A stretch of 63,355 nt of DNA, filler included, from Octopus bimaculoides (GCF_001194135.2; 6 parts of 5 records of this genome joined end to end with filler, not necessarily neighbours in it); one strand, 5' to 3'; counted from the whole stretch's first letter, positions 1 to 63,355 are shown. Translations and numbers: made by a program. Notes: generated by a model from the letters alone, not told the origin.

Positions 1-1
1 G

Positions 2-456
2 GAGGTATTGAGCAGGGTGGCTGCAGTAGTTAAGACCTGGTCTTGGCGGTGGCTATCCCTGAAAGGGAGGGCGGAGGTGGCCAATGTGTTTATCGCATCG
101 GTCATTACCTACCGCCTAACCGTCGTGCCTTGTCCGGATTCGTGGTTGATCAGGTTGGAGAGACAGCTCTTTCGTTTTTTGTGGAAGTGCAGGTCACCAC
201 TTGTGAAACGCTATGTCTGCTGTCAAAAGCCTTTAAAGGGAGGTTTAGGGATGCCTTGGTTAATAATGCGCAGGTATGCGTTGAGATTGAGGCACCTCTG
301 GATTCTCCTGGATAGTGAACGGGTGTGGTCTCCGCTGGCCAGACAAATGTTCCCCGAGTTCAAAAGTTTTTGCGAGCAGGAAGCCTGGTGTTCTCGTAGA
401 CCGAGGTCGAGTGAATGGCATAAAGAGTGTCGTAAGGCCCTCTTGCTTTTCCGGCG
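2..456 (+). mobile_element. L1-clade (Tx1-like) non-LTR retrotransposon ORF2 fragment, post-RT region
   Basis: Open frame KTWSWRWLSLKGRAEVANVFIASVITYRL...LFRFLW...KGGLGMP...ALRL matches the W..R.LS..GR / F.W / GGLG signature of L1/Tx1 ORF2; cut by the N gap at 457. Confidence 0.88.
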
Positions 457-1318
457 NNNNNNNNNNNNNNNNNNNNNNNNNNNNNNNNNNNNNNNNNNNN
501 NNNNNNNNNNNNNNNNNNNNNNNNNNNNNNNNNNNNNNNNNNNNNNNNNNNNNNNNNNNNNNNNNNNNNNNNNNNNNNNNNNNNNNNNNNNNNNNNNNNN
601 NNNNNNNNNNNNNNNNNNNNNNNNNNNNNNNNNNNNNNNNNNNNNNNNNNNNNNNNNNNNNNNNNNNNNNNNNNNNNNNNNNNNNNNNNNNNNNNNNNNN
701 NNNNNNNNNNNNNNNNNNNNNNNNNNNNNNNNNNNNNNNNNNNNNNNNNNNNNNNNNNNNNNNNNNNNNNNNNNNNNNNNNNNNNNNNNNNNNNNNNNNN
801 NNNNNNNNNNNNNNNNNNNNNNNNNNNNNNNNNNNNNNNNNNNNNNNNNNNNNNNNNNNNNNNNNNNNNNNNNNNNNNNNNNNNNNNNNNNNNNNNNNNN
901 NNNNNNNNNNNNNNNNNNNNNNNNNNNNNNNNNNNNNNNNNNNNNNNNNNNNNNNNNNNNNNNNNNNNNNNNNNNNNNNNNNNNNNNNNNNNNNNNNNNN
1001 NNNNNNNNNNNNNNNNNNNNNNNNNNNNNNNNNNNNNNNNNNNNNNNNNNNNNNNNNNNNNNNNNNNNNNNNNNNNNNNNNNNNNNNNNNNNNNNNNNNN
1101 NNNNNNNNNNNNNNNNNNNNNNNNNNNNNNNNNNNNNNNNNNNNNNNNNNNNNNNNNNNNNNNNNNNNNNNNNNNNNNNNNNNNNNNNNNNNNNNNNNNN
1201 NNNNNNNNNNNNNNNNNNNNNNNNNNNNNNNNNNNNNNNNNNNNNNNNNNNNNNNNNNNNNNNNNNNNNNNNNNNNNNNNNNNNNNNNNNNNNNNNNNNN
1301 NNNNNNNNNNNNNNNNNN

Positions 1319-1487
1319 GGCCTAATCATCGCTTCATTTGTGTTGTCTAACGTACTGTTAATATCATTCGATTTTTATATTTTATAACATTTTTAAAGTC
1401 ATATTTATGTAAACCATTCGCATTACTGATCCCAATCAGTTGTTTTGTACCATTCTATGTTTGGCTCCCTGTGGGCAATAAAGAAAT
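1319..1487 (+). mobile_element. Probable 3' UTR/terminus of the Tx1-like LINE
   Basis: Lies after an 862-N gap of about the size needed to finish ORF2, ends in ctgtgggcaataaagaaat and abuts a 5'-truncated SINE. Confidence 0.45.
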
Positions 1488-1488
1488 T

Positions 1489-1657
1489 GGTATTTCGTCT
1501 GCCGCTACGTTCTGAGTTCAAATTCCGCCGAGGTCGACTTTGCCTTTCATTCTATTGGGGGTCGATAAATTAAGTACCGGTTACGCACTGGGGTCGATCT
1601 AATCGACTGGCCCCCTCCCACAAAATTTCGGACCTTGTGCCTAGAGGAGAAAAAAAT
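1489..1657 (+). mobile_element. tRNA-derived SINE family A (tail type A1), 5' truncated
   Basis: Matches other window copies from ggtatttcgtctgccgctacgttctgagttcaaattccgccgagg onwards; head missing. Confidence 0.85.
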
Positions 1658-1904
1658 ACACTTATACAATTATCACATTATAAAGCGAATAGTCTCAACA
1701 GCTCACGGCATTAAAAAATCGACAATCAATGCTGACACATATCGAACACCACAATGTATCTCATGCTGCGCAATTGCCACCTAATAAAACACAATACACG
1801 TTAAAAGTAATTAACACGTTACTCTCTAAGACAATATAGCTTAAACGATGCATACGAATCTTAATCAACATCCAACTAAGAAAATTAAATGTACGCAATA
1901 TAGA

Positions 1905-2530
1905 GGTGGCGACGTGGCTGTGTGGTAAGAAGTTTGCTTCCAAACGACAAGGTCCTGGATTCAGTCTTATTGCGTGTTATCTTGGGAAGTGTTTTCTACT
2001 ATAACCTCGTGCCGACCAAAGACTTGTGAGTGGATTTGCTAGACGGAAAGTGAAAGAACTCACTCTATACATTAATGTGTGTGTCTTTGTGTTTATGTTT
2101 GTCCGCCCTCCCACTGCTTGAGAACGGTGTTGGTGTTTTTACATCCCCGTAACTTAGCTGTTCAACAAAAGAAAGATATCGATAGAATTAATACAAGGCA
2201 TAAAATATAAATATTGGGCTCGCTTCGTTCGGCTAAAATTCATCAAGTTGGTGCCCCAGCATGGCTGTAGTCTAATAACTGGAACAAATTCTTTTCTATT
2301 CTAGGCACAAGGCCCGAAATTTTGGGGGAGGGGGCCAGTCGATTAAATCGACCCTAATACGCAACTGGTACTTAATTTATCGACCCCGAAGGGATGAAAG
2401 GCAAAGTCGACCTCGGCAGCATTTGAACTCAGAATGTGAAAACAAATGAAATACTGCTAAGCATTTCGCCCGGCGTGGTAGCGATTCTGCCAGCTCGCCG
2501 CCTTTATGACTGAACCAAATAAAAGATAAA
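1905..2530 (+). mobile_element. SINE family B with a nested minus-strand SINE A1 (2289-2503)
   Basis: A-box-like tggctgtgtgg head, central (TG)n, tail interrupted by a reversed family A copy and resumed at atgactgaaccaaataaaaga. Confidence 0.85.
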
Positions 2531-5500
2531 TGCAACAAAATGAGGGATAAACTTAAATAATATCATAACCACAAATTGCCTNNNNNNNNNNNNNNNNNNN
2601 NNNNNNNNNNNNNNNNNNNNNNNNNNNNNNNNNNNNNNNNNNNNNNNNNNNNNNNNNNNNNNNNNNNNNNNNNNNNNNNNNNNNNNNNNNNNNNNNNNNN
2701 NNNNNNNNNNNNNNNNNNNNNNNNNNNNNNNNNNNNNNNNNNNNNNNNNNNNNNNNNNNNNNNNNNNNNNNNNNNNNNNNNNNNNNNNNNNNNNNNNNNN
2801 NNNNNNNNNNNNNNNNATATATACATATATATATATATATATATCAGCGGGCTTCTCCTTCCTTTTTCACCACAACAATACGTACAGGATTCTCATTGCC
2901 TAAATAAATGAGATCAGAGATTTTTGGCATATGTTCAGGTATGTGCAGCCTCCGTACTTTCTTCTAAGTTTCGCCTTGTTCGGCTGGGAAAATGATCTCA
3001 AAATGAAAATCTTCTATGATATTTATCATTTTTATCTCAGGTGATACATTGTTACAGATGTTTTTGTCATTTATCACCCAATATAAAATTACAGTAATAG
3101 ATATGCCATGGAAAAGCATATCCTTCTCGGTATTTTCCTCACCTCTGTTTCATCGATGTATTGTGTATTACCTCCCCTTAATTTCTGTCTTACCTTACGT
3201 GTCATGAACTTTCACTCACTTTCCATAGATTATAATGGCTTGTAAAATCAGCTGGCGTACTTCTTGATGTACATGCAACGGATGGTTATATTGGGTATTC
3301 TTTTCTCTCTATGCTTCTGCCCGAGCGCACAAATCAAATCTCAAGATAAAGCGACAGGATTCTGCTATAGCGTGCAACCGAAACTCCGCGTTTTAGTGTG
3401 TAGCTTTTGAAAACGATATTACCATATACACACACATGCCCCATATACACTTACGCGCACACGAGATACAAACCCATACGTATGTATGCATGTATGTATG
3501 TATGTATGAATGTTTGTTTGTATATGTCTATGAGTGTGTGTATGTGCGTGTATCTGTGTGAGTACATACATACATACGTACATACATGCATACATGCATA
3601 CATACATACATACATACATACATACATACATACATACATACATCCGTATGGTACTGCTGGTTTCATCCGGACCCAGTGGTCCAATAACGCACGTCGGTCA
3701 ATCTTGTTGACTGTGTTTAAAGCTACGGCTTGAAATATGTTCAGAGTATTCCCCACCGATAACGGTATTTCCCATTAGTAACAGCTAAAGAGCTAGAAAC
3801 GCTGCGTCTGGAGATCCGATGGGGAGGGGGAAACACTGAGGAGATATGGTATTTATATACTTTTTACCATAAGAGATTTTTTTATGCACGGCACATGTGA
3901 ATTTGCCTTAAGAATTTGAAATATGTTATAAACTAATTTTAACTAACTTAAAATTTGCTTATGGCTAATCAGCGCCTGGCACTGATACTACTGATATATG
4001 TATTTATTAATTTGAGTGATTGTATGCATGTGTGTATGCCTGTATGCCCGTGTGTCTGACTACATATCCCTAGATGCATATATTACGAGTTTCAGTTATG
4101 TAGCTTCACGTGTAGAAATAACAAGAGGGAGTTGTTGCAGTGGACTAGTACCATGTCCATAATTGTATTTGAGCGATGATGTACGCTGAGTATATTTGAG
4201 GTTTTCCGCATTGAGTATACTTAGAAGGTGAAAAATGATGTAAGGAAACTTCATGGACACAGAAATGATCGTTGGATTATCCTGGTGAATTTGAAATACC
4301 TAACTACGTAAGTTTCCCGCAGAAGAGGTTACCTATACACATTTACACTTCTACTCACTTGTGGGAAGAATAGAACTGCAATGAAAGGGGTTGCTGGTAT
4401 GTAACGTAAGTTTGGTGTTAGTTATGTGTCTATGGTTGAAGATGTGTATTGATGGGTGTCATGCTGATGTAGAGATGAACTTTTAAAGTTGACAGAGTAT
4501 GAACTGCAAGTGGAATGCGAGGATATTCGAATTATTTCTCATGCATGTTAACTTTTTGAGAAAGAAATGGAAGAGTGGCTGAAAAGGAAATGAATAATGC
4601 GCATGCGCATGTGTGTGTGTAGTTTATCTTGTTCGTAGTTAAATTAACAGCATAGAGTAACTGTAAGCAGGATTGAAAATAAGTTTTCCTCAAATATCGA
4701 TTGTAAACACTGAAGTTTTGGTGATATAGTTGTCTACAAACTATACTTACGTTAGGAGTTGCGCCGATTATTACAAGCAAGTGAATACTTGTAAATATAG
4801 TGTTCGTCACTCTTTCACATGATACATTTTCTAACTTGGACATACTTATCTAGTAAGATATATACACATATCTGTAAACGATAATATATTTCGTTGCTGG
4901 TGAAATATCTTTTCGATGTACTGTACATTTCAGACAATTTTGAAAATTCTCCTCTGCTCTAGAGCACACTGTGAACTGATCCTGACTATTGGAATAAGTA
5001 TAACTCGGTCGTCACCTATAAGAAAATACGACAATCATAAATAATTACACAATTTGAAGAATATTAAAGAAAATCAATGGAAGCAATAATGTGTTAATTT
5101 CACAACTTCTATTTGCCTATTAGATTTTATATCACCGTTAGTGGCTTCGTTCAAGTTCATAATCAGAGATGAAAATAAAAGTGAAAGCAAAGTAGAAATA
5201 CAATACAAATGAAATTGTTGTTTTATGTTTATTTTATCAATTTCCCATCTTCTTGTCACGAAATTGATGGAATTTATATTTGCTTCTTTATTTCCTTGAA
5301 GCCATTATATTTTGCTATTATTTTTGGTATTGCTCGCTGGGAATTCATCGAGCATCATCGGCATATTTCGATTTCAACTTTGACTCCGTTTTATTTGATT
5401 TCTTCGAATACTTTATTCGTAAATGGAAGTGAATATATATCTAAAGATTTCCATTTATAAGTCAATCTTGGAAACCGTTCCAATAATAGTTGCTTGATTA

Positions 5501-6874
5501 TTTTACTTGATGATTAAGATAGTAGACTATGTTTTCCCTTCACAGATAAAAAAAAAATACAAAAGAAATATAACATAAACCCCGATAGTGTCGAAACATT
5601 CTTTAAACTTAGAATGAGACAATTAATATTACAAGGCAAAACTATATACCAAAAGATGAACGGAATATCAAAGTAATGTAAAATTATTGAGATAATTAAA
5701 AATGGAAACAAAGAAAAAACTTAATTAGTTTTATTTGGTTATTGAAAATCAACTTATACATGAATAACATTAATTAATCATAGTTTTGAACTGGCGGTAA
5801 ATATCATTACAAAATCAATAAACCTGTGAAATGTTGGAAGGGAAATTAGCATTTTGGCTTTTTTCTCTCTATATTAGAAAACAAAATCTATTAGTCGTTT
5901 CCTTAGAATACTAATTCATCTAAATTTGAATCGTTATTGTATTGGTTCTGTATTACCAATAAACTAATTGCAAGTTTCATGAGAGAAGTTATGAGGAGAA
6001 TTGTCAAGAAGAGGATATACTCAACAAACTTAACTGCTCAAATAATTTTTAGACATCTTGTTTCAATTTATGATGTTTGAGCAATTATCACAATTATAAA
6101 AATGTATTCATACAAAGCAATTAATATTAGTTATTATAAAGTGTGATGACGTTTATTATTAGTTCTCTGTTTAATAGAAGAAATTGCTATCGAGATCTTC
6201 TAAAAGTTTCACCTGCTAAGAATCAGTTAAACCATCACTGGAGCTGCAGCTTCTGTGATTAATTACGTTTGTAGAATATAATTAAGGTTAACACTATCAA
6301 AGAAAAGTAATAGAATAACGAATATCACTTCATTAAATATTAACACATAATTTTTGAGGCTATTCTCAGATATTTGGGTTCACTACGACAAAAGTGTGAG
6401 GAGACTCTACGTTACGTCATTAATGTCTATTTCGAAGTGTATTAATAGTATGAAACTTTCCAAGAAGTTTCTGCTTTTTTTCTTAGGATGATTTTAAATT
6501 ATCGAAAAATGAAAGTAGAATACTTAGAAATTCATAGAACACTATTAGAATAAAAGAAAAACATACACTATGATCAGCAAATTTAGGTTTACTCAAACCA
6601 TTGTTGTGGCGATAAACGTATTCCTGAAGTAAGGTTTTAATTATTTCTAAATAAGTGCAGTATAGCGTCGTTCATCACATGTCTTCGTCTCATCAATCTC
6701 TGATTCACCAACGCCCTGCCTGCAAGAGGGATAGATAAGGGAAAGTCTATAACTCGGTGTAGGGCAAACATCGCAAGACACTTCCTTTGACGAGGACTGT
6801 TCTATTCAGTTTCCTCACCGAAATTTATAGTCTTCATACAGCAATATCTTAACGCATTCGCTCGCGCGCACGAG

Positions 6875-6936
<62 letters not shown>

Positions 6937-7169
6937 TAGATTCGAAACGCTAGTTTTAAATATAGAACGATCATATAGATTTCTGTTGACTTTTCCGCAT
7001 TATTAATGGTCTTCTGAATATTTGAAGATAATGATTAATAAATAAATATATGTGTATGTGTGGGTATGTGTCGGAGTATTTGTGCGTGTGTGCGCGTGTG
7101 TATAAATATACATACAGACACACACAAACACACACACACACACACACACATACATAAATATTGGGGCGG

Positions 7170-7272
7170 TGATGACGCGTCGCCCAGTGGTTGAAGTGTT
7201 GTATTCACGATCGCAAGATCGAGGTTTCGATTCCCAAACCGGCGGTGAGTTGTGTTTTAGGAGAAAACCCTT
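7170..7272 (+). mobile_element. SINE family D head (tRNA-like)
   Basis: cccagtggttgaagtgttg...gaggtttcgattccc carries A/B-box-like motifs and resembles 45861-45960. Confidence 0.55.
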
Positions 7273-7289
7273 AATATGTATATATATAT

Positions 7290-7516
7290 GTTTTCGTTGC
7301 GAACATTTTTCTTTTACAGTGCCGTGATTTACAATCCGGTAAATAATAATAATGGTAGTCTTATATAAGCTTAAAGTTTATGGCGATCACCGTGCAATGA
7401 CTAAAGAAAATAGTGCAATAAAAGAGCATATAAGCGCTCGACAGAAAAAAGAAGAGGGCTTATATGCCCCTTTATTGCACTATCTTCCTTAGTCATTGCA
7501 CGGTAATCGCCATAAG

Positions 7517-7520
<4 letters not shown>
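7290..7520. mobile_element. Foldback (MITE-like) element with 58-bp inverted arms
   Basis: Arms 7378-7435 and 7458-7515 match at 53/58 with a 22-nt loop; flanked by (TA)n; second partial copy at ~13185-13350 on another scaffold. Confidence 0.7.
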
Positions 7521-7562
<42 letters not shown>

Positions 7563-7590
7563 TATATACACATATATATACACACATATA

Positions 7591-7940
7591 GGCGCAGTCG
7601 TGGGTCTGTGGTAAGAAGCTTGCTTTCCGACCACGTGGTTCCGGCTTTAGTCCCATAGCGTGACACCATGGGAACATGTCTTCTATTATAGCCTCAAGGC
7701 CGACGAAGGCAATATAAATGGATTTGACGGAAACACACAGACACACACATATATGACCGTGTGTGTTGTGCTTCTGTTTGCCCTCCCGTCACCGCTTTAC
7801 ACCTAGTGCTGTTACGTTCACGAGCGGTTCGGCAAATGAGACCACTAGAATAAATAATAGTTTTTAAAAAGAATAAGTCCTGGGCTCGATTCGTACGACT
7901 AAAACCCTTCAAGGCAGTGTTCCAGCATTGCCACAGTCAA
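7591..7940 (+). mobile_element. SINE family B
   Basis: Head ggcgcagtcgtgggtctgtggtaag, internal microsatellite, tail aaggcagtgttccagcattgccacagtc. Confidence 0.8.
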
Positions 7941-8752
7941 TGTATGTATGTATATATGTATGTATGTACATGAGTACTGTAATTTTCTTGAAGCTTTTCA
8001 ATGTGTTAGTAATACAAATGTGCTTATGTTTTTAAAAACTCTTAACGTAATACACTTGAAAAGTTTGGGAAAACATGCATATTGATTTCAATAAGTATAA
8101 TCAAGGAAAAGATACTGTGTTGTCTCACATAATTTGTTTAAAACTTCTATTATGTATAGGGAAATTTCTATCAGTAAGAAAATAATTCAAAAGTACAGAG
8201 TTTCTTATATTTAATAAGATTCCCCTTTATTAAATTTAAGAACGGAAATCAGATCCCCCTTATCTAATATGAGAAAGAAAAGAATCCAAAGTTTCTGAGT
8301 TTCTAATATTTTATCGTTATCATATCTATATAGAATGGATAGTAGAATGTAATTTAGTGAGGATTTGTTTTCGAATTCTCTCGTATTTATCTTGTTCTCC
8401 CTTCTTGGCTTAAACAGTTATTTATCCAGAATTAAACACCACAGAGTTGTTATAGGGAAATTCGTCTCGAAACTCGCGCAAGATGGCCAAAAATAGCGCC
8501 TCAAGGGCACACTCAAAGCCACATTGAAGGTCTTTGAGATGATCTCCGACATCTACGTCGAAATATTAACTGTATTACCATGTAATCACATCCTACTGTC
8601 TTATGTATGTATATGTTCATATGTAGAGGTCGACCAGTGAGTTGTACGTAGTACATAATACGAAATACCCATTAAATCTCTCTGTACTGAAAAGGGTAGT
8701 GAATGTCTGGCTTTATTTCAAGTACAGTAGATTTAAGTGACTACATGTAGTT

Positions 8753-9165
8753 ACTCTTTTACTCTTTTACTTATTTCAGTCATTTGACTGCGGCCATGCT
8801 GGAGCACCGCCTTTAGTCGACCAAATCGACCCCAGGACTTATTCTTTGTAACCCTAGTACTTATTCTATCGGTCCCTTTTGCCGAACCGCTAAGTTACGG
8901 GGATATAAACATACCACCATTGGTTGTCAACGATGTTGGGGGGACAAACACAGACACACAAACATATACACATACATACATACATACATACATACACATA
9001 TACGACGGGCTTCTTTCAGTTTCCTTCTACCAAATTCACTCACAAGGCTTTGGTCGGCCCGAAGCAATAGTAGAAGACACTTGCCCAAGGTGCCACACAG
9101 TAGGAATGAACAAGGAACCATGCGGTTGGTAAACAAGCTACTTACCACACAGCCACTCCTGTGCC
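8753..9165 (-). mobile_element. SINE family B, full length
   Basis: Reverse complement of ggcacaggagtggctgtgtggtaag...gaaataagtaaaagagtaaaagagt; near-identical to 14331-14713 and 60187-60631. Confidence 0.9.
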
Positions 9166-10839
9166 TATGAGATGCTTATTTATTTTGATGCATTTTAAAA
9201 AATAAATCGGTATAAAATGCAAATTGTTGAGTCAATGATTTGGAAATCTGAGTGAGAATTAAAGGGCCGGCAAAGAAAATCTGCAAACGTTATAATTGTA
9301 AATACTCTTGAAACGAGCAAGTTATAACTTTCATGAGATGTAAATATTTTAGAACTAGTTATATCTCTCTCAGACAGAAAACATAAATGACTTAACTATG
9401 CTAAAAAAAAAAAACGTTAGTTATACATACAATGTGAGAAAATTACAATTTATCAATCCAGGTTATTGATTTATTATTGTACCTCTAGACATATATAATA
9501 CACTGTCTGAATATCAAACTTGTAAAGCTGAATTTCAGACTAATAGATTTGGTTCTTACACTGCAATTTCCATAAGCCGGCGGAATTGTAATAATATGCA
9601 AAAGCATCCAAACGTCTTATTTTTAACGAATTTTTAATCATGACTATCTTCCCTTCAGCAACACTTCTTTCCATTACTAACATGTACAGCAACACAAATT
9701 GAAAATAAACAGAAATAATAATGAATACACACATGCAACATATCAAAATGATAAATGGCTATATAAATAAAACTAAATCAAATCTGAGAAGAATCCTTCA
9801 AGGAATATTTCAGTTAGATACACATAAATCATTGGAATTTGAAATAGAGAATAAAAAAAATATGGATTATTCAGATGAAGAAGTGTGGTGCCATGATCTT
9901 TTGCAGGGTTCCATATTAACTGGCAAAGGCGGCAAATTGGGAGAGTCGTCAAATATCGGGAAGGTTGCCTCCTCCCCCACGGAATTCGTGCTGTCAGCGA
10001 ACTGAGATCAAATCTCACCGAGGTCAATGTTGTCGTTATCCTTTCAAGTTCGATGCAAAGTTGAAATGTGGGGCGATTTAGTGATGGAATTGTCCAACCG
10101 ATTGCCTTGCAGTATTTGTTCCGGCTCTTTGCGCTCTGCGTTCAAATCGCTCCGTGGCCTACATAGGTGGTAGACTTAATTTGTCACTCCGTTTAGCAGC
10201 ACCATTTAGAACATTGAGTGTCTTTAGTGTAATCTACTCTGTTGCAAACTTTTGGACCAGGTCCCAGGCATGCAGACGTGATTCTCTTCTTGTACTAGAC
10301 TCGGAGAATTGCCTTCCGTCCTGTCTGAAAGGTAAAAGAATTATCGAAGACTTTGCATGCTGGCATGAATATTTGCATCAGTGCACACCTGAGACATGCA
10401 TAGAGTACGTGACGGTTTTAAGTTCGGCGAAAACTTAAGTCTTTCTCGCAAATATTAATATGCAGTGACTGAATTTATATCATCTTTCGATATCCATACA
10501 TGAAAATGCATACTGACACACAGAAACTGCAATATGTGCACAAAATACATAAGAGGCTGTATCTTAGTGAATGGGAAGGACAAGATGGGAACATGGAAAA
10601 GCAAGAATTAAATTTAAATTCTAGGAGTATATTAATAAAATATGATGGTCGCTCCCATCAGCTCTGATGTATGAGTGTTTGAAGAAGAGAACTTAAAGAT
10701 AAAAAAACCCAAACAAACAAAAAACCCTAAGTAGCTGCATCTATTTGCGATAGATGTGTGAATGTAATTTTAGTCCAGGTATGAATTTTTCTATGAAGTT
10801 GCGATGGGGACATTGATGAGTTTGATTTTTGCCTAGGAT

Positions 10840-11620
10840 TGGGCAAGCGTGTCTGTTGATTGTTCCTCTATTGTTCTTTTTCTTCAACTCAAATTGTTTC
10901 GATGCATCGTGACACCATTTTACGCCAGGCAGATTGATCTAGGCAATGACTTTTCCAAGATGTTAGATATTAGTAGTTGCTTTAACTTATCCTTATACTT
11001 AAGGAGATGTATTTCTTTGCTGCGATATCCCTCCACTTTATTTATATTATTTACATTTGACGGATATTTGTCCTCATCTTGTTTGTTGTTACTACAACGT
11101 TTCGGCTGATATACCCTCCAGGTGTCTTGGATAATTTTCGAACCTGGGTACTCATTCCTAAGGTATTTTTCGATGTTGTTATTATTATTATTATTATTAT
11201 TCAGGTCACTGCCTGGAATCGAACTCGGAATCTTGGGGTTAGTAGTCCCCGCTCTTAACCACTACAGTATATGCCCGTGGAGTGCATTTTAGGGTTTATA
11301 AATCTAATATTTTCCTATCCTTCCTTAATACCTATTTCCATATGCTATTCTTATCTGCACTCAGTCTGCTTAGGAGGTTGTTATGTCGTAGCATATGTGC
11401 TGCTTCTTTTAGTTTTCGTATTTTCCAGTGGTGTTCTCTGTCTATTATTTTAACTTCATTTCTTAAATATAGAACTGCATCCCCCACTTGTTGATATACA
11501 GAAGAACTTTCGGAATGCGGCCAGTTTTCATTCGAACAACATATCCTACCAATCTGCGCTGAATTCTCATCAGAATGCTTTGGATACTGGAGATATCACA
11601 CTTTTATAATATTTTGGCAT
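10840..11620 (-). mobile_element. RTE-clade LINE 3' fragment split by a Penelope-like insertion
   Basis: 11600-11495 reads DISSIQSILMRIQRRLVGYVVRMKTGRIPKVLLY; 11030-10850 reads (frameshifted) GYRSK..LLKYKDKLK...ALDQSAWR...QFE. These are RTE C-terminal motifs RW.GHV.RM...R.PK and W..LA.DR..WR. Confidence 0.65.
11030..11478 (-). mobile_element. 5'-truncated Penelope-like element: GIY-YIG tail, tRNA-like segment, (AAT)n and hammerhead remnant
   Basis: 11456-11332 reads VKIIDREHHWKIRKLKEAAHMLRHNNLLSRLSADKNSIWK* (PLE endonuclease C-terminus). 11276-11204 is tRNA-like. 11124-11094 has ...cagccGAAAcgttg. Imperfect ~12-bp target duplication aagtgg(a)gg(g)at on both sides. Confidence 0.65.
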
Positions 11621-12916
11621 TGAATATCTTGCTATTTTATGTTGCAAAGTTGCTCAAACAGTACATATAGAAAGTTTCAACTTCCGTCATATGTGTGTAG
11701 TAAGGAGTATCTGCTTCTTCCCTATACAAAAGACTGCTAGGGGAAAGCGTTGGGGGTTTAGCGCTTAGATAACCAAACATAAACATATACACGAATGGAC
11801 ATAAAAATTTAAGATCACATGTGAGGATACAAAGAGGCACCAAGCGGCCTTTAGGTGTCCGATTCACCTCTTAGAAATAGTATTAATTCGCACTAAAATC
11901 AAAACCTAGTTTTACAAAGAACTCACATTAGACACTATGATACTGGTTGAAAAAACTATGAATAAAATTAGAGATGGGGAATGCTAGAGCCACTTTTATC
12001 ATAGATCTGCTCCTTTAAGGTTGATCTGAAGCTATACAACAACATATTCTTGCTACCAATTGCTTTATGTGAAAAAGACATTGAAATAACGAAAATTCAA
12101 ATTCTCTTTTCCTATTTTGGTTTACAAGTATCTGTCTGAATATGCGAAACAGTGTCGCTTATCTAAATTAGATAAATGAATAAAAAATAATTTAAAGTAT
12201 GCTGTAAATATAATTCCTGAAACATTCATGTCTTCAGATTTATCAGAAGAATATAACTGAACTGTTGTTATCTAATTTTCCACTGAACATACTGATCTTT
12301 GGTCTCAGTTGATTAATGAAACCATAAATATTGATATGAGATTTTTTTTTCATTGAAAAGTTGCTTCGTATCAATTTTCACGATAAAATTACGACTTGGC
12401 TGAATATTTCTAAATTTATCTGAAATAAACCTAGTTTTGTAATGTTGTTGTAGCAATGATTTAGCATATGTTTGCACACGATCGAATCTGCCTATTACAT
12501 AATACATTCAAATTGTGACTATTCCGACGTTTTAGTAAAATGTGGGCTTATATTTAATTAATGTATCCTTCATGCGAGGACGATGAAGTGTGTGATTTCA
12601 AGGATACGTTTCCTATTTTAGACTAGATTCAGTACTCATGCAAGGGCTCATTCGACTAAACACTCTTGAAGGCTGTGCGTCAGCATGGACGTAATTTAAC
12701 GATTGAAAGAAGTAAAAGGTAAAAGATTGGATTCATGGTAAATTTCAAATATTTTGCAATCGAAATGTTTTTCATACGTAAAATTATTAAAACACGACAT
12801 TGAAGAGAAGAATTGGAGCATGCGCACACACATTCCCAACACTGAAATGAATATTTCTGTATGTATGTATGTATGTATGTATGAATGCATGTATGTGGGT
12901 CTGTGCTTATGTGTGC

Positions 12917-12957
<41 letters not shown>

Positions 12958-13057
12958 NNNNNNNNNNNNNNNNNNNNNNNNNNNNNNNNNNNNNNNNNNN
13001 NTTAATTAATTAANNNNNNNNNNNNNNNNNNNNNNNNNNNNNNNNNNNNNNNNNNNN
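12958..13057. other. Artificial scaffold-joining linker (44N-TTAATTAATTAA-44N)
   Basis: Exactly 100 bp; the 12-mer gives stops in all six frames; identical at five positions. Confidence 0.97.
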
Positions 13058-13369
13058 GACGGAACCTTGGTGGACCCCTACCTCTACCCGGAATTCATTA
13101 CTGTACTCATTTCCAACCTTCACCTTACTGACAGCATCTCTGTACATGGCTCGCATATAAATATATATATATATATATATACTTTTGGTGCGAATGGTTT
13201 TGTTACACGGCGCCGTATTTTACAATCCTGTAAATAACAATAATGGTATTCTCTTATAAGCTTAAGGCTTCTGGCGATCACCGTGCAATGACTAAGGAAA
13301 ATAGTCTAATAAAGGGGCATATAAGCCCGCGACAGAGAAAAGAAGGCTTTCCTATGCATAACATATGTA

Positions 13370-14234
13370 CACCCAGAACCATGCTAATAGCTTAGCAGTG
13401 AAATTAAAGATTTCTTGGTTTTCTGTGAATCAATTTTGATAAAACTTTTCCCAGCTGCTTTGCACACTATGGCAACACCATTGTTTTGCTTTCATTATTC
13501 TCTGTAATGTCTTTTCTTTTTTATTTTAGATTCTTCAGTTTTTGGGTGAACCATGCAAACAGTGTTTCTCCTCTCTAAGGGACATAGAAAAGGCCTTAAT
13601 GATGAAGAAAAGTCTATCATCATCAAGGGAAGTGCTAAAGACACCTCTCTTCATGTCATTGCAAAGTAAGGCTGTCATGTGGACATGGTTAGATGATTCC
13701 TAAAGAACCCTTCCCCAAGGAAGAAACGATTTGATTGTGGGACCTCCAAAACTGTGACAGTTAAGGATTTAAGGAATATTGGCTACAAGTTATGTGAGAA
13801 ACCTGGACAAACAAGCAAAGCTATTTTCACCGTCTCCAAACTTCCTCAGGTACTAAAAACCATCAGAAATTGCATCCTCTGGACCATGGCTTCTGTCAGA
13901 GAACCCCTGATACTACCCCCTTTCACGCTCCGTCACAGGAGTCTGAGGCTTCAACAGGCCCAAAAGTACATGATGTTAGACATGAGTTGTGTTTTGTTCA
14001 CTGATGAAACCAGACCCTTAACGGTTGGGCAAATGGTTAGATCTATTTTGGAGAAGAGCGTTGTCAATGTTTATGAAATGAAAAAAAGAAAGGATATTAC
14101 AGAGAATAATGAAAGTATAATAATGGTGATGCCATAGTGTGCAGACCAGCTAGGAAAAGTTTTATCAAAATCGAATCACAGAAAACCAAGAAATCCTAAA
14201 TTTCACTCCTAAGCTATTAGCATGGTTCTGTGTG
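13370..14234 (+). mobile_element. Internally deleted Tc1-superfamily (TRT/DD37E-like) DNA transposon with ~150-bp TIRs
   Basis: TIRs 13370-13522 and 14081-14234 are reverse complements (cacccagaaccatgctaatagc...), preceded by TA. Interior encodes a decayed transposase N-half: KGLNDEEKSII...KPGQTSKAIF...PP..RHR..RL..AQKYM..D...VLFTDETR..PNGW. The catalytic C-half is missing. Confidence 0.82.
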
Positions 14235-14330
14235 TGTGTGTGTAGGTAGATAGATATTCATATTAGATTCCACTCAATTAGAAAAGAAAAAAACCCAAAC
14301 ATATGAAATATAAGAACAAAAAATATTTAT

Positions 14331-14713
14331 GCGCAGGAGTGGCTGTGTGGTAAGTAGCTTGCTTACCAACCACATGGTTCCGGGTTCAGTCCCACTGCGT
14401 GGCACCTTGGGCAAGTGTCTTCTACTATAGCCTCGGGCCAACCAAAGCCTTGTGAGTGGATTTGGTAGACGGAAATTGAAACAAGCCCGTTGTATATATG
14501 TATGTGTGTTTGTGTGTCTGTGTTTGTCCCCCCACCATCGCTTGACAACCGATGCTGGTGTGTTTACGCCCCCGTAACTTAGCAGTTCGGCAAAAAGAGA
14601 CCAATGGAATAAGTACTAGGCTTCCAAAGAATAAGTCCTGGGGTCGATTTTCTCGACTAAAGGTGGTGCTCCAGCATGGCTGCAGTCAAATGACTGAAAC
14701 AAGTAAAAGAGTA
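14331..14713 (+). mobile_element. SINE family B, full length
   Basis: gcgcaggagtggctgtgtggtaag head with B-box-like ggttcagtccc; tail gactgaaacaagtaaaagagta. Confidence 0.9.
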
Positions 14714-14795
14714 TGCAACTAAAATATATTTTAGTCGGATTAAATCTAATATAAGCCTTATATTTGTTTAGTTTCCAAATGCCATAAAACAACAA

Positions 14796-14801
14796 TTTAT
14801 T
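14796..14801 (-). terminator. Candidate polyadenylation signal AATAAA of the CARD gene
   Basis: First minus-strand AATAAA seen downstream of the ORF, ~100 nt past the stop of the disrupted domain copy. Confidence 0.35.
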
Positions 14802-14903
14802 ATTGTCTGCGATTCTGCAATATTAAAAATATTAATTGTATTACATGTTAAGTGTCTTTTAGTATATAATAAAATGTTAATTCGTCACTTAAAACTCCAA
14901 GAT

Positions 14904-15390
14904 TCACGAAAGTTCTTCCCTTCCATAAGTTTGTAATCTTAGCTCTTTTCTTGTATCAGCTTTTCGAATGAAAACATTGAACATTTCCTTACTTTCAATG
15001 AAAGATTTCCAGAATTCAGGGAAAAACTCCCTTTTCAATAATGCAATCACAGCCTGGGTATCATTGTTAATCTCAGGTTGAGATTGAGTTTTGTTATCAT
15101 CCATTGCATTAACAATTATCAAAAAAGTGATGATGCTTGATGGATATTTGGATAGCATTGTTTTCAGACTTTCATTAATAATGTCATTATAGTCTTCATC
15201 ACATTCAGCAATAATATCAAAATAACGGAAATTATTCTCTGGTATTAAAAGCAATTTCTTCCATTAACGAATTTAAAGTGTTTAAATTAAATGATGTGTC
15301 CCGATCTGGATTACTTCCTCCAAAATGTTCGTGTAATATATCGTTTTGTTTCATTCCTTCCAGAATAAATATTTTCCTTTTGTCTGTTTT
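14904..15390 (-). pseudogene. Disrupted additional copy of the same C-terminal domain, in frame with the CARD ORF
   Basis: After TGA (15393-15391) the same frame reads KTDKRKIFILEGMKQNDILHEHFGGSNPDRDTSFNLNTLNSLMEEIA, homologous to KNKRKVFILAGLTEDEILRECFSGSNPNW. One extra T in a T4 run (15247-15250) shifts into LIPENNFRYFDIIAECDEDYNDIINESLKTML...KEMFNVFIRK...ELS* (stop at 14904). Confidence 0.8.
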
Positions 15391-16578
15391 TCATTCCCAT
15401 GGCTTCTTTTTCATAAAACGGCTTTCCAAATGGAATTTTCCATCAATGAAAATATTGAACATTTCGTTGTGTTTGAAGAAATCTTCTATGAATTCATGCA
15501 AGAACTTTTTTTTCAATATTCTAAAGACAGGTTTGAAAATCTGAGCATCACCAAAACTCACAGGTTTTGTGTCAGAATGAAAAACATAACCATTATCATC
15601 ATTCCAATCAACAATTATCAAAAATGTGATGATGCTTGGTGGAAATATTGGTAAGAGCTCTTTTTCAATACGAGGTATCATTTTTTTCAAACTTTCATAA
15701 GTAATGTCATTAAATTGATCATCACATAAAACAATAACATCAAAAAAACAGAATTTATTTGGAGGTATAGAATCAAGTCTATCCTTTAATTTACTTACAG
15801 AGCCTAAAAGAGTTGATACATTCCAGTTCGGATTACTTCCTGAAAAACATTCACGTAATATNNNNNNNNNNAAGAACTTTTTTTTCAATATTCTAAAGAC
15901 AGGTTTGGGAAACTTAGCATCACCAAAACTCACAGGTTTTGTGTCAGAATGAAAAATATAACCATTATCATCATTCTCATCAACAATTATCAAAAATGTG
16001 ATGATGCCTGGTGGAAATTTTGGTAAGAGCTCTTTTTCAATACTAGGCAAAATTGTTTTCAGACTTTCATTCGTAATGTTATTATAATCTTCATCACATA
16101 CAACAATAATATCAAAATATCTGTAAGTATTTTCTGGTATGGAAACAATTTCCTCCTTTAATTTGCTTACAGAGCCTAAAAGAGTTGATACATTCCAGTT
16201 CGGATTACTTCCTGAAAAACATTCACGTAATATTTCGTCTTCGGTCAGACCTGCCAGAATAAATACTTTCCGTTTGTTTTTTGCTCGCGGCATTGGTTTT
16301 TCTTGAACAACTTCGCTTTTCATTTCCGTCTGGAATATTTTCATTAAGTGTTCGTTGCTTGTTTTGCAAAGAATGTCCACGAACGTTTGAGGAGAACAAT
16401 TTCTTTTTTGTAAAATGTCCAACATTTTCCGAATGCTGTTGCTGTCTGTATTTTGTGATTTTATAATTTCGTAATTTCTAGTTGTGATATGGCCACCAGA
16501 CTGTAAATAATCCAGAACATCATCGATTTGAGTGAGATTCTTGACAATTTGTGGTAAAAGTTTCACGTAAACATTCAT
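15391..16578 (-). CDS. Intronless CARD-domain protein with C-terminal caspase-like (probably catalytically dead) alpha/beta domain(s)
   Basis: First ATG (aaaATGa) at 16578. Residues LLPQIVKNLTQIDDVLDYLQSGGHITTRNYEIIKSQNTDSNSIRKMLDILQKRNCSPQTFVDILCKTSNEHL follow the six-helix CARD pattern (16578-16330). A linker leads to a domain starting RKVFILAG at 16272. The ORF crosses a 10-N gap (15862-15871) with a 362-bp duplicated, diverged segment on each side, so the true length is ~270 aa (alleles) or longer (tandem copies). CARD call is strong; the caspase-fold call is by-eye motif spacing only. Confidence 0.8.
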   Translation of the reverse strand: MNVYVKLLPQIVKNLTQIDDVLDYLQSGGHITTRNYEIIKSQNTDSNSIRKMLDILQKRNCSPQTFVDILCKTSNEHLMKIFQTEMKSEVVQEKPMPRAKNKRKVFILAGLTEDEILRECFSGSNPNWNVSTLLGSVSKLKEEIVSIPENTYRYFDIIVVCDEDYNNITNESLKTILPSIEKELLPKFPPGIITFLIIVDENDDNGYIFHSDTKPVSFGDAKFPKPVFRILKKKFXXXXILRECFSGSNPNWNVSTLLGSVSKLKDRLDSIPPNKFCFFDVIVLCDDQFNDITYESLKKMIPRIEKELLPIFPPSIITFLIIVDWNDDNGYVFHSDTKPVSFGDAQIFKPVFRILKKKFLHEFIEDFFKHNEMFNIFIDGKFHLESRFMKKKPWE

Positions 16579-16737
16579 TTTGGAAAACGGTGTAAAACCA
16601 ACGTAAGATCGCACGAAAAACTAGTCCCTTACTTCCGGGTGCAATTCAGATCATTTCTCAAAGACGGGTGCAGAGACAACAAAAATGGCAATGTAAGGTA
16701 AATAAAATAGCAAATAGTCTAAGTAAAGCATGGTCGC

Positions 16738-16816
16738 GGTAAAGAATACGCACGCCACCCGTTTTCGGCGTAACAAAATCCCTAACCCTAAACACCGGGG
16801 GTTCGTATTCTTTACC
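16738..16816. repeat. Short inverted repeat enclosing a telomere-like CCCTAACCCTAA
   Basis: ggtaaagaatacg (16738-16750) is the perfect reverse complement of cgtattctttacc (16804-16816). Confidence 0.7.
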
Positions 16817-16963
16817 TTCGCCTAAAGGTCACTTTCTATCATATTTTAACATTTCTTATGACACCAACAGGCATTACCTCGGAGGATAGCGAGGGAGATT
16901 TCCATCCAGGTGACCTCGCCTAACATGAAATCGCTTTCTCAGGGGTGGAGGGGTGGGGAGTCG

Positions 16964-17025
16964 AAATTGATTTCCAATTACTCCCACCCATCCATCTCCA
17001 ACACCGGGTAATTGGAGATCAATTT
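16964..17025. repeat. 18-bp inverted repeat (hairpin)
   Basis: aaattgatttccaattac and gtaattggagatcaattt match at 17/18, 26-nt loop. Confidence 0.7.
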
Positions 17026-17060
17026 TATCTTATCCTCTCCTATGATTTCTGAGTACCTGC

Positions 17061-17650
17061 CGTACCGACAATTAATTCGATACTTTTTTGGTTATCTTAC
17101 CCCTATTAAAAAATTGTATTATTTCCTCTCTTCCCACCACGTTTTACGAGAAATAGCGGTACTTCTGATTATCTCTTTCAACTAAAAAAATTGTTTAACC
17201 CCCAATAAAACCAAAAAAAAAAAAAAGTGGAAAAATTAATAAACAGAAAGTGAAACGAAACATCGTTTTGAATCTGATATTTTTATAACAAATCATACAA
17301 AACGGGAAAAATAAATAAACGTGATAAACGAAAAGAGTAAACATCTTAATGAATTAGATAATATTTTTATAACAAATCATACAAAACTGAAAAAATTAAT
17401 AAACATGAAAACTGAAATGATTAAACATCTTACTGAATCTGAGATAATTCTATAATAAATCATGGAATGCCTATTGAGGGGGCCAAACATCAACAATGTG
17501 TTGAAATATTGAATCAAAAAGATCTCTTTTAATCCAATTTCTTGTCACCACATTCACTCGATTTTTTAGTGGGGAGATAACCAAATTTTTCAATGGGAAT
17601 AACCAAGTTTTTTAATGGATAACCAAAAAGTACCATTAATTCTTGTCAGA
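17061..17650. mobile_element. MITE-like element with ~30-bp terminal inverted repeats and three internal ~80-bp tandem units
   Basis: Arms ~17067-17096 and ~17618-17647 share gatactt(t)tttggttatc / gataaccaaaaagtacc. Tandem units ~17231-17465 share aaacatc...gaat...at.ttt.tataa.aaatcat. Confidence 0.5.
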
Positions 17651-17947
17651 TTTACACGAATTCATATCGAGGAATTCTGTGCCAAACATAAAAAAAAAAG
17701 ACTTTCGTTCACTTTTCGGTGGCTACAACCAAGGACTCCATTGTTTAACAATAAGCCGACTTATTTATCTCCCAGCCAATTGAAGACATCGATGGGAACT
17801 GTCGGTTCTCATGGAAACCAGCAAAGACAACAAAGATGATCTGCTAGAAATAGCAGCCAAATCCTCTTTAAACTATTCCATAATCTAAGGAAGGAAAGGA
17901 CTAGACATTAAATGGTGTTGTTGGAGTTATTAGCATTTTTCATTCAT

Positions 17948-18119
17948 AATGAGAGCACTAACGCATCGTAAAATGGGCTTAAATTTTCAGTGATACTAAA
18001 TATGTTTATTATATGCATTCATAAACATAATGTCCAATGTATTTATGGTTACATACAGTAAACATATTTAGCGATGCTGAGCATTTAGCACCATATTACG
18101 ATGCACTAATGCTCTAATT
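17948..18119. mobile_element. Foldback/MITE-like palindrome
   Basis: Outer arms aatgagagcactaacgcatcgtaaaatgg and ccatattacgatgcactaatgctctaatt match at ~24/29; inner ctaaatatgttta / taaacatatttag also pair. Confidence 0.6.
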
Positions 18120-18399
18120 ACGATTGAAAAAAAAAACAATATCCACCAACTACGTCATATAACATGTTGCTATTTCTCATTTTGTTCCAATTGTTTTCAA
18201 AATTGGTGTACTGGTGTAGTTTTGTATGCTAATTTGGAACATAAAATTTATTTTTGCCATAAATTTATGACTAATAAGTTAATAGCTTTTATAAGGTGCA
18301 AATTTTAGGTAATTTTAGCCAATCGAAAGTCATAGACACATTGGTGCCTCTTTCCATAGTAACAAGCCAGACTGTAGTCTGCTTAAAACTCCTGAAGGA

Positions 18400-19510
18400 T
18401 TAGATACAAAACCTGTGAAAGGGCAGGTGAACTTTGAATAGCCAACAGCCATCCAAATAAGCCACTCTCGTAATTAGTTATGCTGCTTATTGAGCCCTTG
18501 CCCTCTTAAGACAGCAGCAATAAATCACAACTCCACTGCCTTGAGGCAATACCGTCTTAAGGGAAAGGCTTCAGGAGTAAACCCCGAGGATAAATCAGGA
18601 GCCGGAGTTTCTAAGGCAGTTCAATGCTGTAGACAACCTCACTCTTGCAACTCCTGTGGCCTCACTGATGCCAAGTTGTATTGGCCCCTGCCCTTCCCTT
18701 GGATAACACTGGTGGCAGAGAAGAGGTTGGGGCAACTGCTGATCTCCCATGAAAACCTGTCCAGGCTTGCACTCTGGAGAAAAGAGGCAAGCAAGCAACT
18801 CTGGTTTGGATGTTGGAATGTAAGGACCTTCAAAAGATCAGTGACACATGCAAGACAGCAGTGATCAATAACAAACTGCTACGACTCAGAGTGGACATTG
18901 CAGCACTCCAGGAAATGTGGGTCCCTTCGTGAAAGAGACTATAGCTTTATCTGGCAAGGGAAAGGCATAGATGATGTCAGAGAGCATGGTGTTGGCTTTG
19001 CCATGAAGAACTCTGCTAAAGTTGGTAGAACTCAACAGTGACGGTTCAAAGTGGATATTCTCACTTCAGTTGCACACTTCTGATGGGTCTGTCAACCTTA
19101 TCAGTGTTTATGCTCAAACATTCCATTCCTCACAAGATGCCAAATATGTTCTACAATCAGCTCTCTTGGAAAATAAAAGCAATCCCAAGTTGAGAATAGC
19201 CGGTGCTACTTGGCAACTTCACCACCAGAGTGGGAACTGATCATGTCTCCTGGCCAGGGTTTCTGGGTCAGTATTGGTTTGGCAACATGAATGAAAATGG
19301 GCAACAACTGCTTGAGCTCTGCATACTCCATGGACTGTGTGTCACCAACACCTACTTTCACACCAAAGATCGACACAGGGTCTCCTCGCTCAGGACACTG
19401 ACACCAGCTAGATTTGAGGAATGTGCTCCTGATTTGGTCCTTTCAGACTGTGACACAAACCACTCCCTGGTTTGTTGCAATCTCAAACTCCAACCAAAAA
19501 CGATGCATTG
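18400..19510 (+). mobile_element. RTE-clade LINE 5' portion (5' UTR plus decayed APE endonuclease)
   Basis: Frameshifted motifs FGCWNVRT (WNVRT at 18814), KTAVINNKLLRLRVDIAALQE, WQGKG...EHGVGFA, LISVYA, LLGNFTTRVG, NENGQQLLELC, VTNTYF, DCDTNHSLV. Confidence 0.88.
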
Positions 19511-19826
19511 GCCATCAAACAGGTGGCCAATAAAAGAATTATTATTATTACTGAACACACTAAGACAGCAAACTAGCAGAAGCATTAGCATGCGAGGTAG
19601 AATCGTTAGCATGCCAGTCAAACTCTTTAGTAGTATTTTATCTGACTTAATGTTTGGAGTTCCAATTCCACTGAGGTCAACTTTGCCTTTCATCCTTTTC
19701 AGGTTGATAGTGGCTGAGTTCCTTTCAAGCATTGGGCCTCACAGAGGCAAAGAGGCTTGGGCCTCACGGAGGCAAAATGGCTGAGTTCCTTTCAAGTGTT
19801 GGGCCTCACAGAGGCAAAGTAACTGA

Positions 19827-20224
19827 GTTTACCGTCTGCTTTCCATGCTGACATGGGTTGGACGGTTTGACCAAGGACAGGCAAGCCAGTGGACTACAGC
19901 AGGCTTCAATCTGATCTGGCAAGGTTTCTACAGCTGGATGCCCTTCCTAACCCCAACCACTCCAATAGTGTAGTGGGTGCTTCGAACATGTTTAGAAGGT
20001 GCCTTTTACATGCCACTGGTATGGGAGCCAGTCAGGGGGCACTGGCATTGACCATGTTTGGATGGGGCATTTTATGTGCCACTGGCACGGAAGCCAGTCA
20101 GGCAGCACTGGCCACGGCTATGATTTCAATTTGATATGACTCAACAGGTCTTCTCAAGCATATATCACCTGATGCTTCAAGGATACTTTTAAATGGGCTG
20201 GTCATGCAACACTGGCATTGGCCA
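19827..20224 (-). mobile_element. SINE family C ((GAT)n-tailed)
   Basis: Shares ctttccatgct..catgggttggacg...ctacagctggatgcccttcctaac with 38053-38345 and 54100-54380. Confidence 0.75.
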
Positions 20225-20324
20225 NNNNNNNNNNNNNNNNNNNNNNNNNNNNNNNNNNNNNNNNNNNNTTAATTAATTAANNNNNNNNNNNNNNNNNNNN
20301 NNNNNNNNNNNNNNNNNNNNNNNN
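20225..20324. other. Artificial scaffold-joining linker
   Basis: 44N-TTAATTAATTAA-44N. Confidence 0.97.
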
Positions 20325-20369
<45 letters not shown>

Positions 20370-20938
20370 TGAGACAGATCTCACTCCGGTGTCTCTCATA
20401 TCCTTGTGATTAGTGACCAGCATCAGGTGGTATTAGTCAACACCTCCAGGTGGTGTTTGGAAAAGTTGAGTGATGGGGTGGTATGGTGGATGGAGGGCCA
20501 GGGTTGCGGTGTAGCGCCGGCGTTGTGCATTGTGATACAGTAGTAGTAGTAGTAGTAGTAGTGTTAATGGTGGTGGTGGTGGTGGCGGTGGTGTCTATTG
20601 AAAACCTGGAGGTGTTGGATGTTTGGTGATGATTCTTGTGGTTCGGAATTTCAAGAATGAAGGAATCTGTTGGTATCTTTAGCAAATAGTCTTCTCCATG
20701 TCACTTATTTTATGTTAGTATAGGAGTTGTTTTATTGTTTTATTGTTTTATTGTTTTATTGTTTTATTGTTTTATACCTCTTCCTTCCTTTTTTTTGTCT
20801 TCTCATTGAAATAGACATACAATCGCTCGCACACCAACACACACACATATATATATATATATATACATATATATACATATATATATACATATATATATAG
20901 ATACACACAGACACACAGACACACACAGACACACACAG

Positions 20939-20969
<31 letters not shown>

Positions 20970-20976
20970 CATATAT

Positions 20977-21021
<45 letters not shown>

Positions 21022-21086
21022 CACGCACACACACACATACACACACACACACATATATATATAGGTTGAGAGAGAGAGAAAGGGGT

Positions 21087-21206
21087 CAGTCAGAATTTTG
21101 GGTAATCCTTTATTNNNNNNNNNNCAAAATTTTGATTTTGATTTTGTCTTGACGAGTTCATAAGCGAAGGGAATCGCTAATAAAGGATTATCCAAAATTC
21201 TGACTG
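21087..21206. mobile_element. Small MITE-like element with 28-bp TIRs
   Basis: cagtcagaattttgggtaatcctttatt and aataaaggattatccaaaattctgactg match at 27/28; a 10-N gap lies inside. Confidence 0.5.
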
Positions 21207-21265
21207 CGTCCTTTTTCTCAATATACAATATCTGTACACCGCTTCAAACATTCTGTACATATATA

Positions 21266-21705
21266 GGTGGCGACCTGGCAGAATCGGTAGCACGCCGGGC
21301 AAAATGCTTACCGACATTTTGTCCGTCTTTATGTTCTGAGTTCAAATTCCGCCGAGGTCGACTTTGCCTTTCATCGTTTCAGGGTCGATAAAATAAGTAC
21401 CAGTAATGCACTGGAGTCGATGTAATCGATTAACCCCTTGTGCCTATAATTTCAGGCCTTGTGCCTATCGTTGAAAGGATTATTACAAAAGCAGTGAGCT
21501 AAAAGAATCGTTAGCGCGTCGGAGAAATTGCTTAGCGGGATTTCTTCCAGCGCTTTACGTTCTGAATTCAAATGCCGTCACAGTCGACTTTACTTCTGCA
21601 CACTTTTGGAACCAAGAAAATAAGAACTAGTTACGCACTGGGGTCGATGTAATTGACTGCCTACTCCCCTCAAAAATTGTTGGCCTTGTGTCATAATTAG
21701 AAATG
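21266..21705 (+). mobile_element. Two head-to-tail SINE family A copies
   Basis: ggtggcgacctggcagaatcggtagc... (21266-21485) and a more decayed gcagtgagctaaaagaatcgttagc... (21490-21705). Confidence 0.8.
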
Positions 21706-22499
21706 TTAATTACGAACTGTGACCGGAGAGACCGGAGGAAACTCACAGCCCAAAGTATTGGAGATATATGCAGAAGTTCAGAAATTATGTTAAGAACTAC
21801 GATAAATTCCAGCTCAGATAATATACCTAGATATGTGTATAAATACAAACTTGTTAACAATTCAAATATAATCGAGGCTTATTTGGAGCCCTAAGAAAGC
21901 CATTCACTGTATTTTGTAATGGAGAGCATTTCTTACCTTAGACAAATAGGTGGAAATAGACTAAGTCAGTTCACAGCATTCCCTAACCAGACTTGTAGAT
22001 GCATGCATTTCAGAGTGATTATTTTCTCTTCAGCAACAGAGACCAGAAAGGCATACACTACGAGCTGACATGAGACACAGGTCCAGCTTATGATATTCCT
22101 GTCATCGTTCAGTGACTGATTGTGTTTATGCAGTGGCTTGTTGTAAATAACATGTGGGGTGACAACGTTAAGCAGTGATGTGTAGAAATACAAATTTGTT
22201 ACCAGTTCAAACATGCTTGGGGTATATTCAGATCCGATTGAAAGCCATCCAGTGTAGTTTGTCATGGAGAAAAATTCTCGCTGTAGACAAATAGGTATAA
22301 ATACACCGAGTTAACTCACGGCCTTATCTAACCAGACTATGAGATGCATGCATTTCGGAGGGATTATCTCCTCTTTAGCAGCAGAGACCACAAAGATATT
22401 TAGATAGGATTTGGCCTGAATTAGTTCCGGTTATGACTAATTTAACAGCACCATCCGAAGAATGGCACTTGACTATCTTTCATGTTACAGTCATACGTT

Positions 22500-22720
22500 G
22501 GGCACCATTGCCCATGTAAATAAAAAGTTATTGTTTGAAGAAATATACCCGGATGTTAGTGGTTTATCTGGAATTTGTTGGAGGGAGATATTCGTCCAGA
22601 AACCGTTTAAATATTAGGGGAACGTTTTCTTCTCTTATGTGTCTTGGCATTCTCTTAAAGAGAGCAGGACCATTTGAAGTGAAATCGTTCTATCTTAGTG
22701 TTGTGATGCGACGCGAGATC
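22500..22720 (-). mobile_element. CR1/L2-group LINE 3' fragment
   Basis: FTSNGPALFKRMPRHIREENVPLIFKRFLDEYL..IPDKPLTSGY matches the GP.LFN.LP..IR...FK..LD..L..IPD.P..GY C-terminus. Confidence 0.7.
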
Positions 22721-22807
22721 TTTTCTTTCTCTCTCTTTCAATATTCCTTCCTTCCTTCCTTCCTTCCTTCCTTCCTTCCTTCCTTGTCTGCCTTCCTTCC
22801 TTCCTGC

Positions 22808-22845
<38 letters not shown>

Positions 22846-23315
22846 CTCATTTTCTTCTATATTCGCGTTCATAATTCTTTATCGTCTGCCAGTGAATATT
22901 ACAGAAACGTTACAACAATACGGAACAATGTACCAAACTGTTAGTTTAAGTGATGCAGGATGTAGGACATGTACACAGTCGAACATTTCCAAATGACTCT
23001 TGATAAAACTATTAAGGGGCTAAGGTCTCTCTTTATCGTCAAGTCCTCTACTGGGGGAAACTGGAAGGCGCCAGACGATCGACAGATTTTGTTGACCAAA
23101 GCGGAGACACAGCGTCCAGACAGTAACGCCATATTAGGTAGAGGTGTGCTGGTGAAGCTAAACTATATATTACATCAATTTGGTGAGATAACTGTCATGT
23201 CACTGGGCGTATGTCGGTCGGTTTAGGAGCGTAATTGTCAACATACATATTCACACATACATACATGTACGTACGTACGTATGTATGTATGTATGTATAT
23301 ATGTATGTATGTATG

Positions 23316-23349
<34 letters not shown>

Positions 23350-24036
23350 TGTATGTATGTATGTATGCATATATGTATGTATGTATGTATTATTGTGTAT
23401 ATATATCTATCTATATCTATCTATCTATCTATCTATCTATTTATCTATATATGTATATATATACATAAGCATTTAAATGCATACATTCATGCATACAGAT
23501 GTATAAATACGCACACATCCTTATGTACACATACATGGGTATATAAATACGTAAATATGAACATACATACCAACATACTTAGACATTTTAAAATAAACAT
23601 ACACACATATATATATATATACATATACACACACATTCTTACACACATATACGCGCACACATGTTTATGTGTAAAGTCTGTCCATGTCTCTGTATAAAAA
23701 TATTTGCATTTATATGTATGTATGTGTGTGTGTGTAGAAGTATATTTATACACGAATGCATGTATTTATGAATGTAAGTATGTATTTATCTTTTCTCGTC
23801 CAATTCTAGTTTTAAAACATCTTTCAAAACCGACCTATCCCTTACAGGGTTTCCCTATCAAACCCGTCAGCCTGGTATTGATATAATTCTCTAAATATAT
23901 TGATCAGCAATAGGCTGACACTGATTTCCGAAGATGATCTGCTGATTGTGCTGGATTATCCAGAAATATGTTGAGTTGAGAAATGAGAATAATAAATAAA
24001 AGGTTAAACTGATGTCATTTCCTTTCGGACTTTGTC

Positions 24037-24085
<49 letters not shown>

Positions 24086-24252
24086 TATGATAAGTAGCTT
24101 TATGTATATATAACATATTACATGCATGTATGTTTACGGTGATGTAACATTTCTTTTTATTATACATAACTTATAATCTTTTACAAAACTTTTTTAATAT
24201 TTACATTCTTTTACAATTCTGCAACAAGTAATGACTTGTGTCAAACGAGATT

Positions 24253-24399
24253 TAAGTTGACGATAACGAAATTAAAATTGACGATGGCGAAATCCAGAAA
24301 TACGACAACGTAATTGAGTCCCACAATAACGAAACTCAGGTTTACGATGAAGGATTTGAGGTAGACAACGACGGGATTGAAGTTGATAATGTCGAATTT
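24253..24399 (+). repeat. Degenerate 21-bp tandem repeat (7 units) with an acidic heptad reading
   Basis: Units such as aagttgacgataacgaaatta / aaattgacgatggcgaaatcc; one frame reads VDDNEIKIDDGEIQKYDNVIESHNNETQVYDEGFEVDNDGIEVDNVEFE. Confidence 0.7.
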
Positions 24400-24738
24400 G
24401 AGGGGCGGGTTGGGGGATTCCTGTAATGACAAGTATCTAATAAAAAACTTTTTTAAAGGGATCTTGTTCTTTCTGTAACCCTTTCTATGGCTGTTCCTCC
24501 TTTAAATTCTAGAATGTCTCGCAGATTGTCATTGTTTCTGGTATCGTGATAATTGGTGAGTATATTTAAGAATAATTATTCTAAATAACTTGAGGATACT
24601 CATTCTGCCTTGGTTTTAGATCTTTCCCTCTAATATAATATATAGCTGTGACCTTGGAACCTAACGGTCCACCAACTATAGCACTTACTCAGCGTACCTG
24701 TTCGTTTAAATCACAAGTAAACTAAATCCCTCATATTC

Positions 24739-24835
<97 letters not shown>

Positions 24836-25494
24836 TTATTTTATTATGCATGCATATATTACTATATAATTCATTCTTCTTTCTTTTTTTTTAATGTTTC
24901 GGTTGTCCTAGTAGATGCAGGGAGACGTAGATAAACTTAAATTCATTTCGTTCTGAATTGCAGCTTATCAATATACCGCAACACGAGATAAAGCTACATG
25001 GTCATTTAAAACATTTAGGAACTATATAAACGGTCGACTTTTCTTTTTTTTCTTTCCATTTTTTTAAATGGTGGAGAAAAGATGTGGGAGAAAGAGGGTA
25101 TTAAAAGCCCCTGAGTCCCTTACAATTTAGATTACCATTAACCTTATACAGAGTACGATCAATATTTTTTAATTCTTTTACTTTTAACAGCGGAGGAGAG
25201 ATTGACTGATAGAAAGTATCTTACGGGTTTACGCGTTTCATTCTGGGAGTCTTTCAAGGGTTTTATTTTATTTCTCCCATTTATCATGTTTTTTCTTCTT
25301 TTCTTTTCCAGTTCATATTCGCCCAGTTTGTTAGTTCTTCATGTAGACACGATTACCGTTTTCTCTACGAACTACATAAAGCCCTTTTTTGTTCTTCTCG
25401 GGTGCGAATGTGGGATTTTTGGTCGTTTTCCCCCCCTCGGCTGTATGTCACATCGGGATGATTTCGTATTAGTTTCCAGTTTTCCATCTCGCCA

Positions 25495-25600
25495 TGACGT
25501 CTTACCATCAGTTTGTTGTGTTGCATTCAGATTTCGACCGTTGTCTAACACACACGTGTGAAATTTGACTGGTGACCGCCGTTGCTGCCATCTGCGGTTT
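25495..25600 (-). promoter_or_regulatory. Candidate CpG-rich promoter/first exon ending ATG|GTAAGA
   Basis: CpG-enriched patch with GCCATCT (YY1-like, 25587-25593), CACGTG (25553-25558), TGACGTC (25495-25501) and a strong minus-strand donor directly after an ATG (25508-25506). Confidence 0.35.
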
Positions 25601-27170
25601 TTATTTTTAGCTTAAGCGGCAGATAGAAATATGGTTTGCTAAGAAATAACAGTGGGGTGGGGTGGGTGTATAAATTCCCCTCAAGGGGAGAGAATCACTG
25701 AGAGAAAGACTTTTCTTTTTGTTTTATATACGTATTTTATTATGCGATTATATATTTCTATATAATTCATTCATATTTTTTGTTTTTTTTGTTTTAGTTG
25801 TCCTAGTAGATGCAAATATATATNNNNNNNNNNNNNNNNNNNNNNNNNNNNNNNNNNNNNNNNNNNNNNNNNNNNNNNNNNNNNNNNNNNNNNNNNNNNN
25901 NNNNNNNNNNNNNNNNNNNNNNNNNNNNNNNNNNNNNNNNNNNNNNTCGATTATAAGTTGTGTTCACCTCATGAAGGGATGGTTTCATCCAAGGAAATAC
26001 TGGTTCAATTCCTAGTATTTTGGGGGAATTAATTTCCTTAAAATGATAGGTATATGTATAAAAACATATAGTTTATATTCATATAAAAGAAGAAAAAAGA
26101 AAATGGAGTTTGGGAAGTTAATAATTGTTTATTATTAGCAGCAAATCCCTTACAGCTGTTTCAATTAATGCTCAGTCAATATTAAATAAATATTAAATTT
26201 ATATGACCTGAGCATAATATCTTCAGAGGGAGAAAAACATACCCTTGGCTGTTTTATATGTGTTTATGGACTCATTATAGCAGACTGGATGATACGGTTT
26301 ATGATTTGTATTGTTATATGTTCGGGCAAGGAGTTTACAGGTTGATTGGAGATACGATAGAGTTGGTAAATAGAATTAGAGTAATAAATGAATAAATTAA
26401 ATAAAGGTGATTGAGGGAATTTAAATATAAATAAGGTAAGTTTCATATTTGAATTTATTATTCATACGTATGCATTGTCCGGGCATATCAGCCCATAGTT
26501 GCCGTGTCCAATGTGCTCCGTTGTACAACAGAATTGAACCAGAAACCACGTTGTAATAAAGCGAGTTTTTTAAGTAAAGCCATGGCTTCACCACCACCAA
26601 CAACCTCATTTCTTTGTCCCTTCCCATATTGAGCTAATTCCTCCACCGCCTTCCTCCAGTTCCACCGCATCTCTCAGACACCATTCTTATATAAGCAACA
26701 CCAATTTCCTTCAACCACGATTTTCTTTTGATCACACAAAACCATGGAGAGGTGACTGACGAAATAAATCTTTTCCATTTTTTAAAAATATTTCTATTAT
26801 TTCGCATAGCACAGTTGAAATGCTCATATCTCGCAGTTCAAATCGCCTTCTTTCTCTCTCTCTTTCTCTCTTTTTCTTTCTCTCTTTTTCTTTCTTTCTT
26901 TAGTTACCCAATTAATTTTCTTTCATTATCATCTCATTGTGTCTTCTTTCGTGGCGTGAAATTGCTTAATTTCATTAAAATGTCTAAAATTGACTTTTAC
27001 TCTAGAATTCTTTCAACCTCATTGCCTGTCTTTCTGTCGATCTGTTTCTGCCAGTTTCTCTCTCTCTCTCTCTCTCTCCCTTTCACTTCTGCATGTTTCA
27101 CTGACAAACAGTCTTTCTCCCCGCGTTAATTTACCTACCAACCTACCAACCTATCTATCTATCTATCTTC

Positions 27171-27201
<31 letters not shown>

Positions 27202-27239
27202 TCTATCTATGTATGGATATATATATATATATTATAGAT

Positions 27240-27984
27240 ACTCTTACTCTTTTACACGTTTCAGTCATTTGACTGTGGTCATGCTAGAGCACTGACTCGA
27301 GGACTTATTCTTTGTAAGCCTAGTACTTATTCTATCGGTCTCTTTTGCCAAACCGCTAAGTTTCGGGGACATAAACACACCAACATCGGTTGTCAAGCGA
27401 AGGTGGGAGGACAAACACAGACACACAAACACACACACATAAATATATATGCATATATATATATATGTATATGCACGACGGGCTTCTTTCAGTTTCCGTC
27501 TACCAAATCTACTCACAAGGCTTTGGTCGGCCCGGAAGACACTTGCCCAAGGTGCCACACAGTGGGACTGAACCTGAAACCATATGGCTGGTAAGCAAGC
27601 TACTTACCACACAGCCAGTCCTGCTACTCTCTATATATATCTATTACAGGGCGGCGAGCTGGCAGAGTCGTTAGCACGCCGGATGAAATGCTTTGCGGTA
27701 TTTCGTCTGTCTGTACGTTCCGAGTTCAAATTCCATCGAGGTCGACTTTACCTTTCATCCTTTCGGGGTCGATTAAATAAGTACCAGTTACGCATTGGGG
27801 TCGATATAATCGACTTAATGTCTTTGTCTGTCCTTGTTTGTCTCCTCTATGTTTAGCCCCCTGTGGGCAATAAAGGAAGATATATATATATATTCTCTAG
27901 GCAAAAGGCCCGAAAATTTTGGGAAAGGGGCCAGTCGATTTGATCGACCCAGTACGCAGCTAGTACTCAATTTAACGACCCCGA
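27240..27984. mobile_element. SINE cluster: family B (-, 27240-27624), A2 (+, 27650-27880), partial A1 (-, 27892-27984)
   Basis: Direct similarity to other window copies. Confidence 0.85.
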
Positions 27985-28056
27985 NNNNNNNNNNNNNNNN
28001 NNNNNNNNNNNNNNNNNNNNNNNNNNNNNNNNNNNNNNNNNNNNNNNNNNNNNNNN

Positions 28057-28107
<51 letters not shown>

Positions 28108-28408
28108 TTGTATGTGTGTGTGTGTGCTTTTCCTAGTTTCACGCGAATACATGCATTACATATACGCACATATGAATGCAAAAATACATACATTCTCCCC
28201 TCTCTCTATCCTCTTTTTACACAGACACACACACACACACACCACACACACACCTTTAATCTAACACTTTAGATATCTCCTCAAACTTCTTTCATTTCGT
28301 CCTCTTTCATTTTTCCTTTTCTCTTCTCCTCTCTTCTTACTCTCCCTCTCACTACACTCTTTCCCACCCACATACTTTCTCATTCTTTCTGTAGCCTATC
28401 ATTACCAA

Positions 28409-28513
<105 letters not shown>

Positions 28514-28596
28514 CAATCTCATTCACTCTCTCAGTATTGGCAAGGAATGGTCCACGATAGGAGAATTCACATCACAGAAATCATCAATATAAGTCG

Positions 28597-28664
<68 letters not shown>

Positions 28665-28947
28665 GTTTCTCTCTCTGTCTCTCTCTCNNNNNNNNNNTCT
28701 CTCTCTCTCTGTTTCTCTCTCTGTCTCTCTCTCTGTGTCTCTCTCTGTCTCTCTCTCTGTGTCTCTCTCTGTCTCTCTCTCTGTCTCTCCCTCTCTCTCC
28801 CTGTCTCTCTCTCTATATATATGTATTATATATACATAGTTTCGTCTCTCCTCCCCTCTCTCTACGTTGCTATTCATGTCTGTTTGCTACTTCGTGCCTT
28901 CCTCCCTCAGTTTCATCTCCTCTAATTCACTCACTCATTCCATTACC

Positions 28948-28992
<45 letters not shown>

Positions 28993-29235
28993 TCCCTGTC
29001 TCTCTCTCTTCATCCCACCCCCCTTCTCCGTCCATGTCAATCCTCACGTTCCAAACCGACCATTAATGCAATGGTCTGCTGGAGTTGTCTCGATGTCGTT
29101 TGTCACTTCAATCAAATGTCGTCGATTAATTAACCTACCAGTGTTAATTAGATGACCTGCTGCGTGCGGTCGTGTGTGGCGGTTGGCGGGGGAAAACGAG
29201 CAGCAAACAGCAGCAGCAGCAAAGGCAGCCAAAGT

Positions 29236-29335
29236 NNNNNNNNNNNNNNNNNNNNNNNNNNNNNNNNNNNNNNNNNNNNTTAATTAATTAANNNNNNNNN
29301 NNNNNNNNNNNNNNNNNNNNNNNNNNNNNNNNNNN
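29236..29335. other. Artificial scaffold-joining linker
   Basis: 44N-TTAATTAATTAA-44N. Confidence 0.97.
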
Positions 29336-29414
29336 AAACAATTTTATAAGCTCTACAGTCTGTTTTTCAGCCATTGTTATTACGATGAATAATTTTACGG
29401 TAAAGTAAGCATGT

Positions 29415-29729
29415 AATCCTATCGGCGACGCCAATAAACTCTGTTGTATTTCCCTCGGGAGACTCGCAGAGATAACACAACGAGTTGTACAATTTAATTA
29501 TTACATTTATTATTCAATTACATACAAAGAACGCACTCACCCAATGTTCGTTATGAATAAACAAGAATCATGTCCGCCATATATATCAATGACATTTTAC
29601 TACGACAGTCACACAAGACAACAACAATGAAACAATGAACTCAGACGAACCACAGTGACACACGGAACGTCAGACGAATAACATATCCAACAGTCCATAT
29701 ACCAGTTATTAAACGGAAGTTTCCATGAC
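29415..29729 (-). mobile_element. Candidate LTR (29729-29442, TG...AATACAACA) followed by a tRNA-Ser-like primer-binding site (29433-29415)
   Basis: Minus strand starts TGTCATG, contains AATAAA, ends aatacaaca, then after 8 nt TGGCGTCGCCGATAGGATT, similar to the complement of a tRNA-Ser 3' end. Confidence 0.5.
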
Positions 29730-29732
29730 ATG

Positions 29733-31230
29733 TTATCGATCATTTTCTGCTATTAGCTTTTCACAGCACTCTACGTTTTCCGTCGACTTGCAGCAGGCCC
29801 TTGCGGTAAGCACTACTGTCTCCATTCCACTATGCCCCAAGAACAGTTGTGCGAATTGTCTCTGTAAAGCTGCATACATCTTTTTGGAATCGAATATTAT
29901 GAGTTCGTCCTCGTTTTTCAAAGACCAAATTATGGCTTTGTTGTTAAATCACGTCTCTGACACCTAAGCCCATCAAATGTTTTCATTTGTCCATATCTTA
30001 GAGCACGCATTTTAGCTTTAACCACGCAACTGTGTTTCACATTAAATAGATATTGAAGGATCACTTTCGTCGCTGATATGTCAGTCATGATGCTTTCTCT
30101 TATCGTCTCTCCTAATTTACTCACTAACTCTTGTTCTAATCTATTTTATTTACCATTACTTTATAGTTGAAACCCACTGATTCTACTCTTCTCTCTCTTT
30201 TCAAATCGTTCCATGACCAGTTGTTGGTGACTGCTTCCGTCAGTTGCTTCTAATCCGATATATATGAGATCTACGCGTTGGAACGATACGTTCAGCTTCC
30301 ATAACTGGATCCCTGTTTGTGAATACTATCTAGGTCGACTACGCAGATCGAAAATTTGTCGCCTGTATAACTAACCAGTGAAAATTTCAGACATTCAACA
30401 TCATTTCTACCAGCTGGCTTACTTCTATCCTATCTAAATACAATTTGTATGACCAATGCGGTGTTTCTCAATGTCTATTGTCACATTTGAGAAATCCAGT
30501 CAGTACTTGTCAGACAGTAGGAAACATTTGAGTAAGTTTCCGTGATATTTTCATCTACTTCTTGTCATCCAGTACCGTGCAAACCCCATTGTGCATTTAC
30601 GATGTCGTTCCAGTCCCATTTAGTATTAAATTACATGATGTCTCCCAGAACACTTCTAGGCGGTTAAAAAATTTTGCCAGGTTACCCTTGCTGGGCATAG
30701 ACGATCACTTGTGTGTAGGCACCACCTCCGCTAACACTAACATCCATGACTACAAACTTAATGATCGAATCAAGGAAGATCGTCCGTACACCGAAATCCA
30801 AACTTCTCCAAAACAACACTGCCACACAGTCTAAGGGATATATGTTTCTTGTAGACGTCGAAAATGGGCGCGAGAGCCTATATCCGAAAATCTTGGTTTC
30901 ACTGATTACTACCACAAACGTATCTAATAACCTGAGGTTATTAAGTGTCCAATATCACCCTCGGCCACATCAATATTCATACTACCGTGTTGGTAGGAAA
31001 AATGAATGTGGAGGAAGCTACTTTACTGGGGCTTGTTGAAGAACAGGTAATTCAATCATCGAGGCGTTTTGGGGTTCCTTAATAGCATTCTCAGAATTTA
31101 GTGGATAGTTTTTCGATATATCCGTTCATTTTGATGCTAACCAATCGCATATTTTCCTAGTTTTCTGTTATGATTTCATTCGTTTCGTTTCCTTTTAACT
31201 CTTTGTCAGTCCAAAGTATTTTCATAAATA
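29733..31230 (-). mobile_element. Heavily decayed Gypsy/Ty3 pol remnant
   Basis: Ordered, frameshifted remnants: protease-like LLDTFVVVISE (~30930), RT-like GIQLWKLNVSFQRVDLIYIG (~30320-30255), linker TDISATKVILQ, integrase Zn-binding QLFLGHSGMETVVLTAR (~29850-29800). Confidence 0.45.
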
Positions 31231-31889
31231 TGTCCTAGACATCCATGTTTGTTTTCAGACTTTTGTTTCATACGTTCTGAGTAATATAAAGCTTTTCTTG
31301 TATAAGTCCTATGTTACATTAGTAGCTGAAAAATTGGGAATGTGTATCATATATGATGCATGGATGCCGGGGAAATATGTTCTATCACATGTGATACACA
31401 GGACAGGCAGAAGGTTAAGAAATTCACCATTTCACTTATCTTTTCACAAAAAGGAATGAGTTAGTTCTTATGTGCTTCGTTGTTGCTTGCCATATTTTTT
31501 CCTTGTAGTTGTTGCGGCCGTGTTTCCTGTTATTGATCGTATGGTGCTGCTGTGGACGCGGATTTAGATGTTTTTGCTGTGGCTGTGGTTTTGGTAGTGA
31601 CGATGTGGATATATGGATGGTTAAAAGATAGAGGACTTCTGCCTCCTCGCCCTTGCTTGCTTTCTGGATGGGACAGGATTATCTTTTCCTAACGTTTTTA
31701 AGTTTCCCCCACTTCACCGCACGAAGAGTTATCTGACTCACAAATTTCTGTGTTGGAGAAGGAGAATGTTTCTGAGTATGTTTGCATTTTACAAGAATAT
31801 AGGCAAATCGACTGGAGTGCTTTTGAAGGGTTTTGCTGGTGCGTCATAGATTTGTCATGGGGTGGAGTGGGATTCCTCTTGATGTTATT

Positions 31890-32106
31890 TATTTCTTTAT
31901 TGCCTACAGTGGGCTAAACAAAGAGGAGACAAACAAGGGATTAAGTCGATTACATTGACCTCAGTGCGTAAATAGTACTTATTTAATTGACTCCGAAAGG
32001 ATGAAAGGCAAAGTCGACCTCGGCGCAGTTTGAACTCAGAACGTAACGGCAGACGAAATACCGCTAAATTTCGCCCGGCGTGCTAACCTTTCTGCCAGCT
32101 CGCCGC
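31890..32106 (-). mobile_element. SINE A2, full length, with 15-bp target-site duplication
   Basis: cctcttgatgttatt at 31875-31889 and 32107-32121. Confidence 0.9.
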
Positions 32107-33075
32107 CCTCTTGATGTTATTGTTGCTGTTCTTGTTGGTATTGTAGCTGTAGTTGCTAACTCTGTTGCTGTTGCTAGTGTTTCTTTTAATATTGTAATTG
32201 TTGCACGTTGAGCGAAATGCTTAGCGGCATTTCGTTCCGTCTTTACGTTCGGTGTCGATGAAATAAGTACTAGTTGAGCACTGGTAGGGGGATCGATGTA
32301 ATCGACTTGTCCACTTTCTTGAACTTGCTGGCCTTATGCGAAAATTTGAAACCAATATTGAAGTTGCTGCTATTGTTGTGTTTGTGGTGCCGGCAGCAAC
32401 GGGGAAGTTTTTCGCTCGCCCGCTCTCGTCAGTAGATAGTCCTCAGTGAGTAGATAATCCTTACTGAGCAGATAATCCTTAAATATGTAGTACCACATAT
32501 TTAAGACATTGGCCTTCTAACCCACCCCCCAAAAAACAAAACAAAAAAAAAACAAACAAACTGCTTTACCGAGTCTATCAGATTGGGAATGGTTTCGATT
32601 TTCTTACGGTTTATCTGTATAAACAGCTTCAGGCCTCTCTCTGATCAATTCTACAGACACAATCTCCGTACCTCTGCGATCCTTTTGTCATCCTCGATAT
32701 CAAACAAGATGGCTATCACTACATACTTGATTTCCACTTCTTGAGGTGCATCTCATATCTTCACCATCACTAGGTATCAACTAATGTAAGACAGAAAGCG
32801 CATAAAACAGCATTGGGAGTGTGCTTTCTTGCCCCGATCTCTTAGGCAAATCTCACATCCGCGATATCATGTTTGCCATATTTGATGAAAATCTAATGTA
32901 CCTATTTAGACTGAAAGCATTTTTCTTCCTACATTCGTCAGTCTTTCGATAGGTCAAACTACATCGTTTTGCTTCTTCAAGTTCAATACAACTCTACTTA
33001 CCGATAACCAATAACAGAGAAACTGATTAGGGCGCGCACACGCATGTATAGAAGCGTTTAGGATATGTGCGTGTA

Positions 33076-33087
33076 TGCGCATGCGCG
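33076..33087. promoter_or_regulatory. NRF1-like motif TGCGCATGCGCG near a strong minus-strand donor (TCG|GTAAGT, 33001-32996)
   Basis: Motif match only; may derive from (CA)/(TG) microsatellite decay. Confidence 0.2.
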
Positions 33088-33595
33088 CTTATGCACGGTT
33101 TGAATCATTTCCACACTTCTTCTTTCTCTTGCGCTTCAATACGTAAGTTAATATTGCTGCTATTATTAATATGTTCAAGGCGTCGAGCCGGTAGTGTTGG
33201 CTGCACGCTGGAGAAAAGGCTTAGTGGCATTTCTTCCGGTTTTACATTCTAAGTTCAAATGCTGCTGAGAACCACTTTGCCTTTCATCCGTTCGGAATCG
33301 ATAAAACAAGGTACCAGTCCATGTATTCAACTTACTCACGCCCACGAAATTACTTGCCTTGTGCCAAAATTTCAAACCAATATGTTTGCAAGTTTTTTTT
33401 TTCCGAGCTTCGTCCGCCATTGTAGTGATGAGTTTTGTGGCTTCGTTAATTTGAACTTGCCTGAAGATGTGACTGTGCACTGGGAAAACTCTGGACTAAC
33501 AAGCCACTAGACAAACTAAAATTATTAAACTTTACATATACATTGAGATCCTCTTCGGGTCTTTATCCAAAAACATAAGCAAATTTTTTTATACA

Positions 33596-46172: not shown

Positions 46173-47401
46173 GAAGTAAATAGACACCGCATAAAACATC
46201 GTTTTCTGTTTATTCTAACTTGTAAAGGTTTATATTTCTTATTAATTGACATTTTTATGTTTCAGGTTCTATATATGACTGTTTAATCAGGCCATGTACA
46301 AAAGAAGCATTGCCACTGTCTGAATTTCAGAGAGGCCTTATTGTGGGTCGTTCTGAAGGTGGACATAATCAGTGTAAAATTGCAGAAAACCTTGGGATCC
46401 CGCTTTCTACAGTTAATAGAGTGATTGTGCAATTCACCAGAGAGGGGAAGGAGTCCACATCACCTTGTCCAGATCAACCAGGGCTCTCTGACAGGACCCT
46501 TCTCTTAGCTAAGAGAAGTGTGAAGGATAATCCTTGTTGCAAGACCTCTGACACAGCAGAGCAAGTTGATGTCAGTTCCGGAACAGCTGTCAGGTATCTC
46601 CACAAACTTGGTTACTATGGCAGAGCAGGAAGAAGAAAGCCACATCTTTGACCAGCGGAGAAAAGATTGGGCCAGTGAGATGCTGAAGAGGCCATTAACA
46701 CTTTGGGACACTGTCATATTCTCTGATGAGTCCAGATTTGCTGTATTTCCTAACAGTGGTCGAGTGTTGGTCTGGAGACTCTGTGATCAAGAATTTGATG
46801 TGAAAAGATTGCAACCAGCAATGAAACACAGCAGCTATTCTGTGATGGTCTGAAGAAAAATTTGGAGCAATGGTTGATCAGAGCTGGTGGAATGTGAGGG
46901 AAAGATAAACTCAAATAAATATGTGTCCATTTTGCAGAAAGGACTCCTTCCAAACTTCTCCAGTGCTGAAATGATTAAAGAGGACTCTCTATTTATGGAA
47001 GATGGGATAACTTGTCACACGGTTAAAATGACCCAAGATTTGTTGGAAAAGAATGGCATTAGAAAGCTTCCATAGCCAAGCCAGTCACCAGATATGAACC
47101 CTATAGAACACCTCTGGGCCAAATGGACAGGACATTTCATAAACAGAACAAGAAAGCATCTTCAAAGCCAGATCTTTTGAGACTATTGCATGAAACTTAG
47201 CAAGAAATTCCACACGAGAATATTCACCATCTGATCAGTAACATGCTTAATAGGGTCCTTGCATTGAAAAATGTAAAGGGCATGTCTACTAGATATTAAA
47301 TGTTCACATTATAACAACTAACAAATAATTTGAATGTATAATTTCAGATGTAAATAAATTTTAATGATTATAAGGGTGTCTATTTACTTCTTTCATGTGT
47401 G
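46173..47401 (+). mobile_element. Tc1 (DD34E) transposon, decayed
   Basis: TIR gaagtaaatagacacc (46173-46188) / ggtgtctatttacttc (47375-47390). Paired-like [14 protein letters not shown]...[39 protein letters not shown] with 34 residues between D and E; stops and frameshift. Confidence 0.93.
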
Positions 47402-47419
47402 TGTGTGTGTGTATATACA

Positions 47420-48573
47420 TAGGGAGAATTCACAAAAAAACAAAGGACGAAGACAAGTGGTGTAGACAACAAACAGATGTATTAGTTTAATGCTCGGGAA
47501 GTGAAAAAGTCTTTAACATTTTGAGCCTACACTCTTCCACAGAAAGGAACACAGAAAGAAACAAGGAGAGAAAATAAAGAATGTGTAGTCACTAGTGATC
47601 TATCATGGCGAATGCCGGACAGAAGGGTCACACAGGAGAGCTAAGAAGAAGGGGAGATAATAAAGTAGTGGTGATCCCAAAATGAAGGTGCGCGTGCATG
47701 TGTATAAGAGAGTATGTATGTTCATGTGGAAGAGGGTTGGTGACCTTGACGTGTGCGTGTGTGTATGTGTAGGTGTGAAGATGTGGGGCTGGGAAGTGGT
47801 CAGAGCTAGTGCATGTATGGTGGTGTGATGTGATGTGTTGTGTGGTATGGTGGTGTATGGTGTAGTGGTGTGTGGTGTGATGGTGTTGGGAGGTAGGGGA
47901 GGCGAGAATGGGGAATGCAAGGGTGGGGTGTGGGTTAGGCTGAGGGTGGGGGTAGAGGTGGAGTATGTTTGTAGGCAGAGGGTGGGGTATGTGGGTAGAC
48001 AGATGATGGCAGTAGAGGTGGAGTATGTGGGAGTGGGTGTAAGGGATGGGGTGGGGTGAGATGGGAAGGTAGGGTTGGAATGTGTAGGAGTGGGGTGGTG
48101 ACAATGAGGGAGAAGAAGAAAGTGGGTAGGAGTGAAGAGAAGAGAGAAGGAGTGTAGGAGTGAAGAGAAGAAGTAGGAGTCGGAGCAAAAGAGGAGAGGT
48201 GGGTGGGAGGAAGTAGGTGTGAGGGAGAGAGAGAGAGATGAGGGAATGACGTTAGATGAAGATGGGAGGAAAGTTGAGCCCACGTGGCACAAAGGAGCGA
48301 AGAGAGAAGATTAATCCTTGTTCATGGCGCAAACAGGAGTCTGGCTGGCCCCTGTGCAAGGACAATCCGAACATGGACAGGTGTTGTAAAGAGTGACCAG
48401 TAGAGTGGAAATGGTACGAGACTAGGGTGTCATTGCTGAGTCGGATGTCTTGGAGGTTTTCTGCAAACCGGTCAGCCAAGTGGCGTCCCATTTGCCCGAT
48501 GTATAGAGAAGGGCAGAGAGAGAGCAGGAGATGTAGTAGATGACATTAATAGAAGTGCAGGTGAGGGAGTCGG
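47420..48573 (-). mobile_element. Penelope-like element 3' part (GIY-YIG endonuclease plus long 3' UTR)
   Basis: TCTSINVIYYISCSL..LYIGQMGRHLADRFAENLQDIR...HF..GHSL...EQGLIF.L....P.GLN (one frameshift); hammerhead-like remnant at 47546-47511. Confidence 0.85.
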
Positions 48574-48963
48574 TATATATATATATATATATATATATGT
48601 ACTTATGTGTATATATNNNNNNNNNNNNNNNNNNNNNNNNNNNNNNNNNNNNNNNNNNNNNNNNNNNNNNNNNNNNNNNNNNNNNNNNNNNNNNNNNNNN
48701 NNNNNNNNNNNNNNNNNNNNNNNNNNNNNNNNNNNNNNNNNNNNNNNNNNNNNNNNNNNNNNNNNNNNNNNNNNNNNNNNNNNNNNNNNNNNNNNNNNNN
48801 NNNNNNNNNNNNNNNNNNNNNNNNNNNNNNNNNNNNNNNNNNNNNNNNNNNNNNNNNNNNNNNNNNNNNNNNNNNNNNNNNNNNNNNNNNNNNNNNNNNN
48901 NNNNNNNNNNNNNNNNNNNNNNNNNNNNNNNNNNNNNNNNNNNNNNNNNNNNNNNNNNNNNNN

Positions 48964-48998
<35 letters not shown>

Positions 48999-49659
48999 AA
49001 ATAAATGGAGTTAAACACAGGTGTTATTCAAATTCTTTTACTTCCGACAAATGTTTCGAAGATATCACTGGTATTATTCCAAAGGAATAAAATGGTGCAA
49101 AACAATGTAATCTTCTCTTCAGGGAAATGAAGAAATGAAACTCGTCAATAAGACATTTTAACAGAAAATGATGGATATGTATTGTGATTAACTGAACGCT
49201 ATTAAGTTTGTTTCCAAAAAACGTTAGAGGATATAACGTCAAAGGTAGCCTATAGAAAGGGGAGGGGTAAAGGAAAGAAAAAAACCAAATAAATGAGAGG
49301 TATATAACAATATGTATATTAAATAAAACCCTATAGTCTTGGAAAAAGATATATCTAGGGAATGTGAAATGTAAGAGGAAAATTAATGTTAAATTATATA
49401 TAATGATAGATATCACTTATATGAACTAAAGGTGTGTTTCTGCCAATGTTTACATCGGTATGCATGCTCTATAACCGTGTTTACAAGGGGATTTTTAGAA
49501 AAAAGAATAAAAAATAGTTCAGAATTACAGATAAGTCAGAATTCCTTGCCTTTATCATAAGGTATTGAAATTGAGAGAATCAACCAATCTAAATTAAATT
49601 TTTTCCATGTTAATTGTTAACAAGGAAAAATTACACACATCTGTTTATATATATATATA

Positions 49660-49691
49660 TCTATATATATAAAAATGAGTGTCTGTCTGTG

Positions 49692-49730
<39 letters not shown>

Positions 49731-49960
49731 GTGAATCCCTAAAACTCGAGAACTACGCAACCAATTTCATTCAAATTTTACACATGCCTTACTTAGGGTT
49801 CCAGTTGTGTTTTAGTCAAAAAAAATTATTAACTTCTTGCAGAGTTCGAGCACACGGCAACATAATATCTCCTCCACTATTTAAGTATTACGTGTCAAAA
49901 GTGAAACAAAAACACTCATGTCAAATACTTTCACTTTAAAAATGAAACTATTCCACTAAC
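49660..49960 (+). mobile_element. Non-autonomous Helitron-like 5' end with (GTCT)n core
   Basis: A|TCTATATATATAAAA start, (TGTC)n block, then aactacgcaaccaatttcattcaaatttt, the layout typical of animal non-autonomous Helitrons; truncated by scaffold end. Confidence 0.6.
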
Positions 49961-50060
49961 NNNNNNNNNNNNNNNNNNNNNNNNNNNNNNNNNNNNNNNN
50001 NNNNTTAATTAATTAANNNNNNNNNNNNNNNNNNNNNNNNNNNNNNNNNNNNNNNNNNNN
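49961..50060. other. Artificial scaffold-joining linker
   Basis: 44N-TTAATTAATTAA-44N. Confidence 0.97.
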
Positions 50061-50617
50061 ATATATATATATATGAAATATATATATATCTCTGAATGTA
50101 TGTATGTATGTATGAATATATATAAAAGTTAAACAAACAACATTATTTATAAAGAAATCTGTCAAGTTTACAAAAAACACATTTGGGTTGACTTTTTCAA
50201 AGATCAGTTCCTTCTAGCAGCTGAAACAATAACATCATTAGATTGCTGACATTTAATTAACAGTTAAGGTGGTATGGTTATTAAGAGTAAATTGATACTA
50301 GATTCATATTAAACACTCATAGCCACCACACTTATTAGCTGAATACTCCTTTAGACTAATTGTCATAGAAAGCAGTTTATTTATTTCCTGTACACATACG
50401 AACATACATACATACATACATACATACATACATACATAGATGCTGGCATGGCTGAGTCATAAGAAGTTTGCTTTTCAAAGGCATGGTTCCAGGTTCAGCC
50501 CATCTGTGCGGCACCTTGGGCAAATGTCTTCTACTATAGCCCCAAGCAAACCAAAGTCTTGAGTAGATTTAGTAGATGGAAACTGTAAGAATCCCTTTGT
50601 ATGTGTCTGTGAGTGCA

Positions 50618-50656
<39 letters not shown>

Positions 50657-50755
50657 TTAGAGAAAAGAATTAATGTTCAGGAACTCATCTATGAAAAAAA
50701 ATTCAATTGAGTTTTTACCTGTAAATTTGGATTTTTATCCCTAATATCATTATCA

Positions 50756-50803
<48 letters not shown>

Positions 50804-51563
50804 NNNNNNNNNNNNNNNNNNNNNNNNNNNNNNNNNNNNNNNNNNNNNNNNNNNNNNNNNNNNNNNNNNNNNNNNNNNNNNNNNNNNNNNNNNNNNNNNN
50901 NNNNNNNNNNNNNNNNNNNNNNNNNNNNNNNNNNNNNNNNNNNNNNNNNNNNNNNNNNNNNNNNNNNNNNNNNNNNNNNNNNNNNNNNNNNNNNNNNNNN
51001 NNNNNNNNNNNNNNNNNNNNNNNNNNNNNNNNNNNNNNNNNNNNNNNNNNNNNNNNNNNNNNNNNNNNNNNNNNNNNNNNNNNNNNNNNNNNNNNNNNNN
51101 NNNNNNNNNNNNNNNNNNNNNNNNNNNNNNNNNNNNNNNNNNNNNNNNNNNNNNNNNNNNNNNNNNNNNNNNNNNNNNNNNNNNNNNNNGGCGTTACCCA
51201 TCATTCTCATGTTTCGCCAAAAGGCTTTATTCATTGTCTTCATCTAGCATTTCAAATTACATTTGTTTCCTTTCGTACGTCCATCCCATATTGTCTTATT
51301 TACTCGAGCCCTTATTCTAATTCTTTGCATGAAACTGAGTATTAGCTTTTTCAGTCAATAATTGATGAAGAATTAGGGTCCTTCTGTGTTTGTCCTACAT
51401 GTATGTTTTGTAGTATTTAACGCATCTTTCATTTATTATATATATATACATATATATATATTGATAGAAATGGTAAGACAATAAAAGAATGAAAGAGAAC
51501 TCAATATTATGTAAATAGAGGAATTTATCTGTAAATATGATATGTGACAATTATTTGGTTGCC

Positions 51564-51637
51564 ATGATAAAACTCTGAGTTTCGGAGATGCCAGTGTGGG
51601 ATTCTACCCTGACATCTGAAACTCGGAGTTTTATCAT
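51564..51637. repeat. ~25-bp inverted repeat, probably an inverted Penelope-type terminus
   Basis: atgataaaactctgagtttcggagatg versus catctgaaactcggagttttatcat; contains GAAACTCGGAGTT (hammerhead stem III-like). Confidence 0.45.
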
Positions 51638-53024
51638 GTAGGGGTCAATTTTAGTTTACTGCCATTCTTGCATGGTCTAGCAATTACTGTCTCAAGGATG
51701 ATGGTTCTAAGAGGCTCAATTTATGTCTATGTGCATGTAGATGTGTGCATGCATATACACATGCACATACACACACACCTGAAATGCAAAGTTGACACTG
51801 GTGATATTTGAACTCAGAATGTAACAAGATATAAAGTTATGTAGTCTAACATTCAGTTGATTCCTGCCATGCACTGCCCTTCCTAAATAGTAATGAAGCA
51901 GGGTAGTCACAAATGGAATGCCTTTGAAATCAGACCTGATCAAGTCTGACTTGGAAGTAAAACAGCAACAATAGCTATGAATATCCTTGCAAGATATCCG
52001 CATAAACTATAATTACACAAATTAGCAGGTTCGGCGAAAGAGACCAATAGAATAAGTGCTAAGCTATAAAGAATAAGACCCGGAGATGGTTTGTTTGACT
52101 AAAGGTAGTGCTCCAGCATGGCTGCAGTCAAAATTACTGAAACAAGTAAAAGAATAAAAGAATGAAAGAAAAATGATAGCAATGTTATCAAAGATGTAGC
52201 AATGAAATTCATTCAGGTAGTTATTTGATTGGATTAGATTTTTCACGTGATCATGTGACCGGCCAGATAATCGGACATTGTTATACATTGCTGGTCATAA
52301 TGGCGCTTTGCATTGTTTTAGTTTACTAAAAATGCCACCCTGCTGGATAGATGAGCAAACTAACATTCCCTTCCTGATTGGAAGGCTAGTCCAGCACAGG
52401 GTTACCATTTTACAGTTGAGTGGACAGGAGCAACGGGAAATGAAATGTTTTGCTCAAGAATACAACACACCACTCGGTCTGAGAATCACACCCACAGTGT
52501 AGCAAACCAAAGAAAATGGATGTAAAAATTACATTCATTATAACAATAGAAGACAATATTATGAATTCTGTTTGACTTTAGTCATTATTTGTTTCTCTCA
52601 TTGGACTGTGTCCATCCAGAGGCACTGTCTTGTAGGGTTTTTGAACACAGAACGTGCTCAAAAAAAAAAAAAAAAAAAAAAATCTAGTGTATAGAAATAA
52701 GTCAATAAGAGGAATAACCATAGACATCTCAGAAGTAAACAAATATCATCATTTTTGATAGATTTATTTCTCCTTTCTTCTTTGAATATTTAGTGTTTGA
52801 AAAAGTGGTTCCTCTCTGACTGTTCTGCCATTGTAGCAGTAACTGGTTTCCTAAAATTCCTTCAACTATTTTTTTCTTTTTTTGTGGAAATTATTTTAAA
52901 CCTACAAATTCTATTTGTGTCATGAAGAAACCATATTAGGTAATATGTGAACAGTTTAAAATAAATTTATCTAGTGTGAGTGTTGTTGCTGTTCTTGCGA
53001 TTTTCAAAATTATATTTAAACATA

Positions 53025-53480
53025 GGTGTAGAAGTGGCTGTGTGGTAAGTAGCATGCTTACCAACCACATGGTTTCGGGTTCAGTCCCACTGCATGGCAC
53101 CTTGGGCAAGTGTCTTCTACTATAGCATCGGGCCGACCAAAGCCTTGTGAGTGGATTTGGTAGACGGAAACTGAAAGAAGCCCGTCATATATATGTGTGT
53201 ATATATATATGTGTGTGTTTGTGTGTCTGTGTTTGTCCCCCCCACCATCGCTTGACAACCAATGCTGGTGTGTTTACGTCCCCATAACTTAGCGGTTCGG
53301 CAAAAGAGACCGATAGAATAAGTACTAGGCTTCCAAAGAATAAGTCCTGGNNNNNNNNNNNNNNNNNNNNNNNNNNNNNNNNNNNNNNNGTCCTGGGGTC
53401 GATTTGCTCGACTAAAGGCGGTGCTCCAGCATGGCTGCAGTCAAATAACTGAAACAAGTAAAAGAGTAAAAGAGTAAAGA
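53025..53480 (+). mobile_element. SINE family B (contains an N gap)
   Basis: gtggctgtgtggtaag head; gaaacaagtaaaagagtaaaagagt tail. Confidence 0.88.
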
Positions 53481-54944
53481 GTAGAGAGAGTTCAAAATAA
53501 TTTTATTTTATTAACCACTTTTTAAAAATCTCAGTATTAACTATTTTCTTATCTTTATGTAATTTGTGATTCAGTTTGTGTCTTCATTTTTTTTTTTTTT
53601 TACAAACTTGTTTGTTGTTGGATTTCATGATCAAAAGTTGTAAGAGATATCTCATAGAAGTACTCTAATTCATTGAGACTGCTCTGCAACATTAGCTGCC
53701 TCACAGCAGAGATTATTTTCAACAGTCTGCTTAACAACCTGAAGACACCTGTCAGAGGGTGCAGGTTGACCTTGAAGGGGCTACTGCTGATTCCTTTCCT
53801 TTGCTTGTGAATTGAACAATCGCTCTGATGACTGGGGTAAGAGGAATCTGAAGGTTTTTGTGCAACCTTATGCTAAATAAGTGTACCCTCAGATTTACCC
53901 ACAATATACCTGCTTTGAAAATCAGACAACAATTTGCTTTTAGTGTTTGTGGCTTGGATAGTTACTATCAACAATTAATATACAGTAATCTGAAATATGT
54001 GAAATATGAAACGCAGACATTAACTGATGATTATGAAATGATGATGATGATGACACACACGTCTAGCAACATTGATTTCACCACCACCACCACCACCATC
54101 ACAATCACCATCATCATCATCATCGTCATCGTCATCATTATTATCATCGTCATCATCATCATCATCATCATCATCATCACCATCATCATCGTCATCATCA
54201 TTGTTTAATGTTTGTTTTCCATGCTAACATGGATTTGAATGGTTTGATAGGAGCTGGTCAATTACATCATTCTCCAATTGCCTGTTTTGGCATGGTTTCT
54301 ATGGCCGGATGTCTTCCCTACAGTCAGCCGCTCTACAGAGTGTACTGGGTGTTATTTTTTTGTTTTTTTTTACATGGCACAATACAAAATGAAATAAATT
54401 TTTAAAGGCTTTTAGTTAAACAATACCAAAAGATTATTTATATAGCCTTCACTGAGAAAGCCATCCTAAATTAAAATAATCTACCCAATTTAAAAGTAGC
54501 TAATATAACATTCATTTTCCTAAAAACGAGGATAGAAGTAAAATTAATAACTTTCTGAGTTCTTTCAATGATTCTTTACATTTAAACTGAATATATTTTA
54601 TCTCAAAGGTAGCATTTTAAATGAATAAACATATTAAATTCAAAATTTTACCACATAGTTGCATAAAAGATAAAGTAAACCCTGGAGGAATTTGAACTCA
54701 GAACATAAAAAAAAAGGTGAAATGCCACTGGACATTTTGTCTGGTATGCTAATGATTCTGCCAGCTTGTTGTCTTAAAAACAACAACAGTAGCAACAGTA
54801 ACAATAATATTGGCCCAGAAAGGAGAAAAGGCAAAGCTGACTTCGGCAGGGTTTGAATCCAGAATGTAAAGATGGGCAAAATGCTGTTAAACACTTTGCC
54901 AGTGTGCTCACGATTCCACCAGCTTGTCAACTTTGTAATAATAA

Positions 54945-54945
54945 T

Positions 54946-55034
<89 letters not shown>

Positions 55035-55059
55035 CAGCAGCAGCAGCAGCAGCTGCAGC

Positions 55060-55100
<41 letters not shown>

Positions 55101-55200
55101 CAATAACAGTAGTAGTAGTAGTAGTAGTACTAGTAGTAGTAGCAATAACAGTAGTAGTAGTAGTAGTAGTAGTAGTAGCAATAACAGTAGTAGTAGTAGT
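54945..55200. repeat. Compound (AGC)n/(AGT)n microsatellite with repeated agcaataac interruptions
   Basis: Seen directly. Confidence 0.95.
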
Positions 55201-55594
55201 AAAGGTACAAGGCCTGAAATTTTGGGGGTGGTCAGTCGATTATATCATCCCCAGCATTCAACTGGTACTTGTTTTATCGACCCAGAAAGGATGACAGGCA
55301 AAGTTGACCTTGGCAGAATTTGAACTCAGAACCTGAAAAAGGTAGCGAGCTGGCAGAAACGTTAGCACGTCTGATGAAATGCTTAGTGGTATTTCGTTCT
55401 GAGTTCAAATTCCGCCGAGGTTGACTTTGTCTTTCATCCTTTCGGGGTCGATAGATTAAGTACCAGTTATTCACTGGGGTCGATGTTATCGACTTAATCC
55501 CTTTGTCTGTCCTTGTTTGTCTCCTCTATGTTTAGCCCCTTGTGGACAATAAAGAAATAAGAATTGGAACTCAGAATGTGAACTCGCTCCCTTA

Positions 55595-55595
<1 letters not shown>
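55200..55595. mobile_element. Minus-strand SINE A1 interrupted by plus-strand SINE A2 (55343-55564)
   Basis: gaatttgaactcagaa-like sequence recurs on both sides of the inner copy. Confidence 0.75.
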
Positions 55596-55638
<43 letters not shown>

Positions 55639-56265
55639 NNNNNNNNNNNNNNNNNNNNNNNNNNNNNNNNNNNNNNNNNNNNNNNNNNNNNNNNNNNNNN
55701 NNNNNNNNNNNNNNNNNNNNNNNNNNNNNNNNNNNNNNNNNNNNNNNNNNNNNNNNNNNNNNNNNNNNNNNNNNNNNNNNNNNNNNNNNNNNNNNNNNNN
55801 NNNNNNNNNNNNNNNNNNNNNNNNNNNNNNNNNNNNNNNNNNNNNNNNNNNNNNNNNNNNNNNNNNNNNNNNNNNNNNNNNNNNNNNNNNNNNNNNNNNN
55901 NNNNNNNNNNNNNNNNNNNNNNNNNNNNNNNNNNNNNNNNNNNNNNNNNNNNNNNNNNNNNNNNNNNNNNNNNNNNNNNNNNNNNNNNNNNNNNNNNNNN
56001 NNNNNNNNNNNNNNNNNNNNNNNNNNNNNNNNNNNNNNNNNNNNNNNNNNNNNNNNNNNNNNNNNNNNNNNNNNNNNNNNNNNNNNNNNNNNNNNNNNNN
56101 NNNNNNNNNNNNNNNNNNNNNNNNNNNNNNNNNNNNNNNNNNNNNNNNNNNNNNNNNNNNNNNNNNNNNNNNNNNNNNNNNNNNNNNNNNNNNNNNNNNN
56201 NNNNNNNNNNNNNNNNNNNNNNNNNNNNNNNNNNNNNNNNNNNNNNNNNNNNNNNNNNNNNNNNN

Positions 56266-56357
<92 letters not shown>

Positions 56358-56589
56358 CATGATAATCACACATATCTAACATTCCTCTTCTCTCTGGTTA
56401 ATTTTATATAATAGAATTTCATTGCTCCATTTCTTTCAGGTAGTCACTGAATGATGACTGAGCTTATGGTGATCCTGTATGAGACACCTGCCTAGCAGGA
56501 GGCTTTCACTTTGGGTTCCAGTTCTAGTCTAATTTACACTTTTATATTCCAATTCCCTCATAGCAAGTTAGTGTTTTTGAGGTTGCACA

Positions 56590-57060
56590 ACTACTAGTGT
56601 TTTTATCAATGCACCATCTCCAGAATAAGAAAGACTGTCACCCAAGAATGAGGAGTTCTTTGTACACCCAAGGCAAGACTATACTCACTGGATGTCAATC
56701 CAGTATTTCTAGGTTACAAACAGAAAATATGCTCAGACATGATAATGTGACCAGGATCGTCCATAAAACAGTTTTATTGGTGAGGTCATATGGTATAACC
56801 AGAATCTACAGAACATCAAGGAAAACACCTATGTTAAAAACTACTGAGATTTTAATATGCACACCAACCAAGTCACAGAACACAGAAGACCAGATGTTTT
56901 GCAAGAAAAGGACAGAAAATGTGATATTGTTGATATGGCAATCCCCAGGGATTACAAGAATATAAAAAATAAAGAGGAAGAGAAAGTGATCAACTACAAC
57001 AGATTGAGAAGCAAGTGTAACTCCAGTCGTCGGTAGACTTGGAATGGTAAATAACCAATA
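56590..57060 (+). mobile_element. R4/Dong-like (RLE-type) non-LTR retrotransposon C-terminal fragment
   Basis: LRHDNVTRIVH, then HRRPDVLQEKDRKCDIVDMAIPRDYKNIKNKEEEKVINY (PD..D restriction-like endonuclease). Confidence 0.8.
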
Positions 57061-57917
57061 TTAAAATCCTTCAACTCTAGTGTAGGACACTACTGCTGCA
57101 GAAAGTTTCGTTGTCTTTTTTTTTTGTATCAACACTAACAAAGGTCACCTTATAACTTGTAAGGCCTTGTAAGGGCCTTAAGGGTCCTATGATAGAGGGA
57201 GATGAGAAGCATGTGTGAAGACTCTGACTAAAGGATGAGTATTAAAATTAATAAGTAAGGCTACAGAAAGGGGTTTCAAGTAAGAGTGCCAATTTTTCTT
57301 AATTTTAAATTTCTCAATCATAACCATGGAAAAAAAATAAAGGCACTAAGCCTTAATGTATACTCCATAATGGCAACATACACTTTGCTGTTATATACTG
57401 TAGCTGTTAAGAGTGCTTATGTATTCAAACTAAATAAATATCTACTTTTCTTTATCACTGATTCATTTATCACTGATCTGGGATAACATGGTACACCCAA
57501 CTATGAACCATGCTATACTTCATGTTCATTGCTAAAAGGGTGCACTGGATGGCACTGCCTCCTCACAATTCAATGGTGATCCCTCAATTTACAGTGATAC
57601 ACTTATTTTGAAACTCCACTCAAGCATTATTACAAATTAATACCCACCCAGGCACTAAAATCTGGCGTTGGGCCTGTTACACTTATAACAGTTTGATGTG
57701 TGGTCAGTGAGAGATCTTGCTTTGACCAAAAAAGCCCACCCCAGCAACCATCCATGATGCATAGTTATCCAAAATGTATTGAAAATTACTCTTGTCCATA
57801 TCACTGTGTTGTGAATCTGTGTATTTTTTTTTTATATATGTCTGCATACCCATCAACATTCCACCAGTGAAGGGGGAAAAAAATCTGTCAAATGTTCTTA
57901 AATTTTTACTCTAAATA

Positions 57918-58815
57918 TTCTTTTCTACTCTAGGCACAAAACTCAAAATTTTGGGGGAGGGGCCAGTTGATTAGATTGACCCCAGTATGCAACTGGTACT
58001 TAATTTATCGACCCCGAAAAGATGAAAGGCAAAATCAACCTCAGCGGAATTTGAACTCAGAACATAAAGACAGACGAAATACCACTAAGCATTTCGCTCG
58101 GCGTGCTAACATTTCTTATTTCTTTATTGCCCACAAGGGGCTAAACACAGAGGGGACAAACAAGGACAGACAAAGGGATTAAGCCGATTACATCGACCCC
58201 AGTGCGTAACTGGTACTTAATTTATCAACCCCGAAAGGATGAAAGGCAAAGTCGACCTCGGCGGAATTTGAACTCAGAACATAACGGCAGACGAAATACT
58301 GCTAAGCATTTCGTCTGGTGTGCTAACGTTTCTGCCAGCTCGCTGCCTTCTTTTAACCACTATATTCTTTTCTACTCTAGGCACAAGACCTGAAATTTGG
58401 TGTGAGGGCAGTGGCAGTCGATTAGATCAACCTCAGTATGCAACTGGTATTTAATTTATCAACCCTGAAAGGATGAAAGGCAAAGTCAACCTTGGCACAA
58501 TTTGATCTCAGAACATAAAGACAGATGAAACACTGCTAAGCATTTCACCCAGCATACTAACCTTCCTGCCAGCTTGTCACCTTCTTTTAACCACTATATT
58601 CTTTTCTATTCCAGGCACAAGGCCCAAAATTTTTGGGGAGGGTGCCAGTCAGTTAAATCAACCCCAGTACGCAACTGATGCTTAATTTATAGACCTCGAA
58701 AGGATAAAGGGTAAAGCCAACCTCGGAAGAATTTGAACTCAGAACACAAGGACAGACGACATACTGCTAAGCATTTTACCTGGCATGCTAACGTTTCTGC
58801 CAGTTTGCCATCTTG
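57918..58815 (-). mobile_element. Four co-oriented SINE A copies (A1, A2, A1, A1)
   Basis: Boundaries about 57918-58110, 58111-58345, 58363-58579, 58597-58815; ccttcttttaaccacta repeated at 58346-58362 and 58580-58596. Confidence 0.88.
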
Positions 58816-59394
58816 TTTTACTCTGAACATTATTTCAATCATGAAACAATATCATTATGTATGTTTAAAAACTGTTTTGAGTTGTTATCTGAGTATGTTA
58901 GGGGGACAGCTTAGGGGTCGCCGAACAAAATCTATTTTTCCTATGTGTTTTATTATTTATTTATCACTGTTGTTTTGGAACCAAATACCCATAACAAACA
59001 AGGGTAGATGTATTATTTTCCACCATTTTGTTTTTGGTCTCTTATTAATGCTTCTTTGTCTCTTTGTTTTCTTCATCATATGAGAAAGTAACAAAATGGG
59101 TGGCCAAAACCACAACATTATTAGTATATTGCAGAATGCTGCAAACATTAATTGATTCCAAAATTTCAGTGTTTTGCACTTGAATACAATGTTTATTTAG
59201 TATATGTTATATTATCAAATGCAATTATGTACTTTGTGCACTTAATTGTAGAAAAAGAAAAAAAAAATGAGAAAAAATAAAGACAAAATGATTAATAAAT
59301 AAATGAGTAAAACATCTGCTTATTTAACATTCTAACTTGACATTCAACGAAGAACAGAATTGGTTTGAGATTAATTTTTATTTCTTATTTTCTC

Positions 59395-59520
59395 ACTTTA
59401 ATATTCTCAAATTCCACCAAACAGGTGATCATATGGGAACTGACTGTGTCCTGGGAGAAACTCATGGAGAAAGCTCATGAGAGGGAACTTACCGGATATC
59501 GGGAGCTGATGTTTGGAACA
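59395..59520 (+). mobile_element. Hero/NeSL-like RLE endonuclease fragment
   Basis: IFSNSTKQVIIWELTVSWEKLMEKAHERELTGYREL matches ELTVPWE...A.ERK..KY..L. Confidence 0.7.
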
Positions 59521-59742
59521 ATATTTGACAAAAGTTCTGTTATGACATGCTAAAGTAAAGGCTTAATTCCAATGTAAAAGACAATAAGCATTTGGGATAC
59601 TGGGTGCCTGGGTAGCCACCCAATCACCTATCATTCTAAAAAACATGTAAGATAGATTTCTTGATCCCTAGGAAATGAGTAAGACATCTATTTAGGAATA
59701 CTAAGTCTTTCAATAACGTAGAATATACAACTCAACATACAC

Positions 59743-59923
59743 TCACTAACGTAGCCAGGGGTGGTGGTGGTGGTGGTAGTAGGTGCAGTCTGCCCTAGGT
59801 GGCACTTTTAAAGGGGCACCGCTTTTGGGTCTACTGTAGGCAATATGTGCTTTTTTTGTGGAATCTGAGAGGTGGCAAATGGGAGAGTCACCCCAGGCAG
59901 CACACAGTCTAACTACTCGAGTG
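59743..59923. mobile_element. Possible decayed MITE
   Basis: Imperfect terminal inverted match cactaacgtagccag / ctaactactcgagtg around a GC-richer interior. Confidence 0.35.
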
Positions 59924-60186
59924 CATACACTGGTGGCATGTAATATCTACTGATGAGTTTGACTGTCTCAGAGATATTTTTTATTGTTTGCCTTTTGCTT
60001 GTTTCAGTGATTGGATTGCAGCCAAGTCTGGTATTTGTTCTGTTAGTCTTTTGTTATTATTATTTTATATTTTTTTTATCGAACAGCTAAGATATAGGGA
60101 CATAAACAACATATAGCATAAGAAAATCTGGAGAAGGAAGTATGGAGAATGAAAGTTTCTTCAGTCTTGCATAAGGTTAAAGAAGT

Positions 60187-60406
60187 ACTTACTCTTTTAC
60201 TCTTTTACTCGTTTCAGTCATTTGACTGTGGCCATGTTGAAGCACCGCCTTTAGTTGGGCAAATGGAACCCAGGACTTATTCTTTGTAAGCCTAGTACTT
60301 ATTCTATCGGCCTCTTTTGCCGAACCGCTAAGTTACGAGGATGTAAACACACCAGCATCGGTTGTCAAGCGATGTTGGGGGGACAAACACAGAAACACAA
60401 ACATAT

Positions 60407-60467
<61 letters not shown>

Positions 60468-63355: not shown

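What the first reader, a model, noticed from the sequence alone, without database searches (positions are those of the whole stretch)
15500..16233. Two versions of the domain differ almost only by amino-acid changes in one patch (possible hyper-divergent alleles or recent paralogues)
Seen: 15500-15861 and 15872-16233 are both exactly 362 bp, align without gaps and flank a 10-N gap. My hand count is ~40 nucleotide differences: 27 of ~120 codons change the amino acid and only 5 differ silently. About 20 replacements fall in one 38-residue stretch (EEIVSIPENTYRYFDIIVVCDEDYNNITNESLKTILPS vs DRLDSIPPNKFCFFDVIVLCDDQFNDITYESLKKMIPR), while the first 26 codons differ at one silent site. The 10-N gap at 42030-42039 separates a 71-bp exact overlap, so such gaps mark overlapping contig ends here. 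Inference: these may be two haplotypes of one gene under diversifying or balancing selection, with the variable patch where a caspase active-site face would be, as expected of a pathogen-facing decoy.
Basis: partly seen in the sequence, partly recalled or inferred. Interest (0 to 1): 0.75.

Follow-up and report, generated by a model that had tools for sequence, protein, structure and literature searches.

The report
Two versions of an octopus CARD-gene repeat
Two 89%-identical copies of one protein-domain segment sit either side of an assembly gap in an octopus CARD gene; they are most likely the animal's two gene copies written twice, and their divergent patch is an old, recombined sequence type rather than a proven case of adaptive amino-acid change.

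Summary
Segments 15500-15861 (A) and 15872-16233 (B) are each 362 nt, align without gaps and differ at 40 sites (27 replacement codons, 5 silent-only). The coding strand is minus.

The gene is a single-exon Octopus bimaculoides gene, the positional orthologue of one member of a CARD-gene cluster in O. sinensis and O. vulgaris. It encodes a CARD followed by 174-residue repeat units that match no Pfam family. Their predicted fold weakly but reproducibly resembles caspases, and the His/Cys dyad is absent.

The selection claim fails. dN/dS is 1.45 (p=0.27), and 33 of 40 changes are non-synonymous against 32 expected by chance. Silent changes cluster in the same patch (dS 0.28 versus 0.02, p=0.0075), so the patch has an older history.

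Its 60-nt core groups with the first unit of the O. vulgaris orthologue (99% bootstrap), while B groups with O. sinensis. Those two species also show about 11% divergence in this unit against roughly 1% in the flanks.

The literal in-frame read-through (372-nt spacing) is an artefact of the 10-N placeholder. I favour unmerged alleles (0.5) over adjacent tandem units with about 160 bp hidden in the gap (0.3). Only reads can decide.

The parts
16234..16578 (-). Start of the gene. It holds the ATG (16578-16576), the CARD (aa 9-82, about 16333-16554), a linker, and the first strand of the repeat unit (KNKRKVFILAGLTEDE).
   Evidence: Pfam CARD PF00619, E=2.9e-10, 40.5 bits against a cut-off of 23.9. 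Translations. The segment is 85.5% identical to O. sinensis g3.
15872..16233 (-). Copy B, the 'alpha' version of the first-type repeat unit (ILRECF...RILKKKF). It is contiguous with the CARD.
   Evidence: Its patch is closest to the first units of relatives (15/114 differences to O. sinensis g3 d1). dN/dS against that orthologue is 0.38.
15862..15871 (.). Assembly gap of 10 N. Its true length, or a negative length meaning an overlap, is unknown.
   Evidence: The nominal 372-nt spacing matches no unit period seen in relatives, where periods are 519-522.
15500..15861 (-). Copy A, the 'beta' or mosaic version of the same unit. It is contiguous with the tail helices, the stop codon and the terminal unit.
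   Evidence: With O. sinensis g3 d1 as outgroup, A has 25 unique changes against 9 for B (p=0.009).
15670..15783 (-). The divergent patch in copy A (codons 27-64). The equivalent region in copy B is 16042-16155. The 60-nt core (15670-15729 in A, 16042-16101 in B) encodes CDDQFNDITYESLKKMIP in A.
   Evidence: 30 of the 40 differences lie here. dS is 0.28 and dN is 0.335. In the core, A groups with O. vulgaris g3 d1 at 99% bootstrap. Seven sites (eleven if sites where B and O. sinensis also differ are counted) show the pattern A = O. vulgaris with B = O. sinensis, and none show the reverse. In the model the patch spans the end of helix 2, strand 3, the loop after strand 3 and the start of helix 3.
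15391..15499 (-). Tail of the unit (LHEFIEDFFKHNEMFNIFIDGKFHLESRFMKKKPWE), ending in a TGA stop at 15393-15391.
   Evidence: O. sinensis has GGA (Gly) at this codon and reads on into the next unit.
14904..15390 (-). Copy C, the terminal-type unit. It lies behind the stop codon and is broken by a +1 insertion near 15246. Its spacing from A is 523 nt.
   Evidence: The part after the frameshift has dN/dS 0.99 against O. sinensis d3.

Best explanation
The piece carries the O. bimaculoides orthologue of the third gene ('g3') of an octopod-specific gene cluster. Each gene in that cluster is one exon. It encodes a CARD, then one 'first-type' repeat unit of about 174 residues, then 0-10 interior units, then one terminal unit.

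Segments A and B are two versions of the same first-type unit. Most likely they are the two alleles of the sequenced animal. The assembler collapsed the near-identical flanks but kept the 11%-divergent block twice, and the scaffolder laid the two overlapping contig ends side by side with a minimal gap. This is a heterotype false duplication.

On that reading the real gene is CARD + one unit + stop (271 aa), followed by a dead terminal unit. The allele difference is a mosaic. The ends are nearly identical, while the 114-nt patch belongs to an old sequence lineage ('beta'). The core of that patch is also found in the first unit of the O. vulgaris orthologue, whereas B ('alpha') matches O. sinensis. 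Recombination or gene conversion between such lineages produced the pattern, not a burst of amino-acid-changing substitutions.

Shown: the gene, its family grammar, synteny, the mosaic, and dN/dS of about 1.

Inferred: that A and B are allelic; that the unit derives from a caspase fold; and that the protein acts as a CARD-recruited, catalytically dead regulator or bait.
For: 1. Duplicates flush against a gap are a listed hallmark of false heterotype duplication (Ko et al. 2022, PMC9516828).

2. Synteny places both contigs at one locus. The 3.6 kb upstream of the CARD/B contig maps to the g2-g3 intergenic region of O. sinensis and O. vulgaris. The 1.8 kb downstream of the A/C contig maps downstream of g3 (84% identity, against 75% for g2).

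3. Family grammar: in 8 genes of two relatives, the first-type unit ending RIL..KF-LHGF occurs once per gene at most (7 genes), always right after the CARD. Interior units end RIVK.NIF(E/D)DY. Both A and B end RILKKKF, and both begin with the first-type head. Two first-type units in a row are never seen.

4. The same block is hyper-divergent between positional orthologues in two gapless long-read assemblies. O. sinensis against O. vulgaris g3 shows 45 mismatches in CDS nt 303-722, peaking at 17 per 60 nt in the same core, against about 0-2 per 60 nt in the flanks, CARD, d2 and d3. Alternative versions at one position therefore do exist.

5. Type-specific states are shared across species. No other beta unit exists among the roughly 40 unit copies listed, across both relatives' clusters.

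6. A gap written at the 10-N minimum fits a zero or negative size estimate better than +160 (inference).
Against: 1. Genome-wide heterozygosity of the sequenced O. bimaculoides is only 0.08% (PMC7656900). Alleles 11% apart, and 26% apart in the patch, are an extreme outlier.

2. The g3 orthologues in both relatives have three units, as does B + A + C. 362 + 160 = 522 is exactly one unit period, and A to C are spaced 523 nt.

3. Codons 27-44 of A are nearest to interior array units (10 differences against 14-16).

4. Patchy divergence between O. sinensis and O. vulgaris also occurs in g1. Gene conversion among units is therefore common and could mimic shared allelic types.

5. No read depth or read linkage could be examined.

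6. The 271-aa RefSeq model is not evidence either way. RefSeq also splices a whole unit out of the uninterrupted O. sinensis ORF.
Confidence: 0.5

Rival explanations
1. A and B are neighbouring units of a true tandem domain repeat in one gene (CARD-B-A-stop, about 445 aa). The gap hides the tail of B and the head of A, about 160 bp or 160 + n x 522. Their similar ends come from recent duplication or intragenic gene conversion.
For: - Real in-frame tandem units of 519-522 bp are the hallmark of the family: 12 units in O. sinensis g2 and 3 units in g3 of both relatives.
- 362 + 160 = 522, and the A-C spacing is 523.
- Very low heterozygosity makes hyper-divergent alleles unlikely a priori.
- A has a long branch, with 25 unique changes against 9 for B. 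It also has replacements at otherwise conserved positions and an interior-unit affinity in codons 27-44. These fit a redundant second unit.
Against: - Both A and B carry first-type head and end motifs, which occur once per gene in all 7 relatives' genes that have them.
- A shows no orthology signal to the d2 units of the relatives.
- The beta core sits in the first unit in O. vulgaris.
- A 160-bp gap would be expected to be written longer than the 10-N floor (inference).
Confidence: 0.3
2. A and B belong to two very recent copies of the whole gene. The near-identical CARD and 3' parts of those copies were collapsed into one by the assembler, so only the divergent unit was kept twice.
For: - The assembly picture is the same as for alleles.
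- The cluster changes gene number quickly: the fetched loci show 3 genes in O. sinensis and 5 in O. vulgaris, although only about 3.5 kb upstream of the first O. sinensis gene was fetched, so more may lie beyond.
Against: - O. sinensis and O. vulgaris each have one g3 with unique flanks.
- This reading needs flanks still identical while the unit is 11% diverged.
Confidence: 0.08
3. One reading: the patch differs because diversifying or balancing selection drove amino-acid replacements on a pathogen-facing surface of a caspase-like decoy.
For: - dN/dS is at or above 1 between A and B, against about 0.4 between orthologues.
- Codons 65-120 show 9 replacements and 0 silent differences.
- The variable residues lie on the caspase active-site side of the model.
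- Alpha and beta types are shared across species, as expected under long-term balancing selection.
Against: - dN/dS is not significantly above 1: p=0.27, and the simulation gives P=0.42.
- Silent divergence is as concentrated in the patch as replacement divergence (p=0.0075).
- Codon positions are hit 18/11/11, which is the signature of no constraint.
- The downstream unit is a pseudogene, so relaxed constraint is a simpler reading.
Confidence: 0.15
4. The literal reading: a genuine in-frame 372-bp internal duplication of part of the domain, giving one 407-aa ORF.
For: With 10 N the two copies are in phase, and the ORF listing reads through.
Against: - The phase depends on an arbitrary gap length.
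- The second copy would lack its first strand, and the first copy would lack its two tail helices.
- None of the roughly 40 unit copies listed for the relatives is partial in this way, and all periods are 519-522.
Confidence: 0.02

Closest known systems
Heterotype false duplication (unmerged haplotypes placed in tandem around a scaffold gap; Ko et al. 2022, PMC9516828)
   Same: - Two near-identical blocks sit on one scaffold with a gap between them.
- The block is far more divergent than the rest of the genome.
- An annotation pipeline had to skip one copy.
   Different: - Read depth and haplotype-specific k-mers were not testable here.
- The locus also belongs to a family with real tandem units, so the usual shortcut that a duplicate at a gap is an artefact is not safe.
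CARD-prodomain caspases and pseudo-caspases (caspase-9/-1/-2; catalytically dead relatives such as cFLIP or caspase-12; CARD-only decoys)
   Same: - An N-terminal CARD is followed by a domain whose model has the beta-alpha-beta topology of the caspase large subunit.
- The function I propose, a CARD-recruited inactive partner or bait, is how known pseudo-caspases work. This comes from established knowledge and is not tested here.
   Different: - There is no Pfam Peptidase_C14 match even at E<=10.
- There is no PDB match by sequence profile.
- TM-scores are only 0.34-0.53, and no E-value is at or below 1e-3.
- There is no His/Cys dyad: LCD(E/D) follows strand 3 and VDxNDD follows strand 4.
- There is no p10-like second half.
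- The unit is repeated up to 12 times in one ORF, which no caspase does.
Concerted evolution / gene-conversion mosaics in tandem repeat-domain immune-type genes, and trans-species polymorphism (as at MHC or plant S-loci)
   Same: - Phylogeny changes along 360 nt: A+B group at 97% in nt 192-360, and A+O. vulgaris group at 99% in nt 132-192.
- There is a narrow peak of both dS and dN.
- Sequence types are shared across species.
   Different: - Allelism is unproven.
- The shared tract is only about 60 nt.
- No population data exist.
- A conversion donor outside the sampled cluster cannot be excluded.

Membership tests
CARD (Pfam PF00619) | Profile match above the curated gathering score | tested here: met
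   E=2.9e-10, 40.5 bits against a cut-off of 23.9, residues 9-82. There are weak matches to NLRP1 CARD chains in the PDB.
Caspase / Peptidase C14 | Sequence-profile match to Peptidase_C14 | tested here: not met
   No match at E<=1 for the window proteins, nor at E<=10 for 12 units from 4 species. A profile search of PDB sequences gave 0 hits.
Caspase / Peptidase C14 | Catalytic His (after strand 3) and Cys in QACxG (after strand 4) | tested here: not met
   The units have ..IVLCD(E/D).. after strand 3 and ..LIIVDxNDD.. after strand 4. There is no QACxG. The register to caspases is by eye and was not taken from a structural alignment.
Caspase / Peptidase C14 | Caspase-hemoglobinase fold | tested here: inconclusive
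   Two models were built, with pLDDT 73 and 67 and pTM 0.73 and 0.66. Caspases-1/-3/-6/-7/-8/-9 are the top hits, with probability up to 1.00, but E>=4e-3 and TM 0.34-0.53.
Heterotype false duplication | Gap between the duplicated pair on one scaffold | tested here: met
   10 N lie between two flush 362-nt copies. The criterion is from PMC9516828.
Heterotype false duplication | Half read depth and single-copy haplotype-specific k-mers on each copy | not testable with these tools
   No reads are available. No contig is on record for the O. bimaculoides protein.
Heterotype false duplication | A single copy at that position in independent assemblies or relatives | tested here: inconclusive
   Relatives have exactly one first-type unit per gene. 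However, their g3 also has a second, interior-type unit.
True tandem domain repeat of this family | Complete units at a period of 519-522 bp in one ORF | tested here: inconclusive
   As written, the spacing is 372 and both units are incomplete. The feature would be met only if the gap is really about 160 bp. The A-C spacing of 523 does meet it.
Positive / diversifying selection | dN/dS significantly above 1 | tested here: not met
   NG86 gives 1.45 (Fisher p=0.27) overall and 1.20 in the patch (p=0.45). A mutation simulation gives P=0.42.
Trans-species polymorphism | Sequences cluster by type, not by species, with raised silent divergence around the site | tested here: met
   The grouping {A, O. 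vulgaris g3 d1} has 99% bootstrap in nt 132-192. Seven sites support it against none for the reverse. dS is 0.28 in the patch and 0.02 outside.
Trans-species polymorphism | The types are alleles of one locus within a species, and paralogous conversion is excluded | not testable with these tools
   This needs reads or population samples. No beta donor exists in the sampled clusters, but the rest of those genomes was not searched.

The most novel reading that the evidence does not exclude
The first repeat unit of this CARD-pseudocaspase gene carries a balanced polymorphism older than the split of O. bimaculoides from the O. vulgaris/sinensis lineage. Two forms of the loop after strand 3 (the side where caspases have their active site) have been kept for tens of millions of years. 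The reference O. bimaculoides is heterozygous for them despite 0.08% genome-wide heterozygosity.
Probability: 0.2. Interest if true: 0.75.

Novelty: new variant of a known kind. Interest (0 to 1): 0.45.

Why it matters
**Practical consequences**
- The region should not be read as a 407-aa protein, nor as evidence of adaptive evolution.
- The RefSeq models in this cluster are unreliable. They splice out whole repeat units and fuse neighbouring genes.

**Biological interest**
- The piece points to an uncharacterised, octopod-restricted family: a CARD followed by 1-12 copies of a caspase-like but catalytically dead unit, arranged in a fast-changing tandem gene cluster.
- If the two versions are alleles sharing types with O. 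vulgaris and O. sinensis, this would be a rare candidate for long-term balancing selection in a cephalopod cell-death or innate-immunity gene.
- That question can be settled cheaply with existing reads or a single PCR.

Tried and rejected
**Searches and look-ups that gave nothing usable**
- Exact-protein look-up of the O. bimaculoides model P0001 found no contig on record.
- Pfam and PDB sequence searches gave nothing for the repeat unit.
- An exhaustive HMMER search of 1.84 billion representatives found only Octopus proteins, one Argonauta hians protein, and one spurious 33-residue match.
- Tandem Repeats Finder cannot see the 522-bp arrays because its longest period is 500. The repeat finder was used instead.
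- The 2015 genome paper is not held, so the assembler's k-mer size and gap convention could not be checked.
- Pfam found nothing in five flanking ORFs.

**Readings considered and rejected**
- Misjoin with an unlinked paralogue was rejected because both contigs are syntenic with g3.
- Gene conversion from copy C or from any sampled unit as the donor of A's patch was rejected. A's patch is at least 22% from every unit, and the beta core is found only in O. vulgaris g3 d1.
- The 271-aa RefSeq model was rejected as support for allelism. No AGGT exists in the shared head and only one AGGC does. RefSeq makes similar repeat-skipping models in the gapless O. sinensis locus.

**Reasoning that did not work**
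- I tried to infer alleles versus tandem units from the lengths of the identical contig ends (68 nt and 36 nt). They fit no single k-mer size under either model.

Full report
**1. Observation.** Segments 15500-15861 (A) and 15872-16233 (B) are each 362 nt. They align without gaps and differ at 40 positions. Only the minus strand is open in both. On that strand, 27 of 120 codons change the amino acid and 5 differ silently. Twenty of the replacements lie in codons 27-64, and the first 26 codons differ at one silent site. Thirty of the 40 differences fall in one 114-nt window, which none of 20,000 permutations matched.

**2. The gap.** B is 120 codons plus 2 nt. With 10 N the spacing is 372 = 124 x 3, so a mechanical ORF list reads through as 407 aa. 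This phase depends on a placeholder length.

The two sides are not continuous. B ends at ...RILKKKF, which in A is followed by LHEFIEDFF.... A begins at ILRECF..., which in B is preceded by ...KVFILAGLTEDE. A literal read-through would give a second unit without its first strand and a first unit without its tail helices. No unit in any relative looks like that, and all unit periods there are 519-522 bp.

**3. What the gene is.** On the minus strand an ATG at 16578 opens a CARD (Pfam PF00619, E=2.9e-10). The order after that is:
- a linker and copy B;
- the gap;
- copy A and a 36-residue tail;
- a TGA stop at 15393-15391;
- directly behind the stop, a third degenerate copy C (15390-14904).

Only Octopus proteins are close homologues. 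The O. bimaculoides RefSeq model XP_014775104.1 (271 aa) equals the N-terminal part plus A plus the tail, so the piece is O. bimaculoides. An exhaustive search of 1.84 billion representative proteins adds only an Argonauta hians protein at 29% identity. The family therefore appears restricted to octopods.

I fetched the clusters of O. sinensis (L001) and O. vulgaris (L002-L004). Each gene there is one uninterrupted ORF with a fixed grammar:
- a CARD;
- at most one 'first-type' unit ending RIL..KF-LHGF;
- 0-10 interior units ending RIVK.NIF(E/D)DY, with 12 units in all at 519-522-bp spacing in O. sinensis g2;
- one terminal unit.

Both contigs of the window belong to the orthologue of the third gene, g3. 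The upstream 3.6 kb maps to the g2-g3 intergenic region. The downstream 1.8 kb maps downstream of g3, at 84% identity against 75% for g2. A misjoin with an unlinked paralogue is therefore rejected.

**4. The fold.** The unit matches no Pfam family and no PDB sequence. Two AlphaFold models were built from a 12-row alignment of units, using different target sequences. They reached pLDDT 73 and 67 and pTM 0.73 and 0.66. Both give the same topology: four beta-alpha repeats, a poorly predicted loop or hairpin, a fifth strand and two helices.

In both Foldseek searches of the PDB the top ranks are caspases (-1, -3, -6, -7, -8, -9). Probabilities reach 1.00, but E-values are no better than 4e-3 and TM-scores are 0.34-0.53. 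Given the N-terminal CARD, I read the unit as probably caspase-derived (about 0.65), but it is not a caspase by any sequence criterion. LCD(E/D) follows strand 3 and VDxNDD follows strand 4, where caspases carry His and QACxG. That register is by eye only.

The A/B replacements map to the end of helix 2, strand 3, the loop after strand 3, the start of helix 3, the residue just after strand 4 (W in A, E in B, V in O. sinensis, G in O. vulgaris) and the hairpin before strand 5. These are mostly on the C-terminal edge of the sheet, the side of the caspase active site. This is topological inference, not a measured surface.

**5. Selection.**
- Nei-Gojobori gives dN 0.128, dS 0.089 and omega 1.45, with Fisher p=0.27. 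In the patch omega is 1.20, p=0.45.
- I placed 40 random mutations with the observed transition/transversion mix on B. This gives 32.0 +/- 2.4 non-synonymous changes, against 33 observed (P=0.42). Codon positions are hit 18/11/11.
- 'Almost only amino-acid changes' is therefore what unconstrained change looks like in this AT-rich sequence.
- Orthologous comparisons are constrained, by contrast: omega is 0.38 for B against O. sinensis and 0.41 for A against O. vulgaris.

The informative signal is that silent differences are also confined to the patch. Five of the six lie there, with dS 0.28 against 0.02 outside (Fisher p=0.0075). The patch has an older history than its flanks.

**6. Mosaic ancestry.** With O. 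sinensis g3 unit 1 as outgroup, A carries 25 unique changes against 9 for B (p=0.009). A's patch is at least 22% from every sampled unit, with one exception, its 60-nt core:
- The core encodes CDDQFNDITYESLKKMIP in A and CDDQLNGITNKSMKTMIP in unit 1 of the O. vulgaris g3 orthologue.
- It occurs in no other unit copy listed across either relative's cluster.
- At seven sites A matches O. vulgaris while B matches O. sinensis, and no site shows the reverse.
- Neighbour-joining groups A with O. vulgaris at 99% bootstrap in nt 132-192, but A with B at 97% in nt 192-360.

O. sinensis and O. vulgaris g3 differ by about 1% in the flanks, CARD, unit 2 and unit 3. In unit 1 they show 45 mismatches in 420 nt, peaking at 17 per 60 nt in the same core.

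Two old versions of this unit, alpha and beta, therefore predate the species splits and have been shuffled by recombination or gene conversion. Such shuffling is common in the cluster: g1 also shows patchy peaks between the two species.

**7. Alleles or neighbouring units?** The evidence points both ways.

*For alleles (false heterotype duplication, criteria in PMC9516828):*
- The duplicates are flush on a minimal gap.
- Both copies are first-type units at both ends, a type that occurs once per gene in all seven relatives' genes that have it.
- The same block is the one that differs between positional orthologues in gapless assemblies.
- The beta core sits in unit 1 in O. vulgaris.

*For neighbouring tandem units:*
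- The g3 orthologues have three units, as would B + A + C.
- 362 + 160 = 522 is exactly one period, and the A-C spacing is 523.
- The sequenced animal's heterozygosity is only 0.08% (PMC7656900).
- A's codons 27-44 lean towards interior units.

The RefSeq 271-aa model is not evidence either way. RefSeq also removes a whole unit from the uninterrupted O. sinensis ORF and fuses g2 and g3.

I put alleles at about 0.5, tandem units at 0.3, and a collapsed recent gene duplicate at 0.08. Without reads this cannot be settled.

**8. Likely function (inferred).** The CARD should recruit the protein into CARD-CARD assemblies. The attached unit or units lack a catalytic dyad. They would then act as inactive partners or baits, as pseudo-caspases and CARD-only proteins do. 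Arrays would give multivalency.

In O. bimaculoides the gene looks partly decayed. A TGA replaces the GGA of O. sinensis, a +1 insertion breaks copy C, and copy C evolves at omega 0.99. Relaxed constraint is therefore a simpler explanation than adaptation for omega near 1 between A and B.

**9. Verdict.** The selection claim is unsupported, and the position question (alleles versus adjacent repeats) remains open. Relative to what is known, this is a new variant of known kinds: a CARD-pseudocaspase architecture, gene-conversion mosaics, and a duplicate flanking an assembly gap. Interest is moderate. It would rise to high if reads show that the two versions are alleles and population data show both types within species.

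Noticed in passing
window 15391-15393 and about 15246; 14904-15390: The ORF ends at a TGA where O. sinensis and O. vulgaris have GGA and read on into the terminal unit. That unit (copy C) also has a +1 insertion. After the frameshift it keeps an open frame to the orthologous stop but evolves at dN/dS 0.99. The third domain therefore looks pseudogenised in O. bimaculoides, unless these are assembly errors.
   Followed up: partly
L001 9998-16521 (O. sinensis): One gene carries a CARD plus 12 tandem units at 519-522-bp spacing, with interior units 95-99% identical. A single 521 spacing near 13400 shifts the frame and splits the ORF. The O. vulgaris counterpart is called as 1821 aa.
   Followed up: partly
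L001 10001-26894; proteins P0002, P0005, P0010: The RefSeq models of the O. sinensis cluster look wrong. LOC118768009 isoform X2 joins the CARD and head of g2 to unit 1 of g3 across about 15 kb. Isoform X1 drops unit 2 of the uninterrupted g3 ORF. LOC118768007 is a CARD-less piece of the g2 array.
   Followed up: partly
window 19828-20224: A 397-nt segment is 90-91% identical to intergenic segments upstream of several cluster genes in O. sinensis and O. vulgaris. That is more conserved than the coding sequence (82-85%). It could be part of the duplicated gene unit, a conserved regulatory piece, or a young repeat.
   Followed up: no
window 13369-13522 and 14082-14235: A 154-nt inverted repeat (90% complementary, 559 nt apart) lies downstream of the gene. 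The surrounding 1.1 kb is 87% conserved at the same position downstream of g3 in both relatives. The enclosed ORF has no Pfam match.
   Followed up: partly
window 17277-17448: Two copies of an AT-rich 84-bp tandem repeat (87% matches) lie in the upstream region.
   Followed up: no
codon 86 of the 362-nt segment (A 15604-15606, B 15976-15978): The residue just after strand 4 is W in A, E in B, V in O. sinensis g3 and G in O. vulgaris g3. By eye this is the position of the catalytic Cys of caspases (IIVD-x against IIQA-C). This was not checked by structural alignment.
   Followed up: no
protein P0008 (Argonauta hians GAB1602176.1): A 490-aa protein with a CARD-like start and two units at 27-30% identity shows that the CARD-plus-unit architecture predates the genus Octopus. 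Cys61, Asp56, Ile58, Leu96 and Val99 of the unit are invariant across all 12 aligned units.
   Followed up: partly
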